This document shows positions 1 to 64,000 of a stretch of 64,000 bases of DNA, piece after piece (positions within the stretch are counted from its first letter, which is position 1; each line of letters starts with the position of its first letter). The stretch is from sequence record MK234886; one strand, given 5' to 3'. The translations under genes were made by a program, and so were the position numbers. The notes under the pieces were generated by a model that was given only the letters and a program-made list of their open reading frames with translations, was not told the DNA's origin and did not search any database. Source of the stretch: Escherichia phage AnYang.

Positions 1-130
1 CGAACATCTGTGCTTTAAAATTATTCCATGAACCTTGGTCGGCAATGAAATCCCAATCAGAATTTTCGATATACTTACTTTCAATCAGACCAGCATGGTG
101 CAGTGCACGAGAACCAATAACTAACATCAT
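1..130 (-). CDS. hypothetical protein, 5' part only (3' end lies beyond window start)
   Basis: ATG at 128-130 (minus) with GAGGAAA RBS upstream; reading frame MMLVIGSRALHHAGLIESKY... stays open to position 1. Confidence 0.4.
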   Translation of the reverse strand, partial: MMLVIGSRALHHAGLIESKYIENSDWDFIADQGSWNNFKAQMF

Positions 131-149
131 AATATTTTCCTCAGTAAAC

Positions 150-389
150 TTAAATTTCGGCAACATAAGTATTATGCAATTCCCACATATCATCGGAATT
201 ACTCTCAACGATAGGAATTATCTCATTAGAGATTTCTTCTGCATAAGGGTCATTGATACAATGGGCATCTTCAAAACGAACACCGTAATCAGACTTCTTA
301 TAAGCAAAGCCATAAATCTTTTTAAACTTGGCACGAGTAATGCGTACCGGTTCATTAGACTTATCGGACATCGGAGCGTAATACCACAT
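150..389 (-). CDS. hypothetical small protein (79 aa)
   Basis: ORF track; GAGGAG RBS 5 nt upstream of ATG; early promoter-like element immediately upstream. Confidence 0.55.
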   Translation of the reverse strand: MWYYAPMSDKSNEPVRITRAKFKKIYGFAYKKSDYGVRFEDAHCINDPYAEEISNEIIPIVESNSDDMWELHNTYVAEI

Positions 390-416
390 ATGTTCTCCTC
401 ATGTTTGTGTAGGGTA

Positions 417-445
417 ATAGTAACACGTATTTTTAGAGTTGTACA
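417..445 (-). promoter_or_regulatory. sigma70-type early promoter (TGTACA-N17-TACTAT, TG-extended) on minus strand
   Basis: hexamers read on minus strand; -10/leader/RBS module near-identical to the one at 56099-56158. Confidence 0.45.
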
Positions 446-762
446 TCACTTCTGCAATATTCTAAAAATAATTTATCGTTGTCTACCGTATCCCAACGAC
501 GCCAAGATGGATTCCAGACCAGAGCGTTGTCACCACAATCATTGAGCTTAAAATGGTCGTAGTACATAGCTATACGTTTAGTCTCGTCGCCAGAGAACCC
601 CAGTATAGGCTCACCGTGGGTATGATACATATGATGGTGCATTGAGAGGTCGCATTTGTAAAACATCTCACGTTTACCACGAACGAACAAGAAGGCTTGC
701 CCATTCATATAGAATTCTTTATCTGTTTTCAAAAGATATTTGAATACTGAATCTTTATGCAT
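433..762 (-). CDS. hypothetical His-rich protein (SMHHHMYHTHGEP); ORF track start 783, start 762 preferred
   Basis: internal ATG at 762 has AGGAGG RBS with 4-5 nt spacer; ATG at 783 has weaker signal. Confidence 0.5.
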   Translation of the reverse strand: MHKDSVFKYLLKTDKEFYMNGQAFLFVRGKREMFYKCDLSMHHHMYHTHGEPILGFSGDETKRIAMYYDHFKLNDCGDNALVWNPSWRRWDTVDNDKLFLEYCRSDVQL

Positions 763-792
763 AAGTCCTCCTATCACATCCATGTGGTTAAA

Positions 793-1020
793 TTATTTTC
801 CTAACGAAACACGAGTAGGTTTTTTACCAAAATAGTCCTCATAAGAACCATCTAAACGACCCGCTTTAGACCGACAATATGAATCGTACTTTTTGTAATA
901 AGTCATCTCAGTATTATAACGTGGGTGTCTATCAGCCATAATAATACTTAGTGGCCAACCTTTGGCATAATCGCGAAGACCATTTATTTTACGAATGTAT
1001 CGTTTTTTCAATTTTAGCAT
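793..1020 (-). CDS. hypothetical basic protein (75 aa)
   Basis: ORF track; start ATG overlaps last codon and stop of upstream paralog E (ATGCTAA), translational coupling. Confidence 0.5.
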   Translation of the reverse strand: MLKLKKRYIRKINGLRDYAKGWPLSIIMADRHPRYNTEMTYYKKYDSYCRSKAGRLDGSYEDYFGKKPTRVSLGK

Positions 1021-1238
1021 GAGCTTGGGTACCAGATTTTACCATCGGAACGAGCAACGAAGGTGCGACCAGCTTCTTCACCATAACAAGAGCTATTCAG
1101 CCAATCTTCGAGACGAACTTCACCGTCATAATCATCGAGCTCAACGCCAAAATCCTGAGCAGAAGCCATATCTTTTACTTTCTTATACAGTGCAGCCAGT
1201 TCAAGTGCAGCTTTTTCTAATTCATTAATATCAGTCAT
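1014..1238 (-). CDS. small acidic protein, paralog E of C-terminal W-x-S-S-Cys family (74 aa; also internal WLNSSC)
   Basis: internal ATG at 1238 with GGTGA RBS overlapping stop of paralog D; ends ...GKIWYPSSC. Confidence 0.6.
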   Translation of the reverse strand: MTDINELEKAALELAALYKKVKDMASAQDFGVELDDYDGEVRLEDWLNSSCYGEEAGRTFVARSDGKIWYPSSC

Positions 1239-1248
1239 TTTTATCACC

Positions 1249-1458
1249 TTAGCAAGACATAGAGGAGCTAAACCAGAAACCTTCACCTTCTGGAATACCG
1301 TAATCATCACGGGCCCATTCGTAATCATCATATTCCGGACTAGAAGCTGGAATATATTCTTCGCCACCAGCGTGGAAGTGTTGACCTGTTTCGTCAGCCA
1401 CGGACTGGCCTTTACGTACTAATTCACGGATTTGTTTTTCAATTTCATCAATAGTCAT
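1249..1458 (-). CDS. small acidic protein, paralog D (69 aa), ends GFWFSSSMSC
   Basis: ORF track; AAGGAAA RBS overlapping stop codon of paralog C. Confidence 0.6.
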   Translation of the reverse strand: MTIDEIEKQIRELVRKGQSVADETGQHFHAGGEEYIPASSPEYDDYEWARDDYGIPEGEGFWFSSSMSC

Positions 1459-1467
1459 TTTATTTCC

Positions 1468-1665
1468 TTAGCATTCGTAAGAGGAGGACACCCAAGAGGT
1501 ACCACTAATAGTAATACAACCGTTATAAAGCGTGATATGTCGTTCTAGGTCACGAACACCATCGATATAGATATCAGCTTCTTCGCGTTCTTCTTTACAA
1601 ATCTGGATAACGTTTTCAATAGCTGCGGCTGCAGTACGGATTGCACAATCTAGTTCACGAGACAT
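1468..1665 (-). CDS. small acidic protein, paralog C (65 aa), ends TSWVSSSYEC
   Basis: ORF track; AAGGAA RBS overlapping stop codon of paralog B. Confidence 0.6.
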   Translation of the reverse strand: MSRELDCAIRTAAAAIENVIQICKEEREEADIYIDGVRDLERHITLYNGCITISGTSWVSSSYEC

Positions 1666-1674
1666 AATAATTCC

Positions 1675-1956
1675 TTAACATTCAGAAGAAGAGGACACCC
1701 ATCCACCATTTTCTAGGCTGGTGGTGTAATCATGTTGGTTTACAATAGCGTACTGAGCTTCACCGTATTCTTCCCAGTGGGCAAGGTCGGCTTTCAGGGC
1801 GCCAGGAGAATAATAGTCACCGCCCATACCGCGAGCAGGGTATATATTAAAATGAGTCTCATATTTGTTAGCAATTTCCTCAGCACGACGAATAGCTTTA
1901 TGAATATCATTTACTGCTTCAGCCAGCTCTTTATTTTTACGGTAATCATTCATCAT
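1675..1956 (-). CDS. small acidic protein, paralog B (93 aa), ends GGWVSSSSEC
   Basis: ORF track; AAGGAAA RBS overlapping stop codon of paralog A; shares KYG/GDY core with paralog A. Confidence 0.6.
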   Translation of the reverse strand: MMNDYRKNKELAEAVNDIHKAIRRAEEIANKYETHFNIYPARGMGGDYYSPGALKADLAHWEEYGEAQYAIVNQHDYTTSLENGGWVSSSSEC

Positions 1957-1965
1957 AGCGTTTCC

Positions 1966-2256
1966 TTAGCACATTGCCGAAGAGGAGACCCAAGCACCGA
2001 CTGTAACGACACCGTTTTCAACTTCACCGCCATTGTTTTCAATTTCATCTTTAAACCACTGGGAGCATTCATAACCGACAGGATAATATGTACGGCCTGA
2101 ACCATAATCACCTGTACCGAATTGGATACCATACTTATCGGCAATAGCTTCACATTCATGTTCGATGGTATTCACTTTATTCAGAAGAGCATAGATAGCC
2201 TTTTCTGCAGATTTCTCATCATTGTGTTCTGGGATTTCAATTTCAATTTTATTCAT
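1966..2256 (-). CDS. small acidic protein, paralog A (96 aa), ends GAWVSSSAMC
   Basis: ORF track; ATGA start/stop overlap with upstream membrane protein gene. Confidence 0.6.
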   Translation of the reverse strand: MNKIEIEIPEHNDEKSAEKAIYALLNKVNTIEHECEAIADKYGIQFGTGDYGSGRTYYPVGYECSQWFKDEIENNGGEVENGVVTVGAWVSSSAMC

Positions 2257-2606
2257 GATTTACATTCCTTAATAAAGGTTTCAAGGTCATTACGATTGGT
2301 TTGTTTTACATACTCATTATAATTAGCCATCGATACAGCATATCTCTTACGGATGGGAGCATTCAAAGCATTTGTATGGCAAATATCATACACTACAGGG
2401 ATAAAATAAGCCACGACAGCCGGAGCGATTATCATATAGAAACCCATCTCAATAGGTGTGACTCCTTCGATTACAGCCATAACCACGGTCATTACCAGGC
2501 CAATTAGGCCGCCAAGCATGGCTGTAACAATCCCTAATAATAAATTGGCACCAATATCATATTCAGCCAATTGATAAACATGTGATGAAAGACTAGGCCG
2601 CTCCAT
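2253..2606 (-). CDS. small membrane protein, two predicted TM helices (117 aa; ORF track start 2780, internal ATG 2606 preferred)
   Basis: hydrophobic stretches GANLLLGIVTAMLGGLIGLVMTVVMAV and GFYMIIAPAVVAYFIPVV; AGAGG RBS before ATG 2606. Confidence 0.45.
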   Translation of the reverse strand: MERPSLSSHVYQLAEYDIGANLLLGIVTAMLGGLIGLVMTVVMAVIEGVTPIEMGFYMIIAPAVVAYFIPVVYDICHTNALNAPIRKRYAVSMANYNEYVKQTNRNDLETFIKECKS

Positions 2607-3135
2607 TTTGAACCTCTTTAGCGTATTCGCGACATTCAGCAATAAAACGATTAAGCTTCCGTTGTTGTTTTCGAATCTCTGATGTATACTCATTAGCCAA
2701 AATAATAAGCTCATCTTTATCGTAATTTTTAATATCCGAATAACTCGGGCGGCGGTCGACCATACCAAAGTGGTCACCATTTTCTAACATCAAATAGCAT
2801 ACTAAATGGTAATCATCGTCAGCATCAACAAGCTGTTTACAATCACTTGGTTCATTTAAAGCGTATACTGAATAGCATAATCCAGCGAATTCCACTCGTT
2901 GAATACCTAGATTTAAGTCAATAATTTCTAAAGCTTCTGCAAAAGAAAGGTCCTCAGCTAAAGCAAAGATAAAAGGTAATTTGCTAGTGTATCCACGGCT
3001 ATTTGTTCGACTTAAGAAATCATTGGAATAACCTAAGTCTTGGCGAATTCTATAAAGAACTGAATTAGTTTCATGGGAAAGACCACTATGCTTAAACCAG
3101 TCAATATTTGATATCAGGTCGTCATATAAACTCAT
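2593..3135 (-). CDS. hypothetical protein (180 aa)
   Basis: ORF track; GGAGAGGAG RBS upstream of ATG. Confidence 0.5.
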   Translation of the reverse strand: MSLYDDLISNIDWFKHSGLSHETNSVLYRIRQDLGYSNDFLSRTNSRGYTSKLPFIFALAEDLSFAEALEIIDLNLGIQRVEFAGLCYSVYALNEPSDCKQLVDADDDYHLVCYLMLENGDHFGMVDRRPSYSDIKNYDKDELIILANEYTSEIRKQQRKLNRFIAECREYAKEVQNGAA

Positions 3136-3158
3136 AATATTCTCCTCTCCTCCAAATA

Positions 3159-3176
3159 GGGAGACCGAAGTCTCCC
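3159..3176 (-). terminator. stem-loop GGGAGAC-UUCG-GUCUCCC (minus strand)
   Basis: perfect 7-bp inverted repeat with UUCG tetraloop directly downstream of 3184-3777 gene; same hairpin at 4674-4689 and 41242-41259. Confidence 0.5.
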
Positions 3177-3183
3177 AGTAACA

Positions 3184-3777
3184 TTACTTAAGTGAATTAA
3201 TGTAGTCGTCGATATCGGCAGAAGTCGTATCCATTCCAACTTGTGGGCCTTTAAACGTTTCTACACGCAGCAGGGTATCTTCAATATCAATCTTAGTCAG
3301 TGCAGCGATTTCAACAACATCATCGGCAGTAGCAATACCAAGGGCAGCCATATTGCGAGTTTCACGGATGTACTCGAGCTTAACGGCCAGTTCCTGACGA
3401 GAGTCATCAAGTTCCTTGACCTTCAGTTTAATTTCATTACGCATTTCGATATAATCATCGGCCTTCTTACGAAGCTGAGTAGCTGTACGACGATAAAGGA
3501 GGCCAAGTTTAGCATGTACCTGGACATCAGCACCTTCGGCAATCAGTTTACGAATTTCACGTTCTTTAGAAGCGGCAAGCTGGTCTTTTTCATTAGCCAA
3601 CGCACGAATACGTTTTTCTTCATTCACAGACTTAACATGAGCGGTCTGGAGTTCAGTAATTTTATCAATCAGGGTAGAAGCAGCTTTGGTGTATTGGTCT
3701 TCGATTGACAGGTTCTGAGCCATTGCAGTACCCAGTTTAGAACGGATGAATTCAACGATTTTCTTTAAAGTGTTCAT
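3184..3777 (-). CDS. hypothetical coiled-coil protein (197 aa)
   Basis: ORF track; AAGGAAA RBS; heptad-rich charged sequence. Confidence 0.55.
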
Positions 3778-3819
3778 AGTATTTCCTTCAGTTGATTAAG
3801 ATTTATAATCCATGAGGAC

Positions 3820-3848
3820 ATTATACCCTGTCCTCTGAGGTTTGTAAA
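3820..3848 (-). promoter_or_regulatory. sigma70-type early promoter TTTACA-N17-TATAAT with overlapping stem-loop GAGGACA...TGTCCTC
   Basis: hexamers and inverted repeat read on minus strand upstream of 3184-3777 gene. Confidence 0.5.
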
Positions 3849-3852
3849 TATT

Positions 3853-4251
3853 TTATTTCATTTTTGCGAGGCAAATTTCATTGGCTTCCCATTGAGCTTG
3901 CTTAATAATAGCTTTGGATACAGGAACCCTTTGGCCATAAGTTTTTGACGTTGAGAGAACAATATGTTTGTTTGCTTCATTATGCCAGCCCCATGATTTT
4001 TCGCCATGAGTACCTTTAACTACAGCTGACACCTCAACAGAGCAACCACCATCAGAAATCTTGGTTTCGACAATCCATTCATTTCTTTCGACGGCTTCAA
4101 GTTCTAATCTAGTTTTTTCTTCATACATAGCGGCCCAATCAGTTTTTGCCAAGTTGAAAGTAAGAGCTTTCTCCAATTCTTTGGCAGCTTTTTGTTGTTC
4201 AGGCGTTAATGAATTATACAACTCTTGCATTTCTTTATCTTCGATATTCAT
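3853..4251 (-). CDS. hypothetical protein (132 aa)
   Basis: ORF track; GAGGAG RBS. Confidence 0.5.
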   Translation of the reverse strand: MNIEDKEMQELYNSLTPEQQKAAKELEKALTFNLAKTDWAAMYEEKTRLELEAVERNEWIVETKISDGGCSVEVSAVVKGTHGEKSWGWHNEANKHIVLSTSKTYGQRVPVSKAIIKQAQWEANEICLAKMK

Positions 4252-4276
4252 TATGTTCTCCTCAAATTACGGGCTC

Positions 4277-4306
4277 ATAATATCTTAATCATGAGCCCGT
4301 GTAAAC
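4277..4306 (-). promoter_or_regulatory. early promoter GTTTACA-N17-TATTAT with stem-loop CGGGCTCAT...ATGAGCCCG
   Basis: read on minus strand upstream of 3853-4251 gene. Confidence 0.45.
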
Positions 4307-4308
4307 AA

Positions 4309-4572
4309 TTATTTCATATTATTGAAATAATCTTCCGCATCAAAATCGTTATCATGATAAACTTTGGTAGACAATTTAGCATAACCTTCAGCTGAGAACA
4401 TATTAATCACAACCTTAATTGTATACCATTGTCCATCATCATTACCCATTACTGCGTAAGTTTCAAATATAGGATGGTCATCACCTATAACCTTAATATC
4501 GTTAACAGTAGCACCAAATTCTTCAGGAACGCATTTCATAAAGAAATTAAACAATTCACCATAATTATCCAT
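4309..4572 (-). CDS. hypothetical protein (87 aa; ORF track start 4587 is GTG, ATG at 4572 preferred)
   Basis: AAGGAGAG RBS upstream of ATG 4572. Confidence 0.5.
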   Translation of the reverse strand: MDNYGELFNFFMKCVPEEFGATVNDIKVIGDDHPIFETYAVMGNDDGQWYTIKVVINMFSAEGYAKLSTKVYHDNDFDAEDYFNNMK

Positions 4573-4607
4573 TTTACTCTCCTTCACTCTGTTGTTTTGA
4601 TAGGTCT

Positions 4608-4636
4608 ATAGTATCATGTTTAAAGGAGGTGTAAAC
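4608..4636 (-). promoter_or_regulatory. early promoter GTTTAC-N17-TACTAT (TG-extended)
   Basis: read on minus strand; member of repeated TGATACTATAGRCCTATCAAAAC module. Confidence 0.5.
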
Positions 4637-4673
4637 AACTTTGTGAAATTATTTTTAGTCTAACCCCCAAAAA

Positions 4674-4689
4674 GGAGACCGAAGTCTCC
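4674..4689 (-). terminator. rho-independent terminator GGAGAC-UUCG-GUCUCC + U-run (minus strand)
   Basis: hairpin followed by TTTTTGGGGG on minus strand, downstream of 4695-5303 gene. Confidence 0.55.
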
Positions 4690-4694
4690 TTTCA

Positions 4695-5303
4695 TTATTT
4701 ACGAGTCTTTTCGAACTGGGCTGCGTCACCTGCAAGGCGGCCGGCTTGGCGAAGTTTGTTATTGATTTCTTCGCGCATAGGCTGGGTATACTTAAGGCCT
4801 TCAACCGTCAGATAGAGACGATACAGGTCTGGGGTATCCAGGTTGTTAATGTGTTGACCATTACGAAGAGCGTTGAATTCACGAACAAGGTGTTTAGTTT
4901 CAGATTCGATTTCAGAAACTAAAGAAGCCAGTTGGTTATATTTTTTAACTATAGTGCTGGTGTCAAACTTGATTTTAGGTTTAGGAGCTTCTTTTACAGG
5001 TTCTGGTTTAGGCGTCGGTTTCGGTGTTGCAACTTTGGGCTGAGCCGCAGGTTTAGCAACAGGAGCTTTAGTAGGTTTAGTAGCGCCACCAGCTACGATA
5101 TCTTTAAAAGCTTTGGAAGCTTTGTAATATTCTTTCTGGTTACTGGTGTCGAGCCCATACATATCATAGACGTTTTTAAAGAATTCGGTGGTGGTTTTAG
5201 TCCCAGAAATTTTATCATAAGCTGCTTGCCACATATCTTTAGTCATGCGAACGCCGGCTTCACTCAGAATGCTTTCGTTCAAAAATTCATTGTAAGTTTT
5301 CAT
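4695..5303 (-). CDS. internal-protein-like (IPIII-like) packaged protein with N-terminal capsid-targeting-type leader MKTYNEFLNES and Lys/Pro-rich centre
   Basis: leader resembles T4 IP CTS MKTYQEFIAE; late promoter TATAAATA upstream; 202 aa. Confidence 0.55.
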   Translation of the reverse strand: MKTYNEFLNESILSEAGVRMTKDMWQAAYDKISGTKTTTEFFKNVYDMYGLDTSNQKEYYKASKAFKDIVAGGATKPTKAPVAKPAAQPKVATPKPTPKPEPVKEAPKPKIKFDTSTIVKKYNQLASLVSEIESETKHLVREFNALRNGQHINNLDTPDLYRLYLTVEGLKYTQPMREEINNKLRQAGRLAGDAAQFEKTRK

Positions 5304-5331
5304 TGGTATTTCCTAAGTTAATTAACTTATC

Positions 5332-5339
5332 TATTTATA
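5332..5339 (-). promoter_or_regulatory. T4-type late promoter TATAAATA (minus strand)
   Basis: exact TATAAATA about 30 nt upstream of ATG 5303, leader AACTTAGGAAATA. Confidence 0.55.
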
Positions 5340-5345
5340 CAAAAA

Positions 5346-5365
5346 GCCCAACCTTTCGGAAGGGC
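5346..5365 (-). terminator. hairpin GCCCUUCCGAAAGGUUGGGC + U-run (minus strand)
   Basis: inverted repeat followed by TTTTTG on minus strand, downstream of 5372-5926 gene. Confidence 0.5.
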
Positions 5366-5371
5366 TGTAAA

Positions 5372-5926
5372 TCAGTTCTTATAGAATCGGAACGGGTTTA
5401 CGTGGAAGGCTAACATAGCCTTAGGGATTTTACGAGACAAAAGACTCTTAAGTTTCCAACCACAGTACACGCGAAGGTAAAAGGTAATACCTCCAACCTT
5501 AAGATAAGGAACCGAAGCAAAAACTCCCCATGCGTCATCATTCCACATCCATAGCCACCCGTGATGAGCTTTATCAGGGGAACCTGATTCCACATCAGGA
5601 TTACCGCGATAATGGAATTCTGAGCTACAATCACGTCCGAGTTTATGGTAAGCAAAGTTATAAGCTTTATTTCGCCATAGCCAAGCTACTCTCTGGAGAT
5701 AAACGCCAAAAGGTAGTTTTCTGATTTTAGCCCAACGTTTAATGTGACCTTTATCACCGTCAATTGGATTATCGTATGTCATCATCCAATCAAAGCCATA
5801 TGGTAATTTACCGGTCTTTTTATTGTGGAAAGGGACTACAAAAGGTGCAAGGATAACAGCCAGAACCATAGAGATAAAATCTAGAGGGACCAACAGAACC
5901 CAACTCAAATATTTTAAAAGTTTCAT
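5372..5926 (-). CDS. hypothetical membrane-anchored Trp-rich protein (184 aa), late-expressed
   Basis: N-terminal hydrophobic helix WVLLVPLDFISMVLAVILAPFVV; TATAAATA late promoter and AGGAAA RBS upstream. Confidence 0.55.
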   Translation of the reverse strand: MKLLKYLSWVLLVPLDFISMVLAVILAPFVVPFHNKKTGKLPYGFDWMMTYDNPIDGDKGHIKRWAKIRKLPFGVYLQRVAWLWRNKAYNFAYHKLGRDCSSEFHYRGNPDVESGSPDKAHHGWLWMWNDDAWGVFASVPYLKVGGITFYLRVYCGWKLKSLLSRKIPKAMLAFHVNPFRFYKN

Positions 5927-5952
5927 ATTATTTCCTAAGTTAGTTTACTACA

Positions 5953-5960
5953 TATTTATA
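5953..5960 (-). promoter_or_regulatory. T4-type late promoter TATAAATA (minus strand)
   Basis: exact TATAAATA about 27 nt upstream of ATG 5926. Confidence 0.55.
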
Positions 5961-5967
5961 CAAAAAA

Positions 5968-5989
5968 GGCCCGACCTTTCGGAAGGGCC
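5968..5989 (-). terminator. hairpin GGCCCUUCCGAAAGGUCGGGCC + U-run (minus strand)
   Basis: inverted repeat followed by TTTTTTG; third copy of same element at 47703-47725. Confidence 0.5.
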
Positions 5990-5995
5990 TTTAAC

Positions 5996-6225
5996 CTAGG
6001 GTAACCTTGTCGGGGTTCCACCTGCTAGGCAAGTGTTCGGTGCGCCGTTTCAGCTGTGATATAAGGGACTTTAAGAGGAACTCATGTACGCCTTAAAGTC
6101 GGGTCTTATTCAGGGAACTTCAGTCCGACGACTTACCGGTAGCGACCCGGTTTCTTGTTTGTTGCGCCGGTGAATGCTGGTAATCAGTCTTCATACGACG
6201 GCTTGACTATATAATAGTCTTCATT
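5996..6225 (-). ncRNA. candidate small stable RNA(s) adjacent to tRNA-Arg (positional analogue of T4 RNA C/D)
   Basis: 230 nt with no ORF over 25 codons and no RBS, between tRNA-Arg and a terminator; no canonical tRNA T-loop found. Confidence 0.25.
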
Positions 6226-6300
6226 TGGTATCCCGCCCTGGGATCGAACCAGGACCGCAAACTTAGAAGGATCGTATGCTATCCATTACACCAGCGGGAC
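6226..6300 (-). tRNA. tRNA-Arg (anticodon UCU), CCA encoded
   Basis: 75 nt cloverleaf read on minus strand: 7-bp acceptor stem, T-arm CCUGG-UUCGAUC-CCAGG, anticodon loop CUUCUAA. Confidence 0.85.
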
Positions 6301-6305
6301 GTAAT

Positions 6306-6971
6306 TCAAAATTTTATTTTACGGCCTTTATTCCAACCTTCAGGAATAATATCCGTTTTGTTAATACGTTTAGAAACTTTTTCTTCTAAAGAATGAATCC
6401 ACATTTTTCCATATCCGGAATTATTTTCACCTTGTTGGTGTTTATTTCTGGCGTGAGATTCTTTCATTTTATTTTTGGTTTCATCTGAATGGGTCTTACC
6501 CAAGAAAGATTTAGTATTTGAAAATTTCTCTCTATACTTAGGATTATCCCAAAGTTGTTTAAACCTTTCTGAACCCATTTTACGATATTTTTCTTTAAGG
6601 TCTGGGTCGTTCTCAAATCTGGTTTTAAAAGCGGCAACTCCTTTTAAGGAAGCTTCTTTCTTTTTATCTAAATATTCTTCAGTGTTTAAATGGTCCCAAC
6701 CACCTTCACCGCCTAATTTCAAATTATAAACATCGGGGCGCTTTAAAAACTCTTCAGTCACAATATTCTTTTCTGACTCAAACATAGAGATTTTATCGTC
6801 AAAGAACTCTAATATTTCTTTAGAGAAATTTTCTATACCGTATTTGGCCTGGGCCCTTTTCAAGAGTTTACCGGAACCAAAATATGCATCATTCAAATTT
6901 TCGGTTGAATGGGCTCCTATATAGATTTTATTATTAATTTTGTTTGTTATTTTATAAGTGTAATGGAACAT
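6306..6971 (-). CDS. segB: GIY-YIG homing endonuclease, SegB-like (221 aa)
   Basis: N-terminal YTYKITNKINNKIYIGA motif; sits between two tRNA genes as segB does in T4; AGGAGA RBS. Confidence 0.75.
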   Translation of the reverse strand: MFHYTYKITNKINNKIYIGAHSTENLNDAYFGSGKLLKRAQAKYGIENFSKEILEFFDDKISMFESEKNIVTEEFLKRPDVYNLKLGGEGGWDHLNTEEYLDKKKEASLKGVAAFKTRFENDPDLKEKYRKMGSERFKQLWDNPKYREKFSNTKSFLGKTHSDETKNKMKESHARNKHQQGENNSGYGKMWIHSLEEKVSKRINKTDIIPEGWNKGRKIKF

Positions 6972-7012
6972 AAATATCTCCTATTTCTAAGAGTATTTAT
7001 GTTCTCAAAATA

Positions 7013-7083
7013 TGGCCCTGGGTGGAATCGAACCACCATCCAGCGATTATGAGTCGCTCGCTTGACCGTCCAGCTACAGGGCC
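7013..7083 (-). tRNA. tRNA with CAU anticodon (Ile2/Met type), CCA not encoded
   Basis: cloverleaf on minus strand: acceptor GGCCCUG/CAGGGCC, anticodon stem-loop GCGA-CUCAUAA-UCGC, T-arm GGUGG-UUCGAUU-CCACC. Confidence 0.8.
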
Positions 7084-7088
7084 TTAAT

Positions 7089-7355
7089 TTAAATTACAAA
7101 TCCAGCAGGAGCATTATCATCTTTAGCCATGTGCTGAATTGTATGATAAGTCATTTCTTCAGGAGCAACCAGATAAGCCGCAGCGTTAACTAGTGGAATT
7201 ATTTTTGGTTTAGCGAATGTGCTATCGGCAATTGCCATAAAGGGCTCGCCGTCGGTCTCAACTTCACCAAATTGGCATTCATATGAAATAGAACAACGTT
7301 TGGTAGTTGTTGTCTTGGTTTCCGGGTCATAAAAAGCTAATTTTAATACTAACAT
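7089..7355 (-). CDS. hypothetical protein (88 aa; ORF track start 7361 is GTG)
   Basis: ATG 7355 preceded by GAGGTG RBS. Confidence 0.45.
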   Translation of the reverse strand: MLVLKLAFYDPETKTTTTKRCSISYECQFGEVETDGEPFMAIADSTFAKPKIIPLVNAAAYLVAPEEMTYHTIQHMAKDDNAPAGFVI

Positions 7356-7393
7356 AAACACCTCAAATAAAATTAAGTAAAGTAAGTTTGATT

Positions 7394-7439
7394 AATAGAC
7401 CTTGTCTATTATGAAAGGTTCTTTGAGGGAAGAACCTTT
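7394..7439. other. two adjacent hairpins (AATAGAC-ctt-GTCTATT and AAAGGTTC-N10-GAACCTTT)
   Basis: inverted repeats in the 130-nt spacer between two minus-strand genes. Confidence 0.35.
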
Positions 7440-7484
7440 GGTAATAGAGGGTATTAATGATAGAGTAATAATATCACATAATTC

Positions 7485-7769
7485 TTAAAGCATATTAATG
7501 TAATCAAGTTTAATAGAAGCAATCTTCAAAGGATTTTTAAAGATGTCATATTCGACCAATCCATTTTCAGTTGCGGTATAAAAAGTAAAGTTAACAGAAT
7601 TATAACGATGGCTGTTAACTTTGAGTTTAACATCGCTTGAACTACGGCCAATATTAACCTGTTGAACATCAAGCACAGCATCTTTGCCATAATTGCGAAT
7701 CAACAACTCAGCTGCAACCTGGTCTGAATTATAGCCATTCTCTGGATTAGTAACCTTAACGTATAGCAT
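7485..7769 (-). CDS. hypothetical protein (94 aa)
   Basis: ORF track; ATG immediately follows stop of upstream gene (TAAATG). Confidence 0.5.
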   Translation of the reverse strand: MLYVKVTNPENGYNSDQVAAELLIRNYGKDAVLDVQQVNIGRSSSDVKLKVNSHRYNSVNFTFYTATENGLVEYDIFKNPLKIASIKLDYINML

Positions 7770-8171
7770 TTAACCCTCGTCTACAATGGTGTGGGTGTTG
7801 GCATTAACAATTTGCCACCAGTCAAAACGATTAGACCCATAAAGAGGCTTATTCTCGTTTTCTTTAATAATATCACGCAGTTCATCTTCAGAGAATGCTT
7901 TAGCGATTAAATCAGTATATCCACCACGTGGATAATAGTTGTCACCCGCGAACAAAAGGAAATTTACCTTTCCAGAAGGAATATATGCTTCCTTAGGATA
8001 CTTGTTTCCTGCATGGTCTAACACTTCAATATAACGATAAGGGATATCAGTACTTTCAACCCATTGCCAAGCCGCAGCAGGAGAGTCAAAAGCATCTACA
8101 CCTAAACGGTTATCTTCATCTTTAGACGGATTATTTTCATAATCCGCATATACATAATATTCAACGTTCAT
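7770..8171 (-). CDS. hypothetical protein (133 aa)
   Basis: ORF track; AAAGGTGA RBS; TAATG overlap with upstream gene. Confidence 0.5.
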   Translation of the reverse strand: MNVEYYVYADYENNPSKDEDNRLGVDAFDSPAAAWQWVESTDIPYRYIEVLDHAGNKYPKEAYIPSGKVNFLLFAGDNYYPRGGYTDLIAKAFSEDELRDIIKENENKPLYGSNRFDWWQIVNANTHTIVDEG

Positions 8172-8356
8172 TATTCACCTTTAGAGATTTTATCCATAAC
8201 AAAAGAGATTGAACCAATTAAAAATGCCACTACTAAAGAGATTATATTCTCGGAAGTTGAAAGCATATCGAGCATGAATCCTGCAAACATACTAAAGCCA
8301 AAAGCAGTAACGGCGGCCAGTGCAGTAACATTTCTAATTAATTCGCAACGTTTCAT
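8171..8356 (-). CDS. small hydrophobic membrane protein (61 aa; ORF track start 8368 is TTG)
   Basis: ATG 8356 with GGAGA RBS; two hydrophobic segments. Confidence 0.45.
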   Translation of the reverse strand: MKRCELIRNVTALAAVTAFGFSMFAGFMLDMLSTSENIISLVVAFLIGSISFVMDKISKGE

Positions 8357-8392
8357 TTTATTCTCCAATCACTCATTTGTTTTGATAGGGCT

Positions 8393-8421
8393 ATAGTATC
8401 ACCACTAGAGCCCGTTGTAAA
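8393..8421 (-). promoter_or_regulatory. early promoter TTTACA-N17-TACTAT with stem-loop
   Basis: read on minus strand upstream of 8171-8356 gene. Confidence 0.5.
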
Positions 8422-8424
8422 CAA

Positions 8425-8697
8425 TTATTTTAGATAAATTGCATACTTTTTATAACCAGCCGTTTCGTGACGCAGTCCTTTTTCATTAGCAAAACGTTCA
8501 ATATTGTTAATTTGATTCTGGTCAAGTTCTGAAGTATCAAAAACAAAAAAGTTTCGCTTATTGCCTAAAGTTACATGATTAGTCAAATCAATGTTATAGA
8601 GATGATTTATATTATCAATCATGGTCTTAACAGATTTGTTAATTTTTACTTCTTCATTAAGAACAGATTCAGCGATAAATTCTTGATAAGTTTTCAT
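8425..8697 (-). CDS. internal-protein-like small protein with capsid-targeting leader MKTYQEFIAES (90 aa)
   Basis: N-terminus matches T4 IP capsid-targeting consensus MKTYQEFIAE; sits next to 57B as ipI does in T4. Confidence 0.55.
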   Translation of the reverse strand: MKTYQEFIAESVLNEEVKINKSVKTMIDNINHLYNIDLTNHVTLGNKRNFFVFDTSELDQNQINNIERFANEKGLRHETAGYKKYAIYLK

Positions 8698-8698
8698 T

Positions 8699-8920
8699 TT
8701 ATTCTACGCCAGCGGCTTTCAAAAGTTTTTTAAGATTGGCGGTGCCTTGAGCAGAAAATGTGACCTTGCCGCCTTTTTCGCTGATGCTCCCAGTCAATTT
8801 AGCAAGTTTATCACTAGAGACTTTTTTAAAATCAGCCAATGTACCGTCAAAGGTTTTTGTAACAACCGGCAGTTGGTCATGTTTTTTAGCTTCTGTAATA
8901 AATTCTTGATAAGCTTTCAT
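8699..8920 (-). CDS. internal-protein-like small protein with leader MKAYQEFITEA (73 aa)
   Basis: CTS-like N-terminus; GGAAA RBS; tightly coupled to downstream IP-like ORF. Confidence 0.55.
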   Translation of the reverse strand: MKAYQEFITEAKKHDQLPVVTKTFDGTLADFKKVSSDKLAKLTGSISEKGGKVTFSAQGTANLKKLLKAAGVE

Positions 8921-8957
8921 TTTGATTTCCGTTTGGTTAGTTTGTTTTGATAGGTCT

Positions 8958-8986
8958 ATAGTATCACGCCTATAGACCTTGTAAAC
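8958..8986 (-). promoter_or_regulatory. early promoter GTTTAC-N17-TACTAT with perfect 10-bp stem-loop AGGTCTATAG...CTATAGACCT
   Basis: read on minus strand upstream of IP-like genes. Confidence 0.55.
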
Positions 8987-8998
8987 ACCTTTTTTAAA

Positions 8999-9676
<678 letters not shown>

Positions 9677-9684
<8 letters not shown>

Positions 9685-10438
9685 TTTTATTTCCTAATAA
9701 TTTATCAATAGTAGTGTATAGTTCAGAAAGAGTGCCGTTATTTTCAACAACAACGTCACCAGGTAAAATTGGTAGACCCGCTTCAGTGATGTGCGAGTCT
9801 TGTACTTGACCGGTTTCAGAGCGAACTACATGAATAATCGTAGCACCCATCGCTCTGAGCGAATCAATTTCGTGTGTTTGACGAACATCAGGTACGACAT
9901 AGTATTTCGCATCAGAGTATATTTTATCAAAATAGTCTAAAGCGAACAACTTAACCCAATACATCTTATCAAATTGGTTAACAATAATATCAGTCCCAAG
10001 GGTCTGCATGAGACGACGTACTGACCAATTGTTATTTTTATTTATTACTTCAAACAGTTGGTCTTTTGTTTCTTCAGACAGATACTGGACTGGGGTAAGA
10101 CCATAATGATATGCGGTACGAACGTCCATTCCTGGAATAGGAAGGATATTATTCAGTTTGACAATAGCATTTTCAAAGATATCAACCACATCATATGGTT
10201 TTAAAGGAAGGATTTCTTCACGGTCGTAACCGATACCTTCAAAACAGTTGAAATCCAGTTTAGGCATATAACTACGGTCGAATACAGGGTCATCAGAGAT
10301 GTATTCATAGGCTTCAGCCAGATACTTTTTAATAGGACCTGCGAGCTGAAATTTTACCGAATCCATATTTTCGATTACATAGTTAGCAACGGTATCCTTA
10401 CCGCTACGTTTGATTCCTACAATTGATATTAGTTTCAT
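9677..10438 (-). CDS. 1: gp1 deoxynucleoside monophosphate kinase
   Basis: P-loop GIKRSGKDT at N-terminus; 253 aa; synteny. Confidence 0.85.
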
Positions 10439-11028
10439 TATTTTCTCATAGATGGATGCATAGACATACGAGCCACACGTTGTTCGGCATACGAATCAAT
10501 TTGTGGACGACCTGTAACTATTGTACCATCTATTTCTACAGCAAACGATTTGAAGTTGAATGTTGCTGTAGCGATTATCGCAGGGTCAGAATCTTCTTTA
10601 TACGAATACTGGATTTCCGAGAGGTCGGATGGCCAACCACCGTAGTAATGAATGCTCATTACTATTTTCTGTTTGTTATTATCAAGGATATGGAGGGTAA
10701 TTGCTTCAGGTAAGCCTTTAGGATGCCAAGCTTCGGATTCGTGGGTTACATAGTTGTTTAATGACAACATCCACTTATAAACGTCAAGCCATGATTTCAA
10801 TTCACGGTCCACAAGAAAGTTCACAATCAATGGGTCGAATTCTACTGTAGAACCTGGCAGCTTAGCACGATGTATGCCCTGGGTCGATCCTGGGACGTCT
10901 GAGATCGGAATATGGATACCAGGTAGTGTTACATCTTGTACGTTCAATTTGAATGACTGTGTCATTCCTGAGTCACTAACCTCTAAGATAAAGTTGGTGG
11001 TGTTAGTTTGGTTAAATAAACCGTTCAT
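10438..11028 (-). CDS. 3: gp3 tail completion / sheath stabiliser
   Basis: synteny 1-3-2-4; AGGAA RBS; TAATG overlap with gene 1. Confidence 0.65.
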   Translation of the reverse strand: MNGLFNQTNTTNFILEVSDSGMTQSFKLNVQDVTLPGIHIPISDVPGSTQGIHRAKLPGSTVEFDPLIVNFLVDRELKSWLDVYKWMLSLNNYVTHESEAWHPKGLPEAITLHILDNNKQKIVMSIHYYGGWPSDLSEIQYSYKEDSDPAIIATATFNFKSFAVEIDGTIVTGRPQIDSYAEQRVARMSMHPSMRK

Positions 11029-11041
11029 AGGATTCCTATAT

Positions 11042-11067
11042 TGCTTAAATCCCGGACAGGGTATAAT
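11042..11067 (+). promoter_or_regulatory. promoter-like element on plus strand (TGCTTAA MotA-box-like, 13-nt spacer, TATAAT) antisense to genes 2 and 3
   Basis: core GGACAGGGTATAATG is the same as in the minus-strand promoter at 3820-3835 but in opposite orientation. Confidence 0.3.
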
Positions 11068-11110
11068 GGTCCTAGGTCTGTTCCATTCAATAACTGGCCG
11101 GGATAATAGA

Positions 11111-11947
11111 TTATGAATTCTTCCATACTTTCTGAGCTGAGTAACGCTTGCCTTTAGACATGAACTGTTGGAGAGGCATCATGACCACATTAGCCCAATC
11201 AGCAGGTTTTATCTCTACTAAAGGTCCTTTAATATTTCCTGGGATATAGGCCTTAATCATAACGTCTGCGCCAGCGAATCCTTTTACCTTACTCCAATCG
11301 ATTTTTAATTTAGTCGAGTTGGTAATGGTAGGTGTACTCGCGTATTGCTTCAGCAATTCTTCTAGAAATTGTTGGCGTGCTTTAGGCGGGATATAGTGTA
11401 GGTTCAGCCCATACATTAAATTATGCTTACCTAACCCAAGATAAATGATTAAAGGATATTTGTCCCAGTATGGCAGGGTATCCTTGTGTTTAGCGTCATA
11501 GATATAAGCATAAAGCTTACCGGGTTGTGGTTTAGATACCTGGTGTCCACGAATTCCTTTCTTTAATGTTTCTGTAAACCATTTAGCTGATTTATTGTTT
11601 ACAGCAGCGCCTTCGTTAGCAATCTTATCACGAATACTCTTTCTAAAACTATTCACCAAAATTAATTGACGTTCGGCTTTGGTTAATTTATTGCCAGGTT
11701 TCTTCTGAAGTTTTTCAACCTGTACAGCAGTTTTAATTCGACTCGAGTATCGAGACATCGCAGATGTAAAGCTAGAATACTTAATGCCTTTATCTTCAGC
11801 GAATTTCTTAGCCGAGACACCTTTAGCCTTAGCTTTGGCATATTCAACACCTAAAGCTATCCATTGTTGTTCTGAACGGGTAGGCTTAGAACCTTTTGTG
11901 GTTTCAGTAGCCTCATTGATGTAGGAAAATATACTCATCCTTTCCAT
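11111..11947 (-). CDS. 2: gp2 DNA end-protector protein
   Basis: 278 aa, synteny. Confidence 0.65.
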
Positions 11948-12384
11948 CCTAATTTTTTCAGTGAATGTTCGGTAATCAATCTAAAGGTGATACCCATTTT
12001 ATCTGCAGTAGCTTTAGCTGCTTTCCACTTATCGGTATTAACAGACCAAGTATAGTGTTCGTTGATATATCTCTTTTTAGCAGCCGTAGTCATTTTAACA
12101 GGCACCGCAGGAGCATGGGTTTCTTTAAAAGGTTTGACTTCAAAAAAGAATTGTTGGCCTGTATCAAATTTAACCCAGAAGTCCATAAAATATCGTCTTT
12201 TCTTTCCTTCGGCATTGCAAAAGTATGGGATAACCACCTCTTCTGAATTCCACTGGACTACATTAGGATGGTTGTCAAGCCAACGCATAAACCATGCTTC
12301 CCAAGAGGAACGATATTGGATTTTCTTCCAGTCACCTTTATATTTTTGTAAGTTTGTAGGTTTAAATTTCCCTGAGTAAGCCAT
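11935..12384 (-). CDS. 4: gp4 head completion protein (150 aa; ORF track start 12456, ATG 12384 preferred)
   Basis: GGAGG RBS upstream of ATG 12384; late promoter at 12411-12418; 150 aa as in T4. Confidence 0.7.
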
Positions 12385-12395
12385 AGTTGCCTCCT

Positions 12396-12403
12396 TATAA
12401 ATA
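12396..12403 (+). promoter_or_regulatory. late promoter TATAAATA for gene 53
   Basis: exact TATAAATA about 28 nt upstream of ATG 12431. Confidence 0.6.
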
Positions 12404-12410
12404 TTAATAT

Positions 12411-12418
12411 TATTTATA
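12411..12418 (-). promoter_or_regulatory. late promoter TATAAATA (minus strand) for gene 4
   Basis: reverse complement TATTTATA on plus strand, 27 nt from ATG 12384. Confidence 0.55.
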
Positions 12419-12430
12419 CTCGGAGGCCCT

Positions 12431-13033
12431 ATGCTCTTCTCATTTTTCGATCCCATCGATTACGAATCAAAAACAGTCAAGCCAGATTCGGGCTCATTAA
12501 CAAATGCCGATGTACTGAGCGTGCCGATGACTGATATATTTAGAAATTATAAAGAATATTTTGATAAAGTGGCTAAAAACTATACACTAAAGACTTATTA
12601 TATCAACGGGGCCCCTCGTCCGGAAGAATTGGCCAATCAACTTTATGGTAACGTTCAGTTATACTGGGTTTTATTGATGTGTAACAATATCTATGACCCT
12701 TATTATGGTTGGATTACAGGTCAAGAAGCAGCCTACCAAGCGGCAATCCAAAGATATTCTACTGCAGGCGGTAATCAAGTTCTTTATCACGTTAATGAAA
12801 AGGGTGAGAAATTCTGGAATCTTGTTAATACTCCAGAAAACCCGTATACTTGGTATGATAAAGGCGATACAGAAAAACGTTATCCTCAATATGAGGGCCC
12901 TTTGGCTGCAGTAGATATTTATGAGGATGCTATTCGTAAAAATGAATATAAGCGCGAAATAAAGATTGTAGACCCTAATGATATTGAGTCCTTTATTTCT
13001 GCCCTTATTCGCGAAATGGAGAAAGCCCTCTAA
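12431..13033 (+). CDS. 53: gp53 baseplate wedge protein
   Basis: 200 aa; divergent from gene 4, directly upstream of gene 5. Confidence 0.7.
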   Translation: MLFSFFDPIDYESKTVKPDSGSLTNADVLSVPMTDIFRNYKEYFDKVAKNYTLKTYYINGAPRPEELANQLYGNVQLYWVLLMCNNIYDPYYGWITGQEAAYQAAIQRYSTAGGNQVLYHVNEKGEKFWNLVNTPENPYTWYDKGDTEKRYPQYEGPLAAVDIYEDAIRKNEYKREIKIVDPNDIESFISALIREMEKAL

Positions 13034-14775
13034 TGATTAACATGTCTGATAATGTAAGTTGGTTCGTCGGTGTAGTTGAAGACCGAATGGACCCGCTCAA
13101 ACAAGGCCGAGTACGCGTACGTGTATGGGGTATGCATCCCTATGAAAAAGTTCAAGGCCCTGTAAAAGGCCTTCGTACAGAAGATTTACCATGGATGTCG
13201 GTATTAATGCCTACATCTTCTGCCTCTGTTTCTGGTATACAAACCGCCATGACTGGTATGGTCCCGGGTACACAAGTTTATGGTCACTTTCTTGATAAGT
13301 GGAAATTAAACGGACTTGTCCTTGGTACATACGGTTCTGCTTCAAAACAAAAAGCGAATCCTAATGAAGGTTTTAGTGACCCAACAGGCCAATATCCACT
13401 TTATTTAGGTAACGATGCTGCTGCACTAAACCGAGGTGGTGAAGTTGGATATGATGCAACTTCTAACGTAATACAGGATGCAAACACCGATGTAGGTATT
13501 AATCCTGATGGTTTAGATTTAAGTCAAGTCAAGCCTGACGATAATCCTAATTTCACAATAGAAAACATGCTTCATCGTGATGAGGGTCTTCGTCTTAAAG
13601 TATATTGGGACACTGAAGGATATCCTACTATAGGTATAGGTCACCTTATTACGCCACAACCTATTAGAGATATGAACCAGATAAACAAAATATTATCTAA
13701 TCAGGTAGGACGGGAAGTTAAAGGTAACCCTGGTGCAATATCAATGGACGAGGCTTCTAAATTATTTCAAGAAGACCTTAAAAAAGTCCAAAACGATATA
13801 GGCAGGCATAGTGTTGTAGGTCCTGTTTACAATAAAGAAAACCGTTCAAGACAAATGGCTCTTGAAAACATGGCTTTCCAAATGGGATTAGGTGGATTGG
13901 CTAAATTCCGTGGAATGCTTAGTGCAATGTTAATAGGCGATTATAAAAAGGCATTTGAAGAAGCTCGTAATTCAGTGTGGTTTAACCAAACTAAAGGACG
14001 TGCATCAAGGGTATCAATGATTATCCTTACAGGTAATATGGAATCATACGGTATTATGGCCCCTAAAGAAAGGTCATTTAAAGGGCGTTCGTATAGAATG
14101 ATTCAAACCTTTGCGGCCCCTACAAATTCTGACCCGGCCGATCCGTGGACCCCAGAAGACACAAGGATTCTTTTTAAAGAACCTGATTCTAGTTATAAAG
14201 GTGAGTACCCATATGTCCAAACCATGCAAACTGAAGGTGGACACGTCCAAGAATTTGATAACACCCCAGGGCAAGAACGTTATCGTTTAATCCATCCAAC
14301 CGGTAGTTATGAAGAAGTTGCTCCTGATGGTCGCAAAACTTCTAAGACGGTAGCCGATGGGTATTATATGACCCAAGGCGATTCTAATACTTATGTTGGT
14401 GGTAATAATAAAGTCAACATAGGTGGTGATGAAACCTATTATAATATGGCAAACGTGCGCCGTCAAACTGATGGGTCTGAAAGCATCCATATTCGTGGTA
14501 ATGAAACCAAAACGGTAGAAGGTGACGGAACCCTTATTGTTAAAGGGAACGTTACGGTTATTGTTGAAGGCAATGCAGATATAACTGTTAAAGGTGATGC
14601 AAAAACACTAGTTGAAGGCAATCACGACTATACCGTAAATGGAAACGTTAAATGGTCTGTAAACGGAAACGTTGATATGACTGTTGCCGGTAATTGGTCT
14701 GAAACTATGTCAACCATGAGTTCTATCGCATCAGGTCAATATACTATTGATGGTTCGAGGATTGACATTGGCTAA
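13033..14775 (+). CDS. 5: gp5 baseplate central spike with tail lysozyme domain
   Basis: T4-lysozyme-like segment EGLRLKVYWDTEGYPTIGIGHL; C-terminal VxGxxxxx beta-helix repeats (IVKGNVTVIVEGNADITVKGDAKTLVEGN); 580 aa. Confidence 0.95.
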   Translation: MINMSDNVSWFVGVVEDRMDPLKQGRVRVRVWGMHPYEKVQGPVKGLRTEDLPWMSVLMPTSSASVSGIQTAMTGMVPGTQVYGHFLDKWKLNGLVLGTYGSASKQKANPNEGFSDPTGQYPLYLGNDAAALNRGGEVGYDATSNVIQDANTDVGINPDGLDLSQVKPDDNPNFTIENMLHRDEGLRLKVYWDTEGYPTIGIGHLITPQPIRDMNQINKILSNQVGREVKGNPGAISMDEASKLFQEDLKKVQNDIGRHSVVGPVYNKENRSRQMALENMAFQMGLGGLAKFRGMLSAMLIGDYKKAFEEARNSVWFNQTKGRASRVSMIILTGNMESYGIMAPKERSFKGRSYRMIQTFAAPTNSDPADPWTPEDTRILFKEPDSSYKGEYPYVQTMQTEGGHVQEFDNTPGQERYRLIHPTGSYEEVAPDGRKTSKTVADGYYMTQGDSNTYVGGNNKVNIGGDETYYNMANVRRQTDGSESIHIRGNETKTVEGDGTLIVKGNVTVIVEGNADITVKGDAKTLVEGNHDYTVNGNVKWSVNGNVDMTVAGNWSETMSTMSSIASGQYTIDGSRIDIG

Positions 14776-14809
14776 TATTTTACCTATGAGCACAGATTTA
14801 GGAGACTCC

Positions 14810-15307
14810 ATGGAAGGGGCCTCAATCGATGTTACGTTTACTGCTCAATTAGAAACAAACGAAACATTAGTTGAAATAAATATAACAGAATATGAGCCTA
14901 CAGAAGGCATTATTGTCGATGGAGCCCATTTATATGGAACCTACGAATCGGTATTTGGATTCTCTGAGGATGCATTAAAATACCGATTAAACGATGAATT
15001 TAAAACTGCCGGTTCATGGAAAGATTTACCAGAGGACGAGAGCACTCAATTATACCTCTGGAAAGCCCCTAGCAATCTCCAGAAGACTTTTTCTTATACT
15101 GTCACATTAATCTATGACTTTCAGGAAGAGACGTCAGGAGGTGATACAGGGAGCTCAGGAGGGAGTAATTCTAGAGCCGGTAACGAAACAGACCCTCCTC
15201 CAGCACCAGTAAGAAAAACCCTTACTAAGGTTTATACCAAGGTTATAGTGGGTAATTGGAGCAAATGGGCTAACCAATTAAGAGAATACGTATATGCGAG
15301 GCCATAA
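14810..15307 (+). CDS. hypothetical protein in gp5.1 position (ORF track start 14747 is TTG; ATG 14810 with AGGAGA RBS preferred)
   Basis: ORF between gene 5 and 5.4; Gly/Ser-rich C-terminus. Confidence 0.45.
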
Positions 15308-15600
15308 TGTCAGGCTTAAGTTACAACCAATGCGTAACGGCAGGTCATGAAGCATGGCCTCCTACAGTAATAAATGCCACCCAAGGTAAAGTATTTACGG
15401 GCGGTATTCCTGTATTAGTTGCAGGAGACCCTATTACAGAACATACAGAAATTAAAAAACCATATGAAACCCACGGTGGGGTAACCCAACCTAGAACATC
15501 AAAGGTATATGTTACAGGCAAAAAGGCTGTCCAGATGGCAGACCCTATTTCATGCGGAGATACAGTCGCACAAGCCTCATCCAAAGTATTCATAAAATAG
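15307..15600 (+). CDS. 5.4: gp5.4 PAAR-repeat spike tip protein (97 aa)
   Basis: 97 aa with VAGDPI and CGD PAAR-like motifs, directly after gene 5 region. Confidence 0.85.
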
Positions 15601-15608
15601 GAATTAAA

Positions 15609-17567
15609 ATGGCTACTCCTACGAATTACCAATTAACAAGAACCGTTAACGCTATCCCAAAAGTATTTGTGGGAGCTACGTTTGAAGAAATTAAAAAGAA
15701 TATTATAGACTGGCTTTCTAGCCAGGACGAATTTAAGGATTATGATTTCGTTGGTTCTCGAATGAATATCCTTATTGATATGCTTGCTTATAATACCCTT
15801 TATATGCAACAATTTGCTAACACAGCTTTATACGAATCTTTTATAGGAACCGCAAACCTTCGTTCTTCGGTTGTCCAGGCTGCACAAGATAATGGATATC
15901 TTCCTAGTTCTAAATCAGCGGCAAAAACCACCGTAATGCTTACGTGTACTCAAGCCCTTAATGAAAAGAATATTCGTATTCCAAGAGGCACTAAATTCTT
16001 AGCTTATGCCCGTGATACATCCGCCGATCCATATTCTTTTGTGACGACCGATAACGTTATTGCAGTGCGTGATGTTAATAACCAGTATTGGCCTATTGTT
16101 TCTCTGGCTCAAGGACGTATTATTCGTACCGAACTTAAATACGACCCTAAAACTCCTATTCTTATTCGTGACCCGGATATTGATAGACAAGAAGTTAAAC
16201 TTTATGTTGATGGCGCGGAATGGATTAACTGGACCAACAAATCAATGGTTCACGCTGGTAGCACCTCTACCATTTACTATATGCGCGAAACCGTAGATGG
16301 TAATACTGAATTCTTCTTTGGTGAGGGTGAAGCCGAGAAATCTGTTGCAGGTGGAGTATTAGAAGCTAATTATATTGGCGGTCTAAAACCTGTTAAAGAT
16401 TCTACCATTGTTATAGAATACCTTCGTACCGATGGTGAAGTTGCAAACGGTGCGGTTGACTTCAGTTATGCCGACTCCTTGGCTTATATTACTGTAGAAA
16501 AAATTACTGAAAACTATAACGATGACCCTGATTATGTTGGTGCCGATGGTGGTGGTGACCCTGAAGATATTGAACGAATCCGTGAATTAGCTGTAGTTAA
16601 ACGTGAAGCCCAGATGCGTGCTGTAACAGGAACCGACTACGATACATTCGTGTCCGAACGTTTTGGTTCTATTGTACAAGCAGTACAAACCTTTACAGAC
16701 CCAAATAAACCAGGTTATGCTTTTGTCACCATTAAACCTAAATCAGGGCTATATTTGACAGCAGTCCAACGTGAAGATATCCAAGACTACCTAAAAGAAT
16801 TTAACTTAGCCCCTATTACCGCTTCTGTTATTTCTCCCGATTATTTGTTCTTAAAGCATAAAATTAAGGTGTCGTATGCCTTGAATAAATTACAGGAATC
16901 TGAACAGTGGTTATCGGCTCAAATTCTTTCTCAGATAGACCGTTATTATATTAACGAAGTAGAAATTTTTAACCACGGGTTCGCCAAGTCAAAAATGCTG
17001 ACTTATATTGATAATGCTGACCATAGTATTTTAGGCTCCTCTGCTACCATAACAATGGTTCGTGAGGTATTGAACTTTTTCAAAACCCCTGAATCAGGTA
17101 TTAAATACTATAATCAATACACTAACCGTTCTGTGGTTTCTAGTGAATTTGAGTTTGTCCCTACTATCGTTTCTGAAGACAGTCCTGCATATAATGTCAG
17201 AATTGCTGCTACAGATAAAGACGAACGTGGTGATGGTAAAATTGTTATTGGGCCTTTCCGTCCAGGAGATGTAATTGAAAACCAATATATTAAACCATAT
17301 ACAGGAAATGACTTTGATAAAATGCCTGCTCCTGCAGACCAATCCGTTTATTACGTTATAGGTGAAATTGATTATTATTCAGATTTCATTTTCTGGGACA
17401 TTGCGGCTATAGGTTTAACGTCCGATCGTTTTGAAGTTCAATCTATAGAACTTTATGCGGGACCTGACCAAGATAACATCTTTACAAAAGACGGTTCGTT
17501 AATCGTATTTGAAGATGACCTCCGCCCTCAATACACGACCATTGAATTAGAACCTATTACAATATAA
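15609..17567 (+). CDS. 6: gp6 baseplate wedge protein
   Basis: ATG 15609 with RBS; about 652 aa; synteny. Confidence 0.8.
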   Translation: MATPTNYQLTRTVNAIPKVFVGATFEEIKKNIIDWLSSQDEFKDYDFVGSRMNILIDMLAYNTLYMQQFANTALYESFIGTANLRSSVVQAAQDNGYLPSSKSAAKTTVMLTCTQALNEKNIRIPRGTKFLAYARDTSADPYSFVTTDNVIAVRDVNNQYWPIVSLAQGRIIRTELKYDPKTPILIRDPDIDRQEVKLYVDGAEWINWTNKSMVHAGSTSTIYYMRETVDGNTEFFFGEGEAEKSVAGGVLEANYIGGLKPVKDSTIVIEYLRTDGEVANGAVDFSYADSLAYITVEKITENYNDDPDYVGADGGGDPEDIERIRELAVVKREAQMRAVTGTDYDTFVSERFGSIVQAVQTFTDPNKPGYAFVTIKPKSGLYLTAVQREDIQDYLKEFNLAPITASVISPDYLFLKHKIKVSYALNKLQESEQWLSAQILSQIDRYYINEVEIFNHGFAKSKMLTYIDNADHSILGSSATITMVREVLNFFKTPESGIKYYNQYTNRSVVSSEFEFVPTIVSEDSPAYNVRIAATDKDERGDGKIVIGPFRPGDVIENQYIKPYTGNDFDKMPAPADQSVYYVIGEIDYYSDFIFWDIAAIGLTSDRFEVQSIELYAGPDQDNIFTKDGSLIVFEDDLRPQYTTIELEPITI

Positions 17568-17595
17568 GCCTCTTAGGAGGCTTTGAGGAGATTTA

Positions 17596-20500
17596 ATGTC
17601 TGTGCAAGCGCCTTCCGTTACTAGTTTGAGAATTGATAAACTCTCGGCTAACCATGTAAGTATTCTTTGGGATGACGTAGGCGCCAATTTCTATTATTTC
17701 GTAGAACTGGCCCAAACCAAGGATGCGGGTGAATCTATACCCGATGATAAGTTATTTTGGAGAAATTTAGGTTACACCCCGAACAATAACTGGTTCGAAG
17801 AAAGATTTATTTCTCCTAATTCGTTTTATAAAATGCGTGTCGCTGTAGCTGCTCAAGGATTTGAACAATCCGACTGGGTTTATACAGAAGAATTCGAGAC
17901 ATTTTCTACTAACGCATATACCTTCGAGCATATGCGTGAATTCACTTTATCCAATAAATTCATTGAAGAAAAATTTACCAAAAATAACCAGAGTTACGTG
18001 GATTTTAATAGCGACGCTATTATGGCCTCTATGATGACCGAAGATTTTACTTGGACTCCGGCATATTCACACCTTTCTTCAATTTCCAATTATGTATTAA
18101 AGGCCGACCGCTTCCATGAGATTCAAGGAAGTATCCAAGCCGTTTGTAAAGACCCTAATCGTTCTATTTTAATGGAGCTTGGTGGTGTACTTTACCTTTT
18201 AGAAAGATTCCAGAACACCGCTAAGGTATCTAACGATAAGGCCCAGAACTGGCATTATATCCGTTTGTTTAATGATAGAGTAGGTAATCCGGTTTCACGT
18301 ACGGCTCATTATCAAACAGACACAACAACTTATGTTCTAGGGTATGACCGTATATTTTACGGACGTAAATCAAGTGATATTCGTTGGTCTGCTGATGATG
18401 TACGTTTTAGCTCACAAGACGTGACATTTGCCAAAATTGGTAGTGATATCGATTTGGACTTCGAAATCGAAATTTTCGGTTCTTATGCCCGTTTACCATT
18501 AGCTATTTCTACTATCGCAGAAGCTATGTGTGCTTCGGATGATTTTATTTACGTTGCAGCCCGAGACAGAGTTTACAAAGCAAAAACTACTGATGCCCCT
18601 ATTGATACCGACCCAGGCTCTCCTACTTACGGTGAGAAAATATTTGAAAGTGGCTATTCGACCATAACCGGTAATCCTAAAGCGGTTTGTTATAAATTGG
18701 ATTCTATTCAAGGAAATACCTTTGCCTTAATTACGGGTGAAGTTAAAGAAGAAAGAATGGACCCTACTAAAGAAGAAAATGTGGTTGATTCTGAATCTAA
18801 AGGTGTTTATTGGTTGGATGTTGAAACTGATACATGGACCCGAGTATTTGGTAATACTGTAGAAGAGAGACGTCGTATTGAGCATGGCTATACTAGCATG
18901 TCTACCGATGGCGAAGAAATATTCTTTAGCTCAAGTAACTTCAAATATGAAGTAGAAGTTGATAACGAATTACCTTTAGAATACCCTATTGTGGCCTCAG
19001 CGGTAAAATATGTTAAGGATGAACAGTGGATTCACGATAAACATTATCTGATGATGAGCTTTAGAGCTAACAGTAAATCAGATTTTAAAGAATTCAAACC
19101 CGGTCGAATGGCTTATTATGCTGAACCGTTCTTTAGTTGGTCTAGACGCGACGGGACCCGTTCTTGGATTACCACAAGTAATCATGCAATGGTTGTTTAT
19201 AATGATGCCTTATACCAGAAAATTATTGATTTAAACAGCGGTTCTTCTCCTGAACGTATTATTCGTGAAATTTGGGATAAAGGCTTTTGTACCGTAACAT
19301 GCCCTAATATCGAATTCAATGGATTTAAAAAATACTCTTCAGGTATAATGATTCACAAATCATCAGGTGAATTGGTTGGATATTTCGAGTTCGACTACCG
19401 AGTTCGAGATGAAGTTAGAATAATCTGGAAGCCTAAAGAAATAATGTTTACGGCTGAACTTCAAAACCAAGAGCATGAAATTCCATGGACCCCTAAAGAG
19501 GAAACCGGTGAACAAGACCCTGATTTGCGTCCTTTATTGGTTAAAATGGTTCCTGATAGTTATTTGCTTCAAGATTCTAACTTTGAAAAATTCTGCGAAT
19601 ATTATCTCCAGTTTATTAGTGATGGCTCCGGCACCCATTATAATAATCTATTAAATCTTATTCGTAACCAATATCCTAGAGAAGAAGATGCCTGGGAATA
19701 CTTATGGTCTGAAATCTATAAACGCAATATCTATTTGTCTAAAGAAAAACGCGACGAAGTAGTTCGTTTCTTCCAAGCAAGACAATCGGATTTCTGGTCT
19801 ACAAAAGGTACCGAAGCTTCATATAAATTCCTGTTTAAATTGCTTTATAACGAAGATGTTGAAATTGACATCGAGTCCAAGAACTCGATTGAATATGATA
19901 TCATCGTAGAATCCGACAATATCAGTGAAGATATCGTAGGCCAAACGATTTATACCCCTACAGGAAGAAGTAATGTTACTTATATAGAACGAAATTACAA
20001 AGATGGTAAATTGCAATGGCGTTTAACCATTCACAATCTTTTAGGCCGTTTTATAGTTGGACAAGAGATTAAATCTGAACGCACCTCATTTAAAGGTATG
20101 ATAGTGCAGGGTGTACGCGGTAAAGAATTGTTAAGTAACAATATCGATTATATTAACCGTAACCGTTCTTATTATGTTATGACTATTAAATCCAACCTCC
20201 CTACTTCTCGATACCGTAATGACGTGTTGAGATTTGTCCACCCTGTAGGATTTGGTTTTATAGGTATTACGTTGCTTTCTATGTTTGTTAATGTTGGTTT
20301 GACATTAAAGCACACGGAAACCATTATTAATATACTTAAGAACTATAAGTGGGACTCAGGTCTTCCGTCCGAGTGGTACGATAGAGTTGCTGTAATCGGA
20401 TTTGATGGTAATATAGAAAGAGACCCTAGAACAGGACTTCCGGTTTATAACGTTGGGCCTAAAGCAGGCGAACCGTTCCCTATTCCTGATGGTTATGATG

Positions 20501-20688
20501 CAGAAAATGATTTCTCTGTATTCCAAGGTCAATTACCTCATGAACGTATTAAAAAGCATAGTCCTTTATTTGACCAAAGTGCAGTAACATTTTCAAAATG
20601 GCGTGCTTTAGTTGATGACAGACTTAAAGCTGATATTGGAAACCCTAGAGACCCGCAAGACCCAACTCAGGTAAAAATTGATGATTAA
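17596..20688 (+). CDS. 7: gp7 baseplate wedge protein (1030 aa)
   Basis: length and synteny. Confidence 0.8.
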   Translation: MSVQAPSVTSLRIDKLSANHVSILWDDVGANFYYFVELAQTKDAGESIPDDKLFWRNLGYTPNNNWFEERFISPNSFYKMRVAVAAQGFEQSDWVYTEEFETFSTNAYTFEHMREFTLSNKFIEEKFTKNNQSYVDFNSDAIMASMMTEDFTWTPAYSHLSSISNYVLKADRFHEIQGSIQAVCKDPNRSILMELGGVLYLLERFQNTAKVSNDKAQNWHYIRLFNDRVGNPVSRTAHYQTDTTTYVLGYDRIFYGRKSSDIRWSADDVRFSSQDVTFAKIGSDIDLDFEIEIFGSYARLPLAISTIAEAMCASDDFIYVAARDRVYKAKTTDAPIDTDPGSPTYGEKIFESGYSTITGNPKAVCYKLDSIQGNTFALITGEVKEERMDPTKEENVVDSESKGVYWLDVETDTWTRVFGNTVEERRRIEHGYTSMSTDGEEIFFSSSNFKYEVEVDNELPLEYPIVASAVKYVKDEQWIHDKHYLMMSFRANSKSDFKEFKPGRMAYYAEPFFSWSRRDGTRSWITTSNHAMVVYNDALYQKIIDLNSGSSPERIIREIWDKGFCTVTCPNIEFNGFKKYSSGIMIHKSSGELVGYFEFDYRVRDEVRIIWKPKEIMFTAELQNQEHEIPWTPKEETGEQDPDLRPLLVKMVPDSYLLQDSNFEKFCEYYLQFISDGSGTHYNNLLNLIRNQYPREEDAWEYLWSEIYKRNIYLSKEKRDEVVRFFQARQSDFWSTKGTEASYKFLFKLLYNEDVEIDIESKNSIEYDIIVESDNISEDIVGQTIYTPTGRSNVTYIERNYKDGKLQWRLTIHNLLGRFIVGQEIKSERTSFKGMIVQGVRGKELLSNNIDYINRNRSYYVMTIKSNLPTSRYRNDVLRFVHPVGFGFIGITLLSMFVNVGLTLKHTETIINILKNYKWDSGLPSEWYDRVAVIGFDGNIERDPRTGLPVYNVGPKAGEPFPIPDGYDAENDFSVFQGQLPHERIKKHSPLFDQSAVTFSKWRALVDDRLKADIGNPRDPQDPTQVKIDD

Positions 20689-21685
20689 TTCAACAGTAAT
20701 ATACCGTTCTATTGTTACTTCTAAATTTAGAACGGAAAAGATGTATAACTTTTACAGAACAATCGGTGATGGTGAAGACCAGAACACAATGTATGTATCT
20801 TTCGGGAGAGCCCAACCATGGGCTCCTAACGAAAACGACCCAGGCTTTGCTCCACCTTATCCTGTAGATGATTCTGAGGGCGTAGAAGACGTCTGGACAA
20901 ACATGATGGGTTGTGTTAAGGTTTATAAGAGTATGTTGGATTGTGTTGTTCCTCGCAAAGACTGGGGCGATACCTCTTATCCTAACCCTTTCACTTTCCA
21001 AATCGGTGAAATTGTAGTGGCTAACAGCCAACCTCAAAACCGTACTGATGTTGGTGCAGGTTGGATGGTTTATCGTTGTGTAGACGTGCCTGAATCAGGA
21101 GCATGTTCTATTTTGTCCCTTGATAATAAAACCGAGTGTATTAAACTTGGTGGTAAATGGACTGCTAACGTTCCTTCAGTTAAAGCCCCGGCCGGACAAG
21201 GCGATACGGAAGGTATGGTAGACACCGGTGACGGTTACCTTTGGGAATATCTTTATGAGATTCCACCTGATGTAAGTATCAACCGTTGTACTAATGAATA
21301 TATTGTAGTACCATGGCCAGAAGAAATTGCCGAAGACCCTGAACGTTGGGGATACGAGAATAACCTTACTTGGCAGCAAGACGATTATGGGTTAATTTAT
21401 CGTATTAAAGGCAATACTATTCGTTTTAAAGCATTCTTAGATTCGGTTTATTTCCCTGAATTTAGTCTGCCTGGTAACAAAGGGTTTAGACAGCTTTCGA
21501 TAATTTCTAACCCATTAAAAGCTAAAGCTCACCCATCCGATCCGATCATTAAAGCTGAAAAAGAGTACTATGATGTTATAGACCTCTCCCGCCATTCAGG
21601 TGAAATGATTTATATGGAAAACCGTCCTCCGGTTATTCGTTCCATGGACCAAACAGAAGAAATTAACATTATCTTCGAATTCTAA
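20681..21685 (+). CDS. 8: gp8 baseplate wedge protein
   Basis: ATG 20681 (track start 20678 is TTG); matches T4 gp8 as I recall it, e.g. FRTEKM, RCTNEYIVVPWPEE, MENRPP. Confidence 0.85.
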   Translation: MINSTVIYRSIVTSKFRTEKMYNFYRTIGDGEDQNTMYVSFGRAQPWAPNENDPGFAPPYPVDDSEGVEDVWTNMMGCVKVYKSMLDCVVPRKDWGDTSYPNPFTFQIGEIVVANSQPQNRTDVGAGWMVYRCVDVPESGACSILSLDNKTECIKLGGKWTANVPSVKAPAGQGDTEGMVDTGDGYLWEYLYEIPPDVSINRCTNEYIVVPWPEEIAEDPERWGYENNLTWQQDDYGLIYRIKGNTIRFKAFLDSVYFPEFSLPGNKGFRQLSIISNPLKAKAHPSDPIIKAEKEYYDVIDLSRHSGEMIYMENRPPVIRSMDQTEEINIIFEF

Positions 21686-21688
21686 TAA

Positions 21689-21702
21689 GGGCCGCAAGGC
21701 CC
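21689..21702 (+). terminator. hairpin GGGCCGCAAGGCCC after gene 8
   Basis: perfect stem with GCAA loop followed by TTTCGGGGG. Confidence 0.5.
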
Positions 21703-21711
21703 TTTCGGGGG

Positions 21712-21719
21712 TATAAATA
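21712..21719 (+). promoter_or_regulatory. late promoter TATAAATA for gene 9
   Basis: exact consensus about 27 nt upstream of ATG 21746. Confidence 0.6.
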
Positions 21720-21745
21720 CATTATATCAATAATGAGGCATACCT

Positions 21746-22606
21746 ATGATTAAGCAAACTGGTAAGTTACTAATTGACGTCGGTGAGATTGGTAATGCCA
21801 GCACCGGCGACATCTTATATGACGGCGGTGTTAAACTGAACACCGACTTAAACAACATCTATAATACTTTTGGTGACCAACGTAAAGCAGCCCTTACAGG
21901 TGAAACTACCGGTCAAAAATTACATGCCACTGGATACTATCAAAAATTCGGTGATACTGACCAAGCGGGTTCTGTTGATTTAGGCTCTTTGGTGGATATC
22001 GATGCTTCTACCGGTTCTATAGTTTTAACAACTGTAAAAGGGGCTGTGGGTGAAGGTATTGAAATAATTAACTCTAACGGAAGCATTTCAGCTACTAACT
22101 ATCTTGAAATCCGTATATTGGATTCATTTTTAAATCACCCTACATCAACCTTAAGAATAGTAACTCCTTATACTCGAGTTCTTTTATGGTGTGTAAGTGA
22201 TATAAATGGTATAGCTGTATGGGATTATTCTATTGAGAGTATGTTTGGTGACAAACGAGTACCATTAAATAGAACATATAACATTTCTAACGTACCTAGA
22301 GATATCCCAGTGGTTTTTTCAGGTCAATATTCTTTAGTTAAGCTTTTAGTTACGGCAGTAAATGCCAATGAAACCATTTATAAAGCTTCTGAATATCTTT
22401 TGTTTATGGATAACCAAGCTAAAAAAATATATTCTACGGAATACGCTGTTATCCGTCGTGGACAAGCCACTGATGAAGACGAAATTTACAATCTCGATTT
22501 TAAATTTGATACATCCAACTATATAGTGGCTACGGCATCATCTGAAATCCCTATGAGATTGGCAATTAAAGTCGTAGATACCCAAACTATTGGAGTCCCA
22601 GTATAA
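21746..22606 (+). CDS. 9: gp9 baseplate wedge / long tail fibre socket
   Basis: 286 aa; matches T4 gp9 as I recall it, e.g. IDTGEIGNASTGDIL, WNYSIESMFG. Confidence 0.85.
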   Translation: MIKQTGKLLIDVGEIGNASTGDILYDGGVKLNTDLNNIYNTFGDQRKAALTGETTGQKLHATGYYQKFGDTDQAGSVDLGSLVDIDASTGSIVLTTVKGAVGEGIEIINSNGSISATNYLEIRILDSFLNHPTSTLRIVTPYTRVLLWCVSDINGIAVWDYSIESMFGDKRVPLNRTYNISNVPRDIPVVFSGQYSLVKLLVTAVNANETIYKASEYLLFMDNQAKKIYSTEYAVIRRGQATDEDEIYNLDFKFDTSNYIVATASSEIPMRLAIKVVDTQTIGVPV

Positions 22607-24417
22607 TGAAACAAGAATTAAAAATCGGCCAGGCCGTTGACGATGGCTCCGGAGATTACCTGCGCGCAGGTGGTCTAAAAATCAATAATAACTTTAATGA
22701 GTTATATTATCAATTAGGTGATGGAGATAATCCACACGCTGCTGGTGCCTGGAAACAATATTCTACTGCAGACGGTCCTTTACTTAATGCCGTTATGGGT
22801 CATAGCTATACATTGAATACTCAAGGTGGAAGGATTAACGTTCAACTTCCTAAAGGCACCCCATCAGAATATAACTTTGTAATTCGTTTACGTGACGTTT
22901 ATTCCTCTTGGCAAGCTAACCCTGTGACTATTATACCGGCCCCAGGCGATACAATTAAAGGTTCCGCTGTACAGGTTGAAATAGCTCGTAATTTTGCTGA
23001 CCTTGAACTTGTTTACTGTGCCCCAGGACGTTGGGAATATGTTGAGAACAAACAAGTTAACCGTATCCCAAATAACGACCTCGCTACTGTAGCAACTAAA
23101 CAGTTTATTGCCACTGAAGGCCAGACCGATTTCTTGGATATTTTCCCAGGTCTAACCTATAATATTTCAAGTCTTAGCGTTATCCAACGTGGTAACAACT
23201 TGTTCTACGGTGTGGATGATGTATTTGATGAAGCTACTTCTGAGTTTGGTAGCCCAGGCGCAAACCCGGGTGAATTAGTTGAATTGAACGGTAAAGATAT
23301 CCGTTTGAAATATCCTTGTGAAGCTGGCGATACGGTAATTATTAAATCATATAACGATGGATTGGCCCAATGGCGTAGTTCTTATAATCGTCGCGATATT
23401 ACTATTTTAGATAGAACCCTGACCCATGAAACCACAGTTAATGGTTCTAAAGTAGTATTAGACCTTTCTACCGTACAGACTATTACATCAGCAGAATTAA
23501 ACGTTTCTCCTACAAGCCCTATTAACCCTAATGCTTGCCAGGTAATGCTTAACAGTACTTTATTGCATCAAGCTGGTACTGCAGGGTTCCCTGCTTTCTA
23601 TTGTGAAGGTGTTGATACGGATGATGCAGGCCTTTGTGCAGATTCTGGTGGTGTATGGACCCAATCTAAATCTGATTATATTTTGAATATAGCAGATGAC
23701 GATAAAATCGAGTCATTTGAATTTGGACGTAAACTGGAACATGGTGATATCCTTACTGTAATTTGGTATAATAACGATATCGGTACCACTATGACTATTG
23801 ACGAGATTTTAGATACTACAAATGATATCTACATTTCTCAAGGTCCTTCGGTATCTTTGACTGGCCAGGTTCGTATTACTGATGTGGATAATCCATTTTC
23901 TCCTAACTTTGAACCTGTAGCAGAATCTGAAGTTTCTATTAATACGGCAGCAGTGATGTTTGATTTGTTCCATCCTATCGGAACCATTTATGAGAACACC
24001 GTGAACCCTAATAACCCTGCAACTTATATGGGTATGGGTAGCTGGAAACGTCTATCTGATAGTTTCCTTGTAGGTTGGTCTCCGGATGCTGACTCGTTGT
24101 TCAATGCGAACAATAATGATTTAGACTCTGGTGGTGCTCCTAAATCTACTGCAGGCGGTACAGGTGGTTCTCATAATATTTCCATTAAATATGAAAACGT
24201 TCCTGAACTTAATACAGACGACAATGTATTAGTTGCTGATGATAATGGTCCTATTGTTATTGGTGGATGTTTGGTAGACCCGGATGCCCAAGGCCCGGCT
24301 TATACAAAATATCGTGAAGATAAAGCTACTATAAACAAACAGCAATCTACAACGCCTATTCCTATTGATACTTTGCCTCCATATACAACCGTTTATCGCT
24401 GGGTGAGGATTGCGTAA
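22606..24417 (+). CDS. 10: gp10 baseplate wedge protein
   Basis: 603 aa, synteny, TAATG coupling with gene 9. Confidence 0.8.
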   Translation: MKQELKIGQAVDDGSGDYLRAGGLKINNNFNELYYQLGDGDNPHAAGAWKQYSTADGPLLNAVMGHSYTLNTQGGRINVQLPKGTPSEYNFVIRLRDVYSSWQANPVTIIPAPGDTIKGSAVQVEIARNFADLELVYCAPGRWEYVENKQVNRIPNNDLATVATKQFIATEGQTDFLDIFPGLTYNISSLSVIQRGNNLFYGVDDVFDEATSEFGSPGANPGELVELNGKDIRLKYPCEAGDTVIIKSYNDGLAQWRSSYNRRDITILDRTLTHETTVNGSKVVLDLSTVQTITSAELNVSPTSPINPNACQVMLNSTLLHQAGTAGFPAFYCEGVDTDDAGLCADSGGVWTQSKSDYILNIADDDKIESFEFGRKLEHGDILTVIWYNNDIGTTMTIDEILDTTNDIYISQGPSVSLTGQVRITDVDNPFSPNFEPVAESEVSINTAAVMFDLFHPIGTIYENTVNPNNPATYMGMGSWKRLSDSFLVGWSPDADSLFNANNNDLDSGGAPKSTAGGTGGSHNISIKYENVPELNTDDNVLVADDNGPIVIGGCLVDPDAQGPAYTKYREDKATINKQQSTTPIPIDTLPPYTTVYRWVRIA

Positions 24418-25082
24418 TGACTTTAACAGAAATGAAAAGCGGGTTAAAATCCCGCCTTGCCGACTTTTTAGAATTTTCTTTTACAACTAATCAACCTGCC
24501 GCAGTGGCAGGTCAACGCCCTATTGGTGGTCCATCGGCAAACCAAACCCAAAAAGGCGTTTATTATCCTACAGTCCAAAGTGCTATTGATGATATTGCTT
24601 TCCGTGCAGAACTTCCTGTCAATGCGGTGGTAACTACTACTGAAAACAGAGCACCTGGCTTTATTCAACAATCAGATAAATTAACTTTCTCCGGCTCCAT
24701 TTCTTCCGGTGGCGAATTAGGCGATACGGTTATTATTAAGGTATTCGGTTTGCCTGTTGAAGTTATTGTAGGTGATTCTTCGGTCCTGGTTGCTTCTAAA
24801 GTTAACGATGCTTTTATAAGCGCTATTGCCGATAGTTATATTTTGGCAGAAACGTCTATTGACCCTCTAGACCAGTCTACTTTAAACATTAAATATAACG
24901 ACTACCAAAACCATATTTTTGAGCCATTTAAACAAGCAGGATGCACCATTTCTCAGACCATAGTTCAAGAGCCTCGTGCAGGTTATGGATACTGGGAATA
25001 TTTAGGTTCTACTACAGAATCTATGACAGGTGGAACCGTAAATGGAACAACAACCTTATATCACTATAAGCGAGTAAGTTAA
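24417..25082 (+). CDS. 11: gp11 baseplate wedge / short tail fibre attachment
   Basis: 221 aa, synteny. Confidence 0.8.
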   Translation: MTLTEMKSGLKSRLADFLEFSFTTNQPAAVAGQRPIGGPSANQTQKGVYYPTVQSAIDDIAFRAELPVNAVVTTTENRAPGFIQQSDKLTFSGSISSGGELGDTVIIKVFGLPVEVIVGDSSVLVASKVNDAFISAIADSYILAETSIDPLDQSTLNIKYNDYQNHIFEPFKQAGCTISQTIVQEPRAGYGYWEYLGSTTESMTGGTVNGTTTLYHYKRVS

Positions 25083-26614
25083 TGTCTACAAATACACTAA
25101 AACACATAAGTGATAAATCAGAATTTAAAACATTCGACCCTACCGGGTCGAATTTTGACCCCTCTATTACTAATGTCCAGGATGCATTGGCGTCTATTTC
25201 CGCTATAGGTGTTACAGGTAATATACCTTCGGCTTCTGAAACAGAACAGGGTATTATTAGATTAGCGACCCAACAAGAAGTTATTGATGGTACTGATACT
25301 TTCTCTGCGGTAACTCCGGCCACTTTAAAAGGTCGTTTAGATATTCCTACTCAAGCAACAGAAACTTATGTGGGTATCACCCGTTATGCCACTAATGCTG
25401 AAGCCATTGCCGGAACAGAAACCCAGGCTGCAATCGTAGCATCGTCTTTGAAAGCTACTATAGATTATACATTCACCAATCGTTTAGCCACAGAGAACAC
25501 TACAGGCGTACTCAAGATTTCAACCCTGCCTGCTGCTCTAGCAGGTACAGACGATACGACGGCAATGACACCTCTGAAAACCGCTCAGGCAATTGGTGCC
25601 GCTACATCCGCATTACCGACTTATGCCAGTGCTACTCAAACTACTGAGGGTATTGTTAGAATCGCAACAAATGCTGAAGTGGCAAATGGTACATTGACCA
25701 ACGGTGTAGCGATTTCTCCTTCCGGGTTAAAATCTTTAACTTCTACCCAAGGACGAGCAGGTATTATTAGATTAGCCACCCCGCAAGAAGCTTCTGCCGG
25801 CAGCGATTCCAATATAGCTTTATCTCCTTCAACTCTTCTTTCTCGTACTGGCACTACCGGAAGGTTGGGTGTTGTTAAATTATCGACTACGGTCGGTTCT
25901 GGTGATGGTAATACGGCATTGGCATATAATGCTAACGTTATTTCTACCACAGGTGGCACCATTAATGGTACTTTAAACGTTAATGGTACTTTACGTCGCA
26001 ATGGGCGTGATGTTGTTACTATCGACCAATTAAAAGATTCTGTCCCTATCGGTACTATTGTTATGTGGGGAGGCCAGATTAATAATATTCCTGCGGGTTG
26101 GGCTGTTTGTGATGGCGGTAACTCCGGTGAACAAGGATTCCGAAATGTAGTTGGTAGTAAATGGGGTTCAACCGGAGCACGTCCTGACTTCCGTGGATTA
26201 TATCCTAGAGGCGCAAACCAGACTAATGATGGTGGATTAAAAGAATGGGACGCTAACGTCAGAATTAGAGATGCTAAAGGTAATGATGCTAAAGGTAAAC
26301 CTAAATTAGGTGTAGGCTGTGGTTCATATGGTCACGGCACTGTACAAGCCCAGCAACTTCGTTTCCATAAACACGCCGGCGGCTTTGGTGAACACGACAA
26401 TGCGGGTGCATTTGGTAATACCGTTCGTTCTAATTTTGCCGGCACTCGTAAAGGCCTGGACTGGGATAACCGTTCTTACTTTACAAACGAAGGATACGAA
26501 ATTGATGGTTCAGGTTCACGAGATTCAAGAACTACTCTAAACAGTGAAGGGTTAATTGGTAACGAAAACCGTCCTTGGACTATGTCCATCCTATTCATTA
26601 TTAAAGTTGCTTAA
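25082..26614 (+). CDS. 12: gp12 short tail fibre
   Basis: 510 aa, repetitive Thr/Ala-rich fibrous region, synteny. Confidence 0.8.
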   Translation: MSTNTLKHISDKSEFKTFDPTGSNFDPSITNVQDALASISAIGVTGNIPSASETEQGIIRLATQQEVIDGTDTFSAVTPATLKGRLDIPTQATETYVGITRYATNAEAIAGTETQAAIVASSLKATIDYTFTNRLATENTTGVLKISTLPAALAGTDDTTAMTPLKTAQAIGAATSALPTYASATQTTEGIVRIATNAEVANGTLTNGVAISPSGLKSLTSTQGRAGIIRLATPQEASAGSDSNIALSPSTLLSRTGTTGRLGVVKLSTTVGSGDGNTALAYNANVISTTGGTINGTLNVNGTLRRNGRDVVTIDQLKDSVPIGTIVMWGGQINNIPAGWAVCDGGNSGEQGFRNVVGSKWGSTGARPDFRGLYPRGANQTNDGGLKEWDANVRIRDAKGNDAKGKPKLGVGCGSYGHGTVQAQQLRFHKHAGGFGEHDNAGAFGNTVRSNFAGTRKGLDWDNRSYFTNEGYEIDGSGSRDSRTTLNSEGLIGNENRPWTMSILFIIKVA

Positions 26615-26624
26615 GGAAATAAAA

Positions 26625-28169
26625 ATGATTGACAAACTGAGTATTAAAGAACTTCCGTTTGTCGATGGTGTACCCGATGCATCCCAAGAGCGTATCCGTT
26701 GGATACGCAATGGAGAATGTATTGAAGGAGCCACGACTAAATACGGTCACGACGGTAATTTGAATGCCCCTGCTTTAGGAGTACAAACCAACGTAGTTAG
26801 ATTAGAAGAAAACAGTATAGCTTCTAAAGACAAAATTAACGAGCTTGTGGATAACGTTAATTTGATTAATGAAGCCCTAGATATTTCTACTGATACAGGT
26901 GTTATTCAGCAAATTGAAAAGAACCGTGTCGATATACTGGCTGTGGATGAAAAGGCTTCCGAAACTAAACAAGAATTAGGTGACTTAACCGTTAATTTTA
27001 ATTTTTTAGAAGAAGATGTAGGTTATTATGACCCTTCTTTAGACGGCCCGTATCTCACTGTCAGAGAAAATATAAATCTTCTTAAATCTGAAATAGGTCA
27101 TTATGCGAACCAGGATATAAACAGCCAACCGCTTCCTCCAGGTGAAACTTCTGAAGCCACCGGCATGAAACGTCGCATTATGGATAATACCAGTGCTATT
27201 GTCGACCATTCACAACGTATAGATACCCTTGAAAAGAATTACGAAGATTCTGATGTAGGGCAGCTTGGGCTTAAGATTAACGAAATTCGTGAAGAACTTG
27301 GCCCTCATATCGATACCATAGGTAAACAACCGGCGTATACCAGGATTTCCACTCTTGAAACTGCTGCTGTAAGCTTTAACGAATCAATAGATTCTATCAA
27401 AACCAGTATAGGTTTTAATAAAGGCCCTATTGATACAAGAGTAACCACGCTGGAAACTAAAACTTCCACTTTAGAAAACACTGTTAATAACGGTTTGACC
27501 CCTAGAGTTACTGCAGTGGAAACCGCTATCGGTGCAGCAGATACCCCTACTTCTATTAACGGTAGATTAGGTGGCTTACGTACTGATGTTAACGAACTAA
27601 AAACTATAGTAGGTGCTAGTTCATCCGAAGGGCTTCGTTTCCAGATTTCTGATATTGACCGTAAAATTGGTGCCGATGTAAGTCCGGCTGCAGGAACAAT
27701 TAATAAACGTCTGAATGACCTTACGACTCAAGGTAATACTTCAGCCTCTACTATTCAGGACTTGCAGGCCGAAATTGGTAATAACCAAACGGGTATTAAA
27801 GGGTCTATTCTTAAAATTACCAACCAAATTGAAGGAACAAACCCTAACGGTAGTACTGTAGAAGAACGAGGGTTAATAAACTCTGTTAAAGGCCTTGAAG
27901 CTCAAATGCCTACTAAATTGGGTGACGCCCCTGCTGATGGTAAATTATACGGACGCAAAGATGCGGCTTGGGCTGAAATCCTTGGCACTACAGAAATTGA
28001 TACAGTCAAAGCTTCTTTATTGGTGGCTGAAGGTAAAATCACTGCACTAGAAACTGAGTTGGCTAAACGCCCTCCTGTTGCTCCTGTGGCTGACGGACTT
28101 CCGTATGTTCTGGTTAATAACGCATGGGTACTATTGTCAGATTTTGTGACTTTAAACCCAGCACCATAA
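26625..28169 (+). CDS. wac: fibritin (whisker/neck fibre), ATG 26625 (ORF track start 26556)
   Basis: N-terminus MIDKLSIKELPFVDGVPDA resembles T4 fibritin start; coiled-coil body; foldon-like C-terminus YVLVNNAWVLLSDF. Confidence 0.85.
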   Translation: MIDKLSIKELPFVDGVPDASQERIRWIRNGECIEGATTKYGHDGNLNAPALGVQTNVVRLEENSIASKDKINELVDNVNLINEALDISTDTGVIQQIEKNRVDILAVDEKASETKQELGDLTVNFNFLEEDVGYYDPSLDGPYLTVRENINLLKSEIGHYANQDINSQPLPPGETSEATGMKRRIMDNTSAIVDHSQRIDTLEKNYEDSDVGQLGLKINEIREELGPHIDTIGKQPAYTRISTLETAAVSFNESIDSIKTSIGFNKGPIDTRVTTLETKTSTLENTVNNGLTPRVTAVETAIGAADTPTSINGRLGGLRTDVNELKTIVGASSSEGLRFQISDIDRKIGADVSPAAGTINKRLNDLTTQGNTSASTIQDLQAEIGNNQTGIKGSILKITNQIEGTNPNGSTVEERGLINSVKGLEAQMPTKLGDAPADGKLYGRKDAAWAEILGTTEIDTVKASLLVAEGKITALETELAKRPPVAPVADGLPYVLVNNAWVLLSDFVTLNPAP

Positions 28170-28174
28170 TAAAA

Positions 28175-28186
28175 GGGCTTCGGCCC
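28175..28186 (+). terminator. rho-independent terminator GGGC-UUCG-GCCC + U7
   Basis: hairpin with UUCG tetraloop followed by TTTTTTT after wac. Confidence 0.6.
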
Positions 28187-28195
28187 TTTTTTTGC

Positions 28196-28203
28196 TATAA
28201 ATA
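28196..28203 (+). promoter_or_regulatory. late promoter TATAAATA for gene 13
   Basis: exact consensus about 22 nt upstream of ATG 28225. Confidence 0.6.
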
Positions 28204-28224
28204 CGGTTATTAGAGGAATAAAAC

Positions 28225-29157
28225 ATGGCAAGCGAATCATTTAACCCTAAGCAACTCAAGGACGCTATCCTGCGCCGCCTGGGTGCGCCGATTACAAATA
28301 TTGAAGTAACTACAGACCAAGTATACGATTGCATCCAGCGGGCCCTAGAGCTCTACGGTGAGTATCATTATAACGGGTATAACAAAGGTTATCAGGCTTT
28401 TTATATCGGTCATGATGATGAAGAAAAATTCCGTAATGGAGTGTTTGACCTTAAAGGACGTAATATATTTGCAGTGACACAAATTTTGAGAACTAACGTG
28501 GGTTCTTTAACATCTATGGACGGGCAAGCAACTTATCCATGGTTTACTGATTTTGTATTAGGCTTAGCAGGTATTAATGGCGGGTTAGGGTCTTCGTGTA
28601 ACAGTTTTGGACCTAATGCCTTCGGCGCCGACCTTGGTTATTTTACCCAGTTAATGCAATATCGTTCTATGATGCAGGACCTTTTGGTTCCACTACCTGA
28701 TTATTGGTATAACGACGCCACCGAACAGTTGAAGGTAATGGGTAACTTTGTTAAAGGCGATTTTATTGTAATTGAAGTTTATACTCGCTCTTTTAATGGA
28801 GTGGATTCTATGGTAGGAAATACTGTAGGATATGGTTATGCTTCAGCTTGTGGTGAAGATGCATGGAGCCCGGGTGCTGTTTGGGATAACCCGTCACGTC
28901 GTATTTCTGGTATGCGTGTAGGTGAGGACCTTGGTCTTCAAGATGGTGCATATAATAACCGTTGGGTTAAAGATTATGCTACTGCATTGGTTAAAGAAGT
29001 CAATGGTAATATTTTGGCCAAACACCAAGGCATGCAACTTGCAGGTGGAACCACTGTAGATGGTATTCGATTGATTGAAGAGGCTCGTTTAGAAAAAGAA
29101 CGTCTTCGTGAAGAATTAGATTTGCTCGACCCACCAACACCTATTTTAATTGGATAA
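28225..29157 (+). CDS. 13: gp13 neck protein
   Basis: 310 aa, synteny. Confidence 0.8.
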
Positions 29158-29159
29158 TT

Positions 29160-29933
29160 ATGGCTACTTTCGATTCGAGTTTATTCGCTAAGCTAGAAGA
29201 TAATACTGGCTATGCTAATACGAACGAAACTGAAATAATGAACCCTTTCGTCAACTTTTACAAGCATGAGAATACCCAAACATTGGCTGATGCTTTAGTT
29301 GCTGAGTCTATCCAGATGCGTGGTATTGAGCTTTATTATATACCACGTGAATATGTTAAACCGGACCAGCTATTTGGCGAAGACCTTCAGAACAAATTTA
29401 CTAAAGCCTGGAAGTTTGCAGGATATTTGGATTCCTTTGAAGGTTATTCAGGTGACAATACTTATTTCAGTAAGTTCGGTATGATGGTTAATGATGAAGT
29501 AACAATCACAATTAACCCTAACCTTTTTAAACATCAATGCAATGGCACTGAACCCGTTTCAGGCGACTTGATTTATTTCCCAATGGACAACAGCCTATTT
29601 GAAATTAACTGGGTTCAACCTTACGACCCGTTCTATCAAGTGGGTGCTAACGTCCAGCGTCGAATCACTGCTACCAAGTTCATTTACAACGGTGAAGAAC
29701 TTCGTCCTGAATTACAGAGAAATGAAGGTATTAATATTCCTGAGTTTAGTGAGCTTGATTTAATGCCTGTTAAGAATATCGACGGATTAGCTGATATCTC
29801 CGACATTCAATACGAAGAGGTCAATGAGATTAATGCTGAAGCGGCGGAATTCGTACATCCTTATGTTGTAATTAATGGACGAGGAGAAGATGCTCCTCCT
29901 ACAGCATTTGATGATGCTTTTTTAGATGATTAA
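29160..29933 (+). CDS. 14: gp14 neck protein
   Basis: 257 aa, synteny. Confidence 0.8.
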
Positions 29934-29971
29934 ATAATACATGGCGCATGGTGCGCCATTTAGGAGGTTTG

Positions 29972-30834
29972 ATGTTTGGACATTGGTATAATAGTTCGCT
30001 ACGTCGCTATATTGTTTTGATGGGTGATTTATTTTCCCATGTTCAAGTAGCACGTCAAAGAGAAGATACAGGGCTTAAATTTATTAAAGTTCCTATCACG
30101 TATGCTTCTAAAGAAAGATTTATGGCAAATTTGGGTAAATGGACTGCTGTTCAAAATATTCCAAACCCTAATATGTCTCCTAAAGAACGAGCTGAACAAA
30201 AAGCTAAAGTGGAAACAGTTCTTCCACGTATGAACCTTCAAATGGTCGATATGCTTTATAACTCACAATACAAAACAGCTCTTCAGAACAGAACCCAAAT
30301 TCAATTTGAGAATGGTGACCCGAGAAAACGAGTTAGCCAATATTCTCCTACTCCGGTTAAAATGATTTTCGAACTGGGTATTTACACTAGAACCCAAGAT
30401 GATATGTTCCAAATTGTGGAACAGATTATGCCTTATTTCCAACCTCATTTTAATACAACAATCACTGAACTCTATACAAACGAGATTAAATTTGACCGCG
30501 ATATTCGTATTGTGTTCCAGTCTATTGCAATGGACGAACAATTAGAAGGTGATACCACTTCACGTCGTCGTTTAGAATGGTCTATGATGTTTGAGGTTAA
30601 CGGGTGGTTATATCCTCCTGTGAAAGAAATGGAAGGCGAAATTAAAACCATTTATCTTGATTTCTTTGCTAACTCAAAGGAACTCGCTCCTGAAGGTAAT
30701 TTCGAATCGGTTGATAGCGAAGTGGTTCCGAGAGGTGTAGAACAAACAGAATGGGACGGAAGTTCCGTTCAAACATATTCACAAGATATTCCAGTGCCTG
30801 TCGAGCCAGCGCCTCCAGCCCCAAGGAGAAACCC

Positions 30835-30838
<4 letters not shown>
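29972..30838 (+). CDS. 15: gp15 tail sheath stabiliser / tail completion (ATG 29972 with AGGAGG RBS; ORF track start 29948)
   Basis: N-terminus [13 protein letters not shown] resembles T4 gp15 start; 288 aa. Confidence 0.85.
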
Positions 30839-33148
<2,310 letters not shown>

Positions 33149-33177
33149 ACAATAAAGCATAACCAAGAGGATTCAAA

Positions 33178-35160
33178 ATGTCTTTATTATCACCGGGCAT
33201 TGAGCTCAAAGAAACGTCCGTACAGAGTACTGTCGTTCGTAACGCAACGGGTCGTGCAGCGCTGGTTGGTAAATTCCAGTGGGGCCCTGCTTTCCAGGTA
33301 ACTCAAATTACTAACGAAGTTGAACTGGTGGATTTGTTTGGAGGTCCTAACAACGAAGTGGCAGATTATTTTATGTCTGGTATGAACTTCCTCCAGTATG
33401 GTAATGACCTTCGTACAGTTCGTGTTGTTAACCGTGAATTCGCTAAAAACGCATCTCCTATTGCAGGCAATATCGAAACCACTATTACTACGGCTGGTTC
33501 TAACTATGCAGTAGGCGATAAAATCAATATTAAATACAACCAAACCGTTGTTGAATCTGAAGGTCGTGTGACTTCTGTAGATACGGATGGTAAAATTCTT
33601 TCCGTGTTTATCCCATCAGCAAAAATTATTGCTTATGCACGTTCTTTAAACCAGTATCCTACCCTGGGTCCGGCTTGGACTGCTGAAGTAACTTCCGCTT
33701 CTTCTGGTGTTTCCGGTACTATTACCGTAGGTAAAATTGTTACGGATTCTGGTATTCTGTTGACTGAAGCAGAGAACAGTGAAGAAGCTATTACTTCCTT
33801 GGAATTCCAAGCATCTCTTAAACAGTTTGCTATGCCAGGCGTAGTTGCTCTTTATCCGGGTGAAATTGGTTCTACTTTGGAAGTTGAAATTGTTTCTAAA
33901 GCAGCTTATGATGCCGGTTCTACTAAAATGTTGGATATTTATCCAAATGGTGGTTCCCGTGCTTCTATTGCCAAGGCAGTATTTAACTACGGCCCACAAA
34001 CAGATGACCAATACGCAATTATTGTTCGTCGTGATGGCGCTATCGTAGAATCCGTCGTACTTTCCACCAAAGAAGGTGAAAAAGACGTTTACGGTAATAA
34101 CATTTATCTCGACGACTATTTCGCTAAAGGTACTTCTAACTATATTTTTGCTACCTCTTTGAACTGGCCTAAAGGCTTCAGTGGTATCATTAATCTGATG
34201 GGTGGTGTTTCTGCCAACGATAAAGTTACCGCAGGCGATTTGATGCAAGGTTGGGATTTGTTTGCCGATCGCGAAGCCCTCCATATTAACCTTTTGATTG
34301 CTGGTGCTGTTGCCGGTGAAGGTGATGAAGTTGCTTCTACCGTCCAGAAACACGTTGTTAGTATTGCTGATGAACGTCAGGATTGCTTAGCCTTTATTTC
34401 TCCTCCTAAGGGTCTTTTGGTTAACGTTCCATTGACTCGCGCAGTAGATAACCTTATTGACTGGCGTACCGGTGCAGGTACTTTCGATGCCAACAATATG
34501 AACATTAGCACCACTTATGCTGCTATTGACGGTAACTATAAATATCAGTATGACAAATATAATGACGTAAACCGTTGGGTGCCTCTGGCAGCCGATATGG
34601 CCGGTTTGTGTGCACGTACAGATGATGTTTCTCAGCCTTGGATGTCTCCGGCTGGTTATAACCGTGGTCAGATTCTTAACGTTCTGAAATTGGCAATTGA
34701 ACCACGCCAAGCTCAACGTGACCGCATGTACCAAGAAGCTATTAACCCAGTTGTCGGTTTTGCTGGTGGTGATGGTTTCGTATTGTTTGGTGATAAGACT
34801 GCAACTAAAGTTCCATCTCCGATGGACCATATTAACGTTCGCCGTCTGTTCAACATGCTTAAGAAAAATATCGGTGATGCCTCTAAATATAAACTGTTTG
34901 AATTGAACGACAACTTCACTCGTTCAAGCTTCCGTATGGAAGTTTCTCAGTACTTAGATGGTATTAAGGCACTTGGTGGGATTTATGAAGGACGTGTGGT
35001 TTGTGATACTACAGTGAACACCCCTGCGGTTATCGACCGTAATGAGTTTATTGCTAATATCTACGTTAAACCTTCTCGTTCTATTAACTACATCACGTTG
35101 AACTTCGTTGCAACGAGCACTGGTGCTGATTTTGATGAATTGATTGGACCTTTAGTATAA
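33178..35160 (+). CDS. 18: gp18 tail sheath protein
   Basis: 660 aa, synteny. Confidence 0.9.
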   Translation: MSLLSPGIELKETSVQSTVVRNATGRAALVGKFQWGPAFQVTQITNEVELVDLFGGPNNEVADYFMSGMNFLQYGNDLRTVRVVNREFAKNASPIAGNIETTITTAGSNYAVGDKINIKYNQTVVESEGRVTSVDTDGKILSVFIPSAKIIAYARSLNQYPTLGPAWTAEVTSASSGVSGTITVGKIVTDSGILLTEAENSEEAITSLEFQASLKQFAMPGVVALYPGEIGSTLEVEIVSKAAYDAGSTKMLDIYPNGGSRASIAKAVFNYGPQTDDQYAIIVRRDGAIVESVVLSTKEGEKDVYGNNIYLDDYFAKGTSNYIFATSLNWPKGFSGIINLMGGVSANDKVTAGDLMQGWDLFADREALHINLLIAGAVAGEGDEVASTVQKHVVSIADERQDCLAFISPPKGLLVNVPLTRAVDNLIDWRTGAGTFDANNMNISTTYAAIDGNYKYQYDKYNDVNRWVPLAADMAGLCARTDDVSQPWMSPAGYNRGQILNVLKLAIEPRQAQRDRMYQEAINPVVGFAGGDGFVLFGDKTATKVPSPMDHINVRRLFNMLKKNIGDASKYKLFELNDNFTRSSFRMEVSQYLDGIKALGGIYEGRVVCDTTVNTPAVIDRNEFIANIYVKPSRSINYITLNFVATSTGADFDELIGPLV

Positions 35161-35285
35161 TCTATTATCCCAGGCTGTAATATAAAGAACCTAAAACCAT
35201 TATACCATGTGTTTGGTTACAGCGTACATCACGTAGAATTGCGCCTGGGACTGATTATTCTTTAGGAATATGATTTATCAACTGT

Positions 35286-35293
35286 TATAAATA
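35286..35293 (+). promoter_or_regulatory. late promoter TATAAATA for gene 19, followed by leader hairpin GTTCCTGG-tgtgt-CCAGGAAC (35307-35327)
   Basis: consensus plus perfect 8-bp inverted repeat in 5' leader. Confidence 0.55.
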
Positions 35294-35345
35294 AATTAAT
35301 CAGAACGTTCCTGGTGTGTCCAGGAACTGACTTATGAGGCATCCC

Positions 35346-35837
35346 ATGGAGTTGACAGATATCACTCGTGCATTTGAGTCAGGTGACTTTGCACGCCCTA
35401 ACCTTTTCGAAGTGGAAATTCCATTTCTCGGTAAAAACTTTAGCTTTAAATGTAAAGCAGCACCTATGCCGGCAGGCATTGTAGAAAAAGTACCGGTTGG
35501 CTACATGAACCGTAAAATTAACGTAGCTGGTGACCGTACGTTTGATGATTGGACTATTACCATTTATAACGATGATGCACATGACACTCGTCAAGCAATT
35601 GTTGATTGGCAGAATCTCTGTCATGGTATGACCAATGAAATTACGGGTGCAGCACCTGCAGAATATAAGAAACAAGCAGTAGTTCGCCAGTTCCATCGTG
35701 ACGGCAAGACTGTGACCAAAGAAGTTACAATTTACGGCTTATGGCCTACTAACGTTGGTGAAGTCCAGATGGATTGGGACAGTAACAACGAAGTTGAAAC
35801 GTTTGAAAGTACGTTCGCTATCGATTGGTGGGAATGA
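35346..35837 (+). CDS. 19: gp19 tail tube protein (ATG 35346; ORF track start 35334)
   Basis: 163 aa from ATG 35346; N-terminus ...TRAFESGDFARPNLF resembles T4 gp19. Confidence 0.9.
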   Translation: MELTDITRAFESGDFARPNLFEVEIPFLGKNFSFKCKAAPMPAGIVEKVPVGYMNRKINVAGDRTFDDWTITIYNDDAHDTRQAIVDWQNLCHGMTNEITGAAPAEYKKQAVVRQFHRDGKTVTKEVTIYGLWPTNVGEVQMDWDSNNEVETFESTFAIDWWE

Positions 35838-35838
35838 G

Positions 35839-35846
35839 TATAAATA
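35839..35846 (+). promoter_or_regulatory. late promoter TATAAATA for gene 20, followed by hairpin AAGGAGC-UUCG-GCUCCUU (35855-35872)
   Basis: consensus directly after gene 19 stop; UUCG hairpin in leader. Confidence 0.55.
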
Positions 35847-35894
35847 GAATTATCAAGGAGCTTCGGCTCCTTATCCCATTCATCGGAGACTCTA

Positions 35895-37469
35895 ATGGCA
35901 AACTTTAATACAATATTAAGTTTTCTTAAGCCATGGGCTAATGAAGACGAAAAAGAATATAAACAACAAATTAATAACAATTTAGAGTCTGTCACCGCAC
36001 CTAAGCTTGATGATGGCGCTCGCGAAATTGAGACGCAAGAGCAAAATATTCCTTATAATGCTCTTATGCAACAGATGTTTGGTAGTAATGAGCCTGAAGT
36101 TAAAAATACCAGGGAACTTATTGATACCTACCGTAATTTAATGAATAACTATGAAGTCGACAACGCCGTACAGGAAATTGTGTCTGACGCTATTGTCTAT
36201 GAGGATGATAAAGAAGTAGTTGCATTGAATTTAGACGGGACAGAATTTAGTCAAGCAATTAAAGATAAAATCTTGGCCGAATTCAGTGAAGTTTTAAACC
36301 TTTTAAATTTCCAACGTAAAGGCACCGACCATTTCCAACGCTGGTATGTAGACTCAAGAATTTTCTTTCATAAAATTATAAACCCTAAAAAAATGAAAGA
36401 GGGCGTACAAGAGCTTCGTCGCTTAGACCCACGCCAAGTCCAATATATTCGTGAAATCGTTACACGTATGGAAGACGGTGTTAAAATTGTAGACGGATAT
36501 CGTGAGTTTTTCGTTTACGACACAGGTCATGAAAGCTATTGCGCAGATGGACGCGTTTATTCAGCCGGGACTAAAGTTAAAATTCCTCGTGCTGCTGTGG
36601 TTTATGCCCATTCAGGATTATTAGATTGTTGTGGTAAAAACATCATTGGCTATTTGCAACGTGCTATTAAGCCTGCAAACCAGCTTAAATTGATGGAAGA
36701 CGCAATGGTCATTTACCGTATTACCCGTGCTCCTGACCGTCGGGTGTTTTATATCGATACAGGTAATATGCCTTCACGTAAGGCTGCAGCACAAATGCAA
36801 CATATCATGAACACGATGAAAAACCGTGTAGTATATGATGCTTCGACAGGTAAAATTAAAAACCAACAACACAATATGTCCATGACTGAAGACTATTGGT
36901 TGCAACGTCGTGACGGTAAAGCGGTTACAGAAGTTGATACAATGCCAGGTGCTACTGGTATGAGTGATATGGATGACGTTCTTTATTTCCGCACAGCACT
37001 TTATCGTGCGCTGCGTGTTCCTGAATCACGTATCCCTAGCGAGTCTAATTCTGGTGTTATGTTTGATGCCGGTACAGCAATCACTCGTGACGAATTAAAA
37101 TTCTCTAAATGGATTCGTCAACTACAAAACAAATTTGAAGAAATTTTCCTAGACCCGTTAAAAACCAACCTCATTCTTAAAAAGATTATTACAGAAGATG
37201 AGTGGGAAAAGGAAATAAATAATATTAAAGTTACGTTTAACCGTGATAGCTATTTCAGTGAAATGAAAGATGCTGAAATCATGGAACGCAGAATCAATAT
37301 GCTAACGATGGCTGAACCATTTATTGGTAAGTACATTTCACATCAAACGGCTATGAAAGATTTCCTCCAAATGACTGACGAAGAAATTAATCAAGAAGCT
37401 AAGCAAATTGAAGAAGAGTCTAAAGAGGCTCGTTTCCAAAACCCAGATGAAGAAGAAGAGGATTTCTAA
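35895..37469 (+). CDS. 20: gp20 portal protein
   Basis: 524 aa, synteny. Confidence 0.9.
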
Positions 37470-37735
37470 TGGAAGATTTAATCGAAGCTATTAAATCAAA
37501 CGACCTCGTAGCAGTTCGTAAAGCAGCAGCCCCGCTTATCGAATCTCGAGTAGCCGCTTTGATTGAAGCCCGTAAAGCAGAAATTGCTCGCTCCGTTATG
37601 ATTGAAGGCGAAGAAGCTGACGAAGATGACGAAGACGAAGATAAAGACGAAAAATCCGATAAAGCAGATAAGAAAGACAAAAAAGAATCTGACGATGCGG
37701 ATGAAGGTGATGATGACGACGAGGACGACGAATAA
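37469..37735 (+). CDS. 67: gp67 prohead core protein (acidic)
   Basis: 88 aa with poly-acidic C-terminus; synteny 20-67-68-21. Confidence 0.75.
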
Positions 37736-38163
37736 TGTTCCTTATCCCTGATGATTACGAATTAACTCTAGAAAGCGTAGAGGCCAAAATTCCAGAAGCA
37801 CAGGGACGTTTTGCTGCTCTTTCTGAAGCGCTCGAGAAAAGCGATATAAATAATCTTGTAGAGAACATGATTGCTGAAGGCGATATCGAATGTGCTATCG
37901 CTCTTGGTTCTTTAAATGAATCAATGGCTCTTAACGAATTTATCGTTAAACACGTTTCCTCTAAAGGTGTGCTTACTCGTACTAAAGATATTAAAACCCG
38001 TCAACGTAACGCATTCCAAACGACCGGGTTATCTAAAGCAAAGCGCCGTCAGATTGCTCGCAAAGCATCTAAAACCAAACGTGCTAATCCATCTACTCAA
38101 GTGCGTGCTGAACGTAAGCGTAAGAAAGCCCGTTCTAAACGTAAAGCTTTTGGACTTAACTAA
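37735..38163 (+). CDS. 68: gp68 prohead core protein
   Basis: 142 aa, basic C-terminus, synteny. Confidence 0.75.
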
Positions 38164-38798
38164 TGAAACCTGAATTGCTCATCGAACATTGGGGACAACC
38201 AGGTGAAATTATCGATGGGGTTCCTATGTTGGAATCTCATGATGGAAAAAATTCTGGGCTTGCTCCCGGCCTTTATATAGAAGGCATTTTCATGCAAGCA
38301 GAGGTAGTTAACCGTAATAAACGCCTTTACCCAAAACCTATTTTGGAAAAAGCCGTTGCCGATTATATGGCAGAACAGGTTGCTACTAAACAAGCTTTAG
38401 GAGAATTAAACCACCCACCTCGTGCTAACGTTGACCCTATGCAAGCCGCTATTATTATTGAAGATATGTGGTGGAAAGGTAATGATGTTTATGGACGCGC
38501 ACGTATCATCGAAGGTGACCATGGCCCAGGTGATAAACTAGCTGCAAATATCCGTGCCGGTTGGGTTCCTGGTGTTAGTTCTCGTGGTCTTGGTTCTTTA
38601 ACCGAAACCAACAAAGGATATAAGCGTGTAAACGAAGGTTATAAATTAACCGTCGGTGTTGATGCAGTATGGGGACCATCTGCTCCTGATGCTTATGTAA
38701 CTCCAAAGCAAATTACAGAATCACAAACGGTAGAAACCGATACCAGTGCCGATGACGCCTTTATGGCTCTCGCAGAGGCCATGAAAAAAGCGTTATAA
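38163..38798 (+). CDS. 21: gp21 prohead core protease
   Basis: 211 aa, synteny. Confidence 0.85.
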   Translation: MKPELLIEHWGQPGEIIDGVPMLESHDGKNSGLAPGLYIEGIFMQAEVVNRNKRLYPKPILEKAVADYMAEQVATKQALGELNHPPRANVDPMQAAIIIEDMWWKGNDVYGRARIIEGDHGPGDKLAANIRAGWVPGVSSRGLGSLTETNKGYKRVNEGYKLTVGVDAVWGPSAPDAYVTPKQITESQTVETDTSADDAFMALAEAMKKAL

Positions 38799-38801
38799 AT
38801 A
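38794..38801 (+). promoter_or_regulatory. late promoter TATAAATA for gene 22
   Basis: exact consensus overlapping gene 21 stop, 28 nt upstream of ATG 38829. Confidence 0.5.
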
Positions 38802-38828
38802 TTATTATCTAAACAACAGGACTACAAA

Positions 38829-39644
38829 ATGCTTAAAGAACAACTGATCGCCGAAGCACAGAATATTGATGCTTCCGTTGCTCTTGACAGTATTTTCGAA
38901 TCAGTTAATATTTCTCCGGAAGCAAAAGAAACTTTCGGCACTGTATTCGAAGCTACCGTCAAGCAACACGCCGTGAAACTGGCTGAATCTCACATCGCTA
39001 AAATCGCTGAAAAAGCGGAAGAAGAAGTCGAGAAAAATAAAGAAGAAGCTGAAGAAAAAGCCGATAAGAAAATCCAAGAAGCTGCCGGTCGTTTCCTTGA
39101 CCACGTTGCTAAAGAATGGATGGCTGAAAACCAGCTGGCTGTTGATAAAGGTATTAAAGCCGAACTGTTCGAATCCATGTTGATGGGTATGAAAGAACTG
39201 TTTGTTGAACACAATGTGGTTGTTCCAGAAGAAGCAGTAGATGTTGTTGCTGAAATGGAAGAAGAACTCCAAGAGCAGAAAGATGAAACCGCTCGTCTGT
39301 TCGAAGAAGTTGGTAAGCGCGACGCGTATATTAATTACGTACAGCGTGAAGTTGCTGTTACGGAAGCAACTAAAGACCTGACTGAATCTCAAAAAGAAAA
39401 AGTTAGTTCTCTGGTAGAAGGCATGGATTATTCCGATGCATTCGGTAAAAAAATTGGCGCTATTGTTGAAATGGTTAAAGGTCAGTCTGACGTTGAAAAC
39501 CCAATCACCGAAGCCGCTATAAATAAAAATGTAGACGATGCTGCGGCACTGAATTACATTTCAGAAGCAGTTGAAGAAAAAGGCGCTAAGCCTACCCTGT
39601 CCTTCGCGGACCTGTCTGCAATCGCAGCATCACGAATTTCTTAA
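38829..39644 (+). CDS. 22: gp22 prohead scaffold core protein
   Basis: 271 aa, Glu/Lys-rich coiled coil, synteny. Confidence 0.8.
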   Translation: MLKEQLIAEAQNIDASVALDSIFESVNISPEAKETFGTVFEATVKQHAVKLAESHIAKIAEKAEEEVEKNKEEAEEKADKKIQEAAGRFLDHVAKEWMAENQLAVDKGIKAELFESMLMGMKELFVEHNVVVPEEAVDVVAEMEEELQEQKDETARLFEEVGKRDAYINYVQREVAVTEATKDLTESQKEKVSSLVEGMDYSDAFGKKIGAIVEMVKGQSDVENPITEAAINKNVDDAAALNYISEAVEEKGAKPTLSFADLSAIAASRIS

Positions 39645-39665
39645 TTTAATAAGGTTATACAACAC

Positions 39666-41225
39666 ATGAAAAAGAATGCATTAGTTCAAAAATGGTCCGC
39701 TCTGCTGGAAAACGAAGCCCTTCCTGAAATCGTGGGTGCTTCTAAACAAGCTATCATCGCTAAAATTTTCGAAAATCAGGAACAAGACATCCTGACTGCC
39801 CCGGAATACCGTGATGAAAAAATCTCCGAAGCATTTGGTTCTTTCCTGACCGAAGCTGAAATTGGTGGTGACCACGGTTATGATGCTACCAATATCGCAG
39901 CTGGCCAGACTTCTGGTGCTGTAACTCAGATTGGGCCGGCAGTAATGGGTATGGTTCGTCGTGCTATTCCTCATCTGATTGCTTTTGATATTTGTGGTGT
40001 TCAGCCTCTGAATAACCCTACCGGCCAGGTATTTGCCCTTCGTGCAGTTTATGGTAAAGACCCTATCGCTTCTGGCGCTAAAGAAGCTTTCCATCCGATG
40101 TATTCTCCAGACGCTATGTTCTCTGGTCAGGGTGCTGCTGAATCTTTCGAAGCACTGGCTGCAAGCAAAGTTCTGGAAGTTGGTAAAATTTATTCTCACT
40201 TCTTCGAAGCTACCGGTGCTGCACACTTCCAGGCTGTTGAAGCTGTAACCGTTGATGCAGGCGCTACTGATGCCGCTAAACTGGATGCTGCTGTTACCGC
40301 GTTGATTGAAGCTGGTAAGTTGGCTGAATTGGCTGAAGGTATGGCTACTTCTATCGCTGAACTTCAGGAAGGCTTTAACGGTTCTACCGATAACCCGTGG
40401 AACGAAATGGGCTTCCGCATCGACAAACAAGTTATCGAAGCTAAATCCCGTCAGCTGAAAGCAAGCTACTCTATCGAACTGGCACAGGACCTTCGTGCAG
40501 TACACGGTATGGATGCAGATGCTGAACTGTCCGGTATCCTTGCTACCGAAATTATGCTCGAAATCAACCGTGAAGTTATCGATTGGATTAACTACTCTGC
40601 ACAGGTTGGTAAATCTGGTATGACCAACACCGTTGGCGCTAAAGCTGGTGTGTTTGACTTCCAGGACCCGATTGATATCCGTGGTGCTCGTTGGGCCGGT
40701 GAGAGCTTTAAAGCCCTTCTGTTCCAGATTGATAAAGAAGCAGCCGAAATCGCTCGTCAGACCGGTCGTGGTGCTGGTAACTTCATCATCGCTTCCCGTA
40801 ACGTAGTTAACGTACTGGCTGCAGTTGATACTTCTGTAAGTTATGCAGCTCAAGGTCTGGGTCAAGGTTTCAACGTTGACACAACCAAAGCAGTATTTGC
40901 CGGTGTTCTTGGTGGTAAATATCGCGTTTACATCGACCAGTATGCACGTTCCGATTACTTCACCATCGGTTATAAAGGCGCTAACGAAATGGACGCAGGT
41001 ATCTACTATGCTCCGTACGTTGCACTGACCCCGCTGCGTGGTTCCGATCCGAAGAACTTCCAACCGGTAATGGGCTTCAAAACTCGTTACGGTATCGGTA
41101 TCAACCCGTTCGCTGACCCGTCTGCACAGGCTCCTACCAAACGTATTCAGAGCGGTATGCCTGACATCGTTAACAGCCTTGGTCTGAATGGTTACTTCCG
41201 TCGCGTATATGTTAAAGGTATCTAA
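39666..41225 (+). CDS. 23: gp23 major capsid protein
   Basis: 519 aa, synteny 22-23-24. Confidence 0.95.
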   Translation: MKKNALVQKWSALLENEALPEIVGASKQAIIAKIFENQEQDILTAPEYRDEKISEAFGSFLTEAEIGGDHGYDATNIAAGQTSGAVTQIGPAVMGMVRRAIPHLIAFDICGVQPLNNPTGQVFALRAVYGKDPIASGAKEAFHPMYSPDAMFSGQGAAESFEALAASKVLEVGKIYSHFFEATGAAHFQAVEAVTVDAGATDAAKLDAAVTALIEAGKLAELAEGMATSIAELQEGFNGSTDNPWNEMGFRIDKQVIEAKSRQLKASYSIELAQDLRAVHGMDADAELSGILATEIMLEINREVIDWINYSAQVGKSGMTNTVGAKAGVFDFQDPIDIRGARWAGESFKALLFQIDKEAAEIARQTGRGAGNFIIASRNVVNVLAAVDTSVSYAAQGLGQGFNVDTTKAVFAGVLGGKYRVYIDQYARSDYFTIGYKGANEMDAGIYYAPYVALTPLRGSDPKNFQPVMGFKTRYGIGINPFADPSAQAPTKRIQSGMPDIVNSLGLNGYFRRVYVKGI

Positions 41226-41241
41226 GATATAACCTTATTAT

Positions 41242-41259
41242 GGGAGACTTCGGTCTCCC
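41242..41259 (+). terminator. rho-independent terminator GGGAGAC-UUCG-GUCUCCC after gene 23
   Basis: perfect hairpin with UUCG loop followed by T-rich tract. Confidence 0.6.
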
Positions 41260-41274
41260 ATTCTTGTTTCTGTA

Positions 41275-41541
41275 CTATGCAATCTTAACTCGTCGATTGA
41301 TGATATCACGGAAGTCAATACGATTTTCTTGGATTTTCAGCCAGTTACCAGATTTGTCTTTGGTATGGGTAGAGTATTCACCGTTCCACCAGAAGTCAGT
41401 TTCATAAGCTAGGGCTTCGTATTTCTTAACCAATGCATTAACTGCATTACCGTTAGGATTGGTACCAAATTTTTCTACCAGAGCTTTGATGTCTTTGTCA
41501 AGGTTAGAAAGCGTGGTACGGATAAAGTTTAATTTGTTCAT
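41275..41541 (-). CDS. hypothetical protein (88 aa) in the position occupied by segD in T4
   Basis: ATG 41541 with GAGGAG RBS; early promoter upstream; no GIY-YIG motif. Confidence 0.5.
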   Translation of the reverse strand: MNKLNFIRTTLSNLDKDIKALVEKFGTNPNGNAVNALVKKYEALAYETDFWWNGEYSTHTKDKSGNWLKIQENRIDFRDIINRRVKIA

Positions 41542-41570
41542 TTTTAATCTCCTCATGTTTTGATAGGTCT

Positions 41571-41599
41571 ATAGTAACACGACGCTTTTTGTGTGTAAA
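41571..41599 (-). promoter_or_regulatory. early promoter GTTTACA-N17-TACTAT (minus strand)
   Basis: same repeated module as 4608-4636 and 8958-8986. Confidence 0.45.
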
Positions 41600-41606
41600 C
41601 CACTTT

Positions 41607-41614
41607 TATAAATA
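41607..41614 (+). promoter_or_regulatory. late promoter TATAAATA for gene 24
   Basis: exact consensus about 30 nt upstream of ATG 41644. Confidence 0.55.
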
Positions 41615-41643
41615 AAATTATATTCTCAATAAGGAAAATAGCA

Positions 41644-42924
41644 ATGGCTAAAATTAACGACCTTTTAAAAGAGTCGACCACTACTTCGAGTTCTTCGATT
41701 GGTCGTCCAAATTTAGTAGCTTTAACCAGAGCTACGACCAAACTGATTTATACCGACCTTGTAGCTCAGCAGCGTACTAACCAACCTTTGGCTGCTCTAT
41801 ATGGTATCAAATATCTTACAGAAAAAAACGAATTATCTTTCCAGACAGGTGCTACTTATTCTGGTGCAGTATCCGCTAAAGACCGTGCCTCTATCCCAGT
41901 TTTCACTGCAGGTGCTGTTTACGCTAAAGATGATTTGTTCCAATTTGAAAACGTAGTTTATAAAGCTTTGGTAGCAACACCATTTGCAGGTGCTACTGGC
42001 GATGAATACGAACAACTTCAAGAAGCTATTGTTAAGTTGACTATTCGTATTATGTCCGAAGCCGCACTGACTGAGCGTTTTGAAGGCCTCCAGGATGTAG
42101 ATGTTTCTGAAGCCAAATTCGTCGTTAATAAATGGAACGCTCCAGTTAAATCCCGTAAGTTGAAGAGTACTGTTACTGTAGAACTGGCTCAAGACCTCGA
42201 AGCAAATGGTTTCGATGCCCCTAATTTCTTGGAAGACCTCCTGGCTACTGAAATGGCTGATGAAATCAACAAAGATATTCTTCAGTCCCTGGTTACGGTT
42301 TCCAAGCGTTATAAAGTTGAAGGTTTGTGTGATGACGGCTTAATTGACCTGAGTTATGCTAACTCACCGGAAGCTTCTCGCAAGCTTTATGAAATAGTTT
42401 GTGAAATGGTTTCTCATATCCAGCGCGCAACCTCTTATACAGCAACTTATGTAGTAGCGAGTACTCGCGTAGCCGCTGTTCTGGCTGGTTCTGGCTGGTT
42501 AAGACATACCCCACAGAACGATAAATATCTTTCTGCAAATGCATACGGATTCCTGGAAAATGGTTTGCCAGTGTATTGTGATACCAACACGCCAATTGAT
42601 TATGTTACTGTAGGTGTTAAAGAGGAATTTGGTGGGAAAGAAGCGGTAGGTTCTTTGTTCTATGCGCCGTATACAGAAGGCCTTGATTTGGCTGACCCTG
42701 AACATGTGGGTACATTTAAAGTGGTCGTTGACCCTGAAAGCCTGCAACCATCTATTGCATTAATGGTTCGTTATGCACTGGCTGCTAACCCTTATACGGT
42801 TACTTCTGATGATAAACAAGCCCGTATTATTGATGCGACTAATATGGATTTGATGGCGGGACGTTCTGATATGTCCGTATTGCTTGGTGTGAAACTTCCT
42901 AAAGTTTTGACTGAATTAAACTAA
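41644..42924 (+). CDS. 24: gp24 capsid vertex protein
   Basis: 426 aa, synteny after gene 23. Confidence 0.9.
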   Translation: MAKINDLLKESTTTSSSSIGRPNLVALTRATTKLIYTDLVAQQRTNQPLAALYGIKYLTEKNELSFQTGATYSGAVSAKDRASIPVFTAGAVYAKDDLFQFENVVYKALVATPFAGATGDEYEQLQEAIVKLTIRIMSEAALTERFEGLQDVDVSEAKFVVNKWNAPVKSRKLKSTVTVELAQDLEANGFDAPNFLEDLLATEMADEINKDILQSLVTVSKRYKVEGLCDDGLIDLSYANSPEASRKLYEIVCEMVSHIQRATSYTATYVVASTRVAAVLAGSGWLRHTPQNDKYLSANAYGFLENGLPVYCDTNTPIDYVTVGVKEEFGGKEAVGSLFYAPYTEGLDLADPEHVGTFKVVVDPESLQPSIALMVRYALAANPYTVTSDDKQARIIDATNMDLMAGRSDMSVLLGVKLPKVLTELN

Positions 42925-42930
42925 CAAAAA

Positions 42931-42946
42931 GGGACCTCACGGTCCC
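42931..42946. terminator. bidirectional hairpin GGGACC-UCAC-GGUCCC flanked by A-run and U-run
   Basis: between convergent genes 24 and rnlB. Confidence 0.6.
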
Positions 42947-42954
42947 TTTATCAT

Positions 42955-43962
42955 TTATTTGGATACTAGTTCAATCCAAACATGTCTTAATGTTTCTTTT
43001 ACAGACTCGATGAGTTGCTTTTTAACTTCAACAGGATTTTCAGCGTCAGTTAATTCTAATTCTTCACGGGCGGCTTCTTCTAAGATATCTTGGACTGTCA
43101 AGCCCATTACCTTTCCGAAATCCTTTTTAGATACTTCGCCAATCTTACTGATGACATTGTTAATGCGGTTAACAGTCACATAATCGGTGAATTGCCACAT
43201 CAAATCCATATCGTCTTGGGATAAAACTACCGCAGTCTTGATAGGCTTATCGGACTTTTTCTTCTCGCTGAATTTAGAGTTCTTACATTTAATCGCTACG
43301 CGATTTCCGTTTGGAAGCCAGGTAGGAATATCAGGTTTAAGTACAAAGCCTTCGGCTGTAAATACTTTACCTTCTACCTTAGGAATAAAGTCTGTCGAGT
43401 TTGCAATAGTTAGGCCAGCGTTATCCACTGCAAAATTATAATCAGGAATAACTGAATCAAAGTCGTTAGGTAATTTAATAAGGTCTTCAAAGCTACCGGT
43501 GGCCAGACATGGAGCTACCTTAAACTTATGGATAATACAGAAGGCTTCCATCAATGTATCGGTTAGAACAGATTCTGAGCCATCTTCCTTAGTAACTCGG
43601 ATATCGAACACATAAAAGTCTTTATCGCCGTAGTCCACATTCTTCTGGATACCTGTCCCAGCGAATTCGCCATAAATCTGGTACGACTGATAATTAATCG
43701 ATTCAATTAGATGTTGAACAGATTTAATAGAATCGGCATAGTTCTTAAGTACAATTTCATAACCATAGAAATCTTCAGCAGGGAGGATAGGGCCAGTGCG
43801 CTTGGCGCATGTGACTGCGTCACGTTCTATGATTAAACTAAAGTTGGTTCCATGAATCTTCTCACGTGCCACCCATTCACCACCGGTCAAACCATTAGTA
43901 CGGAGTTTTTCGATAAACTTACTGTTGTAGTGGTTTTCGAGACTGCTATATTTCTTGAACAT
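42955..43962 (-). CDS. rnlB: RNA ligase 2
   Basis: 335 aa; nucleotidyltransferase motif [13 protein letters not shown]; N-terminus [20 protein letters not shown] matches T4 Rnl2 as I recall it. Confidence 0.9.
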
Positions 43963-44076
43963 AAATCACCATAATAAATATAATTAAATAGAAGAGCTAG
44001 TAGTCTTCTGTCACCAAGCCAAATGGTTTAACGGAAGGACCTAGACCCATTATAACACACCTAAATTTAAAGCATA

Positions 44077-44286
44077 TTACTTTGAACCAGAACGCGCTTT
44101 GCGCCGAACCTTGTTGTTCAATCTTTTACGATAAACAACCTTTTCTTTCGCTTTAAATTTGGCCTTGGCTTGTTCTACATCAACCCATGCTTTGGCCATG
44201 TCCTTAGCGGTCCCGCCCATTTTTTTAGCAATTTCTATAAAATTCAACCCAGATTCGTGTAAAAAATGTACTTTAACCTTATCCAT
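44077..44286 (-). CDS. small basic protein with helix-turn-helix-like segment (ORF track start 44325)
   Basis: ESGLNFIEIAKKMGGTAKDMAKAWV followed by Lys/Arg-rich tail; start uncertain. Confidence 0.4.
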   Translation of the reverse strand: MDKVKVHFLHESGLNFIEIAKKMGGTAKDMAKAWVDVEQAKAKFKAKEKVVYRKRLNNKVRRKARSGSK

Positions 44287-44389
44287 AACAATTCTCTCGT
44301 TGAGTTGGTAAACCCATCTTAACATAGGATTTTTAACTTGTAAACAGGAATTTTGTACTTTAATGCAAAATGGGCCTTGCGGCCCATAA

Positions 44390-45238
44390 TTAGTAAACGT
44401 AATCGTATATAATACCAGCTTCTAAAGCGGTGCGATGAATAATTCGACCATTACGAGATTCTTGTACATCAACCTCTGGATAGTCGGTAATCATTTTTTG
44501 AAGTGTGTATCGGTGCAAATAATACGGGCTATCCGGGCTATCAGTTTTCCAGTCTTGCCCAGCAAGAGTCATTTTCTGAATTTCGTCCATAACCCACCAA
44601 CCGCACCAAATATAAGCTGAATTACGTACTGGCAATGGATGTACATAAGGTAATTCGCCATCTGGAACTGGTGCGACTTTAGCCGTGACTGTTACATTAC
44701 CGGTTTTGGTAACGGTTGCAGGGTTATAATCAGTCGCCGAAACCACAACAGAAACTTCAATAACCTGTGAACCTTCAGCGCTTGTATCGATTGCTAGAGT
44801 ATCCGTGGTGCCAACTACAGGAGAACCGTCTTTCTTCCAAGAATAGGCAAAAGTAGCTCCACTCGGTGCGCCGACGACATCCGCTTTAAAAGAGGCCGGG
44901 GTGTCTTCCGGAACATTAATTGATTCTGGGGTTAATGTCACAGAAACACCAGTCATTGTTTTATTCTGGATAGTTAAAGTTGTTTCGGCTTCAGCTGTTT
45001 CTGGTTCGCCATCCGCCGGTGTAGTTGTTGCAACAACTTTAATAGTCTTGCTGCCTGCTGGACCAACTGCGACATAATCCATTGCTGCAGTCACAGAAGA
45101 TTGAGGAACACCATCAACGGTCCAGACAAATGATTCGGTACCTTCAGCTGCAGCACCGGAACCGGTCGCAGTGAAATTGGTTGTTGCTCCAATAACGGCC
45201 GTAGCCGCCAAAGGAGCAATAGTTACGGTATAAGCCAT
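44390..45238 (-). CDS. hoc: Hoc-like capsid decoration protein with Ig-like repeats (282 aa)
   Basis: Thr/Val/Ala-rich beta-strand repeats then conserved C-terminal domain; position between rnlB and inh. Confidence 0.7.
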   Translation of the reverse strand: MAYTVTIAPLAATAVIGATTNFTATGSGAAAEGTESFVWTVDGVPQSSVTAAMDYVAVGPAGSKTIKVVATTTPADGEPETAEAETTLTIQNKTMTGVSVTLTPESINVPEDTPASFKADVVGAPSGATFAYSWKKDGSPVVGTTDTLAIDTSAEGSQVIEVSVVVSATDYNPATVTKTGNVTVTAKVAPVPDGELPYVHPLPVRNSAYIWCGWWVMDEIQKMTLAGQDWKTDSPDSPYYLHRYTLQKMITDYPEVDVQESRNGRIIHRTALEAGIIYDYVY

Positions 45239-45247
45239 AATAAACCC

Positions 45248-45919
45248 TTATTTTAAAGTGACAAAAGATGAGTTACGAGTTTCTCGTATTAGAACAGACC
45301 CATTACGATTGATGTAATAAATCAAGCTGAATAGTGTTTGGTGTGCAGTAGGATGTTGGAAAGCAGTTGGACGTTCTTTCCAATCCGGGGTCTCAGAAAT
45401 CCATTGATAAATCCACCAAGGAACGGTGCAATAGCCAGGGTTCTTACCGATAAGCAAAAGATTAGGACTGAAGTTTTCAGGTAAAGAGAATACAGGTTTT
45501 TCCAATTCAACAACCTTGGCTACAGCTTCTTTGAATTTCTCTTCGTCAAACGGAACATCCTCTTCAATAATCTCTACCTTAGGATGTTCGGCTACCTCAA
45601 CGACTTCAACAACTGCCTCAGGAGCATCGAACAACAGGGTTGCTTCTTCTTTAGCAGGTTCAACACCATCAATAAATTCATTAGAACCTGTAAGTTCGTC
45701 GGCAGCATCAATCAAATCAGAAATGGACAACCCTTCGGTTTCCGGAAGTGGTTCGTCGGCCAAGGCTTTAAGACCTTCAGTGATATCGATAATCAAATTA
45801 TCAAACGAACGGGTTTTCTTAAGTTTTAAACCGAACTGTTCGCCGTATTCGATTAACTTAGCTTTAGCTTCTTTTTTATCTTCGAGTGCACGAAGCTCTT
45901 CAATATATTGAGTATCCAT
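45248..45919 (-). CDS. inh: Inh-like protein (inhibitor of prohead protease)
   Basis: 223 aa, acidic N-terminal half, position between hoc and uvsW. Confidence 0.55.
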   Translation of the reverse strand: MDTQYIEELRALEDKKEAKAKLIEYGEQFGLKLKKTRSFDNLIIDITEGLKALADEPLPETEGLSISDLIDAADELTGSNEFIDGVEPAKEEATLLFDAPEAVVEVVEVAEHPKVEIIEEDVPFDEEKFKEAVAKVVELEKPVFSLPENFSPNLLLIGKNPGYCTVPWWIYQWISETPDWKERPTAFQHPTAHQTLFSLIYYINRNGSVLIRETRNSSFVTLK

Positions 45920-45974
45920 AATTAGTCTCTTGTTGGTGTATAAATATAACTATATTTATAACTGAGAATTACTT

Positions 45975-47471
45975 ATGCAAATTCAAGTACATTTTGATAA
46001 TTTTAGTCATGTTCGTATTGAATGCGATGAATCTACATTCTACGAACTCAGAGACTATTTTAGCTTTGAAGCTGATGGATATAAATTCAACCCTAAATTT
46101 CGTTATGGGCAATGGGATGGTCGTATTCGTCTTCTGGATTATAACCGTAAACTGCCTTATGGATTGGTCCCTCAAATTAAAAAGTTCGCTGAACAATTTG
46201 AATACTCTCTGTGGATTGACCCACGTATTCTTGAACAGGAAGATATTTCTCGTGAAGATTTTGACTCATGGGTAGCTTCTCAAGAAATTTATTCAGGGTC
46301 TACCAAGATTGAGCCTCATTGGTATCAGAATGAAGCCGTATACAACGGCCTGACAAAACGTCGCGCAATTCTGAATTTACCTACATCCGCAGGTAAATCA
46401 TTAATCCAGGCGCTCCTGAGTCGATATTACGTTGAGAACTATGAAGGTAAAATCCTTATTCTGGTTCCTACTACTGCACTTGTCGACCAGATGATTAATG
46501 ACTTCATCGATTATCGTCTGTTCCCTAAAGCAGCAATGCTTGGTATTCGTTCAGGTACTGCTCGTGATTCTGATGCAATGATTTACGTTTCGACTTATCA
46601 AACTGCTATTAAGCAACCTAAAGAATGGTTTGCTCAGTTTGGTATGTTTATGAACGACGAATGCCATTTGGCTACAGGTAAATCTATTTCTACTATCATC
46701 GAAGGCCTAACCAACTGTATGTTTAAATTTGGTTTGTCTGGTTCTTTAAAAGATGGTAAAGCTAATTTAATGCAATATATGGGTTTGTTTGGTGACGTGT
46801 TTAAACCTGTTTCCACCTCCCAATTGATGGAAGAAGGACAGGTTACAGACCTTAAAATCAACAGTATTTTCCTTCGATACCCAGACGAATTCACAGTTAA
46901 GATGAAAGGTAAAGATTACCAATCAGAAATTAAAGTCATTACTAAGGCTACTCGTCGTAATAAATGGGTTGCTAATTTAGCTGTTAAACTCGCTAAGAAA
47001 GAAGAGAACGTATTCCTGATGTTTAAAAACATCGAACACGGTAAAACTCTTTTTGAAATGGTTAAAGAGCAACATAAAGAAGTTTATTATGTATCAGGTG
47101 AAGTTAATACCGAAACGCGTAATGCTCTGAAAGTAATGGCGGAAAATGGTAAGGGTATTATTGTTGTGGCAAGTTATGGTGTGTTCTCTACTGGTATTTC
47201 CGTTAAGAACCTTCACCACGTTGTATTTGCTCATCCGGTAAAATCTAAAATCATTGTACTCCAGACAATTGGTCGTGTACTCCGTAAACATGCTTCTAAA
47301 TCAACAGCACAAGTATGGGATATCATCGACGACATGGGTGTTAAGCCTAAATCAGCTACGGCTAAAAAGAAATATGTTCATTTGAACTACGCCCTCAAAC
47401 ACGCTTTAGAACGTATTCAACGTTATGCTGATGAGAAATTTAATTACGTAATGAAACAGGTGGATTTATGA
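45975..47471 (+). CDS. uvsW: UvsW DNA/RNA helicase
   Basis: Walker A PTSAGKS, DEAH-like box DECH, 498 aa. Confidence 0.9.
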   Translation: MQIQVHFDNFSHVRIECDESTFYELRDYFSFEADGYKFNPKFRYGQWDGRIRLLDYNRKLPYGLVPQIKKFAEQFEYSLWIDPRILEQEDISREDFDSWVASQEIYSGSTKIEPHWYQNEAVYNGLTKRRAILNLPTSAGKSLIQALLSRYYVENYEGKILILVPTTALVDQMINDFIDYRLFPKAAMLGIRSGTARDSDAMIYVSTYQTAIKQPKEWFAQFGMFMNDECHLATGKSISTIIEGLTNCMFKFGLSGSLKDGKANLMQYMGLFGDVFKPVSTSQLMEEGQVTDLKINSIFLRYPDEFTVKMKGKDYQSEIKVITKATRRNKWVANLAVKLAKKEENVFLMFKNIEHGKTLFEMVKEQHKEVYYVSGEVNTETRNALKVMAENGKGIIVVASYGVFSTGISVKNLHHVVFAHPVKSKIIVLQTIGRVLRKHASKSTAQVWDIIDDMGVKPKSATAKKKYVHLNYALKHALERIQRYADEKFNYVMKQVDL

Positions 47472-47695
47472 AAACCTTTAAAGAAGTTATTCAGGAAGCA
47501 TCTATTGAAAGCTTCATGTCTAAAATTAGTTCTTGTCAGACCATGGACGGTCTGGAGGAATTGGAGAAGTATTACAAAACTCGTAGTAAGGAAGCCGAAC
47601 TTCGTGATTCGGATGATATTAGCGTGCGCGATGCATTGGCTGGTAAGAGAGCTGAATTGGAGTCGATGGACGACGAGGAAGAGGAAGATTTCTAA
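47468..47695 (+). CDS. uvsW.1: UvsW.1 small acidic protein
   Basis: 75 aa, ATGA overlap with uvsW stop. Confidence 0.7.
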   Translation: MKTFKEVIQEASIESFMSKISSCQTMDGLEELEKYYKTRSKEAELRDSDDISVRDALAGKRAELESMDDEEEEDF

Positions 47696-47702
47696 ACAAA
47701 AA

Positions 47703-47725
47703 GGGCCCAACCTTTCGGAAGGGCC
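47703..47725 (-). terminator. hairpin GGCCCUUCCGAAAGGUUGGGCCC + U-run (minus strand)
   Basis: third copy of the element at 5346 and 5968; T-run on minus strand. Confidence 0.5.
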
Positions 47726-47755
47726 AATAACCATAAAATGGCTATACACACTAGA

Positions 47756-47923
47756 CTAAATTAATAATTGGGTTTCGTTCAGCTGTTCTTCAGTGTTTTC
47801 CGTAACTGGCAAGCTTTGAACGTAATTATAGCATGGACCCGGGTGAACCGGACCTTTTTCTGTTTCAACAACCAATGCAGCATCGATTGGAGTTTTACAG
47901 ACAACGCAAATCTTATCTGACAT
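47756..47923 (-). CDS. small Cys-containing protein (55 aa), uvsY.-2 position
   Basis: not in ORF track (under 60 aa); ATG with AAGGAG RBS 6 nt upstream; CVVC...C pattern. Confidence 0.5.
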   Translation of the reverse strand: MSDKICVVCKTPIDAALVVETEKGPVHPGPCYNYVQSLPVTENTEEQLNETQLLI

Positions 47924-47951
47924 GATTGTCTCCTTAGTTTAACTTACATAT

Positions 47952-48050
47952 CTATTTATTACTTGCTAAAGCGGCATTAATGAATTCTTGGAGAAGTTTC
48001 ATCTTATCGGCATCTACTTTAATGGGTTTGGTATTTTTAGTACGTCTCAT
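47952..48050 (-). CDS. possible small basic protein (32 aa), uvsY.-1 position
   Basis: ATG overlaps uvsY stop (TAATG); very short. Confidence 0.3.
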   Translation of the reverse strand: MRRTKNTKPIKVDADKMKLLQEFINAALASNK

Positions 48051-48484
48051 TATTTACCTGCCTCAAATTGTCTCATCTCATGCATAGTCTTAAGGTTAAA
48101 ACCACGCGCCTTAATAGCATCAAGTGCCGAACTACAGAAGTCCTGTAATAAAGCCCAATACTGGATTGATGTATCGATTTTAATTACACTAGAATCTGCT
48201 GCCATAACAGTCTTTAATTCAGACTTCTCGTACTGGTCCATACAAACCTCATCACCAGGCTCTCCACGTCCCGTGTAGAAATCTAATCGCTTCTTAAGTG
48301 AGGTCTTTTTCTGGATTTCTAATCTCATTATTTCTTTCTTACAATTCGTATACAGTCTTAGCCATTTGCTGTGCAGCAAAACGTTGTTCTGTACTTCATA
48401 CTGTAAACGAGTCCCATCAATCTTCAAATCTTCATCCAAAGCATCTTGAAACGACTCTAATTTATATTCAATCTCTTTACTCAT
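48050..48484 (-). CDS. uvsY: UvsY recombination mediator (ATG 48484; ORF track start 48517)
   Basis: resembles T4 UvsY as I recall it, e.g. KIDTSIQYWALLQDFCSSALDAIKARGF; 144 aa. Confidence 0.9.
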   Translation of the reverse strand: MSKEIEYKLESFQDALDEDLKIDGTRLQYEVQNNVLLHSKWLRLYTNCKKEIMRLEIQKKTSLKKRLDFYTGRGEPGDEVCMDQYEKSELKTVMAADSSVIKIDTSIQYWALLQDFCSSALDAIKARGFNLKTMHEMRQFEAGK

Positions 48485-48542
48485 CGCATGTTTCCTGTGT
48501 AATAACCATAGGACCATTATACACTATTCATTTGAACAGCAA

Positions 48543-48932
48543 TTAGCCACTCTGGGAGAGCTGAATTCTAATTTGCTCTAATGTATCCGGGTCATCAACA
48601 ATACTAAACTGAACCGTCACTATAATCGAGTTGTCATCGTACACAGGGGTCACACCTACGGCCAGGGCAGAAATTCTAGGTTCGAAGTTCCGCACAGCGG
48701 AAACTATATTACGCTTAATGGTATCCGTGATTAATGGGGTGATATTTTCAAACAATTGGTTACTGATGTCGCAACCAAATTCCGGCATAAAAGGGCGTGA
48801 ACCTTTGCGAGTAGTAATAATGCCTAACAAACTATTTTTTACTGCACGAGCACCTGTAGCTTTAGCAACGTCTCTATTCCAAGACGTTCTCATCTCAGGG
48901 TCTAAATCCGAATACATTTTATTGATATTCAT
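48543..48932 (-). CDS. 25: gp25 baseplate wedge protein
   Basis: 129 aa, synteny. Confidence 0.8.
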   Translation of the reverse strand: MNINKMYSDLDPEMRTSWNRDVAKATGARAVKNSLLGIITTRKGSRPFMPEFGCDISNQLFENITPLITDTIKRNIVSAVRNFEPRISALAVGVTPVYDDNSIIVTVQFSIVDDPDTLEQIRIQLSQSG

Positions 48933-49555
48933 TACATCACCTTAAAGAACTCTTTAAGTCCCTCAATAACGTGGACGGTATGTTCACCACATTCACAAGA
49001 AATAGGTATGGCCAAAATAGGCTTAGGGGTAACTAGTGCATCATAAACTTCTTTTATATCTTTTTCTGTTATCACAGAATAAAGGTCATCAAGTTCGGCA
49101 TCGCTTAAATCGGAAAGAAAAAGCTTTTCGCCTGCGGAAGTTAAAATATAATCGATACACCCTGCGACCATCATAGCCCTATTTTTATCTTCAAAGAGTT
49201 TAGGGTATCTGAAAACAATTTTAAAGTTGCCAAAGTCTTTAATAACATCAGGCTCTTTACCTAATGTTGCGCGAGTTAGTGTCATAGGGACAACCTGTGA
49301 GCGACCACAACTACAAACCCACTCACGTTCTATATTCACTTCAGCTAATGAATGGGCCCACAGGTTTATCACCAGGAGCTCGGATTCTTGCTTGTTTAAA
49401 TCACGAGCATCTGTGCAATTCGAAATGAGTTCATTGATAAAGGACTCTATTCTGCCTTCTAATTTAGCTTGGAGCAAGTCCTTATACTCTCTGAGGGTAA
49501 ATGCTCTGCATTTTATGGTTTTGTTTTTAATTTTTACGTCAAAAGTATAATTCAT
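48932..49555 (-). CDS. 26: gp26 baseplate hub protein
   Basis: 207 aa, synteny, TAATG coupling to gene 25. Confidence 0.75.
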   Translation of the reverse strand: MNYTFDVKIKNKTIKCRAFTLREYKDLLQAKLEGRIESFINELISNCTDARDLNKQESELLVINLWAHSLAEVNIEREWVCSCGRSQVVPMTLTRATLGKEPDVIKDFGNFKIVFRYPKLFEDKNRAMMVAGCIDYILTSAGEKLFLSDLSDAELDDLYSVITEKDIKEVYDALVTPKPILAIPISCECGEHTVHVIEGLKEFFKVM

Positions 49556-49573
49556 TGTCTTCTCCTTTAAGCT

Positions 49574-49585
49574 TATTTATAAATA
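49574..49585. promoter_or_regulatory. overlapping divergent late promoters (palindrome TATTTATAAATA) for genes 26 (minus) and 51 (plus)
   Basis: TATAAATA readable on both strands within 12 nt between divergent genes. Confidence 0.5.
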
Positions 49586-49605
49586 CATCAATAAGAGGAC
49601 ACCCT

Positions 49606-50358
49606 ATGGCTAATATAGTACGTTGTGAAATGCCTGATGGAGTCCACCGATTTAAACCTTTTACAGTAGCTGATTATCGTGATTTTATTTTGATTCGAAA
49701 TGACATGAATAATAAATCACCTGAAGAGCAAAAACAAATTTTAGATGAGTTACTGGAAGAATACTTCGGTGAATATCCTATGTCATGGCGCCCGTATATG
49801 TTCATTGAACTTTACACGTCATCACTCGGCAAGACCAAAATTCCTATCCGATACACTTGCAGTAAGTGTGAAAAGGATAGACAAGTTTTATTCAATTTGA
49901 AACAGGCCAAGTTAGATAATCCCACAATTGAAGTGGCAGGCTTGAAGCTAACATTCAAATTTCCGGAAATAGAATATCAAGACAAATCTGAATTGATTTT
50001 GAACACCCTCCAAACCGTAGAAGATGAAAACGGAAAATATAATTGGACTGACCTTTCTGAAGAAGACCAATTAGCCGTAATAGATGCTATAGACTTATCC
50101 ACTTTAGAGGATATAGTCAAACAAACCAGCCCTATTAATTTCGAACTCAAATACGGATGTTGTAATCGTAGAACGATTGCGTATACCGATATTTTAGAGG
50201 TGTTTAAGCTTATAGTCAATCCGGATGAGATATTTTTATTTTACCAAATAAACCATTTATTGGTAAAGAACAATTATTCATTAGAAAGCATTATGCAGAT
50301 GATTCCAATCGAACGCGGTATTGCTTTGTCTTTGGTTGAAAAGGACCTTAAGAAATGA
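49606..50358 (+). CDS. 51: gp51 baseplate hub assembly protein (ATG 49606; ORF track start 49555)
   Basis: AAGAGGA RBS before ATG 49606; 250 aa; Cys pairs CSKC and CC. Confidence 0.7.
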
Positions 50359-51524
50359 GTTCAAAAACTATGCAACGTGAAGGTTTTCCTAATATTAGTA
50401 TACGCCTTTACGAAGATTATGACGCCTGGTTAGAGCATCGTTTTGTTGAACTAGGCGCGACATTTACCACTCTAACAATGCGAGATGGACTTTACGGTAG
50501 TAATGAAGGGTTGCTCCAGTTTTATGATGCAAAAAACCTTCATACTAAAATGGATGGCGAACAGATTATTCAAATTTCTGTTAAGAACGCTAACTCCGAG
50601 CGTACCCAATCAAGAATTTATGGAAGTAAACACTTTGCTGTAGGAGTGGATTCGAAGGGTGACAATATCATAACAATACAACTCGCCCCAATCCACTTTT
50701 TAGAAAATCTTAAATTCGGACGTATGTTCTTCCCTAGTGTTCAAGAAACATTAACAGAAATGATTGGTGTTATTTACCAAGACCGTCCACTTCTTGCACC
50801 TCCATTGAACGGAATAAACGTTTATGTTCCTAATGTTCCTTGGTGCGATTCAATGGACCGTTATATGGAATTTGTACGAGAAGTAGGTATGGCCGTTGAA
50901 TCTGATAAATTTGTATTTGTCTGGGAAGATATAGATGGTATTTCTATCATGGACTACGAATTTATGGTTAATCAAGAGCCAATTAATTTTGTGGTAGGTG
51001 AGCCACGTTTAATAGGCCAATACGTCCAAGATATGGACACTCCTATCGCATTTGATTTTGAATGGTTAACTAAAGCCAACCAGCATTCCAGAAAACCATA
51101 TGAAAACGCTACTGTATACGCCCACTCTTTCTTAGACAAAAATGCCACACGAATTACTTTTGGCGATGGGCAAAACAGTATATTGGTTTCTCGCTCCGGT
51201 GGATATTCTGATTATACCTACAGAAACGGATTTGAAGAAGCCGATAGATTAGTTACTATGGCCCAATACGATGGTTATGCCCATTGTAAGGTATACGGTA
51301 ACTTTGAACTAACTCCAGGCGATAAGATTAATTTCTATGACCCTAAAAACCAATTCCAATACGATTTTTATGTAGACGAAGTTATTCATGAAGTGAGTAA
51401 CAATACATCAATTACAAACCTTTATATGTTTACTAATGGTAAGCCTATTAAGATTGAAGAACCACCGAAGGTTAAAAATGAACTTAAAACTGATACTCCC
51501 GATCAAGAAAATAACGCTGGGTGA
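50355..51524 (+). CDS. 27: gp27 baseplate hub protein
   Basis: 389 aa, synteny. Confidence 0.8.
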
Positions 51525-52005
51525 CAAAGAGATTTCTATTCCTAAATTGGGTCTTAAACACCAGAAATTGGTTAAAGATGAAAAGGACCCTTACAAGGCT
51601 CTTCACATATTAATGAATTCCATTTATAAAGGTTTATCCGCGGCAGAGACCGATTTTGCCGCTCTCCACCTTTTAGAATTCAATGGAAGATTAAAAAGTA
51701 AAGTAACCAAAGACGGGTTTACTTATAACCTAAATGACCTTTATATCTGCCAGCGACTTGAATTCCAATTCCAAGGTAAAACGTTTAAATTTAAATCACA
51801 CGAACCATTTCAAACATTTGGACCTGTTGATAGTGTATTACAATCTCTTTACCTTGGTGATGATGTACCAGATTTTCTGGATATGCCTGCCTTTGTTGCT
51901 ACATGGGCCGACGATATAACTTCTACCATAGCTATCCCTGGTCCTAATGGTCCTATCAAAGGATTGCTTAAAATCATGGATATCTTAAATGAAGAACGAA
52001 TCTAA
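51478..52005 (+). CDS. 28: gp28 baseplate hub distal subunit (ATG 51478; ORF track start 51436)
   Basis: 175 aa from ATG 51478 with GAAGG RBS. Confidence 0.75.
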
Positions 52006-53725
52006 TCAGAATAGTTTTCGTCGCAATAAACTGATTGAAGAAATGGCTCCTCAGCGTCGTGCTGAGGCGCTAGCCCAAACTCAGAACGACGAATTAGGAA
52101 ATATATCAGATGTTTTATCCGATTCCCAGGCGGCGTCTGAATTGCTCTCTGAAGTGGTTGAGACAAAGTCTAATCAGATTATTAGTTCTGTAGACCGAGT
52201 AGATAAAAGCGTCCAAGATGTTGTCGCTGGAACAGAATTAACAGCCGAAGCCATATCAGAACAAACCCAACAATCTAAAGCTCTTTCGGATGCATTAAAC
52301 GAAAAGATTAGTAAGCTTTCTAATATGTTGGAGGCTAAATTTTCTGGTATTTCTATTCCACCGGAAGGGAGTTCATTAAAGGTTATTGAAGACTCTATTC
52401 CGGAAGAACCCAAGGCTGAAACTCCTAAAGTTCCTGCTGTTATTGAAGATATTCTCCCTCCGGAAGACAATAAACCTGACGCTGAATTTGTGCCTGAGCC
52501 TCCTAAAAATTCGGATGAAGGTAAAGAAGGTGATAAGTCTTCTCTTTCTGATAAAATTGAAGCCCTTACTAAAATAACTGAAAAGGGATTTAAAGCTTCC
52601 GTAAGTGTCGCTGATAGAATTTCAGGTATGCTTTTTAAGTATACTGTTACCGCTGCTGCTGAAGCTGCTAAACTCGCCGCAGGTTTAGTCCTTTTAATAT
52701 TTGGTATAGATGCCATTCGTGTATACTTCCAATATTTCATGGACCAATTCGAGTCAGGGTGGAAAGAATTTAACGATAAGTTTAAAGAGTGGGGACCTGT
52801 ACTTGAAGGATTAATGACATGGGCCAAGAATGCCGAAGCTATGTTTAGTGAAGGGAACTGGTTAGGTCTGGCCGAAGCCATTATTCGCGGTATGGTTAAT
52901 CTTACTAAAAATATGGCCCAGCTTTTAATGCTCGGTATTTCTAAGTTGATTTCTGCTATTTTAAGTAAAATACCTGGTATGGGTGAGTTGGCTGAAAACG
53001 TAGAGGCTTCCGCTTTAATGTCGTATCAACAAAATACCGGAGCCACTTTAGATGACGAAGACCAAACTAAAGTGGCCAAGTACCATGATAGACGTTCTGC
53101 TGAGGCTTTAGAAACAGCCGAGAAAATGAATAAGAAGTATAAGGGTAAACCTGAGCTTATAAACCAGGCAGAGAAATACGGTAATCTTACTAAAGAACAG
53201 GCTGACCAATTACGCGCGGGTGGAATTGACACAAGCTTCCGTGACCTCCCTGAAGAAGAACGTTTAGAGTATTTCAAGAAACGTGATAAAGCCCAGGCCG
53301 ATATTATTCGTTTGACCCAAACTGCCGATAATATAATGAAGCCTGATTCTAAAGATATCGAAAATGCTAAAGCATATAAAGCTGATATCGAGAAACAATT
53401 GGCTGACCCTATTATGGCTAAAGGTGGAGCACCGAAGGACCTTAATATCCAGCAATTACTTGATAAGATGAATAAATCTTTAGAGAAATTTAACGAAGCT
53501 GAAAAGCCTAAACCTGCTTCTGTAGCTGAATCCCCTGAAAATACCCAGGTTAAAAAGGTTGATGAGCAAATGAGAGCAAAGGAAAATGCTAAATATAGTC
53601 AGCAGGCTCCAACACAAATAAATCAGCAAACGAATATCAAGAAAACGAGTAAGACTAGTTATAATTTACCTCCACAGTCTTCTACTCCGGCTCCTGGTAT
53701 GCGTCAAGCTACTAAAGTTAATTAG
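51989..53725 (+). CDS. 29: gp29 tail tape measure / hub protein
   Basis: 578 aa, synteny. Confidence 0.8.
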   Translation: MKNESNQNSFRRNKLIEEMAPQRRAEALAQTQNDELGNISDVLSDSQAASELLSEVVETKSNQIISSVDRVDKSVQDVVAGTELTAEAISEQTQQSKALSDALNEKISKLSNMLEAKFSGISIPPEGSSLKVIEDSIPEEPKAETPKVPAVIEDILPPEDNKPDAEFVPEPPKNSDEGKEGDKSSLSDKIEALTKITEKGFKASVSVADRISGMLFKYTVTAAAEAAKLAAGLVLLIFGIDAIRVYFQYFMDQFESGWKEFNDKFKEWGPVLEGLMTWAKNAEAMFSEGNWLGLAEAIIRGMVNLTKNMAQLLMLGISKLISAILSKIPGMGELAENVEASALMSYQQNTGATLDDEDQTKVAKYHDRRSAEALETAEKMNKKYKGKPELINQAEKYGNLTKEQADQLRAGGIDTSFRDLPEEERLEYFKKRDKAQADIIRLTQTADNIMKPDSKDIENAKAYKADIEKQLADPIMAKGGAPKDLNIQQLLDKMNKSLEKFNEAEKPKPASVAESPENTQVKKVDEQMRAKENAKYSQQAPTQINQQTNIKKTSKTSYNLPPQSSTPAPGMRQATKVN

Positions 53726-53733
53726 GATTAATA

Positions 53734-54822
53734 ATGAAAGCAAAAGAACTTGACTTTGATGTAGCCTCCTTGTTTAAAGGAGGTTCAAAGACCTCCGCCG
53801 GGCAGTCTAAAGCTAAACCGATCCAAACTACAGTAACGGCCCAATACCCGGCAGAAAGGGCCTCCGGCAATGACACCTCTACAGATATGGTGTTAAGCGA
53901 TTTATATAAAAATGGCTTACTTTTTACGGCATATAATTTTAGCTCTCGTGTATCACCTGATTTGCGTAATGACCGATCAAGTCAAATGACTAAAAAGTTT
54001 TCAAAAGCCTCTAGTAAACTTACTGGTAATACCGGAGGATTCAGCGCGGTTAAAAACTTGTTCAGTAATAACTCTAAAGGAGTAAAATTTGACAACCAAG
54101 CTTTGGCAAATATTTTACTCCCACGTTCTAAATCTGACGTAGATTCGGTATCGCATAAATTTAATGATGTCGGTGAATCATTAATTACTAAAGGTGGTGG
54201 TACTGCTACAGGTATTTTAAGTAACATTGCAAGTACTGCTGTATTTGGTGCATTGGAATCTGTAACTAACGGCGTAATGGCTGATTCAGGTGAACAGATA
54301 TACACCACCGCCCGTAGTATGTACGCCGGCCCGGATAACCGTACTAAGGTATTCACTTGGGAAATGACTCCACGAAACGCTCAAGACCTTATCCAGATTA
54401 TTAAAATATACGAAATCTTTAATTACTATTCTTATGGTGAAACCGGCAACTCAGCCTTCGCTGGTGAATTAAAAGAGAAGATTGATACTTGGTATCGTTC
54501 TACGTTTAAAAAAGAAGCTATTGACAAGTTTGACGGTAAGCTATTAGTGGAAAGTATTACAAGCTTCCTTTCTAATGTTATTGTGGTAAGTAACCCGACC
54601 ATTTGGTATATCCGAAACTTTGGCGATAGCAGTTCATATGATGGTCGTGAAGATATTTTTGGCCCATGCCAAATCCAGAGTATACGATTTGATAAAACTC
54701 CGGACGGGCATTTTAACGGATTGGCTATTGCTCCTAACTTACCATCTACATTTAGTTTAGAAGTTACTTTCCGTGAAATCATTACTTTAAACCGTGGCTC
54801 ACTTTATACGGAAGGATTCTAA
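53734..54822 (+). CDS. 48: gp48 baseplate-tail tube junction protein
   Basis: 362 aa, synteny. Confidence 0.8.
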   Translation: MKAKELDFDVASLFKGGSKTSAGQSKAKPIQTTVTAQYPAERASGNDTSTDMVLSDLYKNGLLFTAYNFSSRVSPDLRNDRSSQMTKKFSKASSKLTGNTGGFSAVKNLFSNNSKGVKFDNQALANILLPRSKSDVDSVSHKFNDVGESLITKGGGTATGILSNIASTAVFGALESVTNGVMADSGEQIYTTARSMYAGPDNRTKVFTWEMTPRNAQDLIQIIKIYEIFNYYSYGETGNSAFAGELKEKIDTWYRSTFKKEAIDKFDGKLLVESITSFLSNVIVVSNPTIWYIRNFGDSSSYDGREDIFGPCQIQSIRFDKTPDGHFNGLAIAPNLPSTFSLEVTFREIITLNRGSLYTEGF

Positions 54823-55775
54823 TGTATACTTTACAAGAATTTCAGAATCAGGCAATTAATATTGACCTACAAAGGAATAACCTGTTTAGTGTAGTATTTG
54901 CTACAGTTCCTTCTTCTAAATCTCAAGCGCTCCTCGACCAGTTCGGTGGAGCTTTATTTAACAATATCCCATTGAATACCGATTTGTTTGGTATTACACA
55001 AGGAGAGTTGACCCAAGGTGTTACGACATTAGTGACAGCGGGCACTCAGAAGTTGATTCGTAAGTCAGGCATAAGTAAATATCTGATTGGAGCTATGTCA
55101 TCCAGGGTTGTGCAGAGCTTACTAGGAGAGTTTGAAGTAGGTACATATCTGATGGATTTTTTCAATATGGCTTATCCTACCGCAGGTCTTTTAGTCCACG
55201 CTGTTAAAATCCCGGATAATACTTTGAATTATGAAATGGATTTGAACCACAACTCGCCTAATATCAAAATTACCGGAAGAGAATATTCTCCTCTGGTATT
55301 AAGCTTCCGTATGGATTCTGAAGCTGCTAACTACCGTGCTTTTAATGATTGGGTCAATAGTGTTCAAGACCCTATCACACAATTAAGAGCATTACCTGAG
55401 GATGTTGAAGCTGACATTCAAGTCAACCTTCATTCTCGTAATGGATTACCCCATACAGTAGTAATGCTTAACGGGTGTGTTCCTGTGGGTGTTTCATCGC
55501 CTGAATTATCTTATGATGGCGATAACCAAATTGCTTCGTTTGATGTTACATTTGCTTATAGAAGTGTGCAGACGGGTGCAGTTGGTAAACAGGCTGCTTA
55601 TGAATGGCTGGAAGATAAAGTCCTTAAAGGAGTGGCGGGTATAAGTGAGAGTAATTCATTGAGTTCTTCAGTAGCTAAATTAAGCCGACTTTCAGGAGCT
55701 TCTAGTGGATTGACTGGATTGGTTAATACATTTGGTGGGCGTGCTATTAATAATGGAATATCGAGGTTGTTATAA
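54822..55775 (+). CDS. 54: gp54 baseplate tail tube initiator
   Basis: 317 aa, synteny, TAATG coupling. Confidence 0.8.
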   Translation: MYTLQEFQNQAINIDLQRNNLFSVVFATVPSSKSQALLDQFGGALFNNIPLNTDLFGITQGELTQGVTTLVTAGTQKLIRKSGISKYLIGAMSSRVVQSLLGEFEVGTYLMDFFNMAYPTAGLLVHAVKIPDNTLNYEMDLNHNSPNIKITGREYSPLVLSFRMDSEAANYRAFNDWVNSVQDPITQLRALPEDVEADIQVNLHSRNGLPHTVVMLNGCVPVGVSSPELSYDGDNQIASFDVTFAYRSVQTGAVGKQAAYEWLEDKVLKGVAGISESNSLSSSVAKLSRLSGASSGLTGLVNTFGGRAINNGISRLL

Positions 55776-55782
55776 CAAAAAA

Positions 55783-55800
55783 GGAGAGCGTATGCTCTCC
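55783..55800. terminator. bidirectional hairpin GGAGAGC-GUAU-GCUCUCC flanked by A6 and U-run
   Basis: between convergent gene 54 and minus-strand early ORF. Confidence 0.55.
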
Positions 55801-55810
55801 TTTAGGGGGT

Positions 55811-56101
55811 TTATTTACGGAACGAAATGAAACCTGCAGCAGTCATTAATGGTTGCTTTTTAACAAATACCGTAACTGAAATAGGAGCTTCGGATTCAAG
55901 CTGACCGGTCACTACACCATTAAAAATGTTTTCGGTTTGTTCCGGCTGAGAAAAGTTCTCAACAGGTCGGATATCAAATTGCTTATCTTCACCGAAAACT
56001 CGACGCAATTCATTACCAACTGCACTGTCAAACTCTTCGGAAGCAGGGATAACGTTTTCAACTACCAGTTCTTGACCGTTAAAGCGGAATGCAGATTTCA
56101 T
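55811..56101 (-). CDS. hypothetical protein (96 aa)
   Basis: ORF track; GAGGAG RBS; early promoter upstream. Confidence 0.5.
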   Translation of the reverse strand: MKSAFRFNGQELVVENVIPASEEFDSAVGNELRRVFGEDKQFDIRPVENFSQPEQTENIFNGVVTGQLESEAPISVTVFVKKQPLMTAAGFISFRK

Positions 56102-56129
56102 AATGTTCTCCTCATGTTTGTGTAAGGTA

Positions 56130-56158
56130 ATAGTACCACATCCTTGTGGTGTTGTAAA
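56130..56158 (-). promoter_or_regulatory. early promoter TTTACA-N17-TACTAT; -10/leader/RBS near-identical to 387-422
   Basis: plus-strand text ATGTTCTCCTCATGTTTGTGTARGGTAATAGTA shared with the 390-422 region. Confidence 0.5.
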
Positions 56159-58282
56159 CTACATTTTGAATTTATTTGGTAGAGCAGAGATATCCAAAGA
56201 TGCCGCTAAGATTTCCATAGCCTCGTTGCTTTCAGAAACAGATTCACTAACCAAGAACTGTTTAAAGCCATCCATCGGACGAACTTCACCGGTTTCCATC
56301 AAATGGTCGCCATCGTAAACAGATTCACTGAGCTCTGAAGGAGACATCACTGTAGCTTCCATAAGGTATTTGTGAGATACCCTATCATTCATAGCAAAAG
56401 CCGCTACTTTATCGACCTTCATCAATAATCCGCGCGGAAGGATAATTTCTGCTTCTTCAGCGTATTCTGTAAGGTCACCTGGAGCGATAACTTTAACTGC
56501 TTCAGCACCTCGAATAACCATACCAATTTCAGCAATTCTATCCGCAGGGCCTTCAGGTGCAATTGGATTACCAAACTCGTCTTCTTCCCATTCTACCTCT
56601 TCGTCATCGACTTCACCCACATCAGATGAACTACCACTAGCCAATTTAAACAACTCATCAGCGGAGGATAAAGAACCTTCACCACCAACAAAAACGGCTT
56701 GGTTGTCGAGGGCCATATAATTTTTACCGAATTCACCAAAGATGTTAGGTTTTAGTGAGGCAGATACAAAGTTCTTAAAGTAAAATGTTTTGTTATCAAT
56801 ATTATGGCGCAGAATTTTGTATGGCAAATCCTGACCACGATACAAAATAGTACCCTTAGGAAGTTTAATACCCTTAGTAAATGCTGAGTCTAAATCCTTA
56901 ATCAATTTAATAGCCGTTGTATTGTTTTCGGATTCAGGTTTACCTAAAAGGAATAAGTTCATAGGAGCATATTCAGCAGCGCAATATTCAATAATAGCAT
57001 TGCTTTCATCTTTGGTTAGGTCCTTAGGTTTAATGAGCTCACCTGAATAAGCATATGCATCACTAATAGAATCGTTAATTAGTTTATAAACGGCTTCCAT
57101 AGCGAAAGCAATTCGGGATGCTTTCTCTGAAGGGGAGCCTTTAAAACGGGTACTCAGGTTATTAACAATTTTCTTAATAATATCCAGACTATTGGTTGTA
57201 TTGATTTGCGAAAGGCCGCTTAAAAGTCTATCGACTTCTGTATTAAAAAATGCCATATTTTTAGAGTAAATTTCAAACCCTTGTTTATCTCTATTAGCAT
57301 AATTTAGTTTAAATTTACTATCAGTCATTAAAGCGTGCGTGAGAGCAATGGTGTATCTAAAGTTGGCAAGGTCCTCGCTCTTAGATTTAAACTGAGAAGC
57401 CTGGCGCATTTTGGTAATAGCACCTTTTTTAAAGTTCTGACTAATCTGCTCAATACCTTCGTTCTCAGGGCCTTCGGCAGTGTGAACCGGCACAGAAGCT
57501 TCAAACTCATTATAAACCTGCAATTCTTTAGGGGACAAAGTTTCAGGCTCAGCAGTAGAATACTGTGCGGCTGCTGCCATACGACGGGAAATCTTAGTAC
57601 GAGTAATAACAGCCTTATCAGTACGTTTCTCTTCAACCTTAGCAATACTTGCCGAGACGGCTTCGACCTTACTTACAGACTGACCTGTTTTCTTGGATAC
57701 ATAAACTTCGCCGACTTTAGAATCGACTTTGGTATAAAGGTCAGCATCAATTTCGGGCATACCTTTGATATCTTCAATATTAGTACCACGACGTACTAAA
57801 AGAACGTAGGTATGTTTACCACTGAATTGGAACATATCATCGACAACTTTAAACTTACCACCGGTACGGGCCATCGCCAAACGTGCCAATACCCGCTGAA
57901 CAGTAGGGCCTTTACCTTTCATTTTCTTGGTAGGAAAACGGAATAAAACCGCATCCATTTTAAGTTTGTTTACTTGTTCGTATGCAGTATCAAAAATGGT
58001 ATTCAGCGTACCGAGTGGATCGGTACCCAAACCACCTTTGAGTTCTGCCGGAGCGCCTTTAGCAGACAAACTCATTAAGATGACATGGACGTACTTATCG
58101 CCTGGCTTAACCATTTTAATAGCATCGCCTTCAGACGCGTATGAAACCATACGCGCCACTAAATTGTCATTACCAGGAGCATGAACCGCAAAAATCTGCG
58201 GTATGCCCGAGCCAGGTTTAAGATTTGTTACTGGGTAATTTTTTTTATCACTTTTATCAAAAACTTCGTTTAAATTTTCCAT
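56159..58282 (-). CDS. Alt-like ADP-ribosyltransferase paralog 1 (707 aa)
   Basis: N-terminal about 220 aa near-identical to paralog 2; C-terminal R-S-E motifs LYRGQ, FVSASL, EAEIILPRG. Confidence 0.85.
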   Translation of the reverse strand: MENLNEVFDKSDKKNYPVTNLKPGSGIPQIFAVHAPGNDNLVARMVSYASEGDAIKMVKPGDKYVHVILMSLSAKGAPAELKGGLGTDPLGTLNTIFDTAYEQVNKLKMDAVLFRFPTKKMKGKGPTVQRVLARLAMARTGGKFKVVDDMFQFSGKHTYVLLVRRGTNIEDIKGMPEIDADLYTKVDSKVGEVYVSKKTGQSVSKVEAVSASIAKVEEKRTDKAVITRTKISRRMAAAAQYSTAEPETLSPKELQVYNEFEASVPVHTAEGPENEGIEQISQNFKKGAITKMRQASQFKSKSEDLANFRYTIALTHALMTDSKFKLNYANRDKQGFEIYSKNMAFFNTEVDRLLSGLSQINTTNSLDIIKKIVNNLSTRFKGSPSEKASRIAFAMEAVYKLINDSISDAYAYSGELIKPKDLTKDESNAIIEYCAAEYAPMNLFLLGKPESENNTTAIKLIKDLDSAFTKGIKLPKGTILYRGQDLPYKILRHNIDNKTFYFKNFVSASLKPNIFGEFGKNYMALDNQAVFVGGEGSLSSADELFKLASGSSSDVGEVDDEEVEWEEDEFGNPIAPEGPADRIAEIGMVIRGAEAVKVIAPGDLTEYAEEAEIILPRGLLMKVDKVAAFAMNDRVSHKYLMEATVMSPSELSESVYDGDHLMETGEVRPMDGFKQFLVSESVSESNEAMEILAASLDISALPNKFKM

Positions 58283-58285
58283 TAT

Positions 58286-60331
58286 TTACCCTTGGATGAA
58301 TTTTTCTGGGATTTCGTCAAAATTAATACATGAAGCTAAAATAGGCATTATATCCACTTTGGTCGATTTGACAAATGAATCAAAAGACACAGGGTTGTCG
58401 GTCTCTGTTTCTACACCTTGGTAAACAACCAATTCGCCTGTTTCCATCAATGCATCACCATCATAGATAACCGCATTTTCTGCTAGTTGGTCTGTGGTCT
58501 GGATATCTGCTTCCAATAATTTGGTGTTGTAGTTTCCTTTATATGAAGCATCAGTAATTTTAGTAATCTTAACTGTAGTTCCACGTGGAAGAATAACCTC
58601 TTGTTCTGTTGGAGAACCTGACAATTCACCAGGCATAATTACGTTAATAGAGTCTGCACCAGAAATTTTCCAGCCGATGTTCATCATTGTATTTTCGGAA
58701 CTCGTCAGCATACTTGGAAGAACAATTTCATTATCGCCTTGGAAAGATGTCCCAGCGCGATAGTCTTGATGTACTGCTGCCATTGCGACGTTTGATACCC
58801 AGCCGCCAAAGATAATCGGCTTAAGGGACGTTGATACATAGTTCCTGAAATAAAACAATTTTGAGTGCTTGATTTTATCAAAAGTGTTAACATTTAAATA
58901 TTGGCCACGCCAAAGTGTAATATCAGGTGGCAATTTATGACCAATTTCAAATGCCGCATCCATATCATTAATTACTTCAATTACACGCTGACTATCAATG
59001 AATTCTGCATCCTCTTCATAATAATTACCCAACAAATAATTATTAACATCGGTATAATATTGGCCGCAATAAGAAGAAATAGCCTCACGCTGCTCATACT
59101 CAAATCGATTATCGCTATAACCTGCTGTAAAATGCATAAGACTTTCTGATGCTTCATTAGCAAAGTCGGTAACAGCAGCACTTATACGTTGAGCATACTC
59201 TTGTTCCCAAAGCTCTGCTGCATATTCTGACGCATCCATATTAGGAGGGGCCTCATTCATTTTTCTTTCGATAAATGCAGCTTTGCGAAGGTTAAGAATC
59301 TCTGCACATGATTCGGCAAAAATCTGCATCTGCTTCATACTGCCGACAGGAGCACGTTTAAGTTCACGATGCATACGGTTAAAAATTGGGTCAGAGTCTT
59401 CGACTCGAATTTCTTCTTTCCAAACACCATTTGCTCGCATAGCCGTATCTGCCGCGCGCATACGGTCCATAGTATTCGTTTCAGAAGGTCGAACAAAAAT
59501 TTCCAGTTCTTCATAATCATCGATAAGTTCTGCCGTAGCCGGTCGACTAAACTTAGCAGCTTCTGCATCAATTTCGTCCCAACCTTCCGGAACTTCATCT
59601 CGAGGAGAATATTGGGCTGCGGCTACAGCACGCCTAGAAATCTTGGTAGTAGTAATGACAGCCTTATCAGTACGTTTTTCTTCGACTGCCGCTATACTAG
59701 CAGATAGTGCTTCTATTTTGGTTACTGATTGGCCTGTTTTCTTAGAAACATAAACCTCACCAACTTTAGAATCGACTTTAGTATAAAGGTCAGCATCAAT
59801 TTCGGGCATACCTTTTATGTCCTCAATATTAGCTTGTTTACGAACCAGTAAAACATATGTATGTTTGCCTGTAAATTGATACAGGCCATCAACAACTTTA
59901 AACTTACCGCCAGTACGAGCCATAGCCAAACGAGCTAATACGCGCTGAATAGTGGGACCCTTACCTTTCATTTTCTTAGTAGGGAAACGGAAAAGAACTG
60001 CATCCATTTTAAGTTTATTTACTTGTTCATATACCGTATCGAAAATGGTATTCAATGTACCAAGTGGGTCAGAACCTAACCCACCTTTCAACTCGGCTGG
60101 GGTACCCTTAGCAGACAAACTCATCAAAATAACATGAACATATTTGTCGCCCGGCTTAACCATTTTAATAGCGTCTCCTTGAGACGCATAAGATACCATA
60201 CGAGCGACCAAGTTATCATTACCTGGTGCTTGGATAGAGAAAATCTGTGGAATACCGGAACCTGGTTTAAGATTTATTACTGGATAGTTTTTAGCGGAAT
60301 CACTATCAAAAACTTCGTTTAAATTTTCCAT
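58286..60331 (-). CDS. Alt-like ADP-ribosyltransferase paralog 2 (681 aa)
   Basis: motifs LWRGQ, YVSTSL, EQEVILPRG; 3 nt from paralog 1 start. Confidence 0.85.
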   Translation of the reverse strand: MENLNEVFDSDSAKNYPVINLKPGSGIPQIFSIQAPGNDNLVARMVSYASQGDAIKMVKPGDKYVHVILMSLSAKGTPAELKGGLGSDPLGTLNTIFDTVYEQVNKLKMDAVLFRFPTKKMKGKGPTIQRVLARLAMARTGGKFKVVDGLYQFTGKHTYVLLVRKQANIEDIKGMPEIDADLYTKVDSKVGEVYVSKKTGQSVTKIEALSASIAAVEEKRTDKAVITTTKISRRAVAAAQYSPRDEVPEGWDEIDAEAAKFSRPATAELIDDYEELEIFVRPSETNTMDRMRAADTAMRANGVWKEEIRVEDSDPIFNRMHRELKRAPVGSMKQMQIFAESCAEILNLRKAAFIERKMNEAPPNMDASEYAAELWEQEYAQRISAAVTDFANEASESLMHFTAGYSDNRFEYEQREAISSYCGQYYTDVNNYLLGNYYEEDAEFIDSQRVIEVINDMDAAFEIGHKLPPDITLWRGQYLNVNTFDKIKHSKLFYFRNYVSTSLKPIIFGGWVSNVAMAAVHQDYRAGTSFQGDNEIVLPSMLTSSENTMMNIGWKISGADSINVIMPGELSGSPTEQEVILPRGTTVKITKITDASYKGNYNTKLLEADIQTTDQLAENAVIYDGDALMETGELVVYQGVETETDNPVSFDSFVKSTKVDIMPILASCINFDEIPEKFIQG

Positions 60332-60334
60332 TAT

Positions 60335-62419
60335 TTACCCTTGGATGAATTTTTCTGGGATGTCATAGAGGTCTATGCATGAAGCCAAAAGAGACAGCAC
60401 ATCAACCCGTGTAGATTTAACAAATGAATCAAAAGATACGGGGCTTTCGGAAGTATCGAAATCATCTTGATATACGACCAACTCGCCGGTTTCCATTAGT
60501 ACGTCACCATCATACACCACAGATTCTTGAAGCTCATCTGTTGTCATAACTTCAGCTTGGATGAGTTTTGTATTATTAGATGTTCTTCCATCATTATTAG
60601 ACGCATCTGTTATTTTATTAACTTTGACCATTAATCCACGCGGTAGAATAACTTCAGCTTCAGTTGCTATTCCGAGATTTCCTGGATATACAACATTAAC
60701 TTTATGAGCCCCATCAATCGCCCATCCTATTTGAACTTTAACGTAATCAGGATTTTCTTTATATGCTCTTATTTCATTAGGATTAATAGTTATTCCTTCT
60801 TCATTTTTATCGACCGTCAATTCATTACGAACTTCCGGTTCTAAAAGACCGATACCGGCGTGCGTAACACCAAAACGACCAAAAATGATAGGAGTTAAAG
60901 AAGTAGATACAAAATTTCTGAAATAGAACACTTTATTTTTAACTAGTGCTTCGTATATAGGAGCAGTCATACTCTGTGCACGATAAACTGTGATGCCTTC
61001 TGGTATACGGTCGCCATTTTCGAAAGCAGAATCCAAATTATTAACTGCAGATTCGATATCTTTTTCACTCATAATCTCATAGTTCTGAGGATTGTAACGA
61101 CCTAAAAGAAGGTTATTTATATCGCCGTATCCAGAGCCACAATATTCTCTGATGCCACGCTTTTGTGATGGGGTGTATTTAGAACCCTCACGAGCAATAG
61201 TAATATCAATCATTGAACCACCACCCACACCAGCAAAACTATACACGCGTTTTTTAATGAATTTGGTCTTGGATGCTTTCCACTTGGACTCGGTCAATTC
61301 ATTCCAGAGGTCGTCAGGTTGGCCTTTACGAGTTTTGTTATGCGTAGCCAACCATTCGCCTTTGTATTCTTCGAAAACGGTATTAATAGCAGAGGCATAT
61401 TTTTCTAGAGCTTTAACAGATGTCAAAGGTTCGTTTTTGATGGCTGATAGGATTTTCTCTTTAATTTTCTCTTTGATTTCACCTATACCGTGAAGAGGAA
61501 ACATTTTATAATCGTAATGCAATTCTTCAGCAGTGCCTTCAGCTACTATATTAGCAACCTTATTTTTAGCCGCAGGAGAATTGTTATTAGTAACCATTTC
61601 CTGGGCCTCAGGGATTAATGGAGCTGTTGCAGGTTTATTAAAATCTACGGCATTTGCTTCATATTTCTTAAACAGTTCACTTTCATTACGATAAGATTCT
61701 AACGATTGACTTGCTGCAATGGCACGACGAGAAATCTTAGTCTTGGTTATAACCATTTTATCAGTGCGACGTTCTTCAACTTTAGCAATACTGCCGGCAA
61801 TAGCAGTTTCTTTAGTAACCTGCACACCTTCTTTTTTAGAAATATAAACTTCACCGACATCAGAATCTACCTTAGTATATAATTCAGCATTAATTCCTGG
61901 CATACCTTTGATATCTTCGATATCGGCCTGTTTACGAACTACTAGGATATAAGTATGCTTGCCTGTAAATTGGTACATAGCTGGAATTACTTTGAAGCGC
62001 CCACCAGTTTTTTGAGTTACTAAACGTTGGATAATTCTCTGGACAATAGGGCCTTGTCCTTTCATTTTCTTGGTAGGAAAACGGAACATCACGGCATCCA
62101 TACGAAGCTTTTTAACTTGTTCGAATACTGCGTCGAAAATGGTATTAATAGCATCAATAGGAGTGGGACCAAGGCCACCCTTAAGTTCGGCTGGAGTACC
62201 TTTAGCTGATAAACTCATCAAAATAACGTGGGCATATTTATCACCCAATTTAACTTGTTTAATGGCGTCGCCTTCAGAGGCATAGGATACCATACGAGCA
62301 ACCAATTGGGATTCTGCGTCGCCTATCTTCCAAATCTGGGGTACTTTAAGTTTAGGGTTCAAGTTTACTGTAGGCAGTGTGCCTTCGGACTCAAACACTT
62401 CATTTAATTGTTCGGTCAT
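60335..62419 (-). CDS. alt: Alt ADP-ribosyltransferase (694 aa), copy adjacent to gene 30
   Basis: motifs VYRAQ, FVSTSL, EAEVILPRG; AGAGGAA RBS. Confidence 0.85.
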   Translation of the reverse strand: MTEQLNEVFESEGTLPTVNLNPKLKVPQIWKIGDAESQLVARMVSYASEGDAIKQVKLGDKYAHVILMSLSAKGTPAELKGGLGPTPIDAINTIFDAVFEQVKKLRMDAVMFRFPTKKMKGQGPIVQRIIQRLVTQKTGGRFKVIPAMYQFTGKHTYILVVRKQADIEDIKGMPGINAELYTKVDSDVGEVYISKKEGVQVTKETAIAGSIAKVEERRTDKMVITKTKISRRAIAASQSLESYRNESELFKKYEANAVDFNKPATAPLIPEAQEMVTNNNSPAAKNKVANIVAEGTAEELHYDYKMFPLHGIGEIKEKIKEKILSAIKNEPLTSVKALEKYASAINTVFEEYKGEWLATHNKTRKGQPDDLWNELTESKWKASKTKFIKKRVYSFAGVGGGSMIDITIAREGSKYTPSQKRGIREYCGSGYGDINNLLLGRYNPQNYEIMSEKDIESAVNNLDSAFENGDRIPEGITVYRAQSMTAPIYEALVKNKVFYFRNFVSTSLTPIIFGRFGVTHAGIGLLEPEVRNELTVDKNEEGITINPNEIRAYKENPDYVKVQIGWAIDGAHKVNVVYPGNLGIATEAEVILPRGLMVKVNKITDASNNDGRTSNNTKLIQAEVMTTDELQESVVYDGDVLMETGELVVYQDDFDTSESPVSFDSFVKSTRVDVLSLLASCIDLYDIPEKFIQG

Positions 62420-62457
62420 AATAATTCCTCTTTAATAACCTTATTTATGCCAGAAAA

Positions 62458-62469
62458 GGCCCGAAGGCC
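62458..62469 (-). terminator. hairpin GGCC-UUCG-GGCC + U-run (minus strand); CATAAATA late-promoter-like box at 62442-62449
   Basis: read on minus strand between small ORF and alt. Confidence 0.5.
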
Positions 62470-62473
62470 TTTA

Positions 62474-62656
62474 TTAAAGTACTAACAGCGTACGGTATAC
62501 TTCAAATTTAGGACCCTTTTCATAGCGGTCAAAATTATCTTTAAAATCGGCGAACGCGATTTCATTTTCAAATTCAAGGACAATTTGGGACACTGCAGTG
62601 GAGACATCGCCACCTTCTTTATATCCAATAACCACGGTTTCTAAATAAGCTTTCAT
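62474..62656 (-). CDS. hypothetical small protein (60 aa from ATG 62656; ORF track start 62698 overlaps ligase)
   Basis: ATG directly after ligase stop (TAATATG); no separate RBS seen. Confidence 0.35.
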   Translation of the reverse strand: MKAYLETVVIGYKEGGDVSTAVSQIVLEFENEIAFADFKDNFDRYEKGPKFEVYRTLLVL

Positions 62657-62657
62657 A

Positions 62658-64000
62658 TTATAGTCCAGTTTGAGACCAATCACCGAATACATCTTCAAAT
62701 GTATCAGCTTCTGTTTTATCGAAACGCCAACCTTTAATGATTGGAAGGAAAATACCTACAGTATCAGTACGTCCTTTAGAATGAACCCAACCATTACATT
62801 CACAGTCAGCAATACGTCCAATCAACTTACCTTCACGAGCTTGTTTCATAAGAAGTTCACGGTCTAAATCAGGACGGTCTTCCAATGGAATCAATACCTT
62901 TTTACCTGATTTATCTTTCTTATGGGTAGTATCTTTAAAGCCTGAACCACAGTCACTTGTAATTCGACGACAACGCGATACCAATTCAACACCACCAAGT
63001 TTGTTAGGGTCCTTCGAGTGTTCATAATAACCTACCACTTCTAAAGCAATATCGATTACTTCTTTGAACTTGATAAGATTCTTAGAACGGCGGTTTTCCC
63101 AGTAGGAGTCCATGTTCTTAAGGATAATGCCTTCCAAACCTTGGTCGACATATTTCTTATAAACGACTTTAGCTTCTTCAAGATTATTAACCCACTGGTT
63201 TTCGATAGCTTCAACACGCGTTGTACCATGCAATACGACATTATGAGCAACCATAAGTTCTAAGGCAGTAAAGCGTACATCGTACTTATCGCCTTTAATT
63301 TTACCTTCGGAATATACGACATCTAATGGGACATAATCCCATGCCTGCAATACCATACCTGCTGCTTCGGTTGAAGTAATAGTTCCTTGAAGAGCTTTGT
63401 TAGCCAAGCCATTTGAAGTGGAACGATCGGCTACGGTTTGGAATTCCTTAGCTTTACTTAATTCAGGAAGTTCCTCATCAAACATACTAAACAAATCATT
63501 AGATGCTTTAGGTTCTACTTTAGGAGTATGGTAAACTAATTCGCCGTCAATCATAACACCATTAGGATGGCGTTGTCGAGCTTCTTCGGTCATAGCCATT
63601 AATTCGGCAGCCAAAAGATTAAGCCCTTGATATTCGTTACCACCACGAGTAAGGAATGTCACACCATCATTACGAACTTCAGCAAAACAACGAGCACCGT
63701 CAGCTTTTAATTGAGCAAACGCAGGCCATTTAATATTTTTCTTAATCAAATCTTCATCATAAGAACTAGCCAACATCTGTGGTTGTTCAGGGATTAAACC
63801 TTTCCAAACCTTGTTAGCAATAGAAATCGATGCACCGCATTCAAGGTCACGCATCATTACACGACGTAATACCTCCGCATCCGGGGCCTTAGCATCGGCA
63901 ATGATTTGAGCCAGTTCTTCAATAGCTGCATTACCCGTAATCTTACGAGTGGCTAATGTGAATTCAGCGAAATCAAGAAGGTCTTCAAGAGTAATCATAC
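62658..64000 (-). CDS. 30: ATP-dependent DNA ligase gp30, C-terminal about 447 aa (N-terminus beyond window end)
   Basis: adenylation motif KADGARC; segment LEDLLDFAEFTLATRKITGNAAIEEL resembles T4 ligase residues about 60-90; frame open to window edge. Confidence 0.9.
   Translation of the reverse strand, partial: MITLEDLLDFAEFTLATRKITGNAAIEELAQIIADAKAPDAEVLRRVMMRDLECGASISIANKVWKGLIPEQPQMLASSYDEDLIKKNIKWPAFAQLKADGARCFAEVRNDGVTFLTRGGNEYQGLNLLAAELMAMTEEARQRHPNGVMIDGELVYHTPKVEPKASNDLFSMFDEELPELSKAKEFQTVADRSTSNGLANKALQGTITSTEAAGMVLQAWDYVPLDVVYSEGKIKGDKYDVRFTALELMVAHNVVLHGTTRVEAIENQWVNNLEEAKVVYKKYVDQGLEGIILKNMDSYWENRRSKNLIKFKEVIDIALEVVGYYEHSKDPNKLGGVELVSRCRRITSDCGSGFKDTTHKKDKSGKKVLIPLEDRPDLDRELLMKQAREGKLIGRIADCECNGWVHSKGRTDTVGIFLPIIKGWRFDKTEADTFEDVFGDWSQTGL

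Follow-up and report, generated by a model that had tools for sequence, protein, structure and literature searches.

The 64-kb window, by which we mean the whole stretch of DNA that was analysed, has its best matches among Dhakavirus phages (KIT01, 95.5%; JS98, 92%), and on these matches it is part of a JS98-like, T4-type phage of the genus Dhakavirus. The gene order at the locus is that of T4: tRNA-Met, segB, tRNA-Arg, an rnaD-like segment, a hairpin (hairpin A) and e.8. The segB gene (6971-6306), which is found in some relatives and missing from others, lies 320 bp upstream of hairpin A, and its product has 76% amino acid identity to T4 SegB. Between tRNA-Arg (6300-6226) and hairpin A is an rnaD (species 2)-like stable-RNA segment with a conserved trailer (5990-6225, minus strand). 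An Rfam scan of positions 4500-7500 returned, at the E-value threshold, the two tRNAs and one spurious match overlapping tRNA-Met, with no family over the hairpin or the rnaD-like segment. At the other end of the locus the e.8 homologue (4587-4309, minus strand) is preceded by a sigma-70-like early promoter (TTTACA-16-TACTAT with TG, 4635-4608, minus strand) that marks a return to early-type organisation, in agreement with the view of the first-pass annotation that the surrounding region is early-type.

Two open reading frames lie between hairpin A and e.8, both on the minus strand and each within a self-contained unit. ORF184 (5372-5926) matches DUF7338 (PF24027, E = 4.7e-64; phrog_2143), contains 10 tryptophans (5.4%) and has one N-terminal hydrophobic segment at approximately residues 7-33. 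It is a predicted membrane-anchored DUF7338 protein; a literature search for DUF7338 found no papers. Its unit comprises a putative late promoter, a leader, the ORF and a candidate terminator, hairpin B. The unit of ORF202 (4695-5303; phrog_2280) is likewise built of a putative late promoter, leader and ORF, and ends in a UUCG hairpin with a T-run (AAAGGAGAC-UUCG-GUCUCCUUU; 4671-4692, minus strand; -13.9 kcal/mol) that is its likely terminator.

The N-terminus of ORF202, MKTYNEFLNE|S, resembles the T4 capsid-targeting sequence (IPII and IPIII begin MKTYQEFIAE|A, and IPI begins MKTFKEFTST) and ends in an L-x-E motif. Cleavage after (L/I)-x-E is the rule of the T4 prohead protease gp21. When ORF202 was compared to T4 IPIII by BLASTP, the match covered residues 1-25 only (E = 0.003), while a weak similarity was found to a PhAPEC2 protein annotated as RB69 ORF149c-like. 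The earlier description of the protein as IPIII-like therefore holds for the capsid-targeting leader and fails for the remainder. Since the leader alone is held in common, we treat ORF202, a member of family phrog_2280, as a candidate internal head protein and not as an IPIII homologue. A capsid-targeting leader is the defining feature of internal proteins (PMC3012670; PMC12373910), and the same leader is found in two further ORFs at 8425-8920. ORF202 is a candidate for packaging in the virion; a literature search for JS98 virion proteomics found nothing relevant. A capsid-targeted protein should be made during prohead assembly, which fits a late promoter. However, the IP genes of T4 itself are preceded by early-type promoters and lack a TATAAATA within ~100 nt, so a capsid-targeting leader does not of necessity call for a late promoter of its own.

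The 20-nt hairpin GCCCTTCCGAAAGGTYGGGC occurs three times in the window, always on the minus strand (5365-5346, 5988-5969 and 47724-47705), against an expectation of zero. Likewise the pattern GCCCTTCCGAAAGGYYGGGC has exactly three matches in the window, a count that is unchanged when up to three mismatches are allowed, and matched in 0/100 dinucleotide-preserving shuffles of the window. An exact TATAAATA lies on the minus strand at 5953-5960 (box A) and at 5332-5339 (box B), the window holding 20 such sites against 7.5 ± 2.8 expected. In both copies, A and B, the order is hairpin, T5-T6, G, TATAAATA, leader and ATG; TATAAATA and ATG are separated by 26 nt in A and by 28 nt in B, and TAACTTAGGAAATA is present in both leaders. 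An alignment of units A and B that runs from hairpin to ATG has 81% identity in 78 columns, as against just 51-53% in the 100-nt flanks on either side. A repeat search likewise returned the units as two direct-repeat blocks spaced by 622-623 nt. The composite is non-random, and its anatomy is as described. The first-pass annotation had claimed that one hairpin-promoter unit is present twice on the minus strand with a shared leader, and that a third hairpin lies near 47703-47725. Its coordinates for the units were right to within 1-2 nt, the third copy was found at 47705-47724, and the 81% identity extends through the leaders, each of which has a ribosome-binding site. Outside the window, no extra hairpin copy with up to four substitutions was found in KIT01 1-65 kb and 125-172.5 kb, which suggests that the hairpin family numbers about three copies per genome; a genome-wide repeat family was accordingly discarded as a candidate. 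Scanning IMG/VR for the hairpin-promoter composite returned only seven loci.

Hairpin A (~5968-5989, minus strand; GGCCCUUCC-GAAA-GGUCGGGCC; -16.8 kcal/mol) has a stem that can be extended through AAA/UUU to 5965-5992, and is followed by a T6 run (5962-5967, minus strand) that directly abuts the late promoter. Hairpin B (5346-5365, minus strand; GCCCUUCC-GAAA-GGUUGGGC; -12.8 kcal/mol) begins 6 nt past the ORF184 stop codon and is followed by a T5 run (5341-5345, minus strand). Hairpin C (47705-47724, minus strand) is identical to B, lies between the convergent genes uvsW.1 (plus strand, 47468-47695) and uvsY.-2 (minus strand, 47923-47756), and is followed by CUUUUUGUUU without a TATAAATA. All three share a fold in which 4-5 G-C pairs are separated by a 2x2 UU/UY internal loop from two C-G pairs capped by a GAAA loop (-16.8 kcal/mol for A, -12.8 for B and -14.7 for C; z-scores of -2.4 to -3.4 against shuffles), and 3/3 have the form of an intrinsic terminator, folding with T5-T6 directly after the stem. 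Their position at the ends of transcription units is kept in relatives, A after the stable-RNA cluster and C between convergent genes, as in T4. Hairpin A aligns with T4 GCCCCGACC-GAAA-GGTTGGGGC plus T5, which stands after the same conserved trailer (the T4 rnaC trailer), and on this alignment it corresponds to the hairpin with which the T4 tRNA/rnaD/rnaC cluster closes. That hairpin A is the likely terminator of a tRNA/stable-RNA operon had gone unremarked in the first reading of the DNA. At the uvsW/uvsY.-2 junction T4 has GGCCCTTCC-TTTTT-GGTTGGGCC, and a conserved bidirectional terminator has been described after uvsW.1 and before uvsY.-2 (Nolan et al. 2006, PMC1524935). The G8 and PhAPEC2 records list their homologous hairpins as putative terminators. 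The form of the hairpins, their T4 positions and these annotations all agree with the earlier proposal that they are of terminator type, and transcription probably stops at A, B and C. Read-through is nevertheless possible, given the 2x2 U/U(C) internal loop and the modest stability (-12.8 to -16.8 kcal/mol). A simple terminator scan detected copy A only, as the internal loop breaks the stem for that tool. Copy C, which has no promoter and no indel beside it, shows that a cassette cannot be diagnosed from the hairpin by itself.

Both TATAAATA boxes are exact matches to the T4 late-promoter consensus, a box at -13 to -6 without a -35 element (PMC1524935), and would start transcription near 5947-5946 (box A) and 5326 (box B). 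Their distances to the ATG (26 and 28 nt) compare with 18-29 nt for late boxes before structural-gene starts in the window, and the earlier assignment of the boxes to the late-promoter type is upheld by this spacing and by the exact consensus. No sigma-70-like promoter, GTTTAC early motif or MotA box stands between hairpin and start codon in either gene. A TTTACA at 5371 was considered as a promoter and rejected, having no -10 partner at 16-18 nt. Leader A, which we call DUF7338-type (5927-5952, minus strand), contains ...TAAACTAACTTAGGAAATAAT with an AGGA Shine-Dalgarno sequence at 5936-5933, while leader B, of IP type (5304-5331, minus strand), reads GATAAGTTAATTAAC..AGGAAA with its AGGA at 5314-5311. 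Alignment shows the IP-type leader to be common to the IP-like cassettes of Tequatrovirus and Mosigvirus. In an alignment of 11 units from four genera, the ATAAATA, the T-run, both hairpin arms and the GAAA loop are conserved or nearly so, as is the central GGA of the Shine-Dalgarno sequence; other leader positions vary. The Mosigvirus box has the variant form AATAAATA, which fits the A/T freedom reported at -13 (PMC1524935). Genes for gp55, gp33 and gp45 are annotated in the closest relative, KIT01, and lie outside the window. From these motifs, late expression of ORF184 and ORF202 is predicted, and both may be insulated from upstream transcription, as the first-pass annotation proposed.

Relatives differ from one another at these units. 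IME08 is without ORF184 and has a single unit, in which the A-type upstream flank and T6 are joined to the B-type leader; the junction is an exact A/B chimera inside a 36-bp shared core. MX01 and LHE83 are without ORF202, and in these phages hairpin B leads straight into the e.8 early promoter. The TATAAATA is missing together with ORF202, suggesting that the box travels with the gene. Tequatrovirus G8 resembles T4 at this locus, with the addition of a late promoter, an IP-type leader and a 153-aa MKTY protein, the extra cassette being flanked by two T4-type hairpins that form a ~30-bp direct repeat. In Mosigvirus p000v, a close ORF202 homologue follows the tRNA-region hairpin and a TATAAATA, and is itself followed by a UUCG hairpin and an early promoter. 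In the Mosigvirus PHB12, and in LF82-1 which is nearly identical to it, the DUF7338 cassette is found elsewhere, after rI, in the arrangement hairpin, TATAAATA, gene, hairpin. The borders of the indels fall inside the motif in IME08, in MX01/LHE83, in G8 compared to T4 and in PHB12/LF82-1. This comparison shows the composite units as apparent seams at which accessory genes are gained, lost and moved, and recombination is the probable cause of the indels. Each event may have been an insertion or a deletion. The ORF184 indel is cleanly accounted for by homologous exchange inside the composite. The ORF202 indel is less well explained in this way: there are no two identical long repeats at its borders, and the right border is the UUCG hairpin, with T-run microhomology only. 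That the repeated unit borders cassettes which related phages may possess, lack or carry at another place is a further feature missed by the first-pass annotation.

Our preferred reading, to which we assign a probability of roughly 70%, is that terminator-late-promoter composites regulate two autonomous late cassettes and also offer homology for their shuffling. Each composite of ~35 bp would join a GC-rich GAAA-loop hairpin and its U-run directly to TATAAATA, to be read by RNA polymerase modified by gp55, gp33 and gp45 without the need for a -35 element. Hairpin A would be the resident terminator of the tRNA/stable-RNA transcription unit, halting early and middle transcription that arrives from the tRNA cluster. 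Downstream of it would stand the tandem cassettes, each with a TATAAATA, a ~25-nt leader with AGGA, an ORF and a terminator hairpin. Once replication has begun, late RNA polymerase would start near 5947 and 5326, giving two monocistronic mRNAs of ~0.6-0.66 kb, the first ending at hairpin B and the second at the UUCG hairpin, whose 3' hairpins may also protect them from degradation. Since successive gene borders have almost the same composite, the T4 recombination machinery would be presented with ~36 bp of homology, and crossovers within the composite would delete, insert or relocate whole cassettes with their regulation intact, much as in modular shuffling mediated by promoter-early stem-loops (PeSLs) but with the early promoter replaced by a late one.

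The best surviving alternative is that the units serve regulation only: copy B would have arisen by one local duplication of A and been held by constraint, with indels ending in intergenic sequence by chance. In the structural-gene region, at 21.7 kb and 28.2 kb, terminators with unrelated hairpins likewise abut TATAAATA, indicating that the terminator-TATAAATA design is generic. The mere T-run microhomology on the right side of the ORF202 indel also suits this explanation, and T4 recombines at very short homologies in any case (PMC9391042). Chance endings are nevertheless difficult to reconcile with the exact A/B chimera of IME08 in its 36-bp core, with a G8-T4 difference that consists of a cassette bounded by the ~30-bp direct repeat of the hairpin, or with the recurrence of the same cargo in other genera or at another locus, always between two like hairpins. 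We regard regulation alone as unlikely.

It is improbable, in our estimation, that the TATAAATA boxes go unused, the hairpins being mainly elements of RNA processing or stability that shield the 3' ends of the tRNA/stable-RNA precursor and of mRNAs, and the ORFs expressed by early or middle read-through from upstream. Such an arrangement would be compatible with hairpin A ending a region of processed stable-RNA precursor, with stems that are weakened by the internal loop, and with the early-type promoters of the T4 IP genes. Yet ATAAATA stands at a constant distance from both hairpin and ATG in four genera, next to leader positions that vary; late promoters before structural-gene starts have this spacing too; U-runs of 5-6 follow each stem; and the box is absent along with ORF202 in MX01 and LHE83. 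Finally, we consider it likewise improbable that a nuclease or recombinase acts specifically on the hairpin, or that SegB starts double-strand-break repair, so that cassettes move by targeted gene conversion. A SegB orthologue of variable presence does lie near hairpin A, protein recognition of PeSL stem-loops was the subject of speculation by Arbiol et al. (PMC2839356), who also refer to T4 deletions ending at GGGC/GCCC inverted repeats, and the subtype of the flanking hairpins is uniform inside one genome and differs between genera, but the cassettes contain no recombinase or extra nuclease gene, the rI locus of PHB12/LF82-1 has no homing-endonuclease gene in 0.9-1.5 kb on either side, copy C has no associated indel, and general T4 recombination suffices for the junctions.

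Returning to terminator-late-promoter composites that both regulate and recombine, the closest known counterpart is the PeSL (Arbiol, Comeau & Krisch 2010, PMC2839356; Comeau et al. 2014, PMC4122927), likewise a composite of G/C stem-loop terminator and promoter that is repeated at the borders of accessory ORFs in a hyperplastic region, coincides with indel borders and provides a mobilised gene with regulation. PeSL promoters, however, are sigma-70-like and early, whereas here there is an 8-bp gp55-type TATAAATA with no -35/-10 pair in either unit; the stem arms read GCCC...GGGC, closed by a GAAA loop and interrupted by a U/U internal loop, and late expression is predicted for the cargo. Mini-circle intermediates have been demonstrated for PeSLs (PMC2839356; PMC4122927). 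The T-even IP loci, in the account of Repoila et al. (1994) given in PMC2839356, combine variable genes having a common capsid-targeting leader with conserved promoter/stem-loop flanks, and according to the same account the flanks are thought to allow gene swapping. The elements at those loci are T4 early promoters and weak AT-rich stem-loops (Arbiol et al., PMC2839356), with which T4 ipI, ipII and ipIII agree; the unit here, in contrast, has a strong GC hairpin and a late promoter, occupies the position of the tRNA-cluster terminator and serves a gene outside the IP group as well, that for DUF7338.

Lambdoid morons (the Hendrix/Juhala concept; PMC1524935, PMC2839356) are likewise single accessory genes with their own promoter and terminator, and the cassettes are moron-like in being inserted between genes that are adjacent in relatives. 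They differ in that the promoter is a phage late one, where morons have a host sigma-70 promoter that works in lysogens, and in that the phage is virulent. The distinct composition of morons was not found either: cassette GC contents of 40.7% and 42.0% are close to the window's 39.6% and give no clear sign of foreign origin. In T4 itself, the terminators after rnaC in the tRNA cluster and between uvsW.1 and uvsY.-2 occupy the positions of hairpins A and C and have arms or loop in common with them. The T4 tRNA-region hairpin, however, is followed by neither a TATAAATA nor a cassette, and the two T4 hairpins differ where the three of Dhakavirus are nearly the same. The units are a late-promoter variant of the PeSL or moron-type modular cassette, and no new mechanism is revealed.

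A broader proposal, which we advance tentatively and hold to be rather less than an even bet, is that the composite belongs to a portable class of linker, a late counterpart of the PeSL that moves late accessory genes across T4-like genera and loci. Under this proposal cassettes might transit through excised circles, and flanking hairpins might be kept alike within each genome by gene conversion. If true, the linker carries injected internal proteins as well as a widespread DUF7338 membrane protein. Ip1, Ip2 and Ip3 of T4 act against GmrSD Type IV restriction enzymes, each blocking a different one (PMC12373910). T-even internal proteins are injected to counter host defence, and the way in which such genes are exchanged with their timing kept bears on the evolution of host range and on phage engineering. 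On our preferred reading the rule is simple: a ~35-bp joint would insulate a gene from early transcription, set its late timing and supply the homology for swapping it. Such a rule would be useful for the annotation of Straboviridae and for placing late-expressed payloads into T4-like phages, and predictions follow from it for the timing of DUF7338 and ORF202 expression.

A pattern search of the 64-kb window places the 20-nt sequence GCCCTTCCGAAAGGTYGGGC at three minus-strand sites, 5988-5969 (hairpin A), 5365-5346 (hairpin B) and 47724-47705 (hairpin C), with no fourth site in the window at up to 3 mismatches and no match in 100 shuffled windows. Each copy folds into a stem capped by a GAAA loop, in which 4-5 G-C pairs and two C-G pairs flank a weakening 2x2 U/U(C) internal loop, with energies of -12.8 to -16.8 kcal/mol. 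Exact TATAAATA boxes lie next to hairpins A and B on the minus strand (5960-5953 and 5339-5332); the window holds 20 copies of this box against 7.5 ± 2.8 expected. The layout is AAAGGCCCTTCCGAAAGGTCGGGCCTTTTTTGTATAAATA-N26-ATG for copy A, before ORF184, and ACAGCCCTTCCGAAAGGTTGGGCTTTTTGTATAAATA-N28-ATG for copy B, before ORF202, with TAACTTAGGAAATA common to both leaders. By direct-repeat search the two units are 622-623 nt apart, and they share 81% identity from hairpin to ATG, with flanks at 51-53%. The repeated unit of the first-pass annotation, three hairpins of which two carry exact boxes, stands as written, and is real and non-random. Searching the rest of the genome of KIT01, the closest relative, yielded no further hairpin copies, which puts the family at about three copies per genome.

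The T4 late-promoter consensus is TATAAATA at -13 to -6, read by gp55 with gp33 and gp45 (PMC1524935), all three of which are encoded by KIT01. The box-to-ATG spacings of 26 and 28 nt can be set beside the 18-29 nt found for late boxes before structural-gene starts in the window, and the interval from hairpin to start codon of both ORFs contains no sigma-70-like promoter, GTTTAC motif or MotA box. In an alignment of 11 homologous units taken from four genera (Dhakavirus, Tequatrovirus, Mosigvirus and Gaprivervirus), both arms of the hairpin and its GAAA loop, the T-run, ATAAATA and the GGA at the centre of the AGGA ribosome-binding site were invariant or nearly so, and the other leader positions were variable; the Mosigvirus box is AATAAATA, consistent with the reported A/T freedom at -13 (PMC1524935). 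Given the consensus match, the spacing, the lack of a rival promoter and this conservation, late initiation at boxes A and B appears well supported on sequence grounds. Two further terminator-like hairpins, unrelated in sequence to the GCCCTTCCGAAAGGTYGGGC hairpin, also abut TATAAATA, at 21680-21719 (+; GGGCCGCAAGGCCC..TATAAATA) and 28170-28203 (+; AAAAGGGCTTCGGCCCTTTTTTTGCTATAAATA), so that in the AnYang genome this arrangement is a general one. Back-to-back TATAAATA pairs on opposite strands, spanning 12-23 bp at 12396-12418, 45939-45960 and 49574-49585, probably act as divergent late promoters, each pair lying between structural genes of opposite orientation.

The best matches of the region are Dhakavirus (JS98-like) T4-type phages (KIT01 95.5%, JS98 92%). 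On the minus strand, tRNA-Met (7083-7013) is followed by the gene of a SegB orthologue, a GIY-YIG homing endonuclease (6971-6306; 76% identity to T4 SegB), tRNA-Arg (6300-6226), an rnaD (species 2)-like stable-RNA segment with a conserved trailer, hairpin A and its late box, ORF184 (5926-5372), hairpin B and its late box, ORF202 (5303-4695), a UUCG hairpin (4692-4671; -13.9 kcal/mol), a sigma-70-like early promoter (4635-4608) and an e.8 homologue (4587-4309). In T4 the same trailer as in the window, AACACTTGCC..GGTGGAACCCCGACAAGGTT.., lies 3' of rnaC and leads into GCCCCGACC-GAAA-GGTTGGGGC and T5; shared trailer and hairpin position together indicate that hairpin A is the resident hairpin ending the tRNA/stable-RNA cluster. 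We take this T4 hairpin to be the terminator of the tRNA/stable-RNA operon. Hairpin C sits between the convergent genes uvsW.1 (PF11637) and uvsY.-2 (PF10886), and Nolan et al. (2006) described a bidirectional terminator 3' of uvsW.1 conserved among T4-like genomes (PMC1524935). The T4 uvsW/uvsY.-2 junction reads GGCCCTTCC-TTTTT-GGTTGGGCC, with the same arms as hairpin C, including the unpaired UU/UU internal loop, which is retained across genera, whereas the terminal loop is UUUUU rather than GAAA. The records of Tequatrovirus G8 and of PhAPEC2 annotate homologous hairpins as putative terminators.

LHE83 and G8 have the segB-type gene, and KIT01, JS98 and IME08 lack it; co-conversion driven by homing may contribute to the mosaic make-up of the region. 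Within 5990-6225 (-), about 75 nt separate tRNA-Arg from the rnaD-like segment (AAATGAAGACTATTATATAGTC...GGCGCAACAAACA); KIT01 has this stretch, MX01 at least its 3' half, and JS98 and IME08 lack it. The rnaC (species 1, tRNA-like) segment is missing from the window and kept by KIT01 and LHE83. An Rfam scan gave no family match for rnaC or rnaD.

ORF184 and ORF202 are both present in the window, JS98 and KIT01. IME08 is without ORF184 and has a single unit, in which an A-type upstream flank and T6 run are fused to a B-type leader, as would be expected of a crossover within the shared 36-bp core. MX01 and LHE83 lack both ORF202 and its TATAAATA, the e.8 early promoter following directly on hairpin B; the right border of this indel offers microhomology only. 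G8 corresponds to T4 at the site, plus TATAAATA, an internal-protein (IP)-type leader and a 153-aa MKTY protein between two T4-type hairpin copies. Mosigvirus p000v has its own tRNA-region hairpin and TATAAATA, then an ORF202 homologue, a UUCG hairpin and an early promoter, while Mosigvirus PHB12 and the near-identical LF82-1 carry a gene for DUF7338, the family of ORF184, at another locus, after rI, in the order hairpin, TATAAATA, gene, hairpin. Two leader types follow the cargo, GATAAGTTAATTAAC.. with capsid-targeting-leader genes and ..TAAACTAA.. with DUF7338. This border layout, and leaders that follow cargo, argue that each gene forms an autonomous module, an ORF with its own late promoter, leader and terminator. 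The modules are best read as stacking downstream of a pre-existing terminator, and the units as the seams of mobile late-gene cassettes, a point that we add to the earlier account. In each genome the cassette is flanked by two hairpins of one subtype (GCCCCGACC for G8, GCCCCTTCC for the Mosigviruses and LF82-1, GCCCTTCC for Dhakavirus), and the subtype varies between genera even with homologous cargo or leader. This pattern points either to gene conversion or to the resident hairpin having been duplicated when a cassette was inserted.

As the most likely mechanism we propose that transcription from the tRNA cluster would end at hairpin A, and that late in infection gp55-modified polymerase would start near 5947 and near 5326, giving two monocistronic mRNAs, one with its 3' end at hairpin B and the other at the UUCG hairpin. 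The late promoter can sit directly against the U-run because it needs 8 bp only and no -35 element. A joint of ∼35 bp would thereby both insulate and time its gene, and would also offer homology to the T4 recombination system, for which recombination is documented at very short homologies (PMC9391042; PMC2839356). The proposal that the two genes are insulated and expressed late is plausible and has partial support.

Among described systems the nearest is the promoter-early stem-loop (PeSL), a stem-loop and early-promoter composite that flanks ORFans and mediates indels in T4-type phages (PMC2839356; PMC4122927). The AnYang unit behaves alike, but lacks the early promoter that defines PeSLs; late promoters are discussed in neither of these papers. 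The IP-locus flanks of Repoila et al. (1994), as described in PMC2839356, are also early-promoter based, with weak AT-rich stems. Nolan et al. found late promoters only before conserved late genes, novel ORFs being early genes (PMC1524935), and cassettes that place accessory ORFs behind late promoters would depart modestly from this. In structure the modules match what defines a moron, but they lack the difference in composition. The unit is a late-promoter variation on an already known PeSL-like design.

ORF202 begins MKTYNEFLNE|S, compared with MKTYQEFIAE|A in T4 IPII and IPIII, and this capsid-targeting sequence at the N-terminus is the only feature common to internal proteins (PMC3012670; PMC12373910). 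By BLASTP, similarity to IPIII is absent beyond about residue 25, where the alignment stops, and we reject ORF202 as an IPIII homologue. The label 'IPIII-like' therefore holds for the leader and not for the remainder, and ORF202 is a candidate internal head protein. It belongs to phrog_2280, with a close homologue in p000v and weak similarity to a PhAPEC2 protein annotated as RB69 ORF149c-like. Two more capsid-targeting-leader ORFs, beginning MKTYQEFIAES... and MKAYQEFITEA..., lie at the ipI locus between 57B and trna.4 (8425-8697 and 8699-8920, minus strand). Sigma-70-like promoter matches occur there on the same strand (8985-8958, 8618-8591 and 8421-8393), with no minus-strand TATAAATA near either ORF, so one genome appears to place its internal-protein candidates under two classes of promoter. 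T4's own IP genes have early-type promoters, a caveat for the late reading of ORF202.

ORF184 is a full-length DUF7338 protein (E = 4.7e-64; phrog_2143), and its 10 Trp and single N-terminal hydrophobic segment make its description as a Trp-rich membrane protein a fair one. The literature searched yielded no mention of DUF7338. By tblastn the gene is found in 591 phage records, and amino-acid identity to its Felix O1-like counterparts is ∼56%; a 'holin' label in two records apparently comes from automatic annotation. It adjoins tRNA genes in unrelated phages: Felixounavirus wV8 has it within the tRNA cluster, Gelderlandvirus SEA1 downstream of tRNA-Arg, Karamvirus KMB19 after a tRNA-like sequence and Gaprivervirus RZ after the rnaC-like element.

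Follow-up and report, generated by a model that had tools for sequence, protein, structure and literature searches.

What does a small, Trp-rich membrane protein, probably made late in infection, do for Escherichia phage AnYang (sequence record MK234886)? The question is raised by a minus-strand ORF within the 64,000-nucleotide stretch of this DNA that was analysed as a whole, hereinafter the window. An earlier note, made from the sequence, had proposed lysis timing, superinfection exclusion and envelope modification as candidate roles of the product.

The ORF begins with ATG, ends with TGA (5372-5374) and specifies a product of 184 aa. The features of the locus are collected in Table 1. The product matches Pfam PF24027 (DUF7338) over residues 1-183 of 184, corresponding to profile positions 1-179 of 180 (E 4.7e-64; 215.8 bits against a cutoff of 27), and phrog_2143 with an E value of 1.7e-79. 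The full-length PF24027 match and the presence of homologues in 591 phage records leave no doubt that the ORF is coding. The product shares 98.9% identity with a "hypothetical protein" of Dhakavirus phage KIT01. The sequence is thus already known, with near-identical deposited copies under that label and with Pfam and PHROG entries, and the window protein is an ordinary full-length member of the family, with nothing setting it apart. The earlier description of a membrane-anchored, Trp-rich protein stands, while the family to which the protein belongs was already catalogued, of which the earlier note was unaware. NCBIfam gave no match for the window protein, and the literature search returned no paper naming DUF7338.

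Table 1. Features of the DUF7338 locus in the window (coordinates refer to the window; functional assignments of regulatory elements and motifs are predictions)
Feature	Coordinates	Strand	Basis
DUF7338-family CDS, stop codon included	5372..5926	-	ORF list, Pfam, PHROG, KIT01 identity
Predicted single hydrophobic membrane helix LSWVLLVPLDFISMVLAVILAPFVVPF, codons 7-33	5828..5908	-	Hydropathy 2.4; AlphaFold helix at residues 2-33
Acidic loop TYDNPIDGD, codons 50-58	5753..5779	-	Motif T-x-D-N-x-x-D-G-D
Motif W-L-W-R-N-K-A-Y, codons 82-89	5660..5683	-	Family conservation
Motif G-W-K, codons 156-158, end of beta strand	5453..5461	-	Conservation and AlphaFold strand 147-157
Putative T4-type late promoter core TATAAATA	5953..5960	-	Exact match, 26 nt 5' of ATG
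Putative ribosome-binding region TAACTTAGGAAATA	5929..5942	-	Read from sequence
Upstream terminator-like hairpin GGCCCTTCCGAAAGGTCGGGCC, then U run	5962..5988	-	Terminator scan; -16.8 kcal/mol, z = -2.7
Downstream hairpin GCCCTTCCGAAAGGTTGGGC, then U run, likely terminator	5340..5365	-	Pattern match; -12.8 kcal/mol, z = -3.3

A search with the DUF7338 profile gave 856 clusters at 50% identity, nearly all of them stand-alone proteins of 165-200 aa. Every identifiable host is a proteobacterium, and all members belong to phages or prophages. The mean length over 146 members is 184 aa, the length of the window protein. A search of 5,426 complete E. coli genomes gave no DUF7338 gene, and an origin from the E. 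coli host or its prophages is rejected. Named examples include Felix O1 ORF48 (Felix01p097), RB43 ORF080w, Bas63 gp153, and SUSP1 agp134. No domain fusion was seen by Pfam in ten longer members, which contain DUF7338 alone. In one of them, P0080, the C-terminus is extended, and a GCG...CDKHDNCY...SCD pattern in the extension is reminiscent of phospholipase A2, a tentative likeness unsupported by Pfam, PDB sequences, and 102 fetched loci.

The protein contains one strongly hydrophobic segment, at residues ~7-33, where the Kyte-Doolittle mean over 19-residue windows peaks at 2.4; elsewhere it does not exceed 1.1. This agrees with the single N-terminal transmembrane helix described earlier, and a hydrophobic N-terminal segment is present in all 146 of the family members compared (19-residue hydropathy mean of at least 1.17). 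The Trp content is likewise as claimed. Specifically, the protein has 10 Trp residues (5.4%), the highest value among the 68 window ORFs of at least 100 aa (mean 1.39%, 99th percentile 5.3%), and Trp, Phe, and Tyr together make up 33 of its 184 residues. All four peptides quoted in the earlier note were located (WMMTYDNP at 47-54, AWLWRNK at 81-87, HHGWLWMWNDDAWGV at 121-135, and YCGWKLK at 154-160). Trp richness is a property of the family as a whole, with a mean of 6.0% over 146 members. The predicted pI of the window protein is 9.9.

Conservation was evaluated in 199 DUF7338 sequences with a median identity to the query of 31%. The window protein contains the three family motifs, TxDNxxDGD (residues 50-58), WLxRNxxY (82-89), and GWK (156-158). 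In the acidic loop, T50 is conserved in 98%, D52 in 96%, N53 in 84%, D56 in 70%, G57 in 96%, and D58 in 89% of the sequences. In the second motif, W82, R85, and N86 each reach 99% and Y89 reaches 89%; in the third, G156 reaches 98%, W157 96%, and K158 91%. P28, a residue of the helix, is near-invariant as well (90%). Eight of these residues (T50, D52, G57, W82, R85, N86, G156, and W157) thus show an enzyme-like conservation of 96-99%. Because the acidic loop resembles DxDxDG loops, it is a candidate metal-binding or catalytic loop, and the overall pattern of conserved residues looks like a ligand-binding or catalytic site and not like a pore-former. Two other candidates were tried and rejected: His61 as a catalytic residue, since its place is taken by H, W, F, or Y in different members, and a conserved disulfide, since the Cys positions vary.

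Structure prediction, which the earlier note had suggested, gave a confident AlphaFold model (pLDDT 95.7, pTM 0.84). The modelled helix at residues 2-33 has a pLDDT of 90-97, and the model further shows short helices and a five-stranded sheet, one strand of which spans residues 147-157, with no long coiled coil. Comparison of the model with solved structures found no relative, and a profile search of PDB sequences found nothing matching DUF7338. Among the BFVD predicted viral structures there are few significant matches, all to unnamed or uncharacterised phage proteins, one of them auto-labelled "Envelope protein", and therefore they give no functional clue. Homology and fold matches hence provide no biochemical hint for DUF7338. 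A SAR endolysin identity was considered and rejected, as the helix is strongly hydrophobic (2.4), unlike the weakly hydrophobic, Gly/Ala/Ser-rich helix expected of that class, and there is neither a Pfam lysozyme, amidase, or peptidase match nor a structural match.

The flanks of the helix suggest its orientation. Over 146 members, the N-terminal flank carries a net charge of +2.1 and the 15 residues past the helix carry +0.1, and the N-terminal flank is the more positive side in 85% of the members. Variant P0180 has a Lys/Arg-rich N-terminal tail of 30 residues, and in variant P0158 the canonical helix is preceded by an additional helix and an Arg/Lys-rich loop of 55 residues; both variants would place the DUF7338 domain outside the cytoplasm. 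By the positive-inside rule, the charges of the flanks and these extended variants thus point to a predicted N-in/C-out orientation, with the domain in the periplasm. The domain is strongly basic (mean net charge +7), which would also suit a cytoplasmic location hugging the membrane.

The claim of an exact late-promoter sequence ahead of the gene, inside the tRNA/e.x accessory block, was also verified. The sequence TATAAATA is enriched in the window (20 copies, compared with 7.5 +/- 2.8 in shuffles), and up to about position 12,400 there are only three copies on the minus strand, at 5332, 5953, and 12411. It is kept at identical spacing in 5 of 7 close Dhakavirus loci and is missing before the gene in two close Dhakavirus relatives and in the RB43, RB16, and Klebsiella-phage orthologues. 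From the established T4 late-promoter consensus, the copy upstream of the ORF is probably a late promoter. The gene would then be transcribed late in the window phage, with many orthologues lacking TATAAATA.

Other elements around the ORF point to a compact unit. The 14 bases of the putative ribosome-binding region also precede the next gene (exact copies at 5929-5942 and 5307-5320). The upstream hairpin resembles an intrinsic terminator and would end the tRNA/rnaD-like unit just ahead of the late promoter. The downstream hairpin begins 7 nt past the stop codon and is likely the terminator of a monocistronic late transcript. The terminator hairpin pattern occurs three times in the window, compared with 0.01 expected by chance, and the downstream 70-nt cassette is 85% identical to the upstream cassette. 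Two near-identical hairpin terminators flank the DUF7338 unit. An Rfam scan of 5200-7400 gave two tRNAs only. Taken in order, hairpin, TATAAATA, Shine-Dalgarno site, ORF, and hairpin would constitute a self-contained late transcription unit.

The relation to T4 was considered in detail, given that the earlier note regarded the protein as neither the T holin nor Imm and named clear homology to a characterised T4 protein as evidence against its reading. No such homologue was found in the T4 regions inspected (the syntenic site and the gene t region) or in the PHROG annotation table, which covers T4, T5, and SUSP1 and contains phrog_2143 once, in SUSP1. The syntenic site of T4, between tRNA-Arg/rnaD/rnaC and e.8, contains no DUF7338 gene. 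Alignment of the DUF7338 alignment (A1) with T4 T by hhalign gave a probability of 0.1% (E 0.56, 14 columns), and homology to the T holin is rejected. A Pfam search down to E = 1 returned DUF7338 only, with no holin, Imm, or Sp family. Both statements of the earlier note, on T and on Imm, are upheld.

The layout of the protein is reminiscent of T. Both have one N-terminal membrane helix followed by a periplasmic domain of ~150 residues (predicted for DUF7338), both are products of late genes (for DUF7338, judging by sequence), and the T4 order 37-38-t, with t past the tail-fibre and chaperone genes, corresponds to the order fibre-chaperone-DUF7338 in Mu-like prophages. DUF7338 might thus be a class-III-like lysis protein that forms a lesion, or an antiholin that restrains the real holin through its periplasmic domain. 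The position directly upstream of holin genes in Jeongeupia would fit this explanation, as would the fact that the holin of Felix O1 was never identified (PMC3185647, PMC4837284). Several Felix O1-type GenBank records label the DUF7338 protein "holin", which counts in the same direction; the label is unsupported, and its propagation is inadvisable. A true T holin co-occurs with DUF7338 in LHE83, KP13MC5-1, and Lw1, and two holin-family genes lie alongside in Jeongeupia, which argues, like the absence of any sequence relation to T, against DUF7338 being the holin. The retention of one domain beside unrelated holin types argues against a holin-specific partner, and invariant polar residues across sequences of 30% identity are atypical of holins.

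Genetic screens of homologues bear on the same point. In PhageMaP, knockout of Bas63 gene 153 scored +0.84 to +1.85 on strain S17 (bioRxiv 10.1101/2024.10.10.617714, supplement 3), whereas the endolysin gene 123 scored about -1.1, and the other candidate holin, gene 29, scored -0.35 to -0.48 on S17 and -1.4 to -1.7 on MG1655 (bioRxiv 10.1101/2024.10.10.617714). The DUF7338 homologue is dispensable in Bas63, where loss of the endolysin and of gene 29 is not tolerated. In CRISPRi-ART, SUSP1 agp134 was "Semi-Fit" only (score 1.24, p 0.087; PMC11879866). The two screens, both performed on laboratory strains only, disagree mildly. The Felix O1-type homologue can be excluded as the essential holin. 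Loss that is tolerated or even favoured in the laboratory would be consistent with an antiholin, as the positive Bas63 scores are, and on balance we regard a holin or antiholin function as quite improbable.

The predicted topology, that of a type II inner-membrane protein whose domain lies in the periplasm, is also shared with i-spanins such as lambda Rz and T4 PseT.3. [quoted passage not shown] The DUF7338 domain differs in being a predicted compact alpha/beta fold and not a coiled coil, and DUF7338 phages already have spanins (the Phage_lysis gene of lineage L023; i- and o-spanins of Bas63). The window ORF list contains no lipobox ORF nested in or adjacent to 5372..5926. With neither a long coiled coil nor a nested or adjacent o-spanin lipoprotein gene, DUF7338 is not assigned to the i-spanins.

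Gene neighbourhoods were compared across about 34 lineages. Temperate phages carry the DUF7338 gene after those for tail fibre and chaperone and often ahead of genes for holin and endolysin; large virulent phages carry it within or beside tRNA arrays. Its commonest neighbour is the tail-fibre and chaperone pair, directly upstream in at least 12 lineages, which include Mu-like myophages, a lambda-J-type siphophage, a jumbo-phage group, and a Roseomonas prophage, where the fibre-chaperone-DUF7338 trio sits between portal and capsid genes. Lysis genes adjoin DUF7338 in about six lineages. Specifically, the order in Jeongeupia is DUF7338, Phage_holin_8, Phage_holin_3_7, and Peptidase_M23; in Aquitalea, DUF7338 is ahead of a 118-aa membrane protein and a GH19 endolysin; in L023, an endolysin and an Rz-like spanin (the Phage_lysis gene) are 3' of DUF7338; in L009 and L088, an endolysin is one or two genes downstream; and in the jumbo-phage group L080, a GH19 endolysin is directly upstream. 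No lysis gene is adjacent at the fibre-linked copies of L008, L015, L094, L096, and Roseomonas. The link to lysis genes may be a by-product, because lysis cassettes often follow tail-fibre genes. Gene context thus ties DUF7338 to tail-fibre modules and lysis cassettes alike. Since each of the phages examined already encodes a complete lysis set, there is no gap for DUF7338 to fill.

In seven lineages the gene lies in tRNA arrays. This placement more likely reflects a hot spot of horizontal transfer than a functional link to tRNAs, because the same regions also carry homing endonucleases.

The link to tail-fibre genes raises the possibility of superinfection exclusion or self-protection, in which the periplasmic domain would interfere with a step of infection by other phages or shield the infected cell from lysis from without. 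It would do so by binding or altering a generic envelope component needed by incoming tails, and the gene would be a moron-like passenger of tail-fibre modules. Precedents exist among tail-adjacent exclusion and conversion genes, such as T5 llp, phi80/N15 cor, HK97 gp15, P22 gtrABC, and epsilon15 gp21/22, which encode small envelope proteins directly past tail-fibre or tailspike genes and are dispensable in the laboratory. Such genes are switched on early or in lysogens and are mostly receptor-specific. In contrast, DUF7338 is not homologous to them, is apparently late, and is conserved across phages with unrelated receptors, and therefore is not receptor-specific. The direct succession of fibre, chaperone, and DUF7338 genes described above favours exclusion, as do dispensability on laboratory strains, the occupation of hyperplastic hot spots in virulent phages (tRNA arrays with homing endonucleases), and Chitinivorax, where DUF7338 is the last prophage gene and host genes come next. 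The gnarl genes, O-antigen-modifying accessory genes of 40-90 aa, offer a further precedent for envelope modification by accessory genes of lytic phages (PMC12373910). A relationship of DUF7338 to gnarl is rejected; the proteins are unrelated, and the DUF7338 motifs are not in the supplements of that paper (PMC12373910).

Timing and location argue against exclusion. In Mu-like prophages, the gene is packed inside the late operon, with a 4-nt overlap with the upstream fibre-chaperone gene or the downstream holin gene, and without the separate promoter and terminator typical of lysogen-expressed genes. T4 imm and sp are early genes. Their products resemble DUF7338 in being small T-even accessory proteins of the membrane or periplasm; DUF7338 differs in having no Pfam match to their families, and the sole recognisable promoter of the window gene is a late one, behind a terminator. 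A protein produced minutes before lysis would have little time to remodel the outer membrane, and outer-membrane receptors would be beyond the reach of a domain anchored in the inner one. Finally, PADLOC defence profiles gave no match (E of at most 0.1). We consider exclusion or self-protection unlikely.

Linkage to fibre genes could also mean a part in morphogenesis, with DUF7338 as a membrane-bound aid to fibre or particle assembly or as a packaged and delivered protein. The predicted late promoter and the tight linkage to tail-fibre and chaperone genes would suit this. The neighbouring gene in the window encodes an internal-protein-like product with a capsid-targeting sequence, and the record of Yersinia phage GN1 labels its DUF7338 protein "structural protein"; both point the same way. 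The window protein itself, beginning with MKLLKYLSW, has no MKTYxEF capsid-targeting sequence. The proteins identified by mass spectrometry in Felix O1 virions are the products of ORFs 23, 36, 49, 53-55, 57-59, 63, 64, 67-69, 73, 74, and 77 (PMC3185647); the homologue ORF48 is not among them, whereas its neighbour ORF49 is (PMC3185647). Structural genes of Bas63 have negative PhageMaP scores (bioRxiv 10.1101/2024.10.10.617714), in contrast to the dispensable DUF7338 homologue. Tail fibres assemble in the cytoplasm, on the other side of the membrane from the predicted periplasmic domain. A role in the virion is unlikely, and a morphogenetic role of either kind is, in our judgement, very improbable.

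The explanation we prefer, tentatively and at somewhat less than an even chance, is that DUF7338 serves as an accessory factor whose late action on the envelope accompanies lysis or release. The protein would be a bitopic inner-membrane protein, anchored by its N-terminal helix, with the N-terminus in the cytoplasm and the 150 residues C-terminal to the helix forming a basic, Trp-rich, mixed alpha/beta domain that faces the periplasm. The acidic loop (T50, D52, N53, D56, and D58) and the invariant cluster of W82, R85, N86, Y89, W157, and K158 would belong to a ligand-binding or catalytic site. Made at the end of infection and dispensable, the factor would sit on the periplasmic side of the inner membrane and from there target a conserved Gram-negative envelope component, with peptidoglycan, an LPS intermediate or another glycolipid intermediate, and phospholipid as candidates, and would aid or tune envelope breakdown and progeny release beside the true holin, endolysin, and spanins. 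Both the envelope or lysis role and the ligand binding or catalysis are inferred. Lysis timing, superinfection exclusion, and envelope modification all remain live candidates, partly narrowed.

A bolder proposal, which we hold to be rather doubtful, is that DUF7338 represents a new class of phage periplasmic enzyme or metal-dependent ligand-binding module, with a fold as yet absent from solved structures, with which phages of Gram-negative bacteria would modify or cleave a conserved envelope molecule late in infection. The family would spread by horizontal transfer among unrelated phages, along with tail-fibre modules and tRNA arrays. If true, lysis or progeny release would involve a further player beside holin, endolysin, and spanin, or else the envelope would receive a generic protection late in infection.

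DUF7338 is a large, conserved phage family confined to Proteobacteria, with a confidently predicted fold that has no solved relative and with two telling recurrent positions, past tail-fibre genes and ahead of lysis genes. Should DUF7338 turn out to be an enzyme or regulator directed at the envelope, the well-studied Gram-negative lysis or exclusion pathways would gain a component.

The earlier note, which described a Trp-rich protein with a single N-terminal membrane helix behind an exact late promoter, is confirmed in its observations. All four peptide strings that it quoted are present in the ORF protein (pI 9.9). Of the window's 68 ORFs with 100 aa or more (mean 1.39% Trp), this one has the highest share, with ten Trp residues (5.4%). 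The lone strongly hydrophobic stretch lies at about residues 7-33, where the 19-residue Kyte-Doolittle mean, calculated with a script, reaches 2.4, compared with at most 1.1 elsewhere. Its full length is covered by a match to Pfam PF24027 (DUF7338; E 4.7e-64), and it also matches phrog_2143, annotated "unknown function" (E 1.7e-79); searches of NCBIfam, PADLOC and PDB sequences gave no matches and a literature search found no paper mentioning the family. Homologues were found by tblastn in 591 phage records, with identities of 92-99% in Dhakavirus, 80% in STP4-a, 60-76% in further Straboviridae (RB43, RB16 and Klebsiella phages among them), and 55-58% in Felix O1-like phages; further matches are in a Yersinia phage and, at ~30%, in several jumbo phages. 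A profile search of 1.84 billion representatives returned 856 DUF7338 clusters, nearly all of stand-alone proteins of 165-200 aa. Bacteria (one genome for each of 185,579 species) yielded just nine loci, all prophage-like or probable phage contigs. Roseomonas has one copy, in a megaplasmid prophage, and 5,426 complete E. coli genomes have none. Identifiable hosts are Proteobacteria in every case. The ORF is genuine, and its product is a typical member of a family that has been catalogued but not characterised.

The AlphaFold2 model (28 sequences; pLDDT 95.7, pTM 0.84) contains a helix at residues 2-33, five short helices within 43-95 and a five-stranded antiparallel sheet within 105-183. In an alignment of 199 members (median identity to the query 31%), P28, P42, T50, D52, N53, G57, D58, W82, R85, N86, Y89, G123, G156, W157 and K158 are near-invariant, and D56 and R152 are 70-80% conserved. 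Cys positions are not conserved across the family; nor is His61, whose column holds H, W, F or Y. The segment D52-x-[P/S/T/D/N]-x-D56-G57-D58 resembles DxDxDG metal-binding loops and may itself be a metal-binding site. The acidic loop and the Arg/Asn/Tyr/Lys/Trp cluster form a pattern typical of ligand-binding or catalytic sites and unlike that of holins.

Among 146 members, net charge is +2.1 on the N-terminal flank, versus +0.1 for the 15 residues following the helix, and in 85% of members the N-terminal side is the more positive. Variant P0180, with a Lys/Arg-rich N-terminal tail of 30 residues, and variant P0158, in which a further helix and an Arg/Lys-rich loop of 55 residues precede the canonical helix, point the same way, placing the conserved domain outside the cytoplasm. 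Flank charges and variants therefore favour a predicted N-in/C-out topology, in which the domain is periplasmic. Its overall basic character (mean net charge +7) would also fit a cytoplasmic, membrane-hugging domain. A 288-aa metagenomic member, P0080, carries GCGPSW...SCDKHDNCY...LSCDW in a C-terminal extension past DUF7338, followed by a second hydrophobic helix; the extension recalls the phospholipase A2 signature, a resemblance that neither Pfam, PDB sequences nor the fetched loci bore out.

Features around the DUF7338 ORF, in the direction of transcription (minus strand)
Feature	Position	Strand	Remark
tRNA-Met	7013-7083	-	first in order
segB-like GIY-YIG / NUMOD3 homing-endonuclease gene	6306..6971	-	between tRNA-Met and tRNA-Arg; position of T4 segB
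tRNA-Arg	6226-6300	-	after GIY-YIG gene
T4 rnaD-homologous stretch	~6038-6161	-	spacer, tRNA-Arg to ORF
Hairpin and U run	5962-5988	-	5' of ORF
Predicted late promoter TATAAATA	5953-5960	-	exact match, 26 nt before ORF ATG
Shine-Dalgarno region		-	between TATAAATA and ORF
DUF7338 ORF	5372..5926	-	184 aa; ATG start, TGA stop
Second hairpin and U run	5340-5365	-	3' of ORF
Second TATAAATA	5332-5339	-	between second hairpin and 202-aa gene
202-aa internal-protein-like gene	4695..5303	-	next gene 3' of ORF; own hairpin and TATAAATA
e.8 and e.6 homologues		-	after 202-aa gene; last in order

The late-promoter core occurs 20 times in the window, compared with 7.5 +/- 2.8 in shuffles, and the only recognisable promoter of the ORF is the predicted late one. 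The hairpin/promoter/RBS segments of the ORF and its 3' neighbour are 85% identical over ~70 nt; the ORF is therefore a monocistronic unit with terminators on both sides. The late promoter is retained in five of seven close Dhakavirus loci and is near-consensus in Karamvirus-like phages (CATAAATA) and STP4-a (AATAAATA). The orthologues of RB43, RB16 and Klebsiella phages have no late promoter, the hairpin being followed directly by the RBS, so late timing is not a family-wide property; we infer it from sequence for the AnYang ORF only.

The ~70-nt cassette (hairpin, U run, TATAAATA, TAACTTAGGAAATA, ATG) occurs twice, at 5924-6000 (-) and 5301-5372 (-), before two adjacent genes, and its hairpin GCCCTTCCGAAAGGTTGGGC has a third exact copy at 47705-47724 (-), with 0.01 expected by chance. 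The arrangement has the look of a mobile regulatory cassette and recalls the promoter/stem-loop cassettes described in T4-type phages. A hairpin is kept 5' of the DUF7338 gene across T4-like lineages, with varying sequence. Specifically, L003, L006, L035-L041 and L070 (the RB43, RB16 and Klebsiella-phage loci), L027 and L030 have a GC-rich hairpin and U run, then Shine-Dalgarno and ATG within ~10 nt, with no promoter between hairpin and Shine-Dalgarno. Such an arrangement suggests that the gene is expressed by read-through, or that the hairpin serves RNA processing or stability.

The window, whose best DNA match is KIT01 (95.5% identity, 95% of the query covered), is from a Dhakavirus, a JS98-like T4-type phage; it holds only two tRNA genes, versus eight in T4. 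The spacer before the ORF shows clear homology to T4 rnaD (species 2 stable RNA); no Rfam model matches it, and no counterpart of T4 rnaC aligned between tRNA-Arg and the ORF. At the syntenic site T4 has neither the DUF7338 gene nor the 202-aa neighbour, and e.8 comes straight after tRNA-Arg, rnaD and rnaC. The 202-aa protein begins MKTYNEFLNE, the capsid-targeting sequence MKT[YF]xEF of T4 IPI, IPII and IPIII, is 30% identical to IPIII and has a middle region rich in Pro/Lys/Ala. We regard it as a probable injected internal protein; this class has lately been linked to anti-restriction (PMC12373910).

Gene neighbourhoods were compared in 78 IMG/VR loci plus the bacterial loci, clustered at 80% identity into ~34 lineages. 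Seven lineages of large virulent phages (Felix O1-like, Dhakavirus, RB43-like, RB16-like, two Karamvirus-like with 19-tRNA arrays, and a ~237 kb jumbo-phage group) have a tRNA array less than 1 kb away or enclosing the gene. We read this location as a hot spot for horizontal transfer; homing endonucleases share these regions, and between Felix O1 and Dhakavirus the proteins show 56% identity. In Felix O1-like phages, DUF7338 starts 18-19 nt past one tRNA, and only 9 nt separate its end from the next tRNA; its expression must therefore rely on a tRNA precursor transcript; embedding is similar in two T4-like lineages with 19-tRNA arrays and the ~237 kb group (loci L002, L005, L024, L011, L031 and L064).

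Among Pfam families in the three genes 5' of DUF7338, host-recognition hardware prevails: Phage_Mu_Gp48 (four times), DUF4376 (four), Gly_rich_2 (three), Gp53-like_C (two), and Baseplate_J, GpJ FNIII-A, Phage-tail_3, fibre adaptor Gp77, Phage_tail_APC and DUF2612 (once each). PHROG scans added tail-fibre proteins in L007, L009 (central tail fibre J), L079, L088 and the L011 jumbo-phage group. A tail fibre-chaperone-DUF7338 trio, frequently with 4-nt stop/start overlaps, is present in Chitinivorax, Jeongeupia, two Aquitalea prophages, a JGI contig and Roseomonas. The exclusion or conversion genes llp, cor, HK97 gp15 and gtr are likewise encoded beside tail genes, in a DUF7338-like position, but their timing differs and only DUF7338 is conserved across phages with different receptors. 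That the protein is an exclusion or self-protection factor carried along with tail-fibre modules seems unlikely, though it is the strongest rival reading. Imm, which the earlier note did not recognise in the protein, is like Sp an unrelated early gene.

Lysis genes lie 3' of or adjoin DUF7338 in ~6 lineages: Phage_holin_8, Phage_holin_3_7 and Peptidase_M23 in Jeongeupia, a 118-aa membrane protein and GH19 endolysin in Aquitalea, an endolysin and Rz-like spanin in L023, endolysins in L009 and L088, and a GH19 endolysin immediately upstream in the L080 jumbo-phage group. T4 holin T has the layout predicted for DUF7338 and the same position after fibre genes but no sequence in common with it (hhalign probability 0.1%), and some genomes carry both a T holin and DUF7338, bearing out the earlier doubt about T. 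In the PhageMaP knockout library of Bas63, the homologue, gene 153, scored +0.89, +0.84 and +1.85 on S17, the endolysin, gene 123, ~-1.1, and the other "holin*", gene 29, -0.35 to -0.48 on S17 and -1.4 to -1.7 on MG1655; the "holin*" label of gene 153 is BLAST-derived (bioRxiv 10.1101/2024.10.10.617714, supplement 3). Therefore, gene 153 is dispensable and not the essential holin. Gene 29 of Bas63 (MZ501086) is a small gene directly after the tail-fibre genes (L004, 23322-23693), and is a better candidate for the Felix O1-type holin. Studies of Felix O1 left its holin unidentified, with the homologue ORF48 outside the candidates listed (PMC3185647, PMC4837284). A holin or antiholin is improbable, and the "holin" annotation of some DUF7338 records is unsupported. 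Least probable is a morphogenetic or virion role: among 17 proteins found by mass spectrometry of Felix O1 virions, ORF48 (Felix01p097) is absent and its neighbour ORF49 present (PMC3185647).

CRISPRi-ART scored the SUSP1 homologue agp134 as "Semi-Fit" (1.24, p 0.087; PMC11879866), a mild effect that polarity on the surrounding tRNAs could also cause. The predicted type II layout and laboratory dispensability are shared with i-spanins, but DUF7338 lacks their coiled coil and lipoprotein partner. We tentatively prefer a dispensable late factor assisting lysis and release, with part of the probability falling outside all the readings named here. The protein would be made late and anchored in the inner membrane with its domain towards the periplasm, where it may bind or modify a conserved envelope component; this action on the envelope would help or tune lysis and release.

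Follow-up and report, generated by a model that had tools for sequence, protein, structure and literature searches.

Between a tRNA gene and a late promoter, the DNA of Escherichia phage AnYang (MK234886; the whole stretch analysed, 64,000 nt in length, is called the window here) contains a segment, 5996-6225, which raises the question whether it encodes an RNA and, if so, which one. A first-pass annotation of this DNA had proposed that the segment may hold counterparts of the two small stable RNAs that go with tRNA-Arg in phage T4, species 1 (rnaC) and species 2 (rnaD), or else a different non-coding RNA. Both T4 RNAs are listed with 'unknown' function in a 2010 review, a 2022 omics study and a 2025 evolution study, and going by this literature no other T4 gene products of such abundance still lack an assigned role. 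Our analysis makes it highly probable that this interval forms the end (3') of a tRNA operon, made up of an rnaD orthologue, a truncated tandem paralogue upstream of it, and a trailer plus terminator, with rnaC absent and the RNA undergoing processing.

Results

Gene neighbourhood

The DNA is that of a T4-like phage from the JS98/JS10 group (Dhakavirus), and 421 nt around the interval are 98-99% identical to LQ5 and EcWhh-1 and 93-94% identical to KIT01, WG01, QL01 and MX01. Genes in this region lie on the minus strand. ARAGORN together with Rfam at gathering thresholds returned only two tRNAs for the whole window: one with anticodon CAU (7013-7083, minus strand) and tRNA-Arg(UCU) (6226-6300, minus strand; anticodon tct, Rfam tRNA 48.8 bits), which is identical to T4 tRNA-Arg and is the upstream neighbour of the interval on the same transcript. 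Between the two sits a GIY-YIG ORF of 221 aa (6971-6306, minus strand) with 76% identity to T4 SegB, so that the window has the same tRNA-segB-tRNA-Arg arrangement as T4. At the other end, an intrinsic terminator of the tRNA/rnaD transcript (5992-5962, minus strand; GC hairpin 5992-5965 followed by a U-run, from terminator scan and folding) falls just beyond the interval and is, in alignments, homologous to the one after rnaC in T4. It is followed by a T4-type late promoter, TATAAATA (5960-5953, minus strand; exact motif match), for the next gene (ORF 5926-5372), and the terminator/late-promoter unit described in the first-pass annotation is thus real. The promoter motif occurs 20 times in the window (7.5 expected), and this copy marks the end of the RNA unit. 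The non-coding gap as a whole (5927-6225, ~300 nt) is conserved in hundreds of phages and is clearly more than chance.

That no recognisable gene lies in 5996-6225, as had been stated earlier, is borne out by the absence of a tRNA, a T-loop motif, an Rfam match or a credible ORF in this interval. No tRNA model (ARAGORN, Rfam) scored there, which leaves the idea of a small stable RNA standing, and the canonical T-loop (GTTCRANYC) is without a match on either strand, the nearest ones being the T-loops of the two tRNAs. Among the curated families of Rfam (including ribozymes, 6S, SRP, tmRNA and Y RNA), none matched 5996-6225 at E up to 10 either, and from this rnaD apparently has no Rfam family; an equally permissive search (E up to 10) over 5850-6350 gave extra matches that were noise and all fell outside the interval. 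Readings of the segment as ribozyme, SRP, 6S, tmRNA or Y RNA were dropped since nothing appeared in Rfam at these permissive thresholds, and a hammerhead-like CUGAUG...GAAA, checked by hand, lacks stem I and has the wrong register. The further claim that there is no ORF with a ribosome binding site holds only in part: all ORFs of at least 20 aa in the interval are a mere 21-29 codons long, but one on the plus strand does have an SD-like AAGAGGA.

The interval holds rnaD

A sensitive blastn search with the minus strand of 5990-6228 matched 739 phage records, and in Tequatroviruses the matches (E 1e-20 to 1e-58) coincide with annotated rnaD features. Together with alignments and a covariance model, this defines a 121-nt orthologue of rnaD, the T4 species 2 RNA, at 6036-6156 (minus strand), which has 77-84% identity to Tequatrovirus rnaD loci including those of T4 and RB6 (77% over 127 nt for T4 itself, up to 84% for others). 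The RB6 annotation reads 'rnaD, species II RNA', then 'rnaC', and the T4 RefSeq record (NC_000866) places rnaD (T4s002; 'small, stable RNA; species 2 RNA') at 71053-71171 and rnaC (T4s001) at 70908-71046. Aligning T4 and RB6, and then JS10, KIT01 and WG01, splits the interval into the tRNA-Arg end, an insert of ~66-67 nt, rnaD and a trailer. Gene order is as in T4, with tRNA-Arg at 6300-6226(-), rnaD at 6156-6036(-) and the terminator at 5992-5962(-), and differs only by the 67-nt insert. Two checks that the first-pass annotation had named, a covariance-model search and structure prediction with related phages, agree with this assignment: a model built from an alignment of 24 homologues finds rnaD in the window at 124.1 bits (E 1.8e-27), and the comparative fold is a P1 hairpin plus a P2-P4 rod with compensatory changes (see below).

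Similar to T4 rnaD, the AnYang copy lies on the tRNA strand between tRNA-Arg and the operon terminator, is ~120 nt long and has the same predicted helices. It differs from T4 rnaD in that its distal hairpin is another cassette (type C, see below), its 3' tail reads ACCG rather than ACCA, a 67-nt element (a putative truncated copy) sets it off from tRNA-Arg, and it runs straight into the trailer whereas the T4 copy runs into rnaC. Homology, synteny and structure place it in the rnaD family; what we have here is a known element that can be recognised as such, not a new kind of RNA. Hence, of the T4 counterparts proposed at the outset, rnaD is present (by alignment to RB6 and T4, and in the same place) but rnaC is not. 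Going by the T4 and RB6 annotations, mature rnaD probably corresponds to ~6159-6039 here; the rnaD ends annotated in these two phages differ by 1-2 nt. The encoded 3' end in AnYang is GCGCACCG, relatives have ACCA (T4 and RB6 among them), ACCG, ACAG, ACCU and others, and judged from these encoded ends, rnaD genes do not seem to share a CCA end of the tRNA kind at the DNA level. The RNA is assigned to the minus strand because of U-G pairs, invariant in P2 (24/24 sequences) and near-invariant in P3 (23/24), that would read as A-C mismatches on the plus strand; fold z-scores are -3.1 for the minus and -1.6 for the plus strand.

Covariation in the rnaD helices

The rnaD structure was derived in this analysis, not taken from a published model, using RNAalifold and pair counts on the alignment of 24 distinct homologues, which had been collected partly in annotated phages and partly in IMG/VR contigs. 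Its consensus is a 5' hairpin (P1) and a long irregular rod (P2-P3-P4-distal hairpin). P1 (6135-6151, minus strand; RNAalifold, pair counts, MFE) is a 5-bp stem, ACCGG/CCGGU, with an invariant 7-nt loop, GUCGCUA; its closing pair is A-U in 17 sequences, G-C in six and G-U in one, and the other pairs are either invariant or change from C-G to U-G. The rod (6042-6132, minus strand; RNAalifold, pair counts) has P2 at its base (G-CGUCG/CGGCGC; 6132 and 6130-6126 with 6047-6042), which joins the 5' and 3' parts of the RNA, is invariant in all 24 sequences including a U-G pair, and gives way to the short single-stranded tail. Further elements of the rod are an invariant internal loop (GACUGA/GAAA), P3 (WGUU/AGCW; 6119-6116 with 6055-6052), next to which we propose tandem G-A pairs, and a U-G/C-A step plus P4 (RUAAG/CUUAY; 6112-6105 with 6065-6057). 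In P3, the outer pair is U-A in 15 and A-U in eight sequences and one U-G becomes C-G, with U-U exceptions at the closing pair in three loci (L010, L201, L243), some of them later metagenomic copies. In P4, one pair is G-C in ten and A-U in seven sequences, and there are further double changes. Invariance extends to the unpaired nucleotides in the proximal internal loops.

Over the 28 consensus pairs, 94.5% of cells are paired (32-50% with the partners slid), nine pairs show double changes and the covariation score was reached by 0/500 shuffles - counts which, like the conservation, partly reflect shared ancestry or recent spread, given the close kinship of the sequences and recombination in this region. 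The helices P1, P3 and P4 are held by compensatory changes, and P2 is neither supported nor contradicted by covariation because it never varies. The AnYang copy forms every consensus pair of P1-P4 and its single-sequence MFE structure gives the same helices; the stability of the rnaD copy in the window, taken alone, is unremarkable (z -1.08).

Across phages, the 53-nt 5' half of rnaD is kept at 90% identity or more in 732/733 records, which span Tequatro-, Mosig- and Dhakavirus as well as Yersinia, Hafnia, Citrobacter and Salmonella phages, and the 3' strand CACAGCWGAAACGGCGC is invariant in the 24-homologue alignment. The tip of the rod is hypervariable and, in comparison of homologues, carries one of four unrelated cassettes: a T4-like one, an RB6/KIT01-like one, the type C of JS98 and AnYang (GACUUUAAGG...CCUCUUAAAGUC; 6066-6104, minus strand) and one found in loci L008 and L030, with the distal region being not alignable between types. 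Different genera share cassette types (for instance, the RB6 type occurs in Dhakavirus ESCO10). Type C was found in 30 records, all of them Dhakavirus and none with any annotation at this site. It has no second copy or complement within the window, and a role of the distal loop as antisense RNA was rejected as no complementary target site is present in the window.

An equally conserved rnaD is found in phages where a protein gene comes between it and tRNA-Arg (Mosigvirus phages, PhiZZ23 and ESCO10), and in Providencia phage PSTCR6 rnaD is placed directly between tRNA-Arg and tRNA-Ile. No rnaD homologue was detected by blastn in 5,426 complete E. coli genomes, so a host origin or host mimic was rejected, and motif scans of IMG/VR and JGI metagenomes found close relatives (25 viral-contig or annotated-phage loci and 11 metagenome loci) and chance matches only, with no distant homologue; hits to one 14-base pattern were essentially all noise. 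The rnaD family is narrow.

rnaC is missing

In T4, rnaC (T4s001) is the operon neighbour to be expected next to rnaD, yet alignments and blastn revealed no rnaC homologue in the interval or elsewhere in the window. Two sister phages within Dhakavirus, KIT01 and WG01, do have rnaC, with ~98.6% identity to the RB6 query copy, and the 145 nt that hold it there are precisely missing from AnYang and from JS10, between ...GGCGCACCGAA and CACTTGCC. As a result, GGCGCACCGAA at the end of rnaD is joined directly to CACTTGCCTAGCAGGTGGAACCCCGACAAGG..., a sequence that in T4 comes after rnaC. A single 28-nt match to rnaC (18703-18730) lies inside an ORF of 1030 aa and was dismissed as chance. The canonical T-arm of this sister RNA (CCGGG-UUCGAAU-CCCGG) has no counterpart in the interval, which is without a T-loop motif. 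With rnaD kept and rnaC cleanly lost, the AnYang lineage amounts to natural genetics on this pair of RNAs.

A probable truncated copy of rnaD

The 67 nt between tRNA-Arg and rnaD (6158-6224, minus strand; covariance model, alignments, fold), here called mini-rnaD, are an insertion relative to T4, RB6 and JS10. They consist of a leader (AAUGAAG), a P1' hairpin (6219-6214/6210-6205), an AAG linker and a P2' helix (GC-GUCG/CGGCGC; 6202-6196/6169-6164) that closes a 24-nt remnant. Their end, ...GCGCAACA and then AACAAGAA, resembles the junction ...ACCA-AAYRAGAA that, in relatives, connects tRNA-Arg or rnaD to the next unit. The element folds at -16.4 kcal/mol (z -3.35). An element at this place beside tRNA-Arg (6224-6158) had not been foreseen in the first-pass annotation.

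With filters off, the rnaD model matches mini-rnaD at 20.0 bits (E 0.0073), the next match in the window being 9.5 bits and the best one in 93 kb of unrelated viral DNA 11.8 bits; since antisense tRNA-Ser reaches 17.3 bits with the same model, the 20-bit score alone is only moderately convincing. The alignment to the model runs end to end, with 24 nt in place of 76 missing central positions, and pairs up the leader (A-GAA), a hairpin for P1, the AAG linker, both P2 strands (GCCGUCG/CGGCGC) and the tail. Compared with rnaD, the two P2 strands are identical at 8/9 and 12/14 positions and the A-rich 3' linker matches, too. A plain MAFFT alignment of the two was uninformative and the covariance-model alignment was used. 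The same model match is seen in KIT01, WG01 and two further loci (L012, L030); altogether, mini-rnaD is found in only 25 phage records, all Dhakavirus-like and 98.8-100% identical.

Judging from these sequence comparisons, mini-rnaD is probably a truncated tandem paralogue of rnaD, the reading that fits best because of tandem position, strand, motif order and stable fold. The alternative, that the 67 nt are unrelated to rnaD and represent a recombination scar from SegB-type homing or co-conversion, strikes us as rather unlikely although it has points in its favour: the region is known as a hotspot of homing and recombination, the element is confined to those 25 near-identical genomes, it always comes with the T4-type tRNA-Arg, and its model score is modest when set against that of antisense tRNA-Ser. 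Such a scar, however, would hardly be expected to match rnaD in the order and spacing of leader, hairpin, AAG linker, P2 strands and A-rich linker, nor to lie in tandem with rnaD on the same strand, and unrelated DNA scores 11.8 bits at most. As a truncated paralogue, mini-rnaD would most likely be a decayed duplicate retaining only the determinants of excision, and that it keeps nothing but leader, P1, P2 and tail is a hint at the parts that are needed for this step.

Trailer and predicted processing

The last piece of the interval is a conserved 3' trailer (5996-6035, minus strand; comparison, fold), formed by a hairpin, CACUUGC-CUA-GCAGGUG (6035-6029/6025-6019), and then GAACCCCGACAAGG... 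Its sequence AACACTTGCC(T)TAGCAGGTGGAACCCCGACAAGG is essentially invariant in ~30 loci, regardless of whether it follows rnaC, rnaD or another element, and the trailer is more conserved than its surroundings; downstream of it come a variable small hairpin, a terminator and usually a late promoter. A search over 3.5 kb revealed no upstream leader that could pair with the trailer to give an RNase III-type stem. Possible roles of the trailer are those of a processing signal, of a component in a branched terminator, as the terminator stem could pair through its 3' half with CCCCGAC, or of a 3'ETS-type RNA.

The transcript of the T4 tRNA cluster is processed by RNase P, RNase III and RNase BN. Transcription in T4 from a middle promoter upstream of the tRNA cluster crosses the whole cluster and stops after the species I RNA gene, and a precursor of ~1.75 kb comprises eight tRNAs, the mRNA of segB and both stable RNAs, species I and II (PMC2330249). 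If T4 is any guide (PMC2330249), AnYang would make one transcript, tRNA(CAU)-segB-tRNA-Arg-mini-rnaD-rnaD-trailer, that ends at the 5992-5962 terminator and from which rnaD would be cut out by host tRNA-maturation nucleases. We would expect endonucleolytic cleavage within the A-rich linkers, then trimming of the 3' end as far as P2, perhaps with CCA repair; because the encoded 3' end is ACCG, a CCA end in AnYang rnaD would need both trimming and repair. The position of rnaD between two tRNAs in PSTCR6 fits excision by tRNA-maturation enzymes. RNA-seq in T4 identified RNAC and RNAD as late-accumulating RNAs, with an RNAC probe used for the Northern (2022 omics study), and by analogy, the AnYang rnaD is a putative stable RNA that would accumulate likewise.

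We also considered a likeness to E. coli RNAs of the 3'ETS(leuZ) type. Such functional RNAs are reportedly freed from the 3' end of a tRNA operon transcript. Like them, the AnYang unit sits at the 3' end of a tRNA polycistron with an intrinsic terminator, and release by tRNA-processing nucleases would be a shared trait. There is no sequence similarity and the likeness is positional only; rnaD itself lies inside the transcript and, unlike a single-stranded seed, is highly structured. We found no Hfq or RIL-seq work on T4 in the literature.

Discussion

Our findings that the proximal loops of rnaD are invariant and its tip is free to vary are what lead us to propose, tentatively, that mature rnaD acts as a stable protein-binding platform or decoy RNA. 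In such a model, an RNA-binding factor of host or phage would attach to the surface formed by the invariant proximal loops and the P1 loop, with the distal hairpin as spacer or host-specific module, and rnaD would be part of a tRNA island whose roles are to tune translation and to counter host defences directed at tRNAs. By analogy only, rnaD may be compared to 6S RNA, Y RNAs and 4.5S RNA, which share with it a length of ~100-180 nt, a rod closed by paired 5' and 3' regions, conserved internal loops and high stability; in contrast to these, it is without an Rfam match at E up to 10 and without an E. coli homologue. A practical gain of the comparative structure is that it parts an invariant proximal domain from a swappable tip and can thus guide the choice of mutation sites and baits.

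A bolder version sees rnaD as a two-module RNA in a host-specific arms race, being a decoy or inhibitor of tRNA-directed or RNA-sensing defence. Here, the invariant proximal platform (P1 loop, GACUGA/GAAA and CCC/AUCAC loops) would bind a conserved host factor, the distal hairpin would be swapped horizontally as whole cassettes (four types, across genera), and rnaD would reside in a SegB-mobilised tRNA and anti-defence island. For a host-specific role of rnaD as such, which is part of the protein-binding or decoy proposal too, there are weak pointers: recent papers see SegB-associated tRNA islands as serving evasion of tRNA-cleaving defences, cassette types are shared between genera, and each of the three BW-1 lines that had been evolved on E. 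coli ECOR34 acquired an identical single SNP in rnaD (2025 evolution study). As estimated solely from the coordinates in that paper, the SNP lies roughly 41-45 nt from the rnaD 3' end, in the distal hairpin. Even so, we rate the arms-race scenario as unlikely in this full form; were it true, mini-rnaD and the presence or absence of rnaC would be snapshots of rapid island turnover.

The main rival to any such function is that the segment is a cis-acting 3' external spacer for tRNA processing or termination and the stable RNA a functionless by-product. One may argue so from the location of rnaD where the tRNA transcript ends (3'), right ahead of the terminator, from the clean loss of rnaC in some phages, from tolerance of a decayed copy (mini-rnaD) and from decades in which no function for rnaD was found. 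What speaks against it is that rnaD is just as well conserved where a protein gene parts it from tRNA-Arg (Mosigvirus, PhiZZ23, ESCO10) and, because rnaD also comes after protein genes, tRNA-Arg maturation alone does not explain its conservation. Moreover, unpaired loop nucleotides are invariant in more than 700 genomes with the hairpin tip being free, which fits a specific recognition surface, and it is in rnaD that an adaptive SNP arose. To our minds, a purely cis-acting spacer is therefore decidedly improbable, and the protein-binding platform or decoy remains our choice, though with low confidence.

Could the segment instead hold a tRNA so degenerate or unconventional that standard detectors miss it, or else a tRNA-like pseudogene? 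Its location in a tRNA cluster, the single-stranded A-CC(A/G) tail next to P2, which recalls an acceptor end, the tRNA-arm geometry of P1 (5-bp stem, 7-nt loop) and the canonical T-arm of the sister RNA rnaC would all be in line with this idea. Against it, neither ARAGORN nor Rfam (RF00005) gave a tRNA match even at E up to 10, a T-loop motif is lacking, the topology of a 5' hairpin and one long rod is no cloverleaf, and the P1 loop GUCGCUA, read by eye, fits neither anticodon-loop nor T-loop consensus. We regard a hidden tRNA as very improbable. That the interval encodes a small protein, from a 29-codon ORF at 6084-6173(+) or a 24-codon ORF at 6194-6120(-), is scarcely credible: AAGAGGA does lie 5 nt before the plus-strand ATG at 6084, but this ORF, which we judge to be spurious, is antisense to all neighbouring genes, starts in the type C tip of only 30 Dhakavirus genomes and has no ATG at the corresponding site in T4, RB6 and type D phages, the minus-strand ORF starts in the 67-nt insert that most relatives lack and is without an SD, and substitutions track helix pairing rather than codon positions.

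What is new concerns refinement of a known element, namely an unannotated Dhakavirus orthologue of rnaD, a configuration without rnaC, a (probably) truncated tandem copy, a comparative structure and a cassette-like tip. Leaving aside the classic species 1/2 papers and Miller 2003, we found no mention of these five features in the literature. They bring with them some easy gains in annotation: rnaD can be entered in the 30 Dhakavirus genomes of type C, and the family is suited for an Rfam entry of its own.

rnaD and its neighbours

Where rnaC, the T4 species 1 RNA, is present, it shows 97-100% identity over 139 nt among Tequatro-, Mosig- and Dhakavirus loci (L001 1630-1768, the T4 RefSeq locus L252 1409-1547 and 25 others, all outside the window), far above the level typical between genera. 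It is tRNA-like and has a canonical T-arm that doubles as a candidate recognition motif for SegB (GGTTCGAATCC). CGCUAC in the invariant P1 loop of rnaD (window 6140-6145) is complementary to GUAGCG of rnaC, two copies of which lie in the L001 rnaC inside a repeated GAGUAGCGU. This complementarity suggests a possible kissing contact between the two RNAs, albeit not an essential one, because the window phage retains the P1 loop without rnaC.

rnaD in the T4 RefSeq record NC_000866 carries one additional G (L252 ~1630; GGACTGATGGTTCC), which is missing from the recent T4 assembly OZ209057 and from all other homologues; it probably stems from a sequencing error of long ago or from a difference between strains. 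Within the type C version of the hypervariable distal hairpin tip, SD-like plus AUG combinations occur on both strands (window 6075-6100): the sense strand reads AAGGCGUAC-AUG AGU UCC UCU UAA, i.e. four codons, and the antisense strand has an ORF of 29 codons; the length of neither is conserved across type C variants.

The trailer AACACUUGCCUAGCAGGUGGAACCCCGACAAGG that follows rnaD (window 5996-6035, minus strand; ~30 loci) is more conserved than the RNAs preceding it and stays unchanged whichever element lies on its 5' side, a candidate for a processing signal or for a small RNA of the 3'ETS type. As for gene order, tRNA-Arg and rnaD are separated in Dhakavirus ESCO10 by a 555-nt CDS annotated as 'head vertex protein' (L022 75-629). 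An ORF of the same length is located after the terminator in the window (5372-5926), which suggests that gene order around rnaD has been shuffled.

segB and tRNA(CAU)

Between tRNA(CAU) and tRNA-Arg, in an arrangement exactly matching that of T4, lies a minus-strand ORF (6306-6971) for a GIY-YIG homing endonuclease of 221 aa with 76% identity to T4 SegB; the sister phages KIT01, WG01 and JS10 are without such a gene. As in T4, the encoded CCA of tRNA(CAU) is lost at the junction. ARAGORN calls the tRNA (7013-7083, minus strand; anticodon CAU) Met(cat). The T4 gene annotated as tRNA-Ile (CAU) has the same acceptor stem and anticodon loop, so the window tRNA could carry Ile, with lysidine-dependent decoding, instead of Met.

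Terminators, promoters and repeats

A unit combining a GC hairpin terminator, a TATAAATA late promoter and a AACTTAGGAAATA RBS region is found in two minus-strand copies (5332-5370 and 5953-5994), which precede the consecutive minus-strand ORFs 5303-4695 and 5926-5372. Upstream of a 90-aa ORF (7361-7089) there is a strong hairpin (7405-7448; 19-nt arms, 89% complementary, 6-nt loop), possibly a terminator or processing site heading the tRNA/segB unit. Finally, a 38-nt direct repeat (8376-8413 and 8941-8978; 87% identity) that includes a small hairpin and TATAGTATCAC is found again in upstream intergenic spacers and is probably a recurring promoter/terminator module.

Follow-up and report, generated by a model that had tools for sequence, protein, structure and literature searches.

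Gene content of the locus

The locus consists of a CAU-anticodon tRNA (very probably tRNA-Ile2, as argued below), the homing endonuclease gene segB, tRNA-Arg(UCU), an rnaD-like RNA, and a terminator, all on the minus strand, and together they form the 3' module of the tRNA operon of T-even phages (Table 1). As determined with ARAGORN, the two tRNAs are the only ones in the window, by which we mean the whole 64-kb stretch of DNA that was analysed, and Rfam/Infernal returned the same two at its gathering score for tRNA of 29 bits. A permissive scan of positions 5900-7500 revealed no further tRNA or known RNA family, the sole extra signal being a sub-threshold antisense "Plastid-ycf2" artefact that overlaps a tRNA. 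The agreement of both programs upholds the initial annotation for the window, which had listed Arg(UCU) and a CAU tRNA only; in particular, no additional tRNA was found in 5990-7090, the range in which it had held that further tRNAs would refute it. Its count of eight tRNAs for T4 is borne out by the T4 annotation. Between the tRNAs lies one long ORF, segB. A promoter scan that covered sigma-70 promoters, as opposed to T4 middle or late ones, gave no convincing candidate on the minus strand close to the tRNAs. At the downstream end, the predicted terminator would close the tRNA/segB transcription unit.

Table 1. Features of the tRNA/segB locus, in the direction of transcription.
Feature	Position	Strand	Basis or detail
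CAU-anticodon tRNA	7013-7083	-	ARAGORN; Rfam/Infernal 62.6 bits
41-nt spacer, the segB 5' UTR	6972-7012	-	SD AGGAG at 6978-6982
RNA hairpin over segB SD and AUG	6964-7007	-	fold energy and shuffles
segB, free-standing GIY-YIG homing endonuclease gene	6306-6971	-	221 aa and stop codon
tRNA-Arg(UCU)	6226-6300	-	ARAGORN; Rfam/Infernal 48.8 bits
"G1" spacer, 70 nt	6156-6225	-	100% identical to KIT01/QL01
rnaD homologue (T4 stable RNA, species 2 RNA), JS98-type allele	6038-6155	-	alignments and T4 annotation
Intrinsic terminator, GC-rich hairpin and U-run	5962-5989	-	terminator scan; conserved across Dhakavirus alleles

The corresponding T4 locus reads tRNA-Ile, 41 nt, segB (666 nt), 5 nt, tRNA-Arg, rnaD, and rnaC, and the window shares the lengths, the spacers, and the slot. 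The resemblance includes a SegB of 221 aa, a 5' UTR that folds into a hairpin, an identical tRNA-Arg, the embedding in a tRNA precursor operon, and an rnaD homologue that follows. Unlike T4, the window belongs to a Dhakavirus genome with two instead of eight tRNAs, its CAU tRNA is a different allele with 64% identity to T4 tRNA-Ile, and it has the additional 70-nt G1 and lacks the rnaC body, which is deleted downstream of the rnaD homologue. The initial contrast with T4 overlooked this shared module, and the endonuclease does not split a minimal tRNA set, as the layout is the usual one of T4 without the six upstream tRNAs. In short, the locus is real but ordinary, a canonical T4 tRNA-Ile/segB/tRNA-Arg module with nothing new in its layout.

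G1 is absent from JS98 and T4, accompanies the T4-type tRNA-Arg in Dhakavirus alleles, and contains the near-palindrome GACTATTATATAGTC. The RNA downstream of G1 has no Rfam family and should be annotated as an rnaD homologue, as it is identical to T4 rnaD in a 36-nt 5' block and in the 3' block GAAACGGCGCACC, with a variable middle.

The region matches JS98-like T-even phages of the genus Dhakavirus with 93-95% identity. The full 2.9-kb query is covered by three records only (LQ5, IME540, and LHE83), the others being without the endonuclease segment. IME540 (170,237 bp), the closest complete relative with segB, carries the same two tRNAs genome-wide according to ARAGORN. There are three tRNAs in JS98, namely CAU, Asn(GUU), and Arg(UCU), and two in KIT01. 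Two or three tRNAs are thus the norm in Dhakavirus, with or without segB, and the small set is a trait of the genus rather than of this genome. The same pair of tRNAs occurs in KIT01-type phages, which lack segB; the gene is therefore not needed to account for a two-tRNA set in this genus, which is a point against the gene conversion reading given below. Only 3 of about 50 JS98-type records have segB at this site, compared with about 70 Tequatrovirus records that carry it.

The endonuclease gene and its leader

The 221-aa product reached 24.2 bits with Pfam GIY-YIG (PF01541; threshold 22.6) and 19.4 bits with NUMOD3, slightly under the threshold of 20.4, and the latter region aligns to T4 SegB without gaps. 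The product contains the motifs YTYKI...KIYIGAH and retains Y17 and G19, the catalytic residues that were mutated in T6 SegB (PMC13096335). The protein is identical to T4 SegB at 167 of 221 positions (76%, 0 gaps, E = 3e-124), to PP01 SegB at about 90% of its residues, and to the IME540 protein at 99.1%; at the nucleotide level, segB is 91% identical to PP01 and 77% identical to T4. The initial annotation had recognised a SegB-like endonuclease gene between the tRNAs, and the alignments make it the positional orthologue of T4 SegB, predicted to be intact; the gene name should accordingly be segB. With dN/dS values of 0.07-0.20, the gene is under purifying selection, and as Y17 and G19 are retained and the hairpin over SD and AUG is conserved as well, it is probably functionally intact.

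Neither the gene nor its biology is new. A near-identical copy has already been deposited with IME540 and is annotated there as a homing endonuclease, and the biochemistry, the homing, and the tRNA association of SegB were published in 2008 and 2026. The T4 enzyme has a 27-bp recognition site, conserved in the T-psi-C motif GGTTCRANTCC, and cleaves immediately 3' of CCAR at the ends of tRNA genes (PMC2330249). In crosses of T4 with T2L, 99.6% of the progeny inherit segB, and the T2L segment with tRNA-Met/Tyr/Asn/Arg is lost (PMC2330249). T6 counters Septu by a segmental amplification of tRNA-Tyr that its SegB drives, and segB-tRNA co-localisation is widespread across phages (PMC13096335, 2026). 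The window shares this tRNA co-localisation and Y17/G19 with the family described by Chihara et al. 2026 (PMC13096335), but shows no segmental amplification of the kind reported there. Site-specific double-strand cleavage and super-Mendelian inheritance in mixed infection have been demonstrated for the enzymes of T4 and T6 alone (PMC2330249, PMC13096335). As identity to the T4 enzyme is 76% and the central region is the part most diverged from T4, the site preference of the window SegB is assumed by analogy.

The gene is also internally mosaic. Its middle is 95-98% PP01-like, and its ends are about 80-90% identical to both PP01 and T4; compared with T4 SegB, the central third of the window protein is PP01-like and diverged. 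The PP01-type Tequatrovirus SegB further shares the A/TATTTTG junction with the window (the slash marks the junction), but PP01 differs in having a B-type tRNA-Arg downstream and a full upstream tRNA array. Synonymous divergence of segB from T4 is high (dS about 1.0), yet the 41-nt spacer and tRNA-Arg next to it are 100% identical to T4.

The spacer is likewise 100% identical to IME540 and 97.6% identical to PP01. The hairpin formed by it and the start of segB has a folding energy of -18.6 kcal/mol (z = -6.6), and none of 200 shuffled sequences folded as well. The same fold is found in T4 (-19.4) and PP01 (-21.4), and the base of the stem shows a change from A-U to G-C. For T4, Brok-Volchanskaya et al. 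proposed that this hairpin restrains SegB translation, and T4 segB is part of a tRNA precursor transcript (PMC2330249). In the window, two features probably keep SegB expression low, the embedding of the gene in a tRNA precursor transcript and translational occlusion by the conserved hairpin, which hides both SD and AUG.

Alleles and history of the locus

The mosaic structure was mapped by segment-wise BLAST and alignments, and alleles were compared at 19 loci, a part of all records. The upstream genes and the CAU tRNA are of the Dhakavirus/JS98 type (J-type), with the body of the CAU tRNA 100% identical to that of JS98. The tRNA-Arg, which starts 5 nt past the segB stop codon, is a T4-type gene that we call Arg-A; its sequence matches those of T4, KIT01, and QL01 with 100% identity and is unrelated to the tRNA-Arg(UCU) of JS98. 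The window pair is thus not the JS98 set minus Asn, a possibility that the different, T4-identical tRNA-Arg rules out. From 6155 downstream, the sequence is again JS98-like, as the rnaD-like allele is 98% identical to JS98 versus about 80% to KIT01/IME540. The first 36 nt of this segment (AGAAACCGGG...GGACTGA) are invariant in all alleles and form the right-hand mosaic boundary, and this block is a plausible crossover point.

The flanking genes (orf137-like and DUF7338) are common to the window and the segB-free JS98 and KIT01 loci, which differ from it in complementary ways. JS98 matches the window in the J-type CAU tRNA and the rnaD-like RNA, but has tRNA-Asn and a B-type tRNA-Arg in place of segB, Arg-A, and G1. 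KIT01 matches it in Arg-A and G1, but its T4-type CAU tRNA with encoded CCA directly adjoins Arg-A. The latter configuration is a clean empty site (...GGGTCA-CCA-ACTAC-tRNA-Arg-A-G1) that also occurs in QL01, PSD9, and ABTNLsp5. Where a J-type CAU tRNA is found without segB, it is followed by tRNA-Asn, and then by a B-type tRNA-Arg in JS98 and IME281, with no match to the Arg probe in C6; in the VR5-like L009, tRNA scars and then a B-type tRNA-Arg follow. Among the 19 alleles, J-type CAU and Arg-A were seen together only with segB between them.

The segB-filled alleles comprise the window and IME540 (J-type CAU), LQ5 (VR20-type), LHE83 and T4 (T4-type), and PP01 (RB51-type). Behind these four different CAU tRNAs, the junction is always at the discriminator A (...CA/TATTTTG...) and without CCA, and in the window the segB cassette starts directly after A73. 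Of seven segB-free alleles that were examined, five encode CCA at the same position, the exceptions being phage 005 and VR20. Three assignments were discarded in the course of this comparison. The LQ5 CAU tRNA is VR20-type and not T4-type, the gap ORF of L047, which has no Pfam match, is not supported as an HNH endonuclease, and the EcWhh-1 ORF in the segB slot is no SegB relative, having just a sub-threshold Phage_endo_I match.

The JS98 tRNA-Asn contains the 27-mer GGTTCGAATCCATGCATGTCCGCCAAA, which is identical to that of the T2-type (RB51) tRNA-Asn and has all five markers (G6, A16, G18, A26, and A27) of a preferred SegB site (PMC2330249). The window has no tRNA-Asn gene, and its CAU site has lost the CCAR end where it joins segB. 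At the level of sequence, the predicted SegB target is thus present in segB-free alleles and disrupted in the carrier.

Taken as a whole, the locus is best explained as a T-even 3' tRNA module that reached its two-tRNA state by SegB-driven gene conversion, a reading to which we assign a probability of roughly 0.78. By analogy with the T4 enzyme, SegB would recognise tRNA genes at their T-psi-C/acceptor 3' end (GGTTCRANTCC ... CCAR). During co-infection, it would cut segB-free relatives, and recombinational repair would copy segB together with its flanks into them. The mobile block consists of segB, Arg-A, and G1 (about 6156-7012). Its flanks are a JS98-type CAU tRNA and an rnaD-like segment that is likewise JS98-type, and between these flanks the sampled relatives without segB have tRNA-Asn and another tRNA-Arg. 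In the simplest history, a segB-positive phage carrying segB-Arg-A-G1 would have converted a JS98-type genome. The cut at tRNA-Asn would have been followed by resection and by templated repair over the stretch from the CAU tRNA to the conserved 5' block of rnaD, and the conversion would have replaced tRNA-Asn and the B-type tRNA-Arg, similar to the published outcome of the T4 x T2L crosses. As the flanks enclose tRNA-Asn elsewhere and this tRNA-Asn has a preferred site, it is most likely that the segB block overwrote tRNA-Asn and left two tRNAs. The sequences directly show the identities, the synteny, the mosaic map, the junctions, the tRNA identity elements, the codon counts, and the hairpin, from which we infer the enzymatic specificity of SegB, the homing event, and its direction. 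Apart from IME540, no genome was found that could have donated the exact block with J-type flanks, and as segB itself is mosaic too, the history probably had several steps. Homing into a JS98-type genome and later flank swapping by ordinary recombination could each account for the order of events.

In principle, segB could instead have entered a KIT01-like CAU - Arg-A - G1 locus by simple insertion, with the JS98-type flanks acquired later by ordinary recombination and no tRNA-Asn ever removed. The exact empty site in KIT01, QL01, PSD9, and ABTNLsp5, the LHE83 allele, which is the empty-site allele plus segB, and the constant association of Arg-A and G1 with segB in Dhakavirus all speak in its favour. 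We nevertheless regard it as unlikely. Both discrete flanking alleles are J-type, and two more exchanges would thus be needed exactly at the edges of the cassette. Furthermore, a segB-free allele with J-type CAU and Arg-A was not seen among the 19 loci, and with a perfect preferred SegB site in the JS98-type tRNA-Asn, conversion of such genomes is to be expected. Gene conversion therefore remains the preferred reading. The proposal that the endonuclease is mobile and linked to tRNA-cluster turnover is supported by the junctions, the empty sites, the mosaic map, and the published crosses (PMC2330249), and the comparison across related phages that had been suggested along with it showed the mobile segB, Arg-A, and G1 block in the 19 alleles.

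Codon demand, tRNA identity, and significance

Every allele examined contains a tRNA with the anticodon CAU and one for Arg(UCU), while the content between them turns over. As their retention had been attributed to codon-usage pressure, we compared codon counts from one mechanical ORF caller for the window (53 ORFs, 18,301 codons) with a host baseline that consists of the mechanically called ORFs of a single 50-kb E. coli MG1655 segment. AGA is the most enriched codon in this comparison (6.9 in the phage versus 1.7 in the host per 1000 codons, 3.8-fold), and AUA is the fourth most enriched (10.6 versus 3.3, 3.2-fold), whereas AUG is not enriched (25.8 versus 27.7). AGA and AUA are slightly more frequent on the plus strand, which carries mostly late structural genes. 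The enrichment of ACT, CCT, and TCT is comparable, and these codons are decoded by abundant host tRNAs. The tRNAs kept in every allele would decode two host-rare codons, AGA and AUA, that are about 3-4 times commoner in the phage. This enrichment and the constancy of the tRNA pair fit and support the codon-supply idea, and both tRNAs may confer a translational benefit. Of the original codon-usage argument, the strong enrichment of AGA and AUA relative to the host sample stands, but for the presence of exactly two tRNAs in this lineage, a segB block that would have replaced tRNA-Asn and exchanged the tRNA-Arg gene is a better explanation than a set trimmed by selection alone.

The tRNAs and segB could also be kept mainly for counter-defence, in that they replace host tRNAs cleaved or depleted during infection, with SegB amplifying adjacent tRNA or anti-defence genes. 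Precedents exist, as SegB-dependent tRNA-Tyr amplification rescues T6 from Septu and amplification in trans rescues it from OLD and ToxIN, and as segB-tRNA co-localisation is general across phages (PMC13096335); the purifying selection on segB would fit as well. However, tandem amplification is absent from the window, no defence system is known to target tRNA-Arg(UCU) or tRNA-Ile2, and the pattern of codon enrichment fits compensation of supply, which makes counter-defence an improbable main cause. Such a role would be compatible with the gene conversion history.

The AUA assignment depends on the identity of the CAU tRNA, which the initial annotation had left as Ile2 or Met type. The tRNA has C4-G69, C5-G68, C29-G41, U12-A23, and A73, whereas U4-A69 and A5-U68, the Met elements, are absent. 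Of the published identity sets for Ile and Met tRNAs (PMC9976931, Table 1), the IleRS set was checked at A73, C4-G69, U12-A23, C29-G41, A35, U36, A37, and A38, and all of these positions agree. C4-G69 and C5-G68 are required by E. coli TilS (PMC1635315). The anticodon stem-loop 28-42 is identical to that of E. coli CAU tRNA-Ile, overall identity is 77% to this tRNA versus 68% to metT, the best E. coli matches are all annotated as tRNA-Ile, and the RB51 record annotates a 92%-identical gene as tRNA-Ile. CAU, C4-G69, C5-G68, C29-G41, A73, and the stem-loop 28-42 are shared with E. coli tRNA-Ile2 (ileX/ileY), and the 5' strand of the acceptor stem, GGCCCUG, with T4 tRNA-Ile. Differences from these E. 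coli and T4 tRNAs are A27-U43 instead of G27-U43, a short D-loop of 7 nt, and the missing CCA. By these elements, the tRNA is very probably a lysidine-type tRNA-Ile2 and AUA decoder, in which C34 would be modified to lysidine.

An initiator tRNA-Met is ruled out. An initiator is expected to be mismatched at 1:72 and to have an anticodon stem with three G-C pairs, whereas G1-C72 is paired here and the anticodon stem (A-U, G-C, C-G, G-C, A-U) is not GC-rich. An elongator tRNA-Met, which would turn the retained set into AGA and AUG decoders, is very unlikely, as the CAT anticodon, the ARAGORN call, the label in many GenBank records, the naming of the T2L homologue as tRNA-Met (PMC2330249, 2008), and the acceptance of unmodified CAU tRNA with A73 as a MetRS substrate (PMC1635315) are outweighed by the presence of the TilS and IleRS determinants, the absence of both Met pairs, the similarity to the E. 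coli and RB51 tRNA-Ile genes, and the enrichment of AUA but not AUG. The annotation as tRNA-Met should therefore be changed to tRNA-Ile2(CAU).

Beyond correct annotation, the significance of the locus is small. A modest added value lies in the natural allelic series at one site in one genus, which comprises the JS98-type allele with a preferred site in tRNA-Asn, the empty KIT01-type allele, four segB-filled alleles behind three CAU tRNAs, and an allele with an unrelated ORF, and which could serve to measure how a homing endonuclease remodels a tRNA cluster. A more far-reaching reading, which we consider possible but put forward only tentatively, is that SegB homing prunes and shuffles phage tRNA repertoires. 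It would cost JS98-type phages their tRNA-Asn and swap tRNA-Arg(UCU) for an unrelated gene, and the invariant discriminator junction at four unrelated tRNA-Ile2 genes would reflect repeated independent insertions targeted to CCA ends rather than inherited linkage. If this is true, the tRNAs that a T-even phage carries besides its AGA and AUA decoders would be determined by a selfish endonuclease rather than by codon demand. The locus itself illustrates that the decoders of AGA and AUA are the tRNAs that are kept when all else turns over.

Sequences downstream of tRNA-Arg

The spacer that we term G1 (see table) is 100% identical to that of the KIT01/QL01-type Dhakaviruses, is missing from T4 and JS98, and contains the near-palindrome GACTATTATATAGTC. 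Within the genus, G1 invariably accompanies the T4-type tRNA-Arg. The neighboring homologue of the T4 stable RNA rnaD is followed by a truncated rnaC region: the rnaC body (about 146 nt, including a tRNA-like T-psi-C arm) is present in T4 and KIT01, whereas it is deleted in the window, in JS98, and in IME540, the closest complete relative with segB, leaving only the 3' tail. RNAs of the rnaD/rnaC type are covered by no Rfam family. The conserved DUF7338 gene next to the operon has homologues that adjoin the tRNA clusters of many unrelated large phages, some of which carry 15-19 tRNAs.

Features of the tRNA region and of compared loci (coordinates refer to the window or to the locus named)
Feature	Coordinates	Locus	Remarks
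DUF7338 gene, conserved	5372-5926 (-)	window	strong match, E = 4.7e-64; immediately downstream of tRNA operon
rnaD (species 2) homologue	6038-6155 (-), with 5990-6037	window	36-nt 5' block and 3' block identical to T4
G1 spacer, 70 nt	6156-6225 (-)	window	between tRNA-Arg and rnaD-like RNA
Gap of 134 nt	3058-3191	L009 (IMG/VR contig, 170,473 bp, labelled VR5-like)	from J-type (JS98) CAU tRNA to B-type tRNA-Arg
Unrelated 219-aa ORF	1268-1924 (-)	L077 (Escherichia phage EcWhh-1)	between T4-type CAU tRNA and tRNA-Arg-A
tRNA locus	1706-2579	L047 (IMG/VR, 158-kb phage)	CAU tRNA, tRNA-Gln, 639-nt gap, tRNA-Arg
Second SegB-like gene, 609 nt	836-1444	L066 (phage RB51)	annotated homing endonuclease; between tRNA-Gly and tRNA-Ser

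Other contents of the segB slot

Two alleles without segB carry possible traces of breakage or loss. The gap in L009 holds two truncated tRNA 3' halves, namely the T-psi-C motifs GGTTCGATTCC and GGTTCGAGTCC with the remainder of each tRNA absent, and these look like scars left when tRNA 3' ends were broken and repaired in the past. In phage vB_EcoM_005 (locus L008, approximately 2598-2605), the T4-type CAU tRNA has no encoded CCA, because it is followed by TTAACTAC in place of CCAACTAC. Speculatively, this sequence resembles the remnant of a near-precise loss of the segB cassette (…CA/T…TAA/ATTAC).

The slot can also hold an unrelated ORF. The EcWhh-1 ORF showed no similarity to SegB, and its only match, Phage_endo_I, scored below the threshold (24.3 vs 29.1 bits). 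Its product may be a further mobile nuclease, distinct from SegB, that exploits the slot of segB. In L047, the CAU tRNA shares 97% identity with the CAU tRNA-Ile of E. coli (ileX type); the gap between tRNA-Gln and tRNA-Arg contains an ORF spanning 147 aa or more, for which Pfam gave no match.

Homing endonuclease genes at other sites

The second SegB-like gene of RB51 lies at a different position of the tRNA cluster, where T4 has tRNA-Pro, and several slots of T-even tRNA arrays therefore hold SegB relatives. Outside the tRNA region, the annotation of IME540 (region 121231-124207) places a 'Seg-like homing endonuclease' after the gene for the baseplate wedge and before that for the baseplate hub/tail lysozyme, or in the reverse order; the corresponding two ORFs of the window (12431-13033 and 13033-14775, within 12431-14775 on the plus strand) are directly adjacent with nothing between them, a further presence/absence polymorphism of a homing endonuclease gene.
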